Shown here: positions 1-36,449 of the stretch, piece after piece
How positions within the stretch are numbered: the first letter of the stretch is position 1
Layout: each line of letters begins with the position of its first letter
Virus record (IMG/VR): IMGVR_UViG_3300049199_000005
Coordinates: 1-36,449 of that record
Direction: 5' to 3' (one strand)
DNA: 36,449 nt
DNA from: a virus
Lineage: Duplodnaviria; Caudoviricetes
Program-made: the position numbers and the translations under genes
Notes under the pieces: generated by a model
What the model was told of the DNA's origin: nothing
Database searches by the model: none
Seen by the model: the letters and a program-made list of their open reading frames with translations, nothing else

Positions 1-135
1 GCGATGCTCTACATTTAAACTGTTTCATTCTGCAATTCTTTTAGTTGTTCGTTAGTTAAATCGTACTTTTCAATAATAGCTTGTAATGTCGCTTTTTTAT
101 CTTGAATAGCTTTTTTTGCGCCTGCCAAATCTTTT
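1..135. repeat. Terminal direct repeat / circular assembly overlap (copy 1)
   Basis: GCGATGCTCTACATTTAAAC... at 1 recurs at 36315; only a few mismatches, all near the end of the last copy. Confidence 0.95.
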
Positions 136-533
136 AACTCGATTAAAGGCAATGCTTCAATAGTCATTGGAGTACGTTTGTTTTTTGCTGTTGTAACCAA
201 TACACGCGTTGCAGTTGGTATGTGTGAAGCGTGACTAATTCTAATTCCGCCTATCTCAACACCCGCCCATTTTACGCTATCGTCACGAAAAATGGTTAAA
301 CGTCTATTGATGTATTGCAAACCATCAGCACCCCACAACTGAACTAATATCCTACGGACTGATTTACAAGGTTTAAACGGCTTGTTATTGTCGCCGTAGA
401 AATAAATACAAACGGGTTGAGTTTCATCAGCCCCTGCTTTAATATCACGTATTTTTATAGTCTTTGATCCTGCAATTAAATCATCTGCATTTAATTGGTC
501 TGATTTTGGTATTATTGTTTTTGATAAATCCAT
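15..533 (-). CDS. Phage recombination-module protein (possible ssDNA-annealing/binding protein)
   Basis: MDLSKTIIPKSDQLNADDL family-like N-terminus; directly upstream of exonuclease and SSB-like genes on the circle. Confidence 0.55.
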   Translation of the reverse strand: MDLSKTIIPKSDQLNADDLIAGSKTIKIRDIKAGADETQPVCIYFYGDNNKPFKPCKSVRRILVQLWGADGLQYINRRLTIFRDDSVKWAGVEIGGIRISHASHIPTATRVLVTTAKNKRTPMTIEALPLIELKDLAGAKKAIQDKKATLQAIIEKYDLTNEQLKELQNETV

Positions 534-538
534 AATTT

Positions 539-790
539 CTAACTAATTAATTTTAATATTTCTTTTGCCATTCCTACTAATCCACTATCTACACTTTCAA
601 GAGCATAGATTAAATCTTTTTGTTTCTGTACTGCTTTGCTTTGCATTTCCTCAAACACATCAACGTCTCCGCTTTCGAATGCTTCAGTAATATTGCTTAT
701 TACCTCTACTTCTTCAGCTTCTACTTCAATTTCGTTTGCAGGGTGCATTGAGTTGTAAACTCCTAAATAATCGTCCTCGTAATTTGGCAT
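539..790 (-). CDS. Hypothetical acidic protein
   Basis: 83 aa ORF, first gene after the leftward promoter. Confidence 0.7.
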   Translation of the reverse strand: MPNYEDDYLGVYNSMHPANEIEVEAEEVEVISNITEAFESGDVDVFEEMQSKAVQKQKDLIYALESVDSGLVGMAKEILKLIS

Positions 791-814
791 AATAATTTAT
801 TTTAATGATTAATA

Positions 815-851
815 TTTTTGACAAAGATACATTTGTTTTTGACAAATCAAA
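815..851 (-). promoter_or_regulatory. Leftward Bacteroidota-type promoter with two TTTTTGACAAA repeats (possible operators)
   Basis: TATCTTTG (-7 element) on minus strand at 822-829 and TTTG about 18 nt upstream; TTTTTGACAAA at 815-825 and 836-846. Confidence 0.6.
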
Positions 852-893
852 GTTAAAATTATGTTAAAACGGAAAAGTAATGTATAAAAGTAC

Positions 894-901
894 TATCTTT
901 G
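894..901 (+). promoter_or_regulatory. Rightward Bacteroidota -7 promoter element
   Basis: TATCTTTG matches TAnnTTTG just before the plus-strand operon; no clear -33 element. Confidence 0.55.
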
Positions 902-1222
902 AAAAAAATAAATGATATGAAAACAGAATTTAAAGGAACAAAAGGTGATTGGGTAATAGGTAAAGATATACCTAATGGATTAGATGAATTAAAAGGAAAT
1001 ATTCAGATATTAAGTAGTTGTAGTTTGAAATGGGATATTGCTTGTGTTTTTACAGATGTTAATTTTAACAAAAATGATAAAATAGCAGAATCCAACGCAA
1101 AACTAATTTCGTGCGCTCCTGAAATGTTACAATTGTTAGAATACTTTTTAGAGCAAAATATGTTATCAGTAGCGGGTGAGGAATTAGCAGAACAATTAAT
1201 AATTAAAGCTACAACGATATGA
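899..1222 (+). CDS. Hypothetical phage protein (true start probably ATG at about 917)
   Basis: FKGTKGDW...NAKLISCAPEML resembles a common small phage protein family. Confidence 0.75.
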   Translation: MKKINDMKTEFKGTKGDWVIGKDIPNGLDELKGNIQILSSCSLKWDIACVFTDVNFNKNDKIAESNAKLISCAPEMLQLLEYFLEQNMLSVAGEELAEQLIIKATTI

Positions 1223-1347
1223 TTAGACCATTATTATTAATACTTACAATTATGGTTGTGGTATTTCAAGACAAAATATCAATCTGTATGTGGTTGGTTG
1301 GATTGGTAGGTTATTTAAGTTACGAATTTAAAAATGAAAAATTATGA
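1219..1347 (+). CDS. Small hydrophobic/membrane protein (42 aa)
   Basis: Read by hand: MIRPLLLILTIMVVVFQDKISICMWLVGLVGYL...; ATGA overlaps at both ends. Confidence 0.55.
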   Translation: MIRPLLLILTIMVVVFQDKISICMWLVGLVGYLSYEFKNEKL

Positions 1348-1454
1348 AAGAAGTTCAAAAATTCCATGAATGGATGGTAAAAATGGGTAATAAATACCTA
1401 TACGATAATGAAAGAATGTGTAACGCTTACGAAAAAGTAAGGCAAAATAATTAG
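1344..1454 (+). CDS. Small hypothetical protein (36 aa)
   Basis: Read by hand: MKEVQKFHEWMVKMGNKY...; translationally coupled. Confidence 0.5.
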   Translation: MKEVQKFHEWMVKMGNKYLYDNERMCNAYEKVRQNN

Positions 1455-1456
1455 AA

Positions 1457-1702
1457 ATGATAAAACAACAAATTTTAAAACTATTAGAGGGTAGAGATCA
1501 TCCAGTTTTAGTTTCAAGGCAAGTTTTAAACACTTGGAAGTCGCCAAAAACAAATCCTAATCTTAAAACCGTAGAAAAGATTATTAAAGAGAATGATTTT
1601 GAGGTTTTTATAAGCGACGGAAATTTAAACGATTTAATTGCTTTCAATAAAAGATTTGCCGAAAAGCACGGGTATAAAATGAATTTAGTTTTTGAGGTTT
1701 AA
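1457..1702 (+). CDS. Cro/XRE-like HTH protein
   Basis: VSRQVLNTWKSPKTNPNLKTVEKI resembles an XRE recognition helix; the stop TAA is part of the first TAAC box of the array. Confidence 0.6.
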   Translation: MIKQQILKLLEGRDHPVLVSRQVLNTWKSPKTNPNLKTVEKIIKENDFEVFISDGNLNDLIAFNKRFAEKHGYKMNLVFEV

Positions 1703-1815
1703 CGTATCGACGCTTCGCTTAGTGCGGGGCAACTGAAAAGAGTATTTTCCACCAAAATAAAACGAACATGAAAAAAAGTATAAAAGAAAATCCCGCATTA
1801 AGCGAAACGGCTTTT
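1701..1815. repeat. attC-like hairpin 0 (right box degenerate, TTT instead of GTT)
   Basis: AAC 1701; stem CGCTTCGCTTAGTGCGGG 1711-1728 / CCCGCATTAAGCGAAACG 1792-1809. Confidence 0.8.
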
Positions 1816-2028
1816 AGCAGTAGTGTTTCAATAGAAAACAACTTAACAGGCGTAGAGTTATTCTATAGAAGTCAAATAACTAATTGTTACACAAAATTCA
1901 AGGTTAAAGAAGTTATTTTAGTTACGGAAATAATTTCAAATTCAGTTTGTTTTTCGGTAGAACTAATTTCTGAAAATAATAATAAATATACTTACGAAGA
2001 AGATTTCATTTTCTCAGTAGTTACTTAA
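1768..2028 (+). CDS. Cassette 1 hypothetical protein (starts inside hairpin 0)
   Basis: 86 aa ORF; arms TTTAGCAGTAGTGTT 1813-1827 / AACATTACTGCTAAC 2027-2041. Confidence 0.65.
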   Translation: MKKSIKENPALSETAFSSSVSIENNLTGVELFYRSQITNCYTKFKVKEVILVTEIISNSVCFSVELISENNNKYTYEEDFIFSVVT

Positions 2029-2038
2029 CATTACTGCT

Positions 2039-2163
2039 AACGTTCCGCTAGTACAGCACGCTAGGGATAAGAAAGCGTAGTACTTTCCTATGTTACAAAT
2101 TAAAACAAATACAAAATAATATTAACCAAAAGCCATATGCCCTAGTGAGTTGTACTAGCTGTT
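2039..2163. repeat. attC-like hairpin 1
   Basis: AAC-GTTCC-GCTAGTACAGCACGCTAGGG ... CCCTAGTGAGTTGTACTAGC-T-GTT. Confidence 0.85.
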
Positions 2164-2192
2164 AGGGAATCGGCTTTTTAAAGACGACTATT

Positions 2193-2375
2193 ATGAAAAA
2201 AGAAGATTGGATAGATTATTCAAAAACAAAGCCAACAATAGGGCAAGAAGTTCTAGTTTTTAGAGATATTGAAAGCAGACAAAAATTTGTAACAAAATGG
2301 AGTGAAGAAGATGAAAAGTATGCTGATTGGAATGATATAACTTTTTGGATTCCAATTTTCGACCCTGTTGAGTAA
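2193..2375 (+). CDS. Cassette 2: DUF551-like small phage protein
   Basis: WIDYSKTKP..GQEVLV...ITFWIPI pattern; arms GTTAGGGAATCGGCTT / AAGCTGTTCCCTAAC. Confidence 0.65.
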   Translation: MKKEDWIDYSKTKPTIGQEVLVFRDIESRQKFVTKWSEEDEKYADWNDITFWIPIFDPVE

Positions 2376-2385
2376 GCTGTTCCCT

Positions 2386-2509
2386 AACGTTCCCACGCTT
2401 GGCGAAGAAGCGGACTTGAAAGCACAGACTTTATGTTTTGCACAAACGCCAATATGAAGCACGACTGTTCAATTTAGCACTAAACCCGCTTTTTTGCCAA
2501 ACGTGTGTT
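2386..2509. repeat. attC-like hairpin 2
   Basis: AAC-GTTCC-CACGCTTGGCGAAGAAGCGG ... CCGCTTTTTTGCCAAACGTG-T-GTT. Confidence 0.85.
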
Positions 2510-2554
2510 AGTGGCAGTTTTTTTTACGAATTATAAACTTTAAATAAATATAAA

Positions 2555-2872
2555 ATGTCAAACGCAAAAAAAGAATTAGAGAACTTGCTTGAAGGTAAAG
2601 CGAAAGTTAAATGTTCTAAAATAACTAAAGGTTATCAATATGATGACGAATACCAATGCCCCGAATATGTTTTAAAAATCAACCATTCAGAACAAGAATA
2701 CAATGATTTTTTAAAGTCATTAGATTTTGAATATGATAGTGGTTATGGTGGACAAGAATTATACGGAATTGTATGGTTAGAAGATGGTACTTGGTGTACT
2801 CGTGGCGAATATGATGGTTCTGAATGGTGGGAGCATAATGTTTTACCTACTATCCCTGCGGAGTGTCTGTAA
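2555..2872 (+). CDS. Cassette 3 hypothetical protein
   Basis: 105 aa, YDSGYGGQELYGIVWLEDGTW.TRGEYDGSEWW; arms GTTAGTGGCAGTTTT / AAAATTGCCACTAAC. Confidence 0.8.
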   Translation: MSNAKKELENLLEGKAKVKCSKITKGYQYDDEYQCPEYVLKINHSEQEYNDFLKSLDFEYDSGYGGQELYGIVWLEDGTWCTRGEYDGSEWWEHNVLPTIPAECL

Positions 2873-2882
2873 AATTGCCACT

Positions 2883-2950
2883 AACGCTAAAAATAACCGC
2901 AGTTTGCCTATGCAGTTAGTTGATTCGGCAAATTGTGGTTATTGATTGTT
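2883..2950. repeat. attC-like hairpin 3 (short-loop form, 68 bp)
   Basis: AATAACCGCAGTTTGCC 2892-2908 / GGCAAATTGTGGTTATT 2927-2943. Confidence 0.85.
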
Positions 2951-2987
2951 AGTATCCGTTTTTATCCACTAAATTTTAATTACAAAT

Positions 2988-3557
2988 ATGAAAAAATACA
3001 ATATAGTTTATGCAGACCCTGCTTGGAGTTTTGGAGATAAAATAAGAAGCTCAAAAAAGTTAGAAAATGGAAATATGCACTTTAGAGAATTAGAGTTACA
3101 TTATAATACAATGAAAACGCCTGAAATATGTGCCTTACCTGTAAAAGAAATAGTGGCTGATGATGCAGTACTATTTATGTGGACTACTGACGCACATTTA
3201 CCCGATGCTTTGCAAGTTATAGATGCTTGGGGTTTCAAATATAAAACAATAGCTTTTATATGGAATAAAAAAACCAACAAAGGAAATCAAGTTTGTTTTA
3301 TGGGTAAATGGACTATGAAAGGGAGTGAAATATGTTTACTTGCTACAAAAGGAAAAGCACACGGGTTAATTAAAAGTCACAAGGTAAGGCAACTTGTAGA
3401 AGCCGAAAGAGATATACATAGCCGAAAACCTGACGAAGTTAGAAATCGAATTGTAGAGTTATTAGGCGACTTGCCAAAAGTTGAATTGTTTTGCCGAACA
3501 CCTAAAGATGGTTGGGATGTTTGGGGAAATGAAGTCGTTAGCGATGTCGTTCTTTAA
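2988..3557 (+). CDS. Cassette 4: MT-A70 family adenine methyltransferase
   Basis: YNIVYADPAW, LFMWTT, WGFKYKT, HSRKP, ELF motifs; arms GTTAGTATCCGTTTT / AAAATGGCTACTAAC. Confidence 0.9.
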   Translation: MKKYNIVYADPAWSFGDKIRSSKKLENGNMHFRELELHYNTMKTPEICALPVKEIVADDAVLFMWTTDAHLPDALQVIDAWGFKYKTIAFIWNKKTNKGNQVCFMGKWTMKGSEICLLATKGKAHGLIKSHKVRQLVEAERDIHSRKPDEVRNRIVELLGDLPKVELFCRTPKDGWDVWGNEVVSDVVL

Positions 3558-3567
3558 AATGGCTACT

Positions 3568-3674
3568 AACGCTATATCGCTTTGCAAGGTAGCCGATAAG
3601 ATACTTAAGTACTGAAAATATAATAAGCGAGTATTTTCCACAGAGCATTGAGGCTATCATGCAAAGCGATTGTT
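3568..3674. repeat. attC-like hairpin 4
   Basis: AAC-GCTAT-ATCGCTTTGCAAGGTAGCC ... GGCTATCATGCAAAGCGAT-T-GTT. Confidence 0.85.
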
Positions 3675-3713
3675 ACCTGCTGTTTATTTTTTTTAATATT
3701 TTTTATAAAACGC

Positions 3714-3743
3714 TTGTTTATGTAAATATTAGTTGTATCTTTA
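3714..3743 (+). promoter_or_regulatory. Internal Bacteroidota-type promoter of cassette 5
   Basis: TTG-N19-TATCTTTA, close to the -33/-7 consensus. Confidence 0.55.
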
Positions 3744-3770
3744 CATCATAGAAATAAACAAATAGAAATT

Positions 3771-3920
3771 ATGAAAGCTAAAAAAATAACAATCGAAATA
3801 GGATTTGAAAACGAATTAGTATTTGTTACTTTTAAAAATGAAGACGTTTATAAAGCAATTAAAAAAGTAGAAAAAGAATATAAAGGTTCTATTATATATG
3901 ATGTAAAAACAGAATATTAA
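3771..3920 (+). CDS. Cassette 5 ORF A (49 aa), hypothetical
   Basis: Read by hand: MKAKKITIEIGFENELVFVTF...; A-rich leader. Confidence 0.6.
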   Translation: MKAKKITIEIGFENELVFVTFKNEDVYKAIKKVEKEYKGSIIYDVKTEY

Positions 3921-4024
3921 CTAAATCCAAGGTGCGACTGTAACGCACTATTTTATATGGAAGATATTTTAGAATCATCAAATAAATATGATATTTTGGA
4001 TTGTATGAATTTTGAATGTTAATT

Positions 4025-4195
4025 ATGCAAAGAAAAAATATAATAATATTGATCCAACCCCTTAGCGAACCAATTGCAAGGGGTAATTTTAAAAAGTTAT
4101 GTGATGAATTTAATTTACCTTACCATAGCTTAAAAATGTTAAAATTTCCAATTACCTACAAAGATTCGATTATTTACAAAGTCGAGTTTAAATAG
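4025..4195 (+). CDS. Cassette 5 ORF B (56 aa), possible small DNA-binding protein
   Basis: Read by hand: MQRKNIIILIQ...GNFKKLCDEFNLPYHSLK...; stop lies in arm TAAATAGCAGGTAAC, which pairs with GTTACCTGCTGTTTA. Confidence 0.6.
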   Translation: MQRKNIIILIQPLSEPIARGNFKKLCDEFNLPYHSLKMLKFPITYKDSIIYKVEFK

Positions 4196-4200
4196 CAGGT

Positions 4201-4324
4201 AACGTTGAGCATAACGCTAGTTACGGACTAAATAAGCCGAAACATTCAGATTAAAAACCGTATCACTGATACAAACTAAAATATAAATTAAAGACCGATG
4301 CCGTAATTAGTGTTATGCATTGTT
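4201..4324. repeat. attC-like hairpin 5
   Basis: GCATAACGCTAGTTACGG 4209-4226 / CCGTAATTAGTGTTATGC 4301-4318. Confidence 0.85.
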
Positions 4325-4353
4325 AGCGGTTCGGTTTTATAAAACTAAACAAG

Positions 4354-4554
4354 ATGGACAAAGAACACAAAATGAATTGTAATAAATGCGGTCAAGAATT
4401 TGATATGAGAGATTTAAGTCAGGTTTTCGCTCACGAACCCTGTGATGGAGAATGGGTTGATTACTCTAAATTAGAAAAAATAAATAAAACTGCTCAAGAA
4501 ATAGGCAGTCCAATTCTTCACGTGATTGGTAAAGGCGAGGTTTCTTTAAACTGA
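4354..4554 (+). CDS. Cassette 6: small CxxC-containing protein
   Basis: CNKC...HEPC possible Zn site; arms GTTAGCGGTTCGGTTT / AAACTGACCGCTAAC. Confidence 0.7.
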   Translation: MDKEHKMNCNKCGQEFDMRDLSQVFAHEPCDGEWVDYSKLEKINKTAQEIGSPILHVIGKGEVSLN

Positions 4555-4559
4555 CCGCT

Positions 4560-4687
4560 AACGTTATCTCGCTTTGTGACTGTTACGGCACTAAGCGAAC
4601 TGTAATTTTTCGGCTACCGAAAAACGTGAACGTAACAACAAAACTTAATATTAAATAAAATTGCCGTAATAGCGCAAAACGAGTGTT
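4560..4687. repeat. attC-like hairpin 6
   Basis: AAC-GTTAT-CTCGCTTTGTGACTGTTACGGCA ... TGCCGTAATAGCGCAAAACGAG-T-GTT. Confidence 0.85.
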
Positions 4688-4714
4688 AGTGGCATACCAC
4701 GTAAAACTTTTAAA

Positions 4715-5041
4715 ATGAAAAGACAAAGCTTAGGATGTATTTCTCATGCATCAAAAACAAATAAATATCAGGCAGTTTTTCACGATATTCTAATTAATAA
4801 GCCTAAACATTTAGGTTTTTATAATTCTAAGTTAGAAGCACAAGAAAAAATTGATTCCTACATATTTGATTACTACTCGATTAATAAATTTCTTTTGCCC
4901 AAGGGAATTTGTTTTGATTCAAAAAGCAGAACATTTATCTATAGAATATCTATCAAAGAAAAAAGGCATAGAGTGTTTTATTCTAAAAATTTAAAAGAGG
5001 TTATTGAGTTTCGATTAAATTTTATAAGAAATCTAATTTAA
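4715..5041 (+). CDS. Cassette 7: AP2-like DNA-binding domain protein
   Basis: KYQAVF...KHLGFYNSKLEA and LPKGI...FIYRISI resemble tandem AP2-like domains. Confidence 0.55.
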   Translation: MKRQSLGCISHASKTNKYQAVFHDILINKPKHLGFYNSKLEAQEKIDSYIFDYYSINKFLLPKGICFDSKSRTFIYRISIKEKRHRVFYSKNLKEVIEFRLNFIRNLI

Positions 5042-5072
5042 TTATATATCCTTATTCTAGGCGGTTGACACT

Positions 5073-5195
5073 AACGTATCGGTGCTATACGATGTGGCGG
5101 CTTTTCAGCAGAAATCCCAATACGAAGCACCAAAGTTGAATTAAGTAAAATGTTTAATCGAAGCACGTCAGCCGCCATATTGTATAGCACTTGTT
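5073..5195. repeat. attC-like hairpin 7
   Basis: GTGCTATACGATGTGGCGGCT 5082-5102 / AGCCGCCATATTGTATAGCAC 5170-5190. Confidence 0.85.
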
Positions 5196-5227
5196 AGCGG
5201 CTGCCATTCTTCACAAAGAAAAATAAA

Positions 5228-5515
5228 ATGGACAAAATAAACATCCTTAACAAAGTTGGCTTACTTACAGCCGAAGACAGAAAAGCACCTTTACAACACG
5301 GTTGCGATTACTTCACATTTGAAACTTGCTTGGATTTGTCAGAGCCAATAAAGGTTATACCTTACGGAGACCCAACTGAAGTAAGCTTGCAAATTTATTC
5401 AAGAGATATAGCAAGTTTCATTTGCTGGTGGACACATTTTGTCAAAAAAGATTTGAATGGTTTTAGCGGATTTTCTCACGTCAAATTTGAGCCTGTTGGG
5501 TTCGTGGTCGTTTAG
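5228..5515 (+). CDS. Cassette 8 hypothetical protein
   Basis: 95 aa ORF; arms GTTAGCGGCTGCC / GGTTGCCGCTAAC. Confidence 0.7.
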   Translation: MDKINILNKVGLLTAEDRKAPLQHGCDYFTFETCLDLSEPIKVIPYGDPTEVSLQIYSRDIASFICWWTHFVKKDLNGFSGFSHVKFEPVGFVVV

Positions 5516-5547
5516 GGTTGCCGCTAACTATTGGCTAACACTTATAA

Positions 5548-5742
5548 ATGTATTACACTATGGCTAAAATACTTGTAAAAACAAAAGTTATACGTATAAC
5601 TCAGACACAATACGATACTCTAAAAAAGATGCAAAGTTATAATATTGATGTAGGTAATTTTATAAGAGTTGCAATAGCTGAAAAAATAAAAAGGGATCAT
5701 AAAGATTTGATCCCTAAACCAAAATCAAAAACTCCATTTTAA
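5548..5742 (+). CDS. Ribbon-helix-helix-like DNA-binding protein (start possibly 5560)
   Basis: KTKVIRIT strand followed by two helices (QTQYDTLKKM; VGNFIRVAIAEKI). Confidence 0.55.
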   Translation: MYYTMAKILVKTKVIRITQTQYDTLKKMQSYNIDVGNFIRVAIAEKIKRDHKDLIPKPKSKTPF

Positions 5743-5744
5743 TT

Positions 5745-6263
5745 ATGAAAAAATTATTATTCGCATTATTAGCAACCGCTACAATGCAAGCGCAAAACGT
5801 TTATTTTTCTACGGGTGTAGATTTTAAAAACGCAATTACAGGTTCAGCAGCCACAAACAACAAACCAAGCTACAACGGTATTTATAGTTTTGGTATGTTA
5901 GATTCAAAAGGATTCGAAGTATCAATAACCTACGAGCAATTTAAAAGGCTTGATTTTAACCGATTTTCTTTTGGTGTTGGTAAGTCAATAGCTATCACAA
6001 AAGATATTGCCTTAATTCCAACGCTAGAGCCTACAGTAATCAATCGCAGTGATGATTGGGGTGGTGGATTAGGTTACAAAGATAATCCTAGTAGTCATTT
6101 AACTTTAGGCGTTAGTTTGCCTATTAGATACGATTTAAATGATACCTTTGCAGTTGAATTGTATTCTAATTATATGTACCGAACTGATATAGTCGCAAAA
6201 TACGGAACAGACGGAAATCGTTTTAGTTTCTTTGGAAAATTAATTTATAAAATAAATTTATGA
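5745..6263 (+). CDS. Putative outer-membrane beta-barrel protein
   Basis: Signal peptide MKKLLFALLATATMQA-Q; amphipathic strands with aromatic residues. Confidence 0.6.
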   Translation: MKKLLFALLATATMQAQNVYFSTGVDFKNAITGSAATNNKPSYNGIYSFGMLDSKGFEVSITYEQFKRLDFNRFSFGVGKSIAITKDIALIPTLEPTVINRSDDWGGGLGYKDNPSSHLTLGVSLPIRYDLNDTFAVELYSNYMYRTDIVAKYGTDGNRFSFFGKLIYKINL

Positions 6264-6424
6264 TACCGTTAAATAAAAAACAAAAAGTATTCATAGTACA
6301 GCACATGTCTAGTATGATGTTAATGGGGTGTTTTAAAACTAAACAAGATGCTGAAACTTACACAAACAAAAGCAAAGATTTTTTTATAATAAAATGTAAT
6401 ATACAAGAATATGAAAAAGATTAA
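6260..6424 (+). CDS. Small hypothetical protein (54 aa)
   Basis: Read by hand; ATGA overlap with the previous gene. Confidence 0.5.
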   Translation: MIPLNKKQKVFIVQHMSSMMLMGCFKTKQDAETYTNKSKDFFIIKCNIQEYEKD

Positions 6425-6587
6425 AAAATACTTATGGAGTATTATCTTTTTTTTATATTGTTTTTTATGGTTATGGTTAATTACAACTAAAGCGATACAA
6501 ATGTATAAATGCCCTAAAATGAATAGTACAGAATTATTATTAAATACTGATAATTCATTCTTGCTAAAGTTTGAAGAATGTAGATAA
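6411..6587 (+). CDS. Small membrane protein (58 aa)
   Basis: Read by hand: MKKIKKYLWSIIFFLYCFLWLWLI...; ends just before the terminator. Confidence 0.55.
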   Translation: MKKIKKYLWSIIFFLYCFLWLWLITTKAIQMYKCPKMNSTELLLNTDNSFLLKFEECR

Positions 6588-6591
6588 AAAC

Positions 6592-6620
6592 AAAACCCAC
6601 TACTTGAGTGGGTTTTTTGT
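6592..6620. terminator. Bidirectional intrinsic terminator
   Basis: AAAACCCACT-ACTTG-AGTGGGTTTTTT where the two transcription directions converge. Confidence 0.8.
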
Positions 6621-7007
6621 TTTAAAGTATAAAAATATAAAAAAAGCTATTGCTGCTACAATTCCAATCCATAAAAAATTATCATTACTACTTTCTGTAT
6701 TTGAGTTTTTATCGCTTTCATTTTTACTGCCTTTATTCTCTTTTTTTATTTCTTCTTTTTTGTTTTCAGTATTTTTACTTTTATCAATTGTAACTATTAC
6801 GTTGTGATATTCTTTACCATTGATTTTAATAGGTTTTAAGACATCAAAAGGTTTTAGCACTATTATATCATTCCACGTAGTATTTTGTTCTATTTTAACG
6901 GTGTTTTCTACGCTTAAAGTGTCGCTTTCAAATTCGTAGTGTTGTTTTGATGTTATCCGTTTGCCACAACTAGCAAAAATCAGTAGTATTAAAATATATT
7001 TCGCCAT
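6600..7007 (-). CDS. Putative unimolecular spanin
   Basis: Lipobox (IFASC) at the N-terminus plus C-terminal TM (FLWIGIVAAIAFFIFLYF); follows the endolysin. Confidence 0.65.
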   Translation of the reverse strand: MAKYILILLIFASCGKRITSKQHYEFESDTLSVENTVKIEQNTTWNDIIVLKPFDVLKPIKINGKEYHNVIVTIDKSKNTENKKEEIKKENKGSKNESDKNSNTESSNDNFLWIGIVAAIAFFIFLYFKTKNPLK

Positions 7008-7540
7008 TTTTCTAGTAGTTTAGTTCGATGTTCTAACCCATTAAAACCACCGTTAATAGCTTTAGTAATTCCTTTTATATCGTTTTTATCAGCTAGTTTA
7101 TTTAATCCTTTTAATTTCCAAAACCAAAGAGCGCTTAACATTGCGTTTGCTTCTTGTAATAGTAAGTCAGGATTTTTTAAGCAATCTAAATCAGTATCGT
7201 TTGCAAGCCTAAAATAGTTTTCTTTGCCTGTAATTTGAATAAATCCACGACCACGATACAACCAACCCTCACCACTTTTTTCGTTACCATTACCCATACG
7301 ATTAGCATAAACCCTATTAGCAATCCTTTGTGGTTGATTTGCGTAGTTTATTGCTTCTAAATCAGTAAAGTATTTTCTAAACACTCTAATTAAACCACTA
7401 GCACCATAGTTAAGATTTTCGCTAATTGGTTTTAAATTACTTTCATGTTCAATTTGAGCGAAGAAATGTGATAGTCTTAAAGGCGTGTTAATTCCGTAAC
7501 TATCTAGTAATGTTTTGTATTTAGTTGGTAGGTTGCTCAT
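6989..7540 (-). CDS. Endolysin, glycoside hydrolase family 19
   Basis: HFFAQIEHES, ENLNY, YRGRGFIQITGKENY, INGGFNGLEHR. Confidence 0.92.
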   Translation of the reverse strand: MSNLPTKYKTLLDSYGINTPLRLSHFFAQIEHESNLKPISENLNYGASGLIRVFRKYFTDLEAINYANQPQRIANRVYANRMGNGNEKSGEGWLYRGRGFIQITGKENYFRLANDTDLDCLKNPDLLLQEANAMLSALWFWKLKGLNKLADKNDIKGITKAINGGFNGLEHRTKLLEKWRNIF

Positions 7541-7854
7541 TTATGGTTGATTTTATATTTTTCAAATTCTGATTTTAGAGCGTCATATAATTTTTGCAAC
7601 CTTTCAAATTTTTGTTTCCAAGATTGTGATTCCTCTAAAATTATTGCGTTCCTTAAATTTAAATTATCTACATCATTTTGCAATCCTACTACTTTTTTAT
7701 CTAATAATTGGTATTGCTTTTCGTATTGAGTAACAAATGTATCATACATCGACTGATATTTAGATAGATTGTCTATTTTTTTTGTTTTATTACCTAGTAT
7801 AAAAGCTACTAAACTAACAAATAAATAAGCTATGTCTTTACCGTATTCAATCAT
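7537..7854 (-). CDS. N-anchored coiled-coil lysis-module protein
   Basis: N-terminal hydrophobic segment then heptad-rich region. Confidence 0.55.
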   Translation of the reverse strand: MIEYGKDIAYLFVSLVAFILGNKTKKIDNLSKYQSMYDTFVTQYEKQYQLLDKKVVGLQNDVDNLNLRNAIILEESQSWKQKFERLQKLYDALKSEFEKYKINHK

Positions 7855-8146
7855 TCCTTAAAACATTACGAACGTACCAAATTGCAGGCACTATTAAAAT
7901 TAATAAAACTTCACTAAAATTTAGTTTTGTATTTGTGTTGCAAATTTCTTGCAGTAGATTACTCAAAGATAATTGAAAAAAACAAAATTTTACAAAACTT
8001 TTTTTGTCATTGTAGTAGAGGTAAGTACATAGGATTAATATTGTAGTCGCATTTCCTAAGAAAAAAATCCAATCACCTATTAATTCCCAAAATAAATAAG
8101 TAACAATACTTAAAATTAATCCTATGTACAAAATCCATTTACGCAT
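7847..8146 (-). CDS. Multi-TM membrane protein (holin candidate)
   Basis: 3-4 hydrophobic segments; lysis module. Confidence 0.55.
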   Translation of the reverse strand: MRKWILYIGLILSIVTYLFWELIGDWIFFLGNATTILILCTYLYYNDKKSFVKFCFFQLSLSNLLQEICNTNTKLNFSEVLLILIVPAIWYVRNVLRND

Positions 8147-8372
8147 TAGGGTCTTTTTTAGGTGGTCTAGTACCTATTAACTTATTATTTGGCGATTCTT
8201 GCATAGTCGCTCTGTATAAAGCGTAAGCCCCAAATATAGCTTTAATAACGCCTATTAATTTATCAGGAAGTCCTAACTCTAAAAGAAAAGGATTGACCAC
8301 GTCAAAACCTTGATCCAAAATAATAAGCAAAAAACTTAAAACTGCTAAACCCCATTTTTTTAATAATTCCAT
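8139..8372 (-). CDS. Two-TM holin candidate
   Basis: Two hydrophobic segments and a charged C-terminus. Confidence 0.5.
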   Translation of the reverse strand: MELLKKWGLAVLSFLLIILDQGFDVVNPFLLELGLPDKLIGVIKAIFGAYALYRATMQESPNNKLIGTRPPKKDPNA

Positions 8373-8375
8373 TGT

Positions 8376-8690
8376 CTATTTATTTAAAGTTAATGTTTTA
8401 CGAGTTAATTTTAATCTACTCAAAGCGATGTTTTCTATGTACTCCATCGTCTCACCCCACAATGAAAATTCTTTTTCCGTGAGTTGCAAGTTTCCACTAT
8501 CTATACTCTCTTTTTTATCGTTGAATATTTCGTAGTAAAGCGCACAAGTTTTATCGGTAGTTTTAAAAGTCATAACCGATACGCTGATACTGTCAGCTAC
8601 TTTGTCAATTCCGATTTTAACGGGTGTAATTTTTTGAGCCGTTGCTCCTAATGCGCATAAAAATAATGCGCTAAAAAATAGTTTTTTCAT
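8376..8690 (-). CDS. Secreted hypothetical protein
   Basis: Signal peptide MKKLFFSALFLCALGATA-Q. Confidence 0.7.
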   Translation of the reverse strand: MKKLFFSALFLCALGATAQKITPVKIGIDKVADSISVSVMTFKTTDKTCALYYEIFNDKKESIDSGNLQLTEKEFSLWGETMEYIENIALSRLKLTRKTLTLNK

Positions 8691-8693
8691 AAT

Positions 8694-9170
8694 TTATTGA
8701 ATTCTGAACCACCCAAAAGATAGTCCGCTAGTTAAGCCTATTATTACATCTTGCACTTTTCTCCTTACTGTAAATTGTCCATCGGTTGTGATAGTTTCCG
8801 TCCAAACATTCTCATTTAATGTAGTACCTTGTGGAGTAATTGAAATGAAATCGCCAATCTTTACACGTGAATCGCTAACCACTTTAGAGGTCTGTAACAA
8901 ACTAAAACTAGCAGTACCTTTAACAATCCCTTTAATAAATTCGTCATTCAAATAGTTAAGTACTTCGCTTTGAGTTGCTCCTGCTGGCGAGCCGTCCTGT
9001 TTTTGTATTTCACTAAAAGGGACTTGAATCTCTTTTGCTATTGATTCTTTGTAGCGTACAAAAATATCCGTTAACCCATCAGCAACCGCTTCTAGTGAGC
9101 CACTGCCAAAAAAACGCTCTGAACCCTCTATAACTATATTTCGGGCGTTAATGTCATAATAAATTCTCAT
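8694..9170 (-). CDS. Hypothetical tail-module protein
   Basis: 158 aa ORF in the late operon. Confidence 0.65.
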   Translation of the reverse strand: MRIYYDINARNIVIEGSERFFGSGSLEAVADGLTDIFVRYKESIAKEIQVPFSEIQKQDGSPAGATQSEVLNYLNDEFIKGIVKGTASFSLLQTSKVVSDSRVKIGDFISITPQGTTLNENVWTETITTDGQFTVRRKVQDVIIGLTSGLSFGWFRIQ

Positions 9171-10909
9171 AATGATTTGTAAGTTCTAGTTATAAAATAT
9201 GTTATGTTGTAAACGCTTAGTGTACCGCTTCCTGATGTAACCTTTACCAATCCGCCATTTGCTAGGAATGTAGCGAGTGAGAATACAGGAAACACAAAGT
9301 TAAACTTTTGCTCTGTATTTGCGCCTTTCAAAAACGGCTTTGTTTCAGCTATTACCGTTGTAGGATTGCCAATATCAATTCCGACCTCTAAAAAGTCGTT
9401 ATTCATTGACGATTTTGCGCTGAATCTTACGTTAATTGTGTAAGAATCTCCTAGTGTGTTGGGAGTAATTTTGCTAGTAGCCGAATTGTAAAAAGAAGTT
9501 ACTCCCGTAGGAATGTAAGTATTTATCGTTGTGCCTGCATTGTTTGGAAGTGTAACTGTTGAGTTACTAGCAACGCTAAAAGGACTAGATACTGTGTACT
9601 GAGTATCGGCGTAGTTCGCCCAACCTTGTGAGCTTTTAATTTGTCCTACTGTTGCAAGGTTATTGTTTGCTGTTCCTGCATTTGCTGAGGCTACTCCGAA
9701 ACGGTTTAGGAACGTAAATAATCCGCCCGTATTTGCCCCATTTACTTTTATAAAATCGCCTGTATCTGTACTCGCTAAATCTGATAAAAATATGCCTGTA
9801 GTAGCCTCTGATTTGGTAACTACTAGCGCCTCTGTAGATGTTGTGCCTGCGTAAAATCTAGCGCCTACTCCTGCACTTGCATCAATATTTAAACCTCTTG
9901 CACCTGATGAATTTATAGCTAATCCGTAAGCCTCTCCGCCTCCTATCGTTCTGCTGTTATTTACCGTAATGCCTCCTAAAGTTGTGTTATTAGAAGTGTA
10001 AGACTTTCGCCCAGTTGCCGTTTGGTCTGTTGTTAACAGCATTGTATTAGCCGTACTAGCGTCTAATTGCGCCTTAGTCACCCCTTGATTAGCATTAACA
10101 GCAGGGCTGAATGTTACGGTGCCGTTAAATATACCCGTATTTACACCGTCATCTGTAGAAGTATTAAAAAGTCCTTTTGCAGCAATAATTTGACCACTTG
10201 TATTTCCTACTGCCCCTGTTCCAAATGCGAATCTTCCTGCTCCTAATCTTGAAATTCCTGTATCAACTGTGCCAGAAGTCAAAGGATTACCCGTTATATT
10301 AATGAAAGAAAAAACTCCGTTGCTTGCAGTTCTAAAGCCTAAAGAAGAATTACCTCTTAAATATCCAAAATCAACAAAAGCCGATCCTGTAGCAGTAGTA
10401 GCTACAATAGAATTACTTGCAGCATTTTTAACTAAAGCAGGAAATAAGACCGTATTACCTCCAAACATTAAAAATTTTGTAGCGTCTGAAATCAATATAT
10501 TCCCATTAACATCAATCCTATCAGATACTGGCTGACTAATTATACTGTTATCTAAATTACCCGCTGCGTTTACTTTAGGTATAAAGTTAGTAGTTGCGGT
10601 GCTTGTGATACCTGCGTTTAAAGGCACGTAAATAGTACCGTTAAATCTATACAGCTTATTGTCGTCACGAGTTATATACAGCTTATCAGTAATGCCTACA
10701 ACTGGCAATGCGCTTGCTGTTGCAAAATAAAAAGCGTCTTGTAATTCTGTTTTAGAAATTGTATTTAAAACATTATTTGCGCTTTGTACCACTACTTTTG
10801 TAGCTGTATTATCAGTAGTAATCCCACCTGTAATTTTAACCCCTTTGTCAAATAACGCTTGACTGTAAGAAGCGGTTGTAATTAATAGTAAAAAAAGTAT
10901 TTTCTTCAT
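9167..10909 (-). CDS. Tail fibre/adhesin-like protein with N-terminal signal peptide
   Basis: G/T/N/S-rich 580 aa; GVTKAQLD and LATVGQI neck-like motifs; MKKILFLLLITTASYS-Q. Confidence 0.6.
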   Translation of the reverse strand: MKKILFLLLITTASYSQALFDKGVKITGGITTDNTATKVVVQSANNVLNTISKTELQDAFYFATASALPVVGITDKLYITRDDNKLYRFNGTIYVPLNAGITSTATTNFIPKVNAAGNLDNSIISQPVSDRIDVNGNILISDATKFLMFGGNTVLFPALVKNAASNSIVATTATGSAFVDFGYLRGNSSLGFRTASNGVFSFINITGNPLTSGTVDTGISRLGAGRFAFGTGAVGNTSGQIIAAKGLFNTSTDDGVNTGIFNGTVTFSPAVNANQGVTKAQLDASTANTMLLTTDQTATGRKSYTSNNTTLGGITVNNSRTIGGGEAYGLAINSSGARGLNIDASAGVGARFYAGTTSTEALVVTKSEATTGIFLSDLASTDTGDFIKVNGANTGGLFTFLNRFGVASANAGTANNNLATVGQIKSSQGWANYADTQYTVSSPFSVASNSTVTLPNNAGTTINTYIPTGVTSFYNSATSKITPNTLGDSYTINVRFSAKSSMNNDFLEVGIDIGNPTTVIAETKPFLKGANTEQKFNFVFPVFSLATFLANGGLVKVTSGSGTLSVYNITYFITRTYKSL

Positions 10910-10919
10910 TTTGTATTTA

Positions 10920-11579
10920 TTAAATTGTTAATCCTGATACGTCCACATCTGCGCCACTTGCTAATAAATCTAGCGTAATAGTTAAAATGTTATCTACTTG
11001 CGTCCACTCTCTTATAAATCCTCTGTCTACGTGAACATTTAATATAATTGCTCCTATTGGTAAAGTAAATTCGTTTGTAGTTCCGTCTGCGATAAATCTA
11101 TCGATGTAAATATTTGGAGTTATAGAAGCTATTATATTATCAACTTCCGCCTTTGTATAAGTACTGCTTTTATCAGCTTTTAAAAATAAATCGGCTAAAC
11201 TAGCTTTATCACTTAAACCATTACGAACCGCTGTAACGTTTGGATATTTTAAACCTGTTAAATCTTCGTCTAAATTGCTTTGTTTATTAATTATATTTTC
11301 GGGTGTAAATCCTATCGTATCTTGTTTGCCTTCAACCAACGAATCGACTTCGCTTTTTAAATATACAATAGGGTCGCTAGAATTACTATTAGTTTTAACC
11401 GTTCCGCTAACTCCTGTTTGCGCCTTAACCGTACCACTAATGGTTGATTTACGTGCTTTGTAACTTGAACCTTCGGGACTTTGTGAAGTATCTGAAACAT
11501 CTACAATATGAATAAACGCATCATCAGGCACGCTTAATTTTTCGGTTAATTCAGTTAGTTTTTTATCTATTAGTGCCAT
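10920..11579 (-). CDS. Tail fibre-like protein
   Basis: YLKSEVD / YTKAEVD and KQDTIGFTPEN motifs typical of fibre shafts. Confidence 0.6.
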   Translation of the reverse strand: MALIDKKLTELTEKLSVPDDAFIHIVDVSDTSQSPEGSSYKARKSTISGTVKAQTGVSGTVKTNSNSSDPIVYLKSEVDSLVEGKQDTIGFTPENIINKQSNLDEDLTGLKYPNVTAVRNGLSDKASLADLFLKADKSSTYTKAEVDNIIASITPNIYIDRFIADGTTNEFTLPIGAIILNVHVDRGFIREWTQVDNILTITLDLLASGADVDVSGLTI

Positions 11580-12137
11580 TTATTGAAATATGTAGTTTGT
11601 GTCATCTTGAAAAATATAGTTTGTGTCATCTTGAAAAATGTAATCGTAACCATCAACAATAATCAAAGAATCATTTATTATGTTGTTACAAAAAGGTGCA
11701 AAATTTTCTTCTTGACCATTAAACGAAATGTTATAGGATTGGTTTGTACTAACATCTACTTTATCGCATTCTAAACCATTTTTAAAGCCCATTAAAAAAT
11801 AGTTTCCGTTGTAATCTTCAACTACTATAAAATAATCTTTTCTAAGTAGTTTAGTAAAGTTTAAGTTATCGAAAACAGATAGCTTTGAAAAGTTTAAAGT
11901 AATGGATTGAGTAAACGACTTGCCACCATCGCTATCTTGTTGCGTTTGTGTAAAACTAACCCCTCCTGTAATTTTAAATTGATAAATAAAAGTCTGTGGG
12001 AAGCCATTTAACTCAACTCCATCATAAATAATATTACTACGTGTGATTTTTTTGTAAGGTGCTAAATAAACGGATTTAACACCGCCTATTGCGTTTTTAC
12101 ATTGCTTATTGCGTCCGTTTGTTATGCTAATATTCAA
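11580..12137 (-). CDS. Tail tube protein paralogue
   Basis: ITNGRNKQCKNAIGG aligns with ITAGRDKQCKTAIGG of 15244..15765. Confidence 0.7.
   Translation of the reverse strand: MNISITNGRNKQCKNAIGGVKSVYLAPYKKITRSNIIYDGVELNGFPQTFIYQFKITGGVSFTQTQQDSDGGKSFTQSITLNFSKLSVFDNLNFTKLLRKDYFIVVEDYNGNYFLMGFKNGLECDKVDVSTNQSYNISFNGQEENFAPFCNNIINDSLIIVDGYDYIFQDDTNYIFQDDTNYIFQ
11583..11643. repeat. 24-bp tandem repeat (about 2.5 copies) coding YIFQDDTN
   Basis: TAGTTTGTGTCATCTTGAAAAAT at 11593 and 11617. Confidence 0.9.
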
Positions 12138-12663
12138 GACTATCCTTTCTTATTAATCGTTCTTTATTTCCTCCAAAATGCCACCCGCCACTAACGGTTA
12201 AATTAGTTACTTTGTTGTTTAATATATTCCATTCTCTAAACTCTGGAATGTTTTTATTACACAAATATCTTTGCGCTCTTTCGATATACATTTGCGCTTT
12301 TGTTCTTTGAGTTTGTGCTAAATATTGAACCTCGCTTTTTTCTACTATTTGACTGTCGGTTGGTTGGTGTTTAAATATACCACCGTTATCAATTGAATAA
12401 CTGCCAATTTCAACGTATTCTGCAAATATTTGATGTCTTAAAATTGGTTTTAGGTATTCGTCATATAATTGCAAATAATCACCGCTTAAATCTTCGTTTT
12501 GAAAGTCTAAAACTATTTTATCATACAAAGGTGTACCTAGTAACGGTTCAATAACGCTAACTTGAACGTCAAAAATAACGGGTTTAAGTTTGTCAATATC
12601 GATATTACCGCCCAAAGGTGTAAATTCGGTTATTTCAGATGGTCTAATTAATAGTGTAGTCAT
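12127..12663 (-). CDS. Putative head-tail adaptor
   Basis: GNIDIDKL...IEPLLGTPLYDKI pattern; downstream of portal. Confidence 0.6.
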   Translation of the reverse strand: MTTLLIRPSEITEFTPLGGNIDIDKLKPVIFDVQVSVIEPLLGTPLYDKIVLDFQNEDLSGDYLQLYDEYLKPILRHQIFAEYVEIGSYSIDNGGIFKHQPTDSQIVEKSEVQYLAQTQRTKAQMYIERAQRYLCNKNIPEFREWNILNNKVTNLTVSGGWHFGGNKERLIRKDSLEY

Positions 12664-12664
12664 T

Positions 12665-13165
12665 TCATTTTATGTGTTTATAAGCCTTGTAATTTTTTAT
12701 TTTACATACAACTGAACTAGAAATATTGAATTTTTTGCCTAAAAATCTTGTAGATTCATTGGATTCTCTTATTTCTTTTATTTCATATTCTTTTAATCTT
12801 GTTTTAATTAAACCTAATGCTACTGCGTGAGTAGTATTTTCTGAATTTGTAACCCATTCTAAATTTTCTGCTCTATTATCCGTTTTTATTCCGTTGATAT
12901 GGTTTACTAAAGGCTTATTATCTGTATTTTCAATAAAAGCGTTAGCTACTAACCTATTAACCCTAAAAGTATATCTAACAGAATCTTTTCTTAACCCTAT
13001 CTTCATATATCCGTCAACACCTATCCTTTGATTTTTTAAAACCGCTTTTTGAACACGAAATCCACCTTTATAGTGTTTTATTTGCCTTTCAACCCCTCTA
13101 ATATTCCCAAGATTGCTAACCTCATATAAATTTTCAAAACCAATAACTTTTTTCCAAATTTCCAT
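12665..13165 (-). CDS. NUMOD4-HNH homing endonuclease
   Basis: MEIWKKVIGFENLYEVSNLG (NUMOD4); VNHINGIKTDNRAENLEWVT..EN (HNH); ATG at 13165 preferred. Confidence 0.9.
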   Translation of the reverse strand: MEIWKKVIGFENLYEVSNLGNIRGVERQIKHYKGGFRVQKAVLKNQRIGVDGYMKIGLRKDSVRYTFRVNRLVANAFIENTDNKPLVNHINGIKTDNRAENLEWVTNSENTTHAVALGLIKTRLKEYEIKEIRESNESTRFLGKKFNISSSVVCKIKNYKAYKHIK

Positions 13166-13222
13166 AAAATAAACTTTTATGTAAATATAGCTATTTGTTA
13201 GCAATTAAACAACACCTTTATG

Positions 13223-14851
13223 TTAAATATCGTGAGGTGCTATTCCTGCAATTCCAGAAGCTCTACTTTCTGTCCTTTCTGCTAAAGGATTATTAACATC
13301 GACCTTTACCCCTTTTTTTCTGTACGTCAATTTTTCCCAATAATGCTTGCAAGTTCCTCCTGTGAATTTAGCACTTAATAAACCACCCCCTTTGAATTTC
13401 CATATTGAATATGGGTTGTTTGGAGTCGGATGCATACCAAAACCAGGATTAACATTTTTTTCTCCCATTGCTTCAATATCTTCACGCCTGTAAATCTTAT
13501 TTGCTAGAATCATTCTTTTACAAAACTCCCTTTCTGGGTTTTGATTTCCTGCGTATCTATATCTATAAATATAAAAATCAGTATCAAATTTAGATTTTGC
13601 ATTAGGTCTTGCAACTCCCGTAGAAGTGGATAATGTTAAAGCATCTTCTTCATCGTAATCAACTTCTTTTACACTAATTAACTCATACCCATCAATATTT
13701 TCATCTTCGCCTAAATCTATAAATAAATCTAAATCACTCTTTTTTTTTTCTTCACTTAATTGCGTAGGCAAAACTGCTTTGTCAACTTCAGAAAGTGCTT
13801 TGAAATAAAAATCAAAAGCCATATCATTAAAAGCTAGTATTTCATCTAATGCTTCTATAATATGTATCTGTTTTGGAGCAATAACGCGCTTTAAAAGTTG
13901 TGATTCTGCTTCGTCTAACTCGTTTGCGTTATTTCCTAATCCTGTGTTATCTTTAATACCTACTAACATAGGCGAAGTAAGTAAATGACCCGTCATAATT
14001 TGTTGGCGTGCTTCATTACTTAAAAACTCCCATTGCTTATGCATATTTTCGTTAGTTGGGAATGGAATAACAGTAATTTCAGCATCTTTAGAAGCAAAGT
14101 TTAAAACAAATTTACCTGCGTTTGGCGAACCTGTTAATTTAGCTTTAATTTGTCTTTCTAAATCGTCCTTTTCTTCGGGTGTCATCGATTGACCATCAGG
14201 CACGTTAATAATATAGCCTGCGCTTAATCCATTTCTTAAAAAATTATTGTAGAAATTAGATATTTCTTCTTCCATTTCAGCATATTGTAATGATGCTAAA
14301 TAATCTGGATCTGAAAAGTAGTTTTTACCTGCTGAATATGGCTTAATACAATAAATCTCTATTTCCTCATTAGATGTACCAAAAGCAGGATAGGGTACCG
14401 CATCGTTTGGCTTTTTCCAATTTTTATTATACCAATAACTTTCTATTTCTCCATCTTCATTTTCTAAAGCAGGCACTACATATTGTTTAGGTAAATGATA
14501 AATGCCTGTTACGCTTTTACGGTCTTTTGATTTTATGATTTGTAAAGACGCTTCACCAAATAACTCATAATCTGAAATTATTTTACGCAATTCTTTTTGT
14601 GGTAACATCGATTTAAAGCGCACCCAATCAGTAATTTTTAAGTTACTATCTTTTGCGAATAAACCTTGACCATAAATCAAATTTGAATATGCTGTAATAA
14701 CTGCGTGATTTGTAACTGAACCATTAAACCTATCAATAATATACTGATAAAATTCATTGTTACGACCATTCAAAACCCAATTTTTAGACTTATTTTCTTC
14801 TAATTTTGGCTTAACGTAGTTATTTAATTGTATTAGTTTTATTTCGCTCAT
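13223..14851 (-). CDS. Portal protein with C-terminal extension
   Basis: YELFGEA, LTGSPNAGK, IMTGHLLTSPMLVGI motifs; tail has REFC...CKHYW. Confidence 0.85.
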   Translation of the reverse strand: MSEIKLIQLNNYVKPKLEENKSKNWVLNGRNNEFYQYIIDRFNGSVTNHAVITAYSNLIYGQGLFAKDSNLKITDWVRFKSMLPQKELRKIISDYELFGEASLQIIKSKDRKSVTGIYHLPKQYVVPALENEDGEIESYWYNKNWKKPNDAVPYPAFGTSNEEIEIYCIKPYSAGKNYFSDPDYLASLQYAEMEEEISNFYNNFLRNGLSAGYIINVPDGQSMTPEEKDDLERQIKAKLTGSPNAGKFVLNFASKDAEITVIPFPTNENMHKQWEFLSNEARQQIMTGHLLTSPMLVGIKDNTGLGNNANELDEAESQLLKRVIAPKQIHIIEALDEILAFNDMAFDFYFKALSEVDKAVLPTQLSEEKKKSDLDLFIDLGEDENIDGYELISVKEVDYDEEDALTLSTSTGVARPNAKSKFDTDFYIYRYRYAGNQNPEREFCKRMILANKIYRREDIEAMGEKNVNPGFGMHPTPNNPYSIWKFKGGGLLSAKFTGGTCKHYWEKLTYRKKGVKVDVNNPLAERTESRASGIAGIAPHDI

Positions 14852-15159
14852 TAGAATTGAAATGTATCTTTTGTTATTTTATAATTTTGCGTGTCGTTTG
14901 ATTGGTCGGTTACAAATACTTTACCTCTATAAATGACTTCTAAACCGCTATAAACTGTTAATTGGTAGTTAGTATTATTAGCAAAACTTTCTTCAAAATT
15001 TAAGTACATATAGCCGTCAATTGTGATAGGCGTAACCGAGTAATTAAATACATCGCCCGTAAGTTCATCTTTTAAAACTATATTAACATTCGAATTTGTA
15101 TAATATCTTGGGATAATTACAAGTTCGTGTTCTACGTTAAAAGGATTTAATACTTTCAT
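14851..15159 (-). CDS. Hypothetical virion protein
   Basis: 102 aa; coupled to portal; preceded by the late promoter motif. Confidence 0.7.
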   Translation of the reverse strand: MKVLNPFNVEHELVIIPRYYTNSNVNIVLKDELTGDVFNYSVTPITIDGYMYLNFEESFANNTNYQLTVYSGLEVIYRGKVFVTDQSNDTQNYKITKDTFQF

Positions 15160-15163
15160 ATAT

Positions 15164-15192
15164 TTAAAACGTTTAAAAAATAGTATTGTAAC
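15164..15192 (-). promoter_or_regulatory. Candidate phage late promoter GTTACA-N15-CGTTTT
   Basis: Same motif and spacing at 17831-17859 and 25390-25418. Confidence 0.75.
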
Positions 15193-15222
15193 AAAAAACC
15201 CTGATAATTAATATCAGGGTTT
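15193..15222 (-). terminator. Intrinsic terminator
   Basis: AAACCCTGATA / TATCAGGGTTT stem with a T-run on the minus strand. Confidence 0.8.
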
Positions 15223-15243
15223 AAAGTAGTTGTGTTGTTTAAT

Positions 15244-15765
15244 CTAAACGTTATCCGCTACCAATGCTAAAAACGCTGTTACGGTTGCACTATCTAAAAT
15301 AGGTGCTAACTCTGATTCCATTGCAGTACCTGTTAAATTGTACCCGTTAAAATCTGCTTTTGTTCCACCTGTTGTAGGCGCAACTAAAAAATCTATTCCC
15401 TCTGTAATTCCTACTACGTGATAGTTACCTGAACGGTCAGCTACTACTGCTTTAGGGAAACCATACGCTAACAAATTGAATTGTGCGTTATCTTCTTTTC
15501 TAATTTTTGGTAAAACAAGTGTAAGCGTTTGCGTGTTCATTGAAGTACCCGCATTTCTATCTGACTGCATAGATTGTGCAAAAATATTTCCATCGCCCGT
15601 AAGTTCGTATTTAAAAACTTCGGTTAATAATGGATTTATTGCCGTTGCTGTACCGTTTGTAACTGTAAACGGGTTTTCTATGTCGTTAAAGAAATATACC
15701 GAAGTATTCCCTCCAATCGCAGTTTTACACTGTTTGTCTCTCCCTGCTGTTATATCACATGCCAT
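15244..15765 (-). CDS. Major tail tube protein
   Basis: MACDITAGR...CK..IGG family-like; follows capsid. Confidence 0.7.
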   Translation of the reverse strand: MACDITAGRDKQCKTAIGGNTSVYFFNDIENPFTVTNGTATAINPLLTEVFKYELTGDGNIFAQSMQSDRNAGTSMNTQTLTLVLPKIRKEDNAQFNLLAYGFPKAVVADRSGNYHVVGITEGIDFLVAPTTGGTKADFNGYNLTGTAMESELAPILDSATVTAFLALVADNV

Positions 15766-15781
15766 TGGTATAAAATGTATT

Positions 15782-15808
15782 AAAAACCGCCCTAATTAAA
15801 GAGCGGTT
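15782..15808 (-). terminator. Intrinsic terminator after capsid gene
   Basis: AACCGC-C / GAGCGGTT stem with a T-run on the minus strand. Confidence 0.65.
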
Positions 15809-15817
15809 AAGTTAGTA

Positions 15818-16723
15818 TTAGGCTGTTTTGTAAAGTACGATTTCAGCACCGTAAGCATATCCGATAGCACCTGTAAGAACTACTTTCATTCTGATAGTTC
15901 CTGATAAATCAGTTTCGTCCATATCTTTAACACGGATTTCGTTGTGATCTGCTAACAATCCCGTCATAAATGTAACGTTTGATTTTGTGTAAGCTAACAT
16001 TGTGTTAGGTGCAAAACCTTTAATTTCAGTTAAAGTATAACCGTTAAAATCAAACTCGCTAGGGTTAGCAAATGTACCGTTAGCACGTGCAAATGAACCT
16101 TGAATCTTTTTCAATGCTCTTAGTACGTTTGTAGAAACTCCTAAAACTAAATCAGATGCTCCGATAACTTCATCAGGTACTGCATCAATAAATTTAGCTA
16201 ATTCTGCTTCTACGTTTGCGCTTGTAATTGCTACGGGTGTAGCTACATCGATAACAGTAGCATCTGCAACTAATTGAGGAATTAAACCTAACAAGTTACC
16301 ATCCAATCCGTCACCGTTCCAAATATCTAAATCAACTTTTCTAGCTACTTTTTTACCCATATCAAGTAAGATAGCTGCTTGCTCTGTTGCAGGTAGTGAG
16401 TCATTGTGTGCAGAGAATCCCATTTCTTGTGCCGTCCACAATTGTCTAAAATCTTCTTTACACAATTCAGAATCCCACTTAATTTTTTTAGGTGTAATTG
16501 CGTACTCTGAAAGAACGATTGAACCTGTTGGAGTAAATCCACATACGTAATCAACAAACCCCTCAACGGTATTGATTTTACGCAAATAAGTAGTGCTAAC
16601 GATGTTAGGCATTACCGTTACTAAATTTTCGCTAATTGCGTTAGCTTCTTTAATCATTGCAGCGATATATTCCCCCGCTACGTTACCTACAAAGTTTGTA
16701 GTAATATTTAAACTTGTTGCCAT
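15818..16723 (-). CDS. Major capsid protein
   Basis: 301 aa; downstream of protease/scaffold; HK97-like size and features (DIWNGDG). Confidence 0.85.
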   Translation of the reverse strand: MATSLNITTNFVGNVAGEYIAAMIKEANAISENLVTVMPNIVSTTYLRKINTVEGFVDYVCGFTPTGSIVLSEYAITPKKIKWDSELCKEDFRQLWTAQEMGFSAHNDSLPATEQAAILLDMGKKVARKVDLDIWNGDGLDGNLLGLIPQLVADATVIDVATPVAITSANVEAELAKFIDAVPDEVIGASDLVLGVSTNVLRALKKIQGSFARANGTFANPSEFDFNGYTLTEIKGFAPNTMLAYTKSNVTFMTGLLADHNEIRVKDMDETDLSGTIRMKVVLTGAIGYAYGAEIVLYKTA

Positions 16724-16728
16724 TCTTT

Positions 16729-17826
16729 TTATTTATTTAATTTGTTTAGTAAATCTGAAAATTTCCCTGTTGCTTGTGATTGTGTTGGTGTGCTTTTAAT
16801 TGGTTTGGTTGCAGGTTGATTTGCTAACTCTACTAATTGTTTTTTTAACTCAACATTTTCCTCTGAAAGTGTTTTGAATTTTGCATCAACTTCCTCTGAA
16901 TATTTAATCATAATTGATTTAATCATATTCTCGATTGCTGTCGCTTCATCAATTGCGCTCGGCACATTTGGCTCACTCATTGCTGCGCCTGCGTTTTCTT
17001 CTTCTGGCATTTCAGCAGGTTTAACTTCACCTACCTTACCCTCCTCCGAAATAACCAAAATAGTGTTATCCTCTAGTTGATATTCACCAACAGGCAAACC
17101 TACTTTTGTTCCATCTTCTGCTACTACAAAAACGCTTGCACCTGCCATAAGACTTTCACCATCGTACTCGATTACAACTGAACCGTCAGCACTTTTAATA
17201 CTACCTAGTTTAATTTCCTGCGCTGGCTTCATAGCTAACGCAATCTTTTCAGGTAGCTCCTTTAACATCTCTATTAAATTAACATTCATTTCTATTTGTG
17301 ATTTTAAATTTACTTCTTTAAGTGATAGCATTGCATCTATCGAAAAACCTTTAACCTTGCCTGTTTTTACGTAGTTGTTCCAAACTTCCTCAGAATCAAC
17401 TTTCATCGTAGCAATCCAACTACCTTTTGGGTAACTTAAACCTAAAGCATTAGATTTATCGTTTTTCGGATCTTCTACAATCCAAGATTCAACGAACGTA
17501 ACACCCTGTATTCTTTGGGTTGCTTCGTGTTCAATAGTGCTATTTTTTTGGTAGTTGTTTTTGAAAAAACCGTGTGATAATTCTTTAATAGTATTCTCAT
17601 CGAAAATGATGTTAAATTCTTCTCCGTTTTGATTTCTATAAATAGGCTTGTTAGGTTCTAAAACTAAACCTACTAAAATTCTTTGCTCGGTACTGATTTC
17701 TTTTAATTGTATTTCGTTTTGATTTAACGCTATAAAATCGCCCTCCATTGCAGGTGATTCTACTAAAGAAATTCCGAAAACGCCTTTGTTTTCTTCTGGG
17801 TTGTAAATTGCAGAAAATGTTTTCAT
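16729..17826 (-). CDS. Prohead protease (XkdF-like) fused to scaffold region
   Basis: ISLVESPA, STIEH, ESWIV, GKVKGFSID; acidic/coiled-coil C-terminus. Confidence 0.85.
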   Translation of the reverse strand: MKTFSAIYNPEENKGVFGISLVESPAMEGDFIALNQNEIQLKEISTEQRILVGLVLEPNKPIYRNQNGEEFNIIFDENTIKELSHGFFKNNYQKNSTIEHEATQRIQGVTFVESWIVEDPKNDKSNALGLSYPKGSWIATMKVDSEEVWNNYVKTGKVKGFSIDAMLSLKEVNLKSQIEMNVNLIEMLKELPEKIALAMKPAQEIKLGSIKSADGSVVIEYDGESLMAGASVFVVAEDGTKVGLPVGEYQLEDNTILVISEEGKVGEVKPAEMPEEENAGAAMSEPNVPSAIDEATAIENMIKSIMIKYSEEVDAKFKTLSEENVELKKQLVELANQPATKPIKSTPTQSQATGKFSDLLNKLNK

Positions 17827-17830
17827 AATT

Positions 17831-17859
17831 TTAAAACGAAATTTATTTTTTTATGTAAC
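17831..17859 (-). promoter_or_regulatory. Candidate phage late promoter GTTACA-N15-CGTTTT
   Basis: Motif ends 6 nt before the protease ATG. Confidence 0.75.
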
Positions 17860-17951
17860 AATTTTGTTTATCTTTGGATTAATCTTTTCAGATGGTCGGC
17901 ACTTTAGTTTAGATTTCATAATTATTATTTTTTTTGGTTTTTTATGTTTTT

Positions 17952-17981
17952 AACCCGAGTATAATTTGCTCGGGTTTTTTT
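17952..17981. terminator. Intrinsic terminator hairpin
   Basis: AACCCGAG / CTCGGGTT followed by a T-run on the plus strand. Confidence 0.7.
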
Positions 17982-19683
17982 ATATCTTACTATTTTCTAT
18001 AATATTCCTATCCAAACTCTGTGCAGTTGTTACATTTGAACTTACAACATAGGCTTGTATAGGTTTGTTTTGTGTCGCTAAACTAGATGCTATTTGATTC
18101 GCTCCTGTTCCTTGCACTAAATTGAATGACGGTGCTGACGGTGCGCCACCTCCTTGACTACCTCCACCGCTTGCAGTACTTCCGTTAGAGTTGCTCGGTG
18201 TTGCTTTTAAAATGTTTTTTACTTGAACTGCTGAAAATGCACCCGCTAAACCCGCTTGAATAAATGGGTAAGCAGGAAATAAAGTTGTAATTGGTGATTT
18301 ACTAGCAGTTGTAAACGCATTTTGAACGCCCTCTATACCTGAAATGGTCGCTTGCAATGCTGCTGTTGCCTTACCTATTTTAGATCCTCTACCTGCAATC
18401 TCACTAATCAATCCTAGCGTTTGACTTGCTATGTTTACCTTTGCGTTTTTAACGGATTGTTCTAGCGCAATTTGTTCATCTGCTGCTTTTTTATCGCTTT
18501 CAACTTTCTTTGCGTTTGCTTGTTCAATCGCATCAACTTCGTCTGCAATATTTTGAAGTCTTTTTTGTTGGTTTTGTTCCTCTAAAAGTTGTTCTTCTAC
18601 TTTTGCATTAATACTATCAATAGTTAATTTTGCAATACCTGCGTTAACACTAGCTTGGTATGCTTCTCTTGCTTTTCGCTTTTCATCTTCTATTTTGTCG
18701 GCTGCTTCTTGTGCTGTTCTTCTTTTTTCTGCTGCTGCTTGTTGGTCCGCTATTGCTCTTTCTCTTTTTTCTTTTGCGTCATCTTCTAATTTATCCCTTT
18801 TGTTTTGGTTTTTTTCAAGATTAGATGTCGCTTCATCTTCAAGGCTTATTCTTGCTCTTTGCGCTTCAGATAGTTTTTTAAATTCATCATCGTAATTACC
18901 TCCTTTTGATTCTGCTAATTCTTTCGCTGCTTGTCCTTGCTCTTTTAAAAACTTCTTTTCTCTTTCATTAAAACCTGCTTTAATTTCAATTGCTCGCCTT
19001 GCATTAATAACCTCTTGGTTAGCATTTTTCAATCTTTGTTGATAGTCCGCATCTTCTAATTTTGCAGCACGTTCTAAAAGTTTTAGCCTTTCTTGTTCGC
19101 TTAATGTTCTATTTTTTGCTTGTACATTTAGTTTATTTATTTCGGCTCTATTTCTAGCAGTTTGAACTTCTTGACTTGCTAAAACATCTTCTAAATCTTG
19201 TTGTGCTTTCGCTAATGCTGCTGCTTCTACTGCTGCCTTTTTCATATCGCCACCCAAACCATTAAAAGCCTCTCCTAATGATTTAGTACCTGTAAATAAT
19301 GCAACTACGGTATTAGAAACAACGTTAAAAACAGCACTTAAGGCAGCCATTGCTTGTTCTACTTTGTCAACTATTGGTTGAAAGTTTTTAAATACCATAA
19401 ACAGAGCGGTCATAGTTAATACAATAGCAGCTAAAATTGCTCCTAATGGATTTGCTACAATTGCCCACATTTGCACTAGCATTCCTTTCATTCCAGAAAT
19501 AGCACCATCAAAAGCAGGGAATAATTCTCTAACCGAATTACCTATGTTTTTAAATGCGCTATTGCCTGAACGTTCAATATTAGTTGTATTACTACCAACA
19601 TCTCTAATGCTATCGTTTAAATTATCAACGTTATTGGTAGCACTAGAAGTATCAACGTTTATTCTTATTGTTTCTGTAATCAT
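17980..19683 (-). CDS. Tape measure protein
   Basis: Ala/Glu/Lys-rich coiled coils; ANPLGAILAAI hydrophobic segment. Confidence 0.8.
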   Translation of the reverse strand: MITETIRINVDTSSATNNVDNLNDSIRDVGSNTTNIERSGNSAFKNIGNSVRELFPAFDGAISGMKGMLVQMWAIVANPLGAILAAIVLTMTALFMVFKNFQPIVDKVEQAMAALSAVFNVVSNTVVALFTGTKSLGEAFNGLGGDMKKAAVEAAALAKAQQDLEDVLASQEVQTARNRAEINKLNVQAKNRTLSEQERLKLLERAAKLEDADYQQRLKNANQEVINARRAIEIKAGFNEREKKFLKEQGQAAKELAESKGGNYDDEFKKLSEAQRARISLEDEATSNLEKNQNKRDKLEDDAKEKRERAIADQQAAAEKRRTAQEAADKIEDEKRKAREAYQASVNAGIAKLTIDSINAKVEEQLLEEQNQQKRLQNIADEVDAIEQANAKKVESDKKAADEQIALEQSVKNAKVNIASQTLGLISEIAGRGSKIGKATAALQATISGIEGVQNAFTTASKSPITTLFPAYPFIQAGLAGAFSAVQVKNILKATPSNSNGSTASGGGSQGGGAPSAPSFNLVQGTGANQIASSLATQNKPIQAYVVSSNVTTAQSLDRNIIENSKI

Positions 19684-19829
19684 CTTTTTGCTTTGTATGT
19701 TCTTTTTACTTGCTCCTTAAATTTTATTAAATCCTTAACTATTGCGTGTTTCCCTTTAGCTATTTCGATGTGTTCGCCACCACCGTAATAAGGTAACATT
19801 TGGCATAGTTTAATTATTTGCGCTATCAT
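19680..19829 (-). CDS. Small tail-module protein (49 aa)
   Basis: Read by hand: MIAQIIKLCQMLPYYGGGEHIEIAKGKH...; ATGA overlaps on both sides. Confidence 0.65.
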   Translation of the reverse strand: MIAQIIKLCQMLPYYGGGEHIEIAKGKHAIVKDLIKFKEQVKRTYKAKR

Positions 19830-22132
19830 ATTTCGTTATCTTGGTTAATGTATATTTGAAAAGTTTTTCCTGATCCATTATTTACATTTATAAACACATC
19901 TCTATTTTGTGTTAGTGAATTTTGAGTTAACGTAACATCAATGTAATTACCATTTTTAACAGCAGTTATAAAATCAGTTCCGAATCCTAAATCTTGCAAA
20001 GTGATATTCATAACGCTACTATTTGAAACGTAAATTTTAAAAGTTTGCGATGTGTAATCTTGGTAAAATTCTTTTTTACTCGGTGCAAATAAATTAAAAT
20101 TAGTATCGAAATTATTTATCAAATTAAAAGATGATTCACCCGTTAATAGGTTTACATTATAATCATTAATTTTAAAATAGGAATCCTTTATTTTTATAAT
20201 GTCATTTAGCTTTAATTGCGTTAGTAAGTAAATAGGTAACTTAGCTTTGTACTTAAAAATTCTTTTCTTAATATTAAAAATTGACTCTATATAATTCTGC
20301 CAATAGTTTGAGTACAAAGTGTTATTTATTAAAGCACCGTTCCAAGTGCTAAATTCGTTATTCCATAATAAAGAGTTTGTAGCCGTGTTAAGTCCTAGTG
20401 TGCTACTTGCTACGTTTAAGTTTCCATTTAAAACAATAGAACTATTAAAAAACTTAATAGGAGTATCTGAAATATTAACTATGTTTCTATAAAACAAAAC
20501 GGGTTTTGTAACTACGGAATCTAATGTTTCATTTACGCTTAAACCATATTGAATATTTGTTTTAGCGTTAGTATTTAAGTCTGGTAATCTTTCGTATAAT
20601 ATTGTTTCAAAAGGTAACTTAACATCTATTTTATCACCATCTAATGGAGTGTTATTTTCGTCAACTAATCTTAAAACGCTATCACCATAAGCAATGTTAT
20701 TATTTTTTTTATATTGTAAATTAAGAATAGTACTAGATTCTTCAAAATTAAAATTTATCTCTTTGGCTATTACACCTCTTTCAACATCATAATTTTTAAC
20801 ATCAAAGTATTTTGTAAAATCTCTTAGTTTACCCTCTTTATAATAAGAATCTAAAGTGTTAACGTAAATACTACCGTCATCGTTTCCAATAGCTACCAAT
20901 TTAAACATTTTAAAAATACCGCTTAGAAAGTCTATAACTTTAATGTCAGGCATATTTTTAGAAACATCTATATCAAAAGTAAGAGCATCATTTAAAGCAT
21001 TTGCAAATTCTAAAGTATCATTTACCCATGCCGAACCGTCAAAGTTTTGGTATTGAAAAGATAAATAAAAATTAAATGCAGGAAATCCTGCAAAGCCATT
21101 AGTAGGTATAACCTCGATACCAAAAGTATAATTGTGATTTACAAAGTCAGTACTTTCTACAGTTACTGTTCCGACTGAATTATTTGTTAATGATGTCTTT
21201 GATATTATTACGTCATTATCTCTAACAACTAAGAAATAATTATAATTAACATCAAAGTCAGTTATCAATTCTACTTGATAAAAATAAACCAATCTTTGTT
21301 TATCAATATCAGAATTAACAAATGTTTGAAAGTTTAAAATACCAGCATCAATATTAAATTTATCTGAATCGGTTTCAGTAAAATCTATTAAATTAAAATC
21401 CTTGTATTGTGCTGTTCCTGTTGTATTATTTAGCCATAAAAATATTTCAATCAATTCCTCACGACTAAAAAAGTCATCGCTAAACCTTAAATTAAATGTA
21501 TCATTTATAACTTTTAAAACTTCAGTTAGTCTAATACTAGGCTTTAATTCTTTATAAATAATACCTTTATTCGTAGCGTTATTATTAGCAATGTTAACTA
21601 ACTTTTCAGTATTAGTATTATCTAATGGATTTGAATTATAAATATATTGTCTTTGTGAGTTGTCTAAAGTGTAAATAATAGAATTGTTTTCTATAGTACT
21701 TTGCAAACCTAATTCAAAAGCAAATTCATTATGATCATAAAAAGAAAAGTCTAAATCAGAAAGTTTTTTTTCTCCTAAAAGTTCTTTGATGTTTATTAAG
21801 TTACCCCAAAAGTTTATCGTATAACTTTGTGCTAACCCATTTTTTACAGCTACTTTTTCTAATCTGAACTTACCACTTTTGAAAGGGAAACCATCTATTT
21901 TAATTTCGCCTTGAACTTTTACACGTGCATCGAATGTGTTATCAATATCAGCGTTATAGTAATGCTTGAAAATAAAATTATTTCTTTCACTTGCTGGAAC
22001 GGTAAAACTTTTAGTATAGTCAGTATTTACTTTTGTTATGTCATCAGTATTGGCAACTGAACTATTCAAATCAATAGTTTCATCTTTAAATAAATCTATC
22101 TTTTGAGTACCTATAAATATTTCAGTTATCAT
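19826..22132 (-). CDS. Tail tip/hub protein
   Basis: 768 aa; IDLFKDETI, YTKSFTVPAS..NN.IFKHYYN; next to the tape measure gene. Confidence 0.75.
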   Translation of the reverse strand: MITEIFIGTQKIDLFKDETIDLNSSVANTDDITKVNTDYTKSFTVPASERNNFIFKHYYNADIDNTFDARVKVQGEIKIDGFPFKSGKFRLEKVAVKNGLAQSYTINFWGNLINIKELLGEKKLSDLDFSFYDHNEFAFELGLQSTIENNSIIYTLDNSQRQYIYNSNPLDNTNTEKLVNIANNNATNKGIIYKELKPSIRLTEVLKVINDTFNLRFSDDFFSREELIEIFLWLNNTTGTAQYKDFNLIDFTETDSDKFNIDAGILNFQTFVNSDIDKQRLVYFYQVELITDFDVNYNYFLVVRDNDVIISKTSLTNNSVGTVTVESTDFVNHNYTFGIEVIPTNGFAGFPAFNFYLSFQYQNFDGSAWVNDTLEFANALNDALTFDIDVSKNMPDIKVIDFLSGIFKMFKLVAIGNDDGSIYVNTLDSYYKEGKLRDFTKYFDVKNYDVERGVIAKEINFNFEESSTILNLQYKKNNNIAYGDSVLRLVDENNTPLDGDKIDVKLPFETILYERLPDLNTNAKTNIQYGLSVNETLDSVVTKPVLFYRNIVNISDTPIKFFNSSIVLNGNLNVASSTLGLNTATNSLLWNNEFSTWNGALINNTLYSNYWQNYIESIFNIKKRIFKYKAKLPIYLLTQLKLNDIIKIKDSYFKINDYNVNLLTGESSFNLINNFDTNFNLFAPSKKEFYQDYTSQTFKIYVSNSSVMNITLQDLGFGTDFITAVKNGNYIDVTLTQNSLTQNRDVFINVNNGSGKTFQIYINQDNEI

Positions 22133-22695
22133 ACGTTGTTAATATCATTAAATGCGTTTTCAAATTCAATAGAATAATTAATTAATCTCTCGTTTTGCCT
22201 TGTTTTATACTCTAAACTTTTACTAGAAATACTCAAAGGCGTTTTAATTCCATTCTCAATTGACCAAATACGCTCACTTAAAAGTAACTGTTTAAACGCA
22301 TCGTTTTTATCTTCATCAACAAAACCACTATTAATGGTAAATTTGCTTCTTGATTGTACGTTATACGTGTTAAATTGATGCGTGCCTATTGGATTACCAC
22401 CTTCAAAAACTTCTGATGTTACAGTAGTACTATCTTTTCTAGCCTTAAACATTGTCATAACTTGCAATGCACCCTCTTTATTTAAGAAAGCAATATCTAA
22501 AGGCGTGTATCTGCACTCGTCTGTGATTAGCAAAGTCTTGGTTACTCCATTATAAACGATTTCGATATACTCATCTGTGACTGCTTCGGCTACATTTACC
22601 CATAAATATTTAACTAACTCACCCGAAAATATAGATGTAGACGTGTTAATTGTATAATCAATTTCGTTTAGTGGGTAACTTTTTACTGTAATCAT
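22129..22695 (-). CDS. Tail protein (distal-tail-like)
   Basis: ECRYTP.IAFLNKEG, NSGFVDE, LLLSERIW. Confidence 0.6.
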   Translation of the reverse strand: MITVKSYPLNEIDYTINTSTSIFSGELVKYLWVNVAEAVTDEYIEIVYNGVTKTLLITDECRYTPLDIAFLNKEGALQVMTMFKARKDSTTVTSEVFEGGNPIGTHQFNTYNVQSRSKFTINSGFVDEDKNDAFKQLLLSERIWSIENGIKTPLSISSKSLEYKTRQNERLINYSIEFENAFNDINNV

Positions 22696-22697
22696 AA

Positions 22698-23132
22698 TTA
22701 AAATAAAATTATTGCGTAATCAAAAGAAAGTGATTGCGTGTTTGGCGTTATTTCTCTTAATGCTAAACCAAAAGAAGTAGCAGTTTTATTTACTATTGTA
22801 AAAATAACATCATTATCATTTTCAAATGTTCCACTATTACCAACCAAAGAACCAACAACCATATAATTAGTAGTACCTATGTCATCAAAATTTACTGTAA
22901 CTAATTGGTCTGTTGATACGTTTCCAATTACCCTAATACCTTTTCTTATAAACGCATTTGATGTTGGGGGGTTTTCAATTAAGTCATCTATTTGAGTTTG
23001 CAACGCTTCATTCTCTTGTATTAAATAATCAATAATAGCGTTTTCAACTTCCCTATGTTCACTTGCTAAAATATCGCTTTCACTAGCTAATTTTAAATCA
23101 ATAAAAGCTCTTAATCCTGCCTCTGTTGCCAT
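22698..23132 (-). CDS. Coiled-coil plus beta-sandwich (lectin/fibre-tip-like) protein
   Basis: N-terminal helix; VTVNF..IGTTNYMVVGS...KTATSF C-domain. Confidence 0.5.
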   Translation of the reverse strand: MATEAGLRAFIDLKLASESDILASEHREVENAIIDYLIQENEALQTQIDDLIENPPTSNAFIRKGIRVIGNVSTDQLVTVNFDDIGTTNYMVVGSLVGNSGTFENDNDVIFTIVNKTATSFGLALREITPNTQSLSFDYAIILF

Positions 23133-23136
23133 ATCT

Positions 23137-23664
23137 TTAAATTATAAAGTAGTCTGTTGTATAATCGTTTTCGTTGTAATCAGGTAAAATAGTTTCTTCA
23201 ATTTGAATAGGTAAAACAAAAATACCATCTCGATTTACTTTGTATTCATCTTGAGTCAAAAGTATTTTATTACTTGGTACGTCTGGGTTTTGTCCTTCCT
23301 CAAAATATCCATACCCTTTAATAGCTAGCTTAGTTTGTTGTAACTGTATAACGTTTGGATCAACATCGTAAATAACATGAAACCTAACCCACGCTTGATT
23401 ATTAGAATCAAATAAACCTGTGTTGATTTGTGGCGTAATATTAAATTCTATAAAATCATTAACTATTCTGGCTATATTTACTTTTTCAATCCCATCTAAA
23501 CCAACTGCATTATATTTGGTTATTTGGTAAGTTGATTGGCTTGGTACTGCTGTTCTAGCACCTCTCCAAATAAAAACTTGAACGGTATAAGAACCACAAA
23601 CAAAACCACTAAAAGGACTTGTCAAAGGTATTTCAATATAGTAAGGCGAAAGTGTTTTTATCAT
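23137..23664 (-). CDS. Tail protein
   Basis: LSPYYI...GYGYFEEGQNP; tail module. Confidence 0.6.
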   Translation of the reverse strand: MIKTLSPYYIEIPLTSPFSGFVCGSYTVQVFIWRGARTAVPSQSTYQITKYNAVGLDGIEKVNIARIVNDFIEFNITPQINTGLFDSNNQAWVRFHVIYDVDPNVIQLQQTKLAIKGYGYFEEGQNPDVPSNKILLTQDEYKVNRDGIFVLPIQIEETILPDYNENDYTTDYFII

Positions 23665-24185
23665 AGTGTATTATTTCTTAAACTTGTTTGTAACAATCTT
23701 ACTGCATCTAATCCGTACGCTTCTATTAATTGTTTTGGCAATACTCTAAATTCTTTATTAAAAGCATCAGTTAAAAAATTACTAGGCTTTTGTCCTTTCT
23801 GATATATCGAACGTGCTATTAAAAAAGCTGTTGCCTTATAAGATAAAAAGCGTCCTGTTTTTCTATCTTTAAATTGTATTCGTTTACGACCAACCCAACC
23901 ATTAACTCCCTCAGTTAAACCACCTTTTTTACCTGTACCACTTCCAAACTTAAAAGGACTATTAGGAGCACGCAAACTGCTACTTTTACCTTGTACACCT
24001 TGATCTACGAATGACGCATAATTTAAAGCGTTTAAGGTAAATTGAAAACTATTCTTTGATACTTTAACCTCGTATGATAAACTATTGGCTAATGCTTTTG
24101 TATCGTTCTTATCTGCTAGATTCCTTTTAGCGTTATTAACTACCTGTTCGCCAAATATATCAAGAACATCTTGTACTAACTGCAT
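23661..24185 (-). CDS. Neck/tail completion protein
   Basis: YASFVDQGVQG, AFLIARSIYQKG.KP..FLTDAF. Confidence 0.6.
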   Translation of the reverse strand: MQLVQDVLDIFGEQVVNNAKRNLADKNDTKALANSLSYEVKVSKNSFQFTLNALNYASFVDQGVQGKSSSLRAPNSPFKFGSGTGKKGGLTEGVNGWVGRKRIQFKDRKTGRFLSYKATAFLIARSIYQKGQKPSNFLTDAFNKEFRVLPKQLIEAYGLDAVRLLQTSLRNNTL

Positions 24186-24637
24186 AATGATATTACGGTA
24201 TTAGGCACTTCTACTTGAAAAGTCATTATCCAACCATCTAATAAATTTTTTCTGCTTTCTGTAAATTGTTGTAATGTTGGATTTTCGCTTGCTGTTATAT
24301 TATTATCTTCAAAATCTTTTAACATTAGTAACCAAATACGATTTATAACTGATAACGTTTCATTTAGATTGTCTACTTCATTATCATTGTCAAAAAATTT
24401 ATCCGTATTTATATCTTTGTTTATATCTCGAATATCAAATGCACCTATTTGACAATCAAAACGTATTACGCTATCACTAGGAAATGTAGCGTTACCTACT
24501 TGAACGTGAAGTAATGGAAATATATTTTTCTTTTCAATATCCACATCTTCAAAATCACCTTGCGTAACAGTATTTATAAAAATATCTCTTTCGCCTAATG
24601 ATTTAATGTATCTTAATAGTTCGCTATATCCGTTCAT
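24176..24637 (-). CDS. Tail terminator-like protein
   Basis: Acidic 153 aa; IFPLLHV...LDGWIMTF. Confidence 0.6.
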   Translation of the reverse strand: MNGYSELLRYIKSLGERDIFINTVTQGDFEDVDIEKKNIFPLLHVQVGNATFPSDSVIRFDCQIGAFDIRDINKDINTDKFFDNDNEVDNLNETLSVINRIWLLMLKDFEDNNITASENPTLQQFTESRKNLLDGWIMTFQVEVPNTVISLCS

Positions 24638-24910
24638 AGTTCAATTATTTGTGTGCCGTTCGTGTTCTTTTGCGCGCTTATTATTGCTTTGTTTTCTACT
24701 ATTTCACAACTTAAAAACAGTAAGCACTTATGTAATGGTAATTCTGTAACCTTGTCAATTAAAAATATATCGTTATTGGCTAGCTTTTTAAACGTAGGGT
24801 ACCAACCCCAATCTTTAAAATAACTTTCAACTTCTTTGCCTTCACTTACGCCTCTATCAAATATTTCTGGGTATAATCCTCTAATTCGTTCGCTAAATTC
24901 AAAAAAAAAA
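24634..24910 (-). CDS. -1 frameshift extension of tail assembly chaperone (GT-like)
   Basis: After T10 at 24901-24910 the -1 frame is open (EFSERIRGLYPEIF...WGWY...LPLHKCLLFL) to a TGA overlapping the next ATG. Confidence 0.75.
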
Positions 24911-25385
24911 CTAATGCGCCATTAACAATGCTTAAAGGCATTTCTTTTAATATTTCAGCATATTTTTTAGTACCTGCATAACTTTCAATCTCGTATCTGA
25001 TACCCTCTTTTTTTATAACAGGTCTAAATAAAACAGCCATTACTTTATTTAAGTTCTCTATACCATCTTGGTATTTTTCAATATCTGCAAACTCGCCTGC
25101 TGTAATTTCATCGAAGTCAGTTATAAAACCAAACTCAATATTATTAAGTTTAAATCTATTTTGAAATGATGCAGGCGTATCTAACGCAATATCTATTTGT
25201 TTGCTTAATCTTTCGAAATCTGTTGCTCTTACATTAGCCAAATCTTTAAAAGGTATCTTTGTGAAAATTGATATTTTACGTTTAGTAAAATTCATTAAAT
25301 CAATATCTCTAGTTATCAATTCTTGATACCTTTGAAATTGTCCTAAAGTTATTTCACTTATATTTTCTGGTAACTGTACTTTCAT
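24846..25385 (-). CDS. Tail assembly chaperone (G-like)
   Basis: EITLGQFQ, ITAGEFADIE, GALVFF slippery site. Confidence 0.7.
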   Translation of the reverse strand: MKVQLPENISEITLGQFQRYQELITRDIDLMNFTKRKISIFTKIPFKDLANVRATDFERLSKQIDIALDTPASFQNRFKLNNIEFGFITDFDEITAGEFADIEKYQDGIENLNKVMAVLFRPVIKKEGIRYEIESYAGTKKYAEILKEMPLSIVNGALVFFLNLANELEDYTQKYLIEA

Positions 25386-25389
25386 ACTT

Positions 25390-25418
25390 TTAAAACGATT
25401 TTATTATAATTATGTAAC
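25390..25418 (-). promoter_or_regulatory. Candidate phage late promoter GTTACA-N15-CGTTTT
   Basis: Motif ends 6 nt before the ATG at 25385. Confidence 0.75.
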
Positions 25419-26804
25419 TTAACGAATGTCGAACTTAACTCTGTTTAATAAATTCCTTTCTATGCCGTAGCAGGTTAAATCTACGTGTTCATCGTGCTTT
25501 GCGTTTGGGAACGTACCTACTTGATTTAAAAAGGCTTCGTTCCAAGTTCCTTTAACTAATTTAACACGACCACCCTCAACAAATGGTGAGCAAGTGCGCA
25601 CGTTTTCAATCTTTGATGTATTAACAAAGTCTGTTTTTATTTCTGCAACATTTAACTTTGTTCCGTTTCTTAATAATTGTGCTATTGATTTACCTGATGC
25701 TTTAGGCTCTACTAAAGTCAAAGCAATGTTTATTCCTAAAGAATCAATAAAACTAGGAATATATTTTATTAGTTCAGGTATTTCTAAATACTTGTCTATT
25801 GATTGGTAAATAATATAATCATCATTGTACTTTGCTCCAACTTGCAAACCTGTCGGATCGTTTTGCGTGTTCTTTGTATAAGCACCATCAATAAATAATT
25901 CCCATTTTAGATTTTTAGGTAAACTATTTTTATCTATTATCTCAAAGTTTTCTTTTTTCCATTCTCCACCCTCATCAGGCGCAGGAGTTTGCATATACTG
26001 ACCTGCAAAATTATATCTATTAGCCTGCCTTATTTGTTCTAATTCCTCAAACGTGTGTTTTTCTGGGTATAAAGGCGTATTATATTTATCTAATGCAGGT
26101 AAGCATAAATGTTCCCATTCCTCACCACTACCACCATTTAAAAGAAAACCGCTTAAATCTTCTTCGTGTAATCTTTGCATAATTACAATAATTGGCGTTT
26201 CTCTATCGTTTACACGGCTTCTTATTGTTCCATTATACCTTTCATTGACTGCCTTTCTTTTAACCTCGCTATTAGCGTCATCTGGCTTTAATGGGTCATC
26301 AATAATAATAGCCCCACTAAAAAATTTTGCATCTGCTACACCTGCTCCAAATCCTGTAATTGCTCCACCTGATGCCGTAGCATAAACACCGCCACCACTT
26401 TCATTAAACCATTTCTTTTTACCTTGTGCGTCTTTCTTTAGACTCATTTGCCAAAACTTTTGGAATGATTCGCTTTCAACATATTCTTTTGCTTGGCTTG
26501 AATTGTCAAGTGCTAAATCGTCTGAATAAGAAAGGTGAATAAATTTAGAACTAGGATTTATAGCTAAACCATAAGCAATAAAATTTTTTACTGCTAATTC
26601 TGTTTTACCGTAACGAGGAGGTATATTTATAATAAGTCTTTTGCATTTTCCATTGATAACGTCCATTAGTTTGTTAGCTATCATAACAAAATGAGGCGCA
26701 ACTATAAAATTGCGCCTGTTGTTTTCTTTGTAAATATACCTAGTAAAAAATAGTAAATCTTTTTCGCAAAGTACTTTTAAAACTTTTTCCTCATTAGTAA
26801 GCAT
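25419..26804 (-). CDS. terL: Terminase large subunit
   Basis: IPPRYGKT Walker A, IIIDDP Walker B, MQRLHEEDL, FPNAKHDEHVD. Confidence 0.95.
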   Translation of the reverse strand: MLTNEEKVLKVLCEKDLLFFTRYIYKENNRRNFIVAPHFVMIANKLMDVINGKCKRLIINIPPRYGKTELAVKNFIAYGLAINPSSKFIHLSYSDDLALDNSSQAKEYVESESFQKFWQMSLKKDAQGKKKWFNESGGGVYATASGGAITGFGAGVADAKFFSGAIIIDDPLKPDDANSEVKRKAVNERYNGTIRSRVNDRETPIIVIMQRLHEEDLSGFLLNGGSGEEWEHLCLPALDKYNTPLYPEKHTFEELEQIRQANRYNFAGQYMQTPAPDEGGEWKKENFEIIDKNSLPKNLKWELFIDGAYTKNTQNDPTGLQVGAKYNDDYIIYQSIDKYLEIPELIKYIPSFIDSLGINIALTLVEPKASGKSIAQLLRNGTKLNVAEIKTDFVNTSKIENVRTCSPFVEGGRVKLVKGTWNEAFLNQVGTFPNAKHDEHVDLTCYGIERNLLNRVKFDIR

Positions 26805-27105
26805 TGTCTAAAGTTTTTGCAATACGTTTTATTTCTGCATCGTCTAAATCTTTAACCTCCACATTTAAGTTAGTTTGTTTTACTTCTTGTGTAGGTTTTC
26901 CGCACCCATATTCAATAAGTAATTTAGCTGCTGCAATCCTATCACTAGCTTTTTCATTTTCGCTTTTCATAATAGCAGCAATAACTAAAAAGGATTCTTC
27001 AATATGCGGACTAGCTAAGTCAACTCCTTTCAATTCATCTTTTAAACTAGGTCTACCTGCTTTACCTGCCGTTGAATGACCGCCGTTGTTTTTTCTCTTA
27101 TCCAT
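26794..27105 (-). CDS. terS: Terminase small subunit
   Basis: NNGG...AGRP N-terminus, YGCGKP; overlaps terL. Confidence 0.7.
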   Translation of the reverse strand: MDKRKNNGGHSTAGKAGRPSLKDELKGVDLASPHIEESFLVIAAIMKSENEKASDRIAAAKLLIEYGCGKPTQEVKQTNLNVEVKDLDDAEIKRIAKTLDNAY

Positions 27106-27125
27106 AATTAATATAAATTAAATAA

Positions 27126-27476
27126 TTAATTATAAGTATTATAAATAGCGTCTAACCTTTCAATCATTACGATGTATGGTTTTGGACTACAGCTTACACA
27201 AGGTTCGTAATATGGCACTTGAAAAATATCAGAATACAATTTACACAACAACTTTCTTTGATCGTTCTTTAAGTTTAAAGTTGGATTCTGTTTATGAAAG
27301 TCTGCCCATTGTTTCAATTCTGTTTCTGTTAATTCTCTAGGTTTTAATCTAACAGGAAATAAAGTATTCCATTTTGCTTGACGCTCTTTACACGCTTGAC
27401 AAGGTTCAATTCCTACAAACTTTGTAACCGTAGCAACTACATCTCCTAAACCTTGTATTTTCTTTTTTCTACCCAT
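27126..27476 (-). CDS. Cys-rich hypothetical protein
   Basis: GLGDVV...CQAC...CVSC. Confidence 0.75.
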   Translation of the reverse strand: MGRKKKIQGLGDVVATVTKFVGIEPCQACKERQAKWNTLFPVRLKPRELTETELKQWADFHKQNPTLNLKNDQRKLLCKLYSDIFQVPYYEPCVSCSPKPYIVMIERLDAIYNTYN

Positions 27477-27909
27477 TTATCTTTGCTTTTGCTTTCTTTT
27501 CAATTCTTGAAATAGTCATGTGACTTATTTTAAACTGCTTTTCAATCTCTCTAAGGCTTTTATCGTATCTAAGAGTAAGTATTTGTTTTTCCGTCCAAGT
27601 TAAACAATCTGGCACTTTGTAAATTGATTCCTCAATATCTTCATCTTGTATGATGTTATCGATTAAATCGCATTTAGGTAAACGGTTTTCAATTCTTAAC
27701 CAATCAATATAACAAGATTTTAAAGTAACATAAATATAAAAATCGTTTAACTCTTTATTATAATTTTGAAGTTTTAAATACATTTCACTAACAATGTCGT
27801 CAGCAAGATATGGATCTTTACAAATACCCTTTGCCATTTTCAACCAAAGTTGATGTTTACTAGCTAATGACTGTAACATAAAAATATATTTATTTTCGTA
27901 AAAATACAA
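27469..27909 (-). CDS. ECF-like RNA polymerase sigma factor (start probably 27879)
   Basis: ADDIVSEMYLKL (region 2); SLREIEKQFKISHMTISR (region 4 HTH). Confidence 0.8.
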   Translation of the reverse strand: MYFYENKYIFMLQSLASKHQLWLKMAKGICKDPYLADDIVSEMYLKLQNYNKELNDFYIYVTLKSCYIDWLRIENRLPKCDLIDNIIQDEDIEESIYKVPDCLTWTEKQILTLRYDKSLREIEKQFKISHMTISRIEKKAKAKING

Positions 27910-28080
27910 AAAATCCCAATACTAAGTATCAGGATTCGATTTTTTTTTACTTCAATAATTTTTTATCTATTTTAATATCTTTAAATTTTCTAGCCAATTC
28001 TTTAGCCTCTTGTTTTAGCCTGTAATTTTCCTCAAAGAAAGACTCTTGTTTGTTTAGTGGCTTACGTTCTGACAGTCTGC

Positions 28081-28449
28081 TCATTTCTTATTTTTATTAA
28101 ATTCTTTTACCCATACTTCGATTAAATTAAACGGTATAGTTTCAATTGTATAAGGCTTAACATCTTTCTCTTGCCCCTCGTTTACCTTTTTCACGATGTA
28201 ATCCTCAATATCTAAACCTTTTTTAAACGTTTTAACCATTTCTAAGTGGTTTTTTTGAACGTACAACTGCAATCTCTCTCTATTTGATGTTCTAGGTCGT
28301 CCTACTGTTTTTTCTTCTATTATAGCTCCTGCTTTGAATGTTATGCCACGTTTGACAAACATTGAATAAAGATTGTTATATCCTTCGTTCCAATGGTTGT
28401 AGATTGTTCCGTTGTGGTCTATTGCGTCACCTGCTAAAACTCTAATCAT
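28081..28449 (-). CDS. Hypothetical protein
   Basis: 122 aa ORF. Confidence 0.65.
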   Translation of the reverse strand: MIRVLAGDAIDHNGTIYNHWNEGYNNLYSMFVKRGITFKAGAIIEEKTVGRPRTSNRERLQLYVQKNHLEMVKTFKKGLDIEDYIVKKVNEGQEKDVKPYTIETIPFNLIEVWVKEFNKNKK

Positions 28450-28564
28450 AATTATCGATATTGCTCAGGCGTTAATATTAAAACCGCAATAATACAAGCG
28501 GTCACTACAATTGTAAAAATAATTTCTGATGTTTTCATAATTTCTATTTGTTTGATTTCTTTAG

Positions 28565-28572
28565 CAAATATA
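28565..28572 (-). promoter_or_regulatory. Bacteroidota -7 promoter element
   Basis: TATATTTG on the minus strand in an intergenic gap. Confidence 0.5.
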
Positions 28573-28609
28573 CAACTCTTTTTTAATTACGCAACTCTTA
28601 AATAAAACT

Positions 28610-28810
28610 TTAACATTTACCATAGAAAAAAGCGTCTTGTTCTTCATGTAATTTCTTTACTAATTCCATATCGCCTTTTACAATAGCTTCGTTTATTAGT
28701 TTAGGCAAATTTGACGGTCTGTCTGCTTTTGGTTTATAGTTTTCGCATTCTTGCATATCTAGTTTTTTGCAATTTTTTTGGCAATGACGGCAATTAATGT
28801 TTTTAGTCAT
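28610..28810 (-). CDS. Small Cys-rich hypothetical protein
   Basis: CRHCQKNC...C. Confidence 0.65.
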   Translation of the reverse strand: MTKNINCRHCQKNCKKLDMQECENYKPKADRPSNLPKLINEAIVKGDMELVKKLHEEQDAFFYGKC

Positions 28811-28812
28811 AA

Positions 28813-29139
28813 TTAGTATATTTTAAATTTAATAAATTCCTCGCCTTTTTTTACAATTGATTTAAACACGTGTAACTCGTAAATGTATCTATCGTCTACT
28901 TTGTATTTTTTTACAAGGCAATCAATAAAAGTTTTTAAACAGTTATCGATATCACTAGCAGACGAACTAAAACCAAATTCAACCGCTAAACGCATTTTGT
29001 TAGGATTTACTATGTTTATTTTATCAGGTAGTATGCAATGCATTTTGTAAATAAAACTATCGTATTTATCAGTTTTAAACCTTTTACCTTTAAACGCCTG
29101 ATTAACGCTCAAAGGTTTTATTTTTAGTATGTAGTTCAT
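28813..29139 (-). CDS. rusA: RusA-like Holliday junction resolvase
   Basis: PLSVN, DIDNCLKTFIDCL, DDRYI. Confidence 0.85.
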   Translation of the reverse strand: MNYILKIKPLSVNQAFKGKRFKTDKYDSFIYKMHCILPDKINIVNPNKMRLAVEFGFSSSASDIDNCLKTFIDCLVKKYKVDDRYIYELHVFKSIVKKGEEFIKFKIY

Positions 29140-29372
29140 TTTAATTTTTGTTTTACTGAACTAATAGACAAAATATTAATTTTATCTACTAATTGTTTTT
29201 CTTTTGCTATCTGTTTTTTTTCCCATAATTGAACGTGGCAAATTGCTTCTAATTGCATTTGTAGTTTATCTTTCATAATTTAAAATGGAATATCTAAATT
29301 ATCATCTGATACAAAAATATCAAATGCTTCCTCAGGCGTTGCTGTTATTTGTTTTGGTTCTTCTTTTTCAGG

Positions 29373-31136
29373 TTATTCTATTAAATCCGTTCCTTTTCTA
29401 ACTTTGTCAAAATAAGTAAAAGGACTTACATTACTAAAATAATATCTTTGGTCTTTTATATTAAAAGTTATATCTGCTATGTTTTGAGGAATACCTACTA
29501 ACTTTTGTTTTTTAATCTTTTGACTACCAAAAATAACATCAGGATCTTTAAAGTTTAAAGCCCTGTTAGGTCTCCAAACATACAAAACATTATCCGCTTT
29601 ATCTGCAAAAGTACCACCACCTTTGATGTTGTTTAATTCTGGTCTAAAATACCTACCATTGTCTTTATCGTTTTTACGGGCTGTTAATTGGTGCGCTACT
29701 AGGTTAACTGACACTTGTTTTTCAACTGCAAACCTTTTTAACTTACTCATAAAACGTGAAATATATAAATCTTCACGCTCCCCGTTGTTCATCATGTGTT
29801 CGATTGTATTGTACGGGTCAATTATCAAAGTTTTAATACCTCTTTTTTTAATAAGATAGTTTGTTTTTTCAAAAATAGTATCTAGTTTAAAATCTTTATC
29901 AGGGTAAATAACAAAAAAATGTTCGTTTACAAAATCCAATCCCTCTTTGTATTCCTGTTCAGTCATATAATTATTTTTATAAAAAGGATCACAAGATTTC
30001 CCTATGTAAGTTTCAATTAAATCATTGTAAAAATCATCTAATGGGAAATTTTCAGGACTAAAAACAGCTACTTTAACGCCAAAAGAAAATGCACGAATTA
30101 AACATAATTGATTTAAAAATAAAGATTTACCCTCGTTTTGGTATCCCGTCCACAAATTAACTTCACCCTCTCGCCACGTCCAAGCTTTGTCTATTTCTGA
30201 CACGCCTGTTGTTTCACCTCTGTTTTGCCCATTACGGTAAGAATTAATCATTGAATCCCTAACATCTGATACCGTAAAAATACCATCAATTTTAACCTCT
30301 TTAGCTAATTTAACAACGTTTGCTAACGCTTGTTTACCATATTTAATTAAATAATCATTTGCGTCTTTGCAGTCTCCAAAATTAACCGTTTTACATTTTT
30401 CAGCGCCAAACCTACGTATAAGTTCGCTTTGCCCTTTTTGTCCTGCTTCATCGTTATCAACTGCTATAATTATACTTTCTTTATTTTCGAAGTATTCCAA
30501 ATAGTTATCGATATAATCAAGGTTTAAATTACCTTTTAGGTTAAAACCGTTAGGAACTGAAACAACGTTAAAAACTCCAACAGTAGCAAAACTCAAAACA
30601 TCAAATTCGCCCTCAACAATTACGCACTCTTTTTCGTGTTGAATTGCATCTAAATTGTAAAAAATCTTTTCAGCATCTTTGTAAAGTTTAAAATTCTTTT
30701 TACCATCTCGGTACTTTACGTTAATTAATTCGCTGTTTAAATAATAATCAAAACAAATGCAATTTTCCTCTTTTTGGGTTTGTGGCATCCATTCTTTTGA
30801 CTCTCTAACTTTTAACGCTTTTAAAACGTTTAAATCTATGTTTCTAGTGTTAGTTACGTAATTAATAAAACGTTCGCTGTATTCGCTTGTTTTTGCCTTT
30901 AAAATAGGTTTTACATAAACTTTGTCACTTTCCTTTTTTTTGTAAGTGTGTAATTGTCCTGATGTACCGCAATGCCAACAATTATAAAAACCTTTTTCCC
31001 AATCAATAGAAACGCATTTATCCGTTTTCTTTTTTCGTTCTTCAGAGCAATGCGGGCAAACGTCCTGTTTTGCTCTATCTTTAAATCCGTATTGGTTGTA
31101 ATTTTCTATTACAAATCCGTTTAGTTCATTTATCAT
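29373..31136 (-). CDS. Primase-helicase (T7 gp4/Twinkle-like)
   Basis: CPHC/CWHC Zn finger; VEGEFD and DND TOPRIM motifs; TGYQNEGKS Walker A; IIDPY, LVAHQ. Confidence 0.92.
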   Translation of the reverse strand: MINELNGFVIENYNQYGFKDRAKQDVCPHCSEERKKKTDKCVSIDWEKGFYNCWHCGTSGQLHTYKKKESDKVYVKPILKAKTSEYSERFINYVTNTRNIDLNVLKALKVRESKEWMPQTQKEENCICFDYYLNSELINVKYRDGKKNFKLYKDAEKIFYNLDAIQHEKECVIVEGEFDVLSFATVGVFNVVSVPNGFNLKGNLNLDYIDNYLEYFENKESIIIAVDNDEAGQKGQSELIRRFGAEKCKTVNFGDCKDANDYLIKYGKQALANVVKLAKEVKIDGIFTVSDVRDSMINSYRNGQNRGETTGVSEIDKAWTWREGEVNLWTGYQNEGKSLFLNQLCLIRAFSFGVKVAVFSPENFPLDDFYNDLIETYIGKSCDPFYKNNYMTEQEYKEGLDFVNEHFFVIYPDKDFKLDTIFEKTNYLIKKRGIKTLIIDPYNTIEHMMNNGEREDLYISRFMSKLKRFAVEKQVSVNLVAHQLTARKNDKDNGRYFRPELNNIKGGGTFADKADNVLYVWRPNRALNFKDPDVIFGSQKIKKQKLVGIPQNIADITFNIKDQRYYFSNVSPFTYFDKVRKGTDLIE

Positions 31137-31138
31137 AG

Positions 31139-31837
31139 CTATACTTGATTTGTTTTACCATAAGATTGAACTCTAAAATTAGAAAGGTCTTGTTTTTTTA
31201 ACCAATGGGTAAAATGTTCTTTGTATTCTTTTAGAGTTTCTTTTTGCTCCTCCATTTGTATTAAATGATTTTCAAAATTTTCTAAATATAAATTTACAAT
31301 TTTTGGACTAACTTTATTTTGCATTGCTGTAACTTCAATCCATTGTGTAGATTCTTTACATTGAAAAACAAACAAAGAATTATCGATAATATTTTCTTTT
31401 GTTTTACTTTCTATTTCTATTTTACTTTCTTTTTCTCTTTGGTTAGATGTAGGCTTTAAGTTTTTTTCTGAAAGGCTTTCAAAAGGCTTTATGTTAGGCT
31501 TAACAATAGGCTTAACAATAGGCTTACTTTTCTTACCTCCTTTACTTCCTCCACGAACTAAATTTAATCTACTTTCACAACTAGGAATAAATAAAAATTC
31601 ATTGTTTAATTCAATCAATTTTAAGTCAACAAGTGTTATTAAAATAGATTCAATTTCACTTTCTGAACTACCAAATTTTCTAGCCCATAATTTAGAATTA
31701 TATGTAGTTTTATTGTCGTTTAACATAGCCATATCAATTAATTCACGATATAAACCACGTTCAATTAGAGTTAATTCAAAAACGCTTTCTGAATTACCCC
31801 AATCTTTAGGATACCAAGTATAACCAAGTTTAGCCAT
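31139..31837 (-). CDS. Replication initiator (YdaU/DUF1376-like N-terminus)
   Basis: WYPKDW...LTLIERGLYRELID; low-complexity linker; upstream of primase-helicase. Confidence 0.7.
   Translation of the reverse strand: MAKLGYTWYPKDWGNSESVFELTLIERGLYRELIDMAMLNDNKTTYNSKLWARKFGSSESEIESILITLVDLKLIELNNEFLFIPSCESRLNLVRGGSKGGKKSKPIVKPIVKPNIKPFESLSEKNLKPTSNQREKESKIEIESKTKENIIDNSLFVFQCKESTQWIEVTAMQNKVSPKIVNLYLENFENHLIQMEEQKETLKEYKEHFTHWLKKQDLSNFRVQSYGKTNQV
31451..31526. repeat. Iteron-like AGGCTT repeats (candidate origin)
   Basis: AGGCTT at 31451, 31473, 31484, 31496, 31508, 31520. Confidence 0.6.
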
Positions 31838-32024
31838 TTTGACCTCCTTTCATTTTTGCTTGAGCGTGCAAAAGAGTACCGATAAAAGAGTGTAATTCTT
31901 TTTTAGATAATAAAATTTCTTCTGAGTTTTCGAAGTTTGAAATTTTAATTAAAGTACCATCTTCTTTTTCAGAAATAGAGATAGTTAATCGAACAAATTG
32001 TTCACTTGTTAAAACGTGTTCCAT
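31830..32024 (-). CDS. Hypothetical protein
   Basis: 64 aa; overlaps the initiator start. Confidence 0.65.
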   Translation of the reverse strand: MEHVLTSEQFVRLTISISEKEDGTLIKISNFENSEEILLSKKELHSFIGTLLHAQAKMKGGQNG

Positions 32025-32040
32025 AAAAATTAAATTAAAT

Positions 32041-32151
32041 TAAATAAAAAAATCCCATCGGTTTGAAGGTTGCAGCTTCTCCCCGATAGGATAATAAAAA
32101 AATTTCTTTCATTGTAAAAAGCCTGCAACGAATTTTACTAAAGCAAATATA
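32041..32151 (-). promoter_or_regulatory. Promoter plus structured leader/attenuator of the replication operon
   Basis: TATATTTG at 32144-32151; terminator-like hairpin 32052-32092. Confidence 0.55.
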
Positions 32152-32262
32152 CAAAAAAAAACAATCAGCTACTATTTTTCACTAATTGTTTTTAAAAATA
32201 ATCCGTTCCCTATCGCTAATTTGACTTAATTAACACGGTTATTTTGTAGGGTTGTTGGTTAT

Positions 32263-32421
32263 TTACTCCATTTCATTAAAACATTCAATAATAGTTTCTC
32301 TTGCAAAACCTGCGCTAATTAGTAGGTTTACAATTATTTCCGTGTATTCCTCTATGTTTAAATCATCATTATCAGTTTCAATGCTATATTTTTTACTGTA
32401 AGATTCTAGTGTTAGTTTCAT
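32263..32421 (-). CDS. Small hypothetical protein (52 aa)
   Basis: Read by hand: MKLTLESYSKKYSIETDNDDL...LLISAGF. Confidence 0.6.
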   Translation of the reverse strand: MKLTLESYSKKYSIETDNDDLNIEEYTEIIVNLLISAGFARETIIECFNEME

Positions 32422-32423
32422 AG

Positions 32424-33638
32424 TTAAAAGATATAAGGAATTATTGTTTTTTGTTTTTCGTAGTAATTAAAGTTTACAAAACTACTTGATGTGTTTTTAA
32501 AGTTGACCTTTACCCAATCGCTAGGCGGGCTAAAAGCACCAAAATTTTGATATTCAAAAGCACTTGATGAAGTCCAATCAAATAGTAATTGGTGGCTATC
32601 ACCTTTACTAAATTCTATTTTATATTGATGTAGTTTGTATTCATCAATATAGTTTTTTATTTTTTCGATTTGAATAGGATCTAATTTAGGTTTAAACCCA
32701 AACTTCAAATTTTTATCATCTTTTCCGTGCGAAATTATAAAGCATCTGTCATCAAAAATATAATGGTCTATAAACTTTCTTTGATTGGTAACTCGTACAT
32801 TATCGCCATATTTAAGGTTAATGTATGATTTAAAAGCCGAATTAACAATGTAAGTAAAAGACCCTCCGTGATTGTCATTGCATACGTTTATGACCTCTAT
32901 TTTATCATATTGCAATATCAATTTATCAATCATTAATATTTTAAATTTCAAGGCAACATCGAACGCTTTTTGATTATCCATATTTTGTGGCAATTTATGA
33001 CCGCCACGTGTTGTAAAACCGTCATAACCGTCCATTAAATCGCCTAAATCGTTTATCAATAAAGTATTAGATTTTTGATTTTTTAGCGTTTCATTTACTA
33101 GAATTTCAAGTCTTTCGAAAATTGTTTCCTCATTCCATAAACCATCGTACAAAGAATGACCATTTGGGTTTACATCCATGCCAACGTGAATATCAGTAAT
33201 AACTAATCTATCAAAAATGCAACCGTTTAAATTTTCTGAATTGCTTTTTTTTACCGTTATAGGGGTAATTAATTCTTTAAAAATATTAGTGAAATCAATT
33301 TCTTGCTCTATTTTTTCCTCTTTAATCGGCTCGGTTATTATCCATTGCTGTTGAGTTGAAACATTAGTACTAACTCTTTTAATTTGATGGTTCTCTGGTA
33401 TGCTTATTAACTCTTTTGCGGTTAGTTTTTCAACTTTAGATATAACTTGTCCGTTTTTGTCGGTTGTTCGTTTAACCTCTTTAAAATCGGTTTTGTCAAT
33501 ATAGCGAAGTTTGTTTAAGTTAAATAGTTGTTCAGGGTCTAAACGATACTTTATACTTCCTTGAACGTCTGGTTTGTTTCCTGTTAATCCTAATGCTATT
33601 GCTTCGTGTTCTTTTAGTCTTACTCTAGTTTTTTTCAT
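32424..33638 (-). CDS. Calcineurin-like metallophosphoesterase
   Basis: TDIHVG, GDLMDG, NDNH, SHG, GDSH motifs. Confidence 0.8.
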   Translation of the reverse strand: MKKTRVRLKEHEAIALGLTGNKPDVQGSIKYRLDPEQLFNLNKLRYIDKTDFKEVKRTTDKNGQVISKVEKLTAKELISIPENHQIKRVSTNVSTQQQWIITEPIKEEKIEQEIDFTNIFKELITPITVKKSNSENLNGCIFDRLVITDIHVGMDVNPNGHSLYDGLWNEETIFERLEILVNETLKNQKSNTLLINDLGDLMDGYDGFTTRGGHKLPQNMDNQKAFDVALKFKILMIDKLILQYDKIEVINVCNDNHGGSFTYIVNSAFKSYINLKYGDNVRVTNQRKFIDHYIFDDRCFIISHGKDDKNLKFGFKPKLDPIQIEKIKNYIDEYKLHQYKIEFSKGDSHQLLFDWTSSSAFEYQNFGAFSPPSDWVKVNFKNTSSSFVNFNYYEKQKTIIPYIF

Positions 33639-33660
33639 ATTTTTTTATTTGTTGATACAA

Positions 33661-33697
33661 AAAAAAGCAATTAGCTTGTAATAAACTAATTGCTTTT
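33661..33697. terminator. Hairpin/terminator
   Basis: AAAAGCAATTAG / CTAATTGCTTTT. Confidence 0.65.
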
Positions 33698-33701
33698 AAT
33701 A

Positions 33702-33977
33702 TTATAACCTTTTAAATTCTATTTCTTCTTTTAGCTTCTTATACATCGTTTTTTTGCATAGTTTTTCAGTAAGAATACATTTCTTTATACTTTCATAAAT
33801 AAAGTCATCACATAGCCTTAAAACTTGTGTTTTAAAACGATTAGTAGGAATGTTTAGTTTTTTAAATTTTACTAAATCTTCTTTACTCCATATTGACTTA
33901 TCCCATAAATAAAAATTAGGGTACTTAATCATTTTTTGGCGTATTATGTTTGGGTGTGGCTTCATATCAGTTCCCAC
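33702..33977 (-). CDS. Hypothetical basic protein
   Basis: 91 aa ORF. Confidence 0.55.
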   Translation of the reverse strand: MGTDMKPHPNIIRQKMIKYPNFYLWDKSIWSKEDLVKFKKLNIPTNRFKTQVLRLCDDFIYESIKKCILTEKLCKKTMYKKLKEEIEFKRL

Positions 33978-34383
33978 TTGAACCGTAACCGCCTAAACCT
34001 CTTTCGCTATCTGATAACTCGTTAGTTAATTCGAACTCAATTTGTGGGTATGGTAAAATTAATATTTGTGCTGCCCTATTGCCTGTTTTGTATTTTTGTG
34101 GTGAAGTTCCAATCATAACTGCTGACAATTCGCCACGATAACCGCTATCAATAACCCCAACGCAATTAGATAAAATTTGTCTTTGCTTATAACAACTTGA
34201 TCGTGGAAATATTAAACCTACATAACCGAAAGGGATTTCTATAGCAATACCAAAATTATACTTAATATGTTCATTGTCTATCATTTCTGAACTAACAACT
34301 GTTAAATCCATTCCAGCGTCACCGTTTTTTGCGTATGTTGGTACGGTTGCATTTTCTACTAACTTCTTAATTTTTATTTTCAT
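33967..34383 (-). CDS. dut: dUTPase
   Basis: DAGMDL, PRSS, GVIDSGYRGE, AQIL, RGLGGYGSSG. Confidence 0.95.
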   Translation of the reverse strand: MKIKIKKLVENATVPTYAKNGDAGMDLTVVSSEMIDNEHIKYNFGIAIEIPFGYVGLIFPRSSCYKQRQILSNCVGVIDSGYRGELSAVMIGTSPQKYKTGNRAAQILILPYPQIEFELTNELSDSERGLGGYGSSGN

Positions 34384-34564
34384 ATTCTTTTAAGTATAAA
34401 TCGATTAAAAATTTTGTTTTTTCAAGGTCTTCAATAAAGTTTCCTTTTTTTCTACAACGCATAACACGTTTTATTATGTCAAATTCGTAGCTATTAAGCT
34501 GTTTATCTTCGCAAAATTGATAAAGTGAACCTTTGCTATTGTCGTAGTGTTTTTGTTCAATCAT
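34367..34564 (-). CDS. DUF3310-like protein
   Basis: KHY...IIKRVMRCRKKG..EDLEKTKFLI. Confidence 0.65.
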   Translation of the reverse strand: MIEQKHYDNSKGSLYQFCEDKQLNSYEFDIIKRVMRCRKKGNFIEDLEKTKFLIDLYLKEYENKN

Positions 34565-34902
34565 CTTAATATTTTTTTAGTGATTCCTTCAATGCTTTTC
34601 GGGTCTTTTTGGTACGCTTCAATAATTTGAGTAATATTTTGCATTTCCCAAATAGGTACATTTGCAACTGTTTTCATAAAATTATCGTAAACCTCATAAA
34701 CTACAAAAGTACTATCTTCGCTTTCGTTTAAAAACTTATCAAAATATTTGCTTTCAATTTTAATTAACTGAGCGCATAAATTTTTAACTAATTGCTTTAA
34801 TGCTTGGCTAAATAAACCTTTTGCTAATCCGTTGTTTAGTCTAAAATTTAATACTTGTGCATTAACGCTTATGTGTGTTATTTCGTGTGCTTCTTTACTC
34901 AT
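34561..34902 (-). CDS. Hypothetical protein
   Basis: 113 aa ORF. Confidence 0.7.
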   Translation of the reverse strand: MSKEAHEITHISVNAQVLNFRLNNGLAKGLFSQALKQLVKNLCAQLIKIESKYFDKFLNESEDSTFVVYEVYDNFMKTVANVPIWEMQNITQIIEAYQKDPKSIEGITKKILR

Positions 34903-35054
34903 TTCTATTTGGTTTTAAATTAAAATGTATTGTAAAAAATAAAAATCCAATCGAAAAAGTTTTGCTTAAAAATTCCTCGCCGCTTTCAATGTCCTCTGCT
35001 ATGCAGTCGCTATACTCTATACCTAGTAAAAAAGTATGCGTGTTTAATTCAAAT

Positions 35055-35261
35055 TCAATCATAATTCATTTTGCTTTCAAATGTTATAAATTCAATTTTA
35101 CCATTAAAAAAAAGATTAGTAAAAACTCTATCTCTTTCAATTTCGGTTATATGAATTTTGTTATTTATTTTTACTATTTCGATTCCTAATCTTCTGATTG
35201 TATCGTAAATATCTCTGCGATCTACTCCGCATTGCTTTCTGATTTCTGATATTCGTATCAT
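35055..35261 (-). CDS. Small HTH protein
   Basis: ISEIRKQCGVDRRDIYDTIRRLGI. Confidence 0.6.
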   Translation of the reverse strand: MIRISEIRKQCGVDRRDIYDTIRRLGIEIVKINNKIHITEIERDRVFTNLFFNGKIEFITFESKMNYD

Positions 35262-35326
35262 AACGCCAATATTTTAGTAATTGAAATAATAAAGTTTTCG
35301 ATTTTTATTCTCATAATTTTTTATTT

Positions 35327-35352
35327 AAACCGCCCGATATTATCGAGCGGTT
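35327..35352. terminator. Hairpin/terminator
   Basis: AACCGCCCGATA / TATCGAGCGGTT. Confidence 0.65.
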
Positions 35353-35366
35353 GTTTTTTTGGTTAA

Positions 35367-35663
35367 TTAGAAAGGCAAATCGTCTGCACTCGGAATATCA
35401 GAATTGTTTTCTTCTAGTGGTTTTGGTGCTTGTTGTTCGCTTAGTTTTAAATTACCAAAATAAATTTTATCTTCTTTAGAAGCATCTTTAAAAGATGTTT
35501 GGATACTTGCATCGTTACCGTATTGGTCTTTAGTATCGTTTATCCATACATTTAAGTTTAAATAAATTTTACCGTTTTCTGCCTTTGAAAATGCTTTATT
35601 TCCTGATTTTGCTAATTCTAATAATTTTGAGAAGTCGATGCTTCCGTAAAGTAATTTGCTCAT
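35367..35663 (-). CDS. SSB-like protein
   Basis: GKIYLNL...DQYGN...YFGN; acidic C-terminal DDLPF tail. Confidence 0.7.
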   Translation of the reverse strand: MSKLLYGSIDFSKLLELAKSGNKAFSKAENGKIYLNLNVWINDTKDQYGNDASIQTSFKDASKEDKIYFGNLKLSEQQAPKPLEENNSDIPSADDLPF

Positions 35664-35664
35664 T

Positions 35665-36342
35665 TTATTTAATTTGTGTTAATAATTCTTTTTCAATATA
35701 TTCTCTAACTTGTAAAACCCTTTCTTCTGCTTTTTTTATAAAATCAGCATCATACTCAAATTCAAAAACTTTTATCCTTAAATTATCTGATAAATGATCG
35801 TAGCTAAGTTGTTTTTCTGCTTCTTCCCATTCTTCAATATCGGGTTCATCTTTTTCTAACTCTTTTGCTATTTTCCAAGATAAACGCTCTATTTGTTCGT
35901 CACTTCCATTCTCTAGGCAATAAACCAAACTAGCTTTTTTTAAACCTGTTAAGCGCATATAAATTTGAAGTTGACCGTAATAATCAGAATCAATGTTTTC
36001 TGCAAAAAATGGAAACGTAAACGCATCGAAAGGAACTTTTGTATCAATTACTCTTTCAGTATTTCGAGCGTCAAAAGTACCTGTAAAAAAATCATTTTCT
36101 AAATTAATATCATTTTTTACGAGTTCGCAATTGTAATACTTTGCAACTCGATTAATTGCGCTTTGCTCCATTGCGTTACCTCTTTCAAGATACTTTGATT
36201 TTATATCTTTTTCTTTACCTGTTATTTGCGAAATTAACCATTCTTTAGCGTATGTTTTAGCAGTTTCTCCCATTACTTTACCGCTACGATCATTGGTTAA
36301 TATTTTACCAATTTGCGATGCTCTACATTTAAACTGTTTCAT
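35665..36342 (-). CDS. YqaJ/lambda-exonuclease-like recombination nuclease
   Basis: RASQIG, RGNAME, TGTFD, IDTK, YYGQLQIYM. Confidence 0.85.
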   Translation of the reverse strand: MKQFKCRASQIGKILTNDRSGKVMGETAKTYAKEWLISQITGKEKDIKSKYLERGNAMEQSAINRVAKYYNCELVKNDINLENDFFTGTFDARNTERVIDTKVPFDAFTFPFFAENIDSDYYGQLQIYMRLTGLKKASLVYCLENGSDEQIERLSWKIAKELEKDEPDIEEWEEAEKQLSYDHLSDNLRIKVFEFEYDADFIKKAEERVLQVREYIEKELLTQIK

Positions 36343-36449
36343 TCTGCAATTCTTTTAGTTGTTCGTTAGTTAAATCGTACTTTTCAATAATAGCTTGTAA
36401 TGTCGCTTTTTTATATTGAATAGCTTTTTTTTAGCCTGCCAAAACTTTT
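36315..36449. repeat. Terminal direct repeat / circular assembly overlap (copy 2)
   Basis: Matches 1-135; ORF 15..533 overlaps the start of the exonuclease gene across the junction. Confidence 0.95.

Follow-up and report, generated by a model that had tools for sequence, protein, structure and literature searches.

An array of eight putative phage gene cassettes with self-complementary ends

Within the 36,449-nucleotide phage sequence analysed here (the window; IMG/VR record IMGVR_UViG_3300049199_000005), eight small gene units, C1 to C8, form an array on the plus strand at positions 1700 to 5528. We regard these units, with good confidence, as mobile cassettes whose two 15-base ends pair and likely make up the outer box that a recombinase binds on folded single-stranded DNA; a host Xer-like tyrosine recombinase would cut this site within AAC.

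Organization of the array

Comparison of the units gives the common structure AAC-hairpin-GTTA-arm-gene-arm-T. C1 (1700 to 2041) comprises a hairpin (1700 to 1816), a left arm from 1813, and a right arm to 2041; it has no convincing ORF and, of all the units, lies farthest from the entry site. In its hairpin, the GTTA has decayed to TTTA, and the TAA is the stop codon of the ORF at 1457 to 1702. C2 (2038 to 2388) has a 127-nt hairpin, arms, and a 60-aa ORF (2193 to 2375); C3 (2385 to 2885) has a 126-nt hairpin and a 105-aa ORF (2555 to 2872; phrog_3972); and C4 (2882 to 3570) has a 70-nt hairpin and a gene for an MT-A70-family DNA methyltransferase (2988 to 3557). C5 (3567 to 4203) consists of a 109-nt hairpin, a leader with a promoter-like box, TAnnTTT(A), at 3736, and short ORFs. 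A 126-nt hairpin and a 66-aa ORF (4354 to 4554; weak zinc-ribbon match) make up C6 (4200 to 4562), a 130-nt hairpin and a 108-aa ORF (4715 to 5041; weak HNH-family match) make up C7 (4559 to 5075), and a 125-nt hairpin and a 95-aa ORF (5228 to 5515) make up C8 (5072 to 5528), which adjoins the entry site and is therefore likely the newest unit.

The array ends, on the same strand, in a fixed, hairpin-free terminal site (5525 to 5559) that begins TAAC-TA, continues into a conserved TGTATTACA box, and is putatively attI-like. It is followed by an RHH-like gene (5560 to 5742, plus strand; 60 aa, phrog_25647) in the position that a recombinase gene occupies in other phages. The original prediction did not include the hairpin heading C1 or the terminal site. 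A site detector returned eight sites in the window, with one weak hit on each strand, and no sites in five 12-kb resamples.

Self-pairing of the unit ends

The left arm of each gene had been seen to pair with the right arm of the same gene, and the arm pairs of all eight units are present at the positions proposed. Over the 12 arm positions 5 to 16, Watson-Crick matches number 10, 7, 10, 9, 10, 8, 7, and 8 for the cognate arms of C1 to C8, compared with 3, 4, 7, 5, 4, 3, and 5 across the junctions; C7 has the weakest arms of the array. The cognate assignment is the best among 40,320 permutations (P = 1/40,320), also when positions 8 to 16 alone are scored, and continuous pairing across array junctions is indeed confined to 4 to 6 bp. 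When the folding check was run, junctions circularized in silico were predicted to fold 3.6 to 9.1 kcal/mol better than the array junctions (coding strand, seven of seven). In addition, the arms of the C5 homolog in cultured muminphages are compensated.

A profile of 290 distinct phage units, chosen without regard to pairing, gives an arm length of 15 bp and places a T·G wobble at position 11, where T is invariant and the G wobble has a fraction of 0.75. The Watson-Crick fraction is 0.89 to 0.91 at positions 5 to 8, 0.82 and 0.65 at positions 9 and 10, and 0.68 to 0.80 at positions 12 to 15, and equals background from position 16 on. Cognate pairing exceeds junction pairing in 267 of these 290 units, and about 65% of positions 6 to 10 are mismatched in the junction boxes. 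The inner stem repeats the wobble of the arm, with T at –15 opposite G in 219 of 258 hairpins; the invariants are kept at all eight window sites, the wobbles are strand-polar, and covariation is also observed in the sites. This wobble-marked 15-bp arm, echoed in the inner stem, indicates that the arms are likely the outer recombinase box, which is likely complete only when the two ends of one unit meet. A covariation count over 24 pairs (48 compensated, 2 not, 14 one-sided) is given little weight, because it is biased by the calling of units at 7 or more of 11 matches.

The length of the arms is less surprising than first supposed. They had been described as twice the classical R box, but own-end pairing also reaches about 12 bp in class 1 integron cassettes (11 to 13 bp in 9 of the 12 that were parsed correctly), so this feature is not new. 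The control comprised 14 cassettes; parsing went wrong for oxa10 and aadA1, owing to a stretch resembling attI in place of that attC, and L355 and L356, which held no new cassette, were left out. Our literature search found no description of the present system or of 12-bp own-end pairing, although older papers may report the latter.

The arms may also act within the array. On single-stranded DNA, pairing across the gene and the two inner stems could together set up a four-way junction in advance, and its resolution by the recombinase would excise the unit; we consider this rather unlikely, and it is compatible with the cassette reading. The arms were originally proposed to form a full-length hairpin only in the excised circle, a claim that is not supported, as cognate pairing across the gene is predicted in six of the eight units in the array (coding strand, pairing probability of at least 0.6) with inner stems intact. 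The mismatched junction boxes would also be a poor substrate as simple hairpins. However, equilibrium folding over 500 to 800 nt is rough, the template strand likewise reaches at least 0.6 in six of eight units, with C4 failing on both strands, and IntI, which excises through hybrid attC sites, is not known to use a pre-formed four-way junction. Arm quality does not fall along arrays, which fits a role within the array: at increasing distance from the terminal site, mean pairing is 8.3, 8.2, 8.6, 7.8, and 8.1, and no decay with array rank was found, so that insertion polarity is unsupported by decay.

Mobility, putative entry site, and linked recombinase

The view of the junctions as hybrid products, with units moving singly, is borne out, the hairpin traveling upstream of its gene. 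The upstream hairpin is kept in 106 of 108 near-identical unit pairs, 36 of which have other neighbors; hairpin swaps (2 of 108 pairs) and chimeric hairpins also occur. C4, whose bounds had rightly been placed at 2886 to 3570, recurs at 93% in L125 with both neighbors changed, as the proposed search for the same gene beside different neighbors revealed, and is also found beside other neighbors in other samples. A single unit of 506 nt distinguishes the phages mumin6-1 and mumin6-3, and the break falls within a TAACGTT common to both; several of the compared phages are sister isolates. Breaks between otherwise unlike sequences are confined to the 4- to 7-nt core. Pairing of the base that precedes AAC favors its own unit (fraction 0.98 versus 0.59), and the base after AAC is G in hairpins and T in terminal sites. 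Judged from these observations, the crossover is within AAC, with unit boundaries at the core, and by analogy the exact bond would be AA|C. Circle back-joints were sought in the contigs of eight runs, from which rare forms drop out, and none was seen.

The same terminal sequence follows three different last units in five cultured phages, and identical units stand either ahead of the terminal site or ahead of another hairpin, suggesting that the fixed site is an attI-like entry site. At c7-c8 and c11, the terminal site of the window does not follow the consensus of recombinase-linked sites, so its use by a host enzyme is putative. In other phages, the gene adjoining this site encodes an Xer-like recombinase in place of the RHH-like protein, and at these loci a hairpin stands within 1.6 kb on the upstream side in 54 of 57 cases and on the downstream side in 1 of 80, the sites being distributed 521 versus 3 between the strands. 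For homologs of phrog_25647, the same upstream span of 1.6 kb contains a hairpin at 63 of 70 loci. The model of the RHH-like protein contains two helices (pLDDT 79), and its six Foldseek matches, including Reg576, ParB, and ParD2, all have E values above 5.

The Xer-like recombinase keeps the catalytic residues, lacks the 44-aa insertion of IntI1, scores 150 on TIGR02249 against a cut-off of 265, and represents a separate family that is neither XerC nor XerD. On the host side, it occurs in 74 of 121 genomes of one Flavobacterium-centered genus sample and was not found in the other 47. Among chromosomal recombinase loci with at least 1 kb of flank, 12 of 19 have a site within 1.5 kb and 7 have none; training of the polar site finder used the phage set, and a strict ungapped finder that missed most chromosomal sites was replaced.

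In the proposed mechanism, the coding strand of an excised circle would fold into two pseudo-symmetric boxes, one made by the two arms of the unit and the other by its inner stem. In both, the T of a T·G wobble is invariant, a pattern seen in the units; the recombinase would bind these boxes. The choice of the coding strand is an analogy with other systems; a passage on attC states that G·T pairs mark the recombined strand (PMC5027507). Insertion of the circle would take place where the array ends downstream, at the fixed terminal site, and each junction would consequently consist of one unit's arm and the next unit's hairpin and arm. The window phage, which encodes no such recombinase, likely borrows that of its host.

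Shuffling by phage recombination proteins acting on short homology at the repeated hairpins, with no site-specific enzyme involved, appears improbable. Such shuffling has reportedly been proposed for the PeSL elements of T4-type phages, whose cassettes are likewise said to be small hairpin-headed early-gene units that shuffle among phages, but we know of no self-complementary ends, entry site, or linked recombinase in them. The window phage has neither a tyrosine nor a serine recombinase by PF00589 or PF00239 (controls positive in 14 of 14 and 13 of 14 genomes, respectively), none is found in 37 RHH-platform records, 19 of them near-complete, and the phage encodes an exonuclease and a RusA-like gene; hairpin swaps and chimeric hairpins also fit this account. 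However, the breaks fall in the short core between otherwise unlike flanks, and the self-complementary arms, invariant wobbles, strand polarity, fixed terminal site, and link to a recombinase are left unexplained.

Relation to integrons and refilling of frames

The array shares with integrons its tandem units, the AAC/GTT crossover core, strand-polar hairpins, hybrid outer boxes, own-end pairing beyond 7 bp, and a putative fixed entry site that elsewhere adjoins a tyrosine recombinase gene. Read on the opposite strand, it has the integron layout with every ORF inverted. Chromosomal arrays of the system keep the classical gene orientation (46 of 55 ORFs), whereas phage ORFs are inverted (243 of 245 ORFs; 106 of 108 pairs), which puts the hairpin ahead of the gene and makes entry promoter-distal. 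Further differences are a recombinase without the I2 insertion of IntI, the absence of IntI from the window, 14- to 15-bp arms with an invariant T·G wobble echoed in the inner stem, and, in one phage platform, the RHH-like gene in place of the integrase gene. Unlike in attC, positions 5 to 10 are free rather than RRRY (5 to 7 lack RRR), and places where extrahelical bases are expected hold conserved T·G wobbles; a central bulge is present but asymmetric.

Ordinary integron cassettes moved by an IntI integrase are a very improbable explanation. CALINs are defined by at least two attC sites with no IntI nearby; the window lacks IntI, but its sites are not classical attC. The TAAC/GTTA cores, the hairpins of about 126 nt, and the likeness in own-end pairing to class 1 cassettes favor this explanation, and integrase-less arrays with methyltransferases have been described as CALINs in virulent phages, with sites treated as classical attC, including P12002L_attC1 of a Polaribacter phage, which has the TAAC-G...T-GTTA form of the present family (passages in Qi et al. 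2023, PMC9892861). Of the six sites assayed there, however, this one alone was not recombined by IntI1, with short flanks in the test, and the linked enzyme, with no IntI insertion, falls below the TIGR02249 cut-off. In section 3.4 and the supplement rows of that paper, there is no mention of arms, a terminal site, a recombinase family, or inverted polarity. CTXphi likewise borrows an I2-less tyrosine recombinase, host XerCD, for folded single-stranded DNA, but there the whole phage integrates at dif, whereas gene-sized units would be shuffled here by an enzyme of another family (passages in PMC4792948). Stems for processing or stability of the early transcript, with G·U pairs, are highly improbable, since, although the mRNA strand is the better-folding strand in phages (243 of 245 ORFs), in chromosomal arrays it is the template strand that has the same polarity (46 of 55 ORFs being antisense), precise unit shuffling is left unexplained, and Rfam covariance models gave no hit at gathering score (best E value, 0.21). 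Flavo-1 RNA was also rejected, as the supplement rows for it show a different motif.

The arms had been called private to each cassette, which proved wrong: among 425 unit pairs with both arms in common, 373 have unrelated interiors. Window frames recur around unrelated ORFs, that of C2 in L140 and that of C6 in L161, and the leader length and trailer of C8 are the same around unrelated ORFs in L278 and L136. By sequence comparison, unrelated ORFs refill entire frames, approximately between ATG and stop, and new units likely arise by placement of a new ORF in an existing frame over about this span. Among 80 viral homologs of the C3 gene, 79 have no hairpin upstream and are not cassette-borne; the family is thus an ordinary one that this lineage captured.

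Tentatively, and with some doubt, the cassettes may represent a second, I2-less integron-like system of Bacteroidota and their phages, with wobble-marked 15-bp boxes, start-to-stop frame refilling, and arms pre-forming the excision junction. If so, it would make visible a route by which cassettes arise, a process that has no model in integrons (a reliable one is lacking, according to a passage of PMC4792948); refilled frames are common here, and cultured phage-host pairs make genesis testable. An I2-less enzyme that handles folded single strands, as this one putatively does, would also inform integrase evolution. Standard integron scans returned almost nothing in Bacteroidetes, as stated in part of PMC9024848; nevertheless, the recombinase is present in most of the sampled genomes of one genus, and the cassettes in many of their phages. 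Cassette cargo includes DNA methyltransferases, and plating efficiency of muminphages tracks a methyltransferase difference (an excerpt of PMC7077304), which suggests that the system may let phages retune anti-restriction genes.

Arm pairing and hybrid junctions

All eight arm pairs of the array (units C1 to C8) are present as first written, each gene lying between a GTTA left arm and a TAAC right arm. The pairing of each unit's own two ends ranks first among the 40,320 permutations, likewise when only positions 8 to 16 from the core are used, and the junctions are hybrids in which neighboring arms pair across one hairpin over 4 to 6 bp, as the original prediction stated; the self-matching arms are a real, well-supported feature. 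An extra, eighth hairpin (1700 to 1816, + strand) stands ahead of C1, and C8 has no hairpin after it. An ORF at 1457 to 1702 takes its stop codon, TAA, from the TAAC of the first hairpin, and T lies at arm position 11; the ORF may be what is left of an older, decayed unit, or it may mark a secondary site of insertion. It had also been proposed that a full hairpin forms only in an excised circle; however, the folded array strand is predicted to pair the arms across the gene in six of the eight units, so the circle need not be their sole meeting place.

In a set of 290 distinct phage units, defined by adjacent hairpins with no selection for paired arms, the Watson-Crick fraction is about 0.9 at positions 5 to 8, 0.82 at position 9, and 0.65 at position 10; position 11 is an invariant T opposite G (0.75), positions 12 to 15 pair at 0.68 to 0.80, pairing from position 16 is background, and junction values track shuffled values. 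In the inner stem, A at –7 and T at –15 are invariant, the T lying opposite G in 219 of 258 hairpins, and compensatory changes occur at 12 of 18 consensus stem pairs (46 aligned sites). Judged from sequence, the two T-N7-A motifs appear pseudo-symmetric about the center, as expected of two recombinase boxes, and the arms would form the recombinase binding box. The base preceding AAC goes with the arm of the gene, and the one following AAC with the hairpin or the terminal site, which places the crossover within AAC; integron crossover takes place between A and C (PMC7439510). In attC sites, G·T pairs favor the recombined strand (PMC5027507), which points to the coding strand as the one recombined in phage units, and the substrate would be this strand in folded form.

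The arms had been regarded as distinctive in being twice the R box, but class 1 integron cassettes also self-pair beyond the 7-bp box. The 14 parsed cassettes from plasmids (L351 to L354), some of which are related genes, gave 49/70 matches at positions 8 to 12, a value reached by 0 of 100,000 shuffles, and the own ends of correctly parsed cassettes pair over 11 to 13 bp (about 12, not 7) in 9 of 12. Own-end pairing is therefore common to both, whereas the phage arms are 2 to 3 bp longer and include a wobble. No statement of about 12-bp own-end pairing in classical cassettes was found in the literature searched.

Terminal site, recombinase, and array setting

The arrays finish at a fixed hairpin-free terminal site (5525 to 5559 in the window), at which units would insert. 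In one type of platform this site lies ahead of a 266-aa tyrosine recombinase (P0121), and a hairpin is found within 1.6 kb upstream at 54 of the 57 recombinase loci with enough flank; in the other type, to which the window belongs, it lies ahead of a 60-aa RHH-like gene (5560 to 5742, + strand), the hairpin count being 63 of 70 loci. Sites on the platform gene's strand number 521, versus 3 on the opposite strand, and loci with C3 homologs hold 4 sites in 601 kb. The recombinase retains its catalytic residues, lacks the 44-aa insertion of IntI1, and scores below every NCBIfam cutoff. Its gene is absent from all 37 RHH-type records, and a six-frame search detected no tyrosine or serine recombinase in the window; the phage would rely on a host enzyme. 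The palindrome TGTATTACA (5548 to 5557), directly before the RHH-like start codon, is 94 to 99% conserved across 69 terminal sites and is a possible operator.

The 36,449-base record encodes a terminase, endolysin, primase-helicase, and exonuclease; the array sits within a rightward block of small genes, and its best cultured matches are Flavobacterium phages. The C5 leader (3700 to 3745) and its muminphage homologs have a Bacteroidetes-type –7 promoter box in common; a unit may thus in some cases supply its own promoter. At 15 to 533 and 35367 to 36342, a conserved phage protein, for which no family match was found, stands beside the exonuclease and a small SSB-like gene, and these could be a recombination module. 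An HNH endonuclease gene (12665 to 13204) lies within the head-gene block, adjoining the presumed portal gene.

Of 121 genomes in the genus to which G001 (L301, titled Flavobacterium) belongs, 74 carry the recombinase, and a site lies within 1.5 kb at 12 of the 19 chromosomal recombinase loci with enough flank. The arms of chromosomal arrays are of the same kind (14 bp, with the wobble at position 11), but 46 of 55 ORFs there are encoded on the opposite strand, as in classical integrons, which argues against a role of arms and hairpins at the mRNA level. In L302, L345, L314, and L357 to L386, the recombinase gene faces away from or towards the array but sits at its terminal-site end; some of these genomes have two recombinase-array loci, and the prevailing hairpin sizes are about 126 and 190 nt.

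Exchange of units and probable refilling of frames

Cultured arrays of Muminvirus, Hattifnattvirus, and Unahavirus hold the same hairpin-plus-gene segments behind differing upstream arms, and a 506-nt unit distinguishes mumin6-1 from mumin6-3, with the break inside a common TAACGTT. Among 108 near-identical, nonindependent unit pairs from all fetched loci (calling threshold for units, ≥7 of 11 matches in the arms), the upstream hairpin is kept in 106, including 20 of the 21 whose upstream neighbor changed, and 36 have another neighbor on at least one side. C4 has a 92.9% match in L125 that starts from base 2882 with both neighbors different; contigs of two sequencing runs (X12 and X3) tile 2882 to 3571 with few mismatches, and the hairpin after C4 (3578 to 3648) has zero cover in four runs. 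The expected recurrence of a unit among other neighbors was thus borne out. Units would pass through circles; no circle joints are listed in the contigs of the runs examined, and contigs cannot exclude circles.

In a C5-like unit of mumin6-1 and mumin6-3 (L086 and L088), near-identical isolates, three adjacent left-arm bases differ, turning a nonmatching left arm into a match for its own right arm, which hints at templated correction of the arm or at mosaic exchange. Four loci (L199, L215, L187, and L100) contain very short gene-less units with paired arms, about 29 nt from hairpin to next TAAC; these are empty frames.

The arms did not prove private to each unit, left-arm sharing occurring in 594 pairs versus 59 to 94 in column shuffles. 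The 316 single-ORF units include 44 frame families, each with two to six unrelated ORF families. When 231 pairs were picked by their left arms only, the unpaired bases of the right arms agreed in 247/299 cases (random, 334/1,360), so the frames share descent. Identity in 51 long-leader pairs falls from 0.62 before ATG to 0.44 after it, against random values of 0.47 and 0.41, respectively, and is higher before than after in 13 of 20 when one pair per family is used. For 20 long-trailer pairs, identity is 0.76 downstream of the stop and 0.49 upstream of it, against 0.34 and 0.32, respectively, at random. These drops at ATG and stop indicate refilling that is apparently near ORF-precise but not sharp, and units would originate in this way, although ordinary recombination filtered by selection could also give the pattern. 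The window's clear cases of refilled frames are C8, C2, and C6.

Relation to integrons

The feature belongs to an integron-like system that is present in Bacteroidota and their phages and has scarcely been described; it works like an integron but differs in its integrase and attC structure. We found no description of it in the literature searched, on which subscription papers and supplements may bear, and IntegronFinder 2.0 is reported to detect very few integrons in Bacteroidetes (PMC9024848). In Polaribacter phage P12002L, a site of this form was classed as attC by Qi et al. (2023) and was the sole one of six that IntI1 left unrecombined (PMC9892861). The short published site is not among the matches of our site finder on the P12002L genome, which are three sites of the present family on the minus strand.
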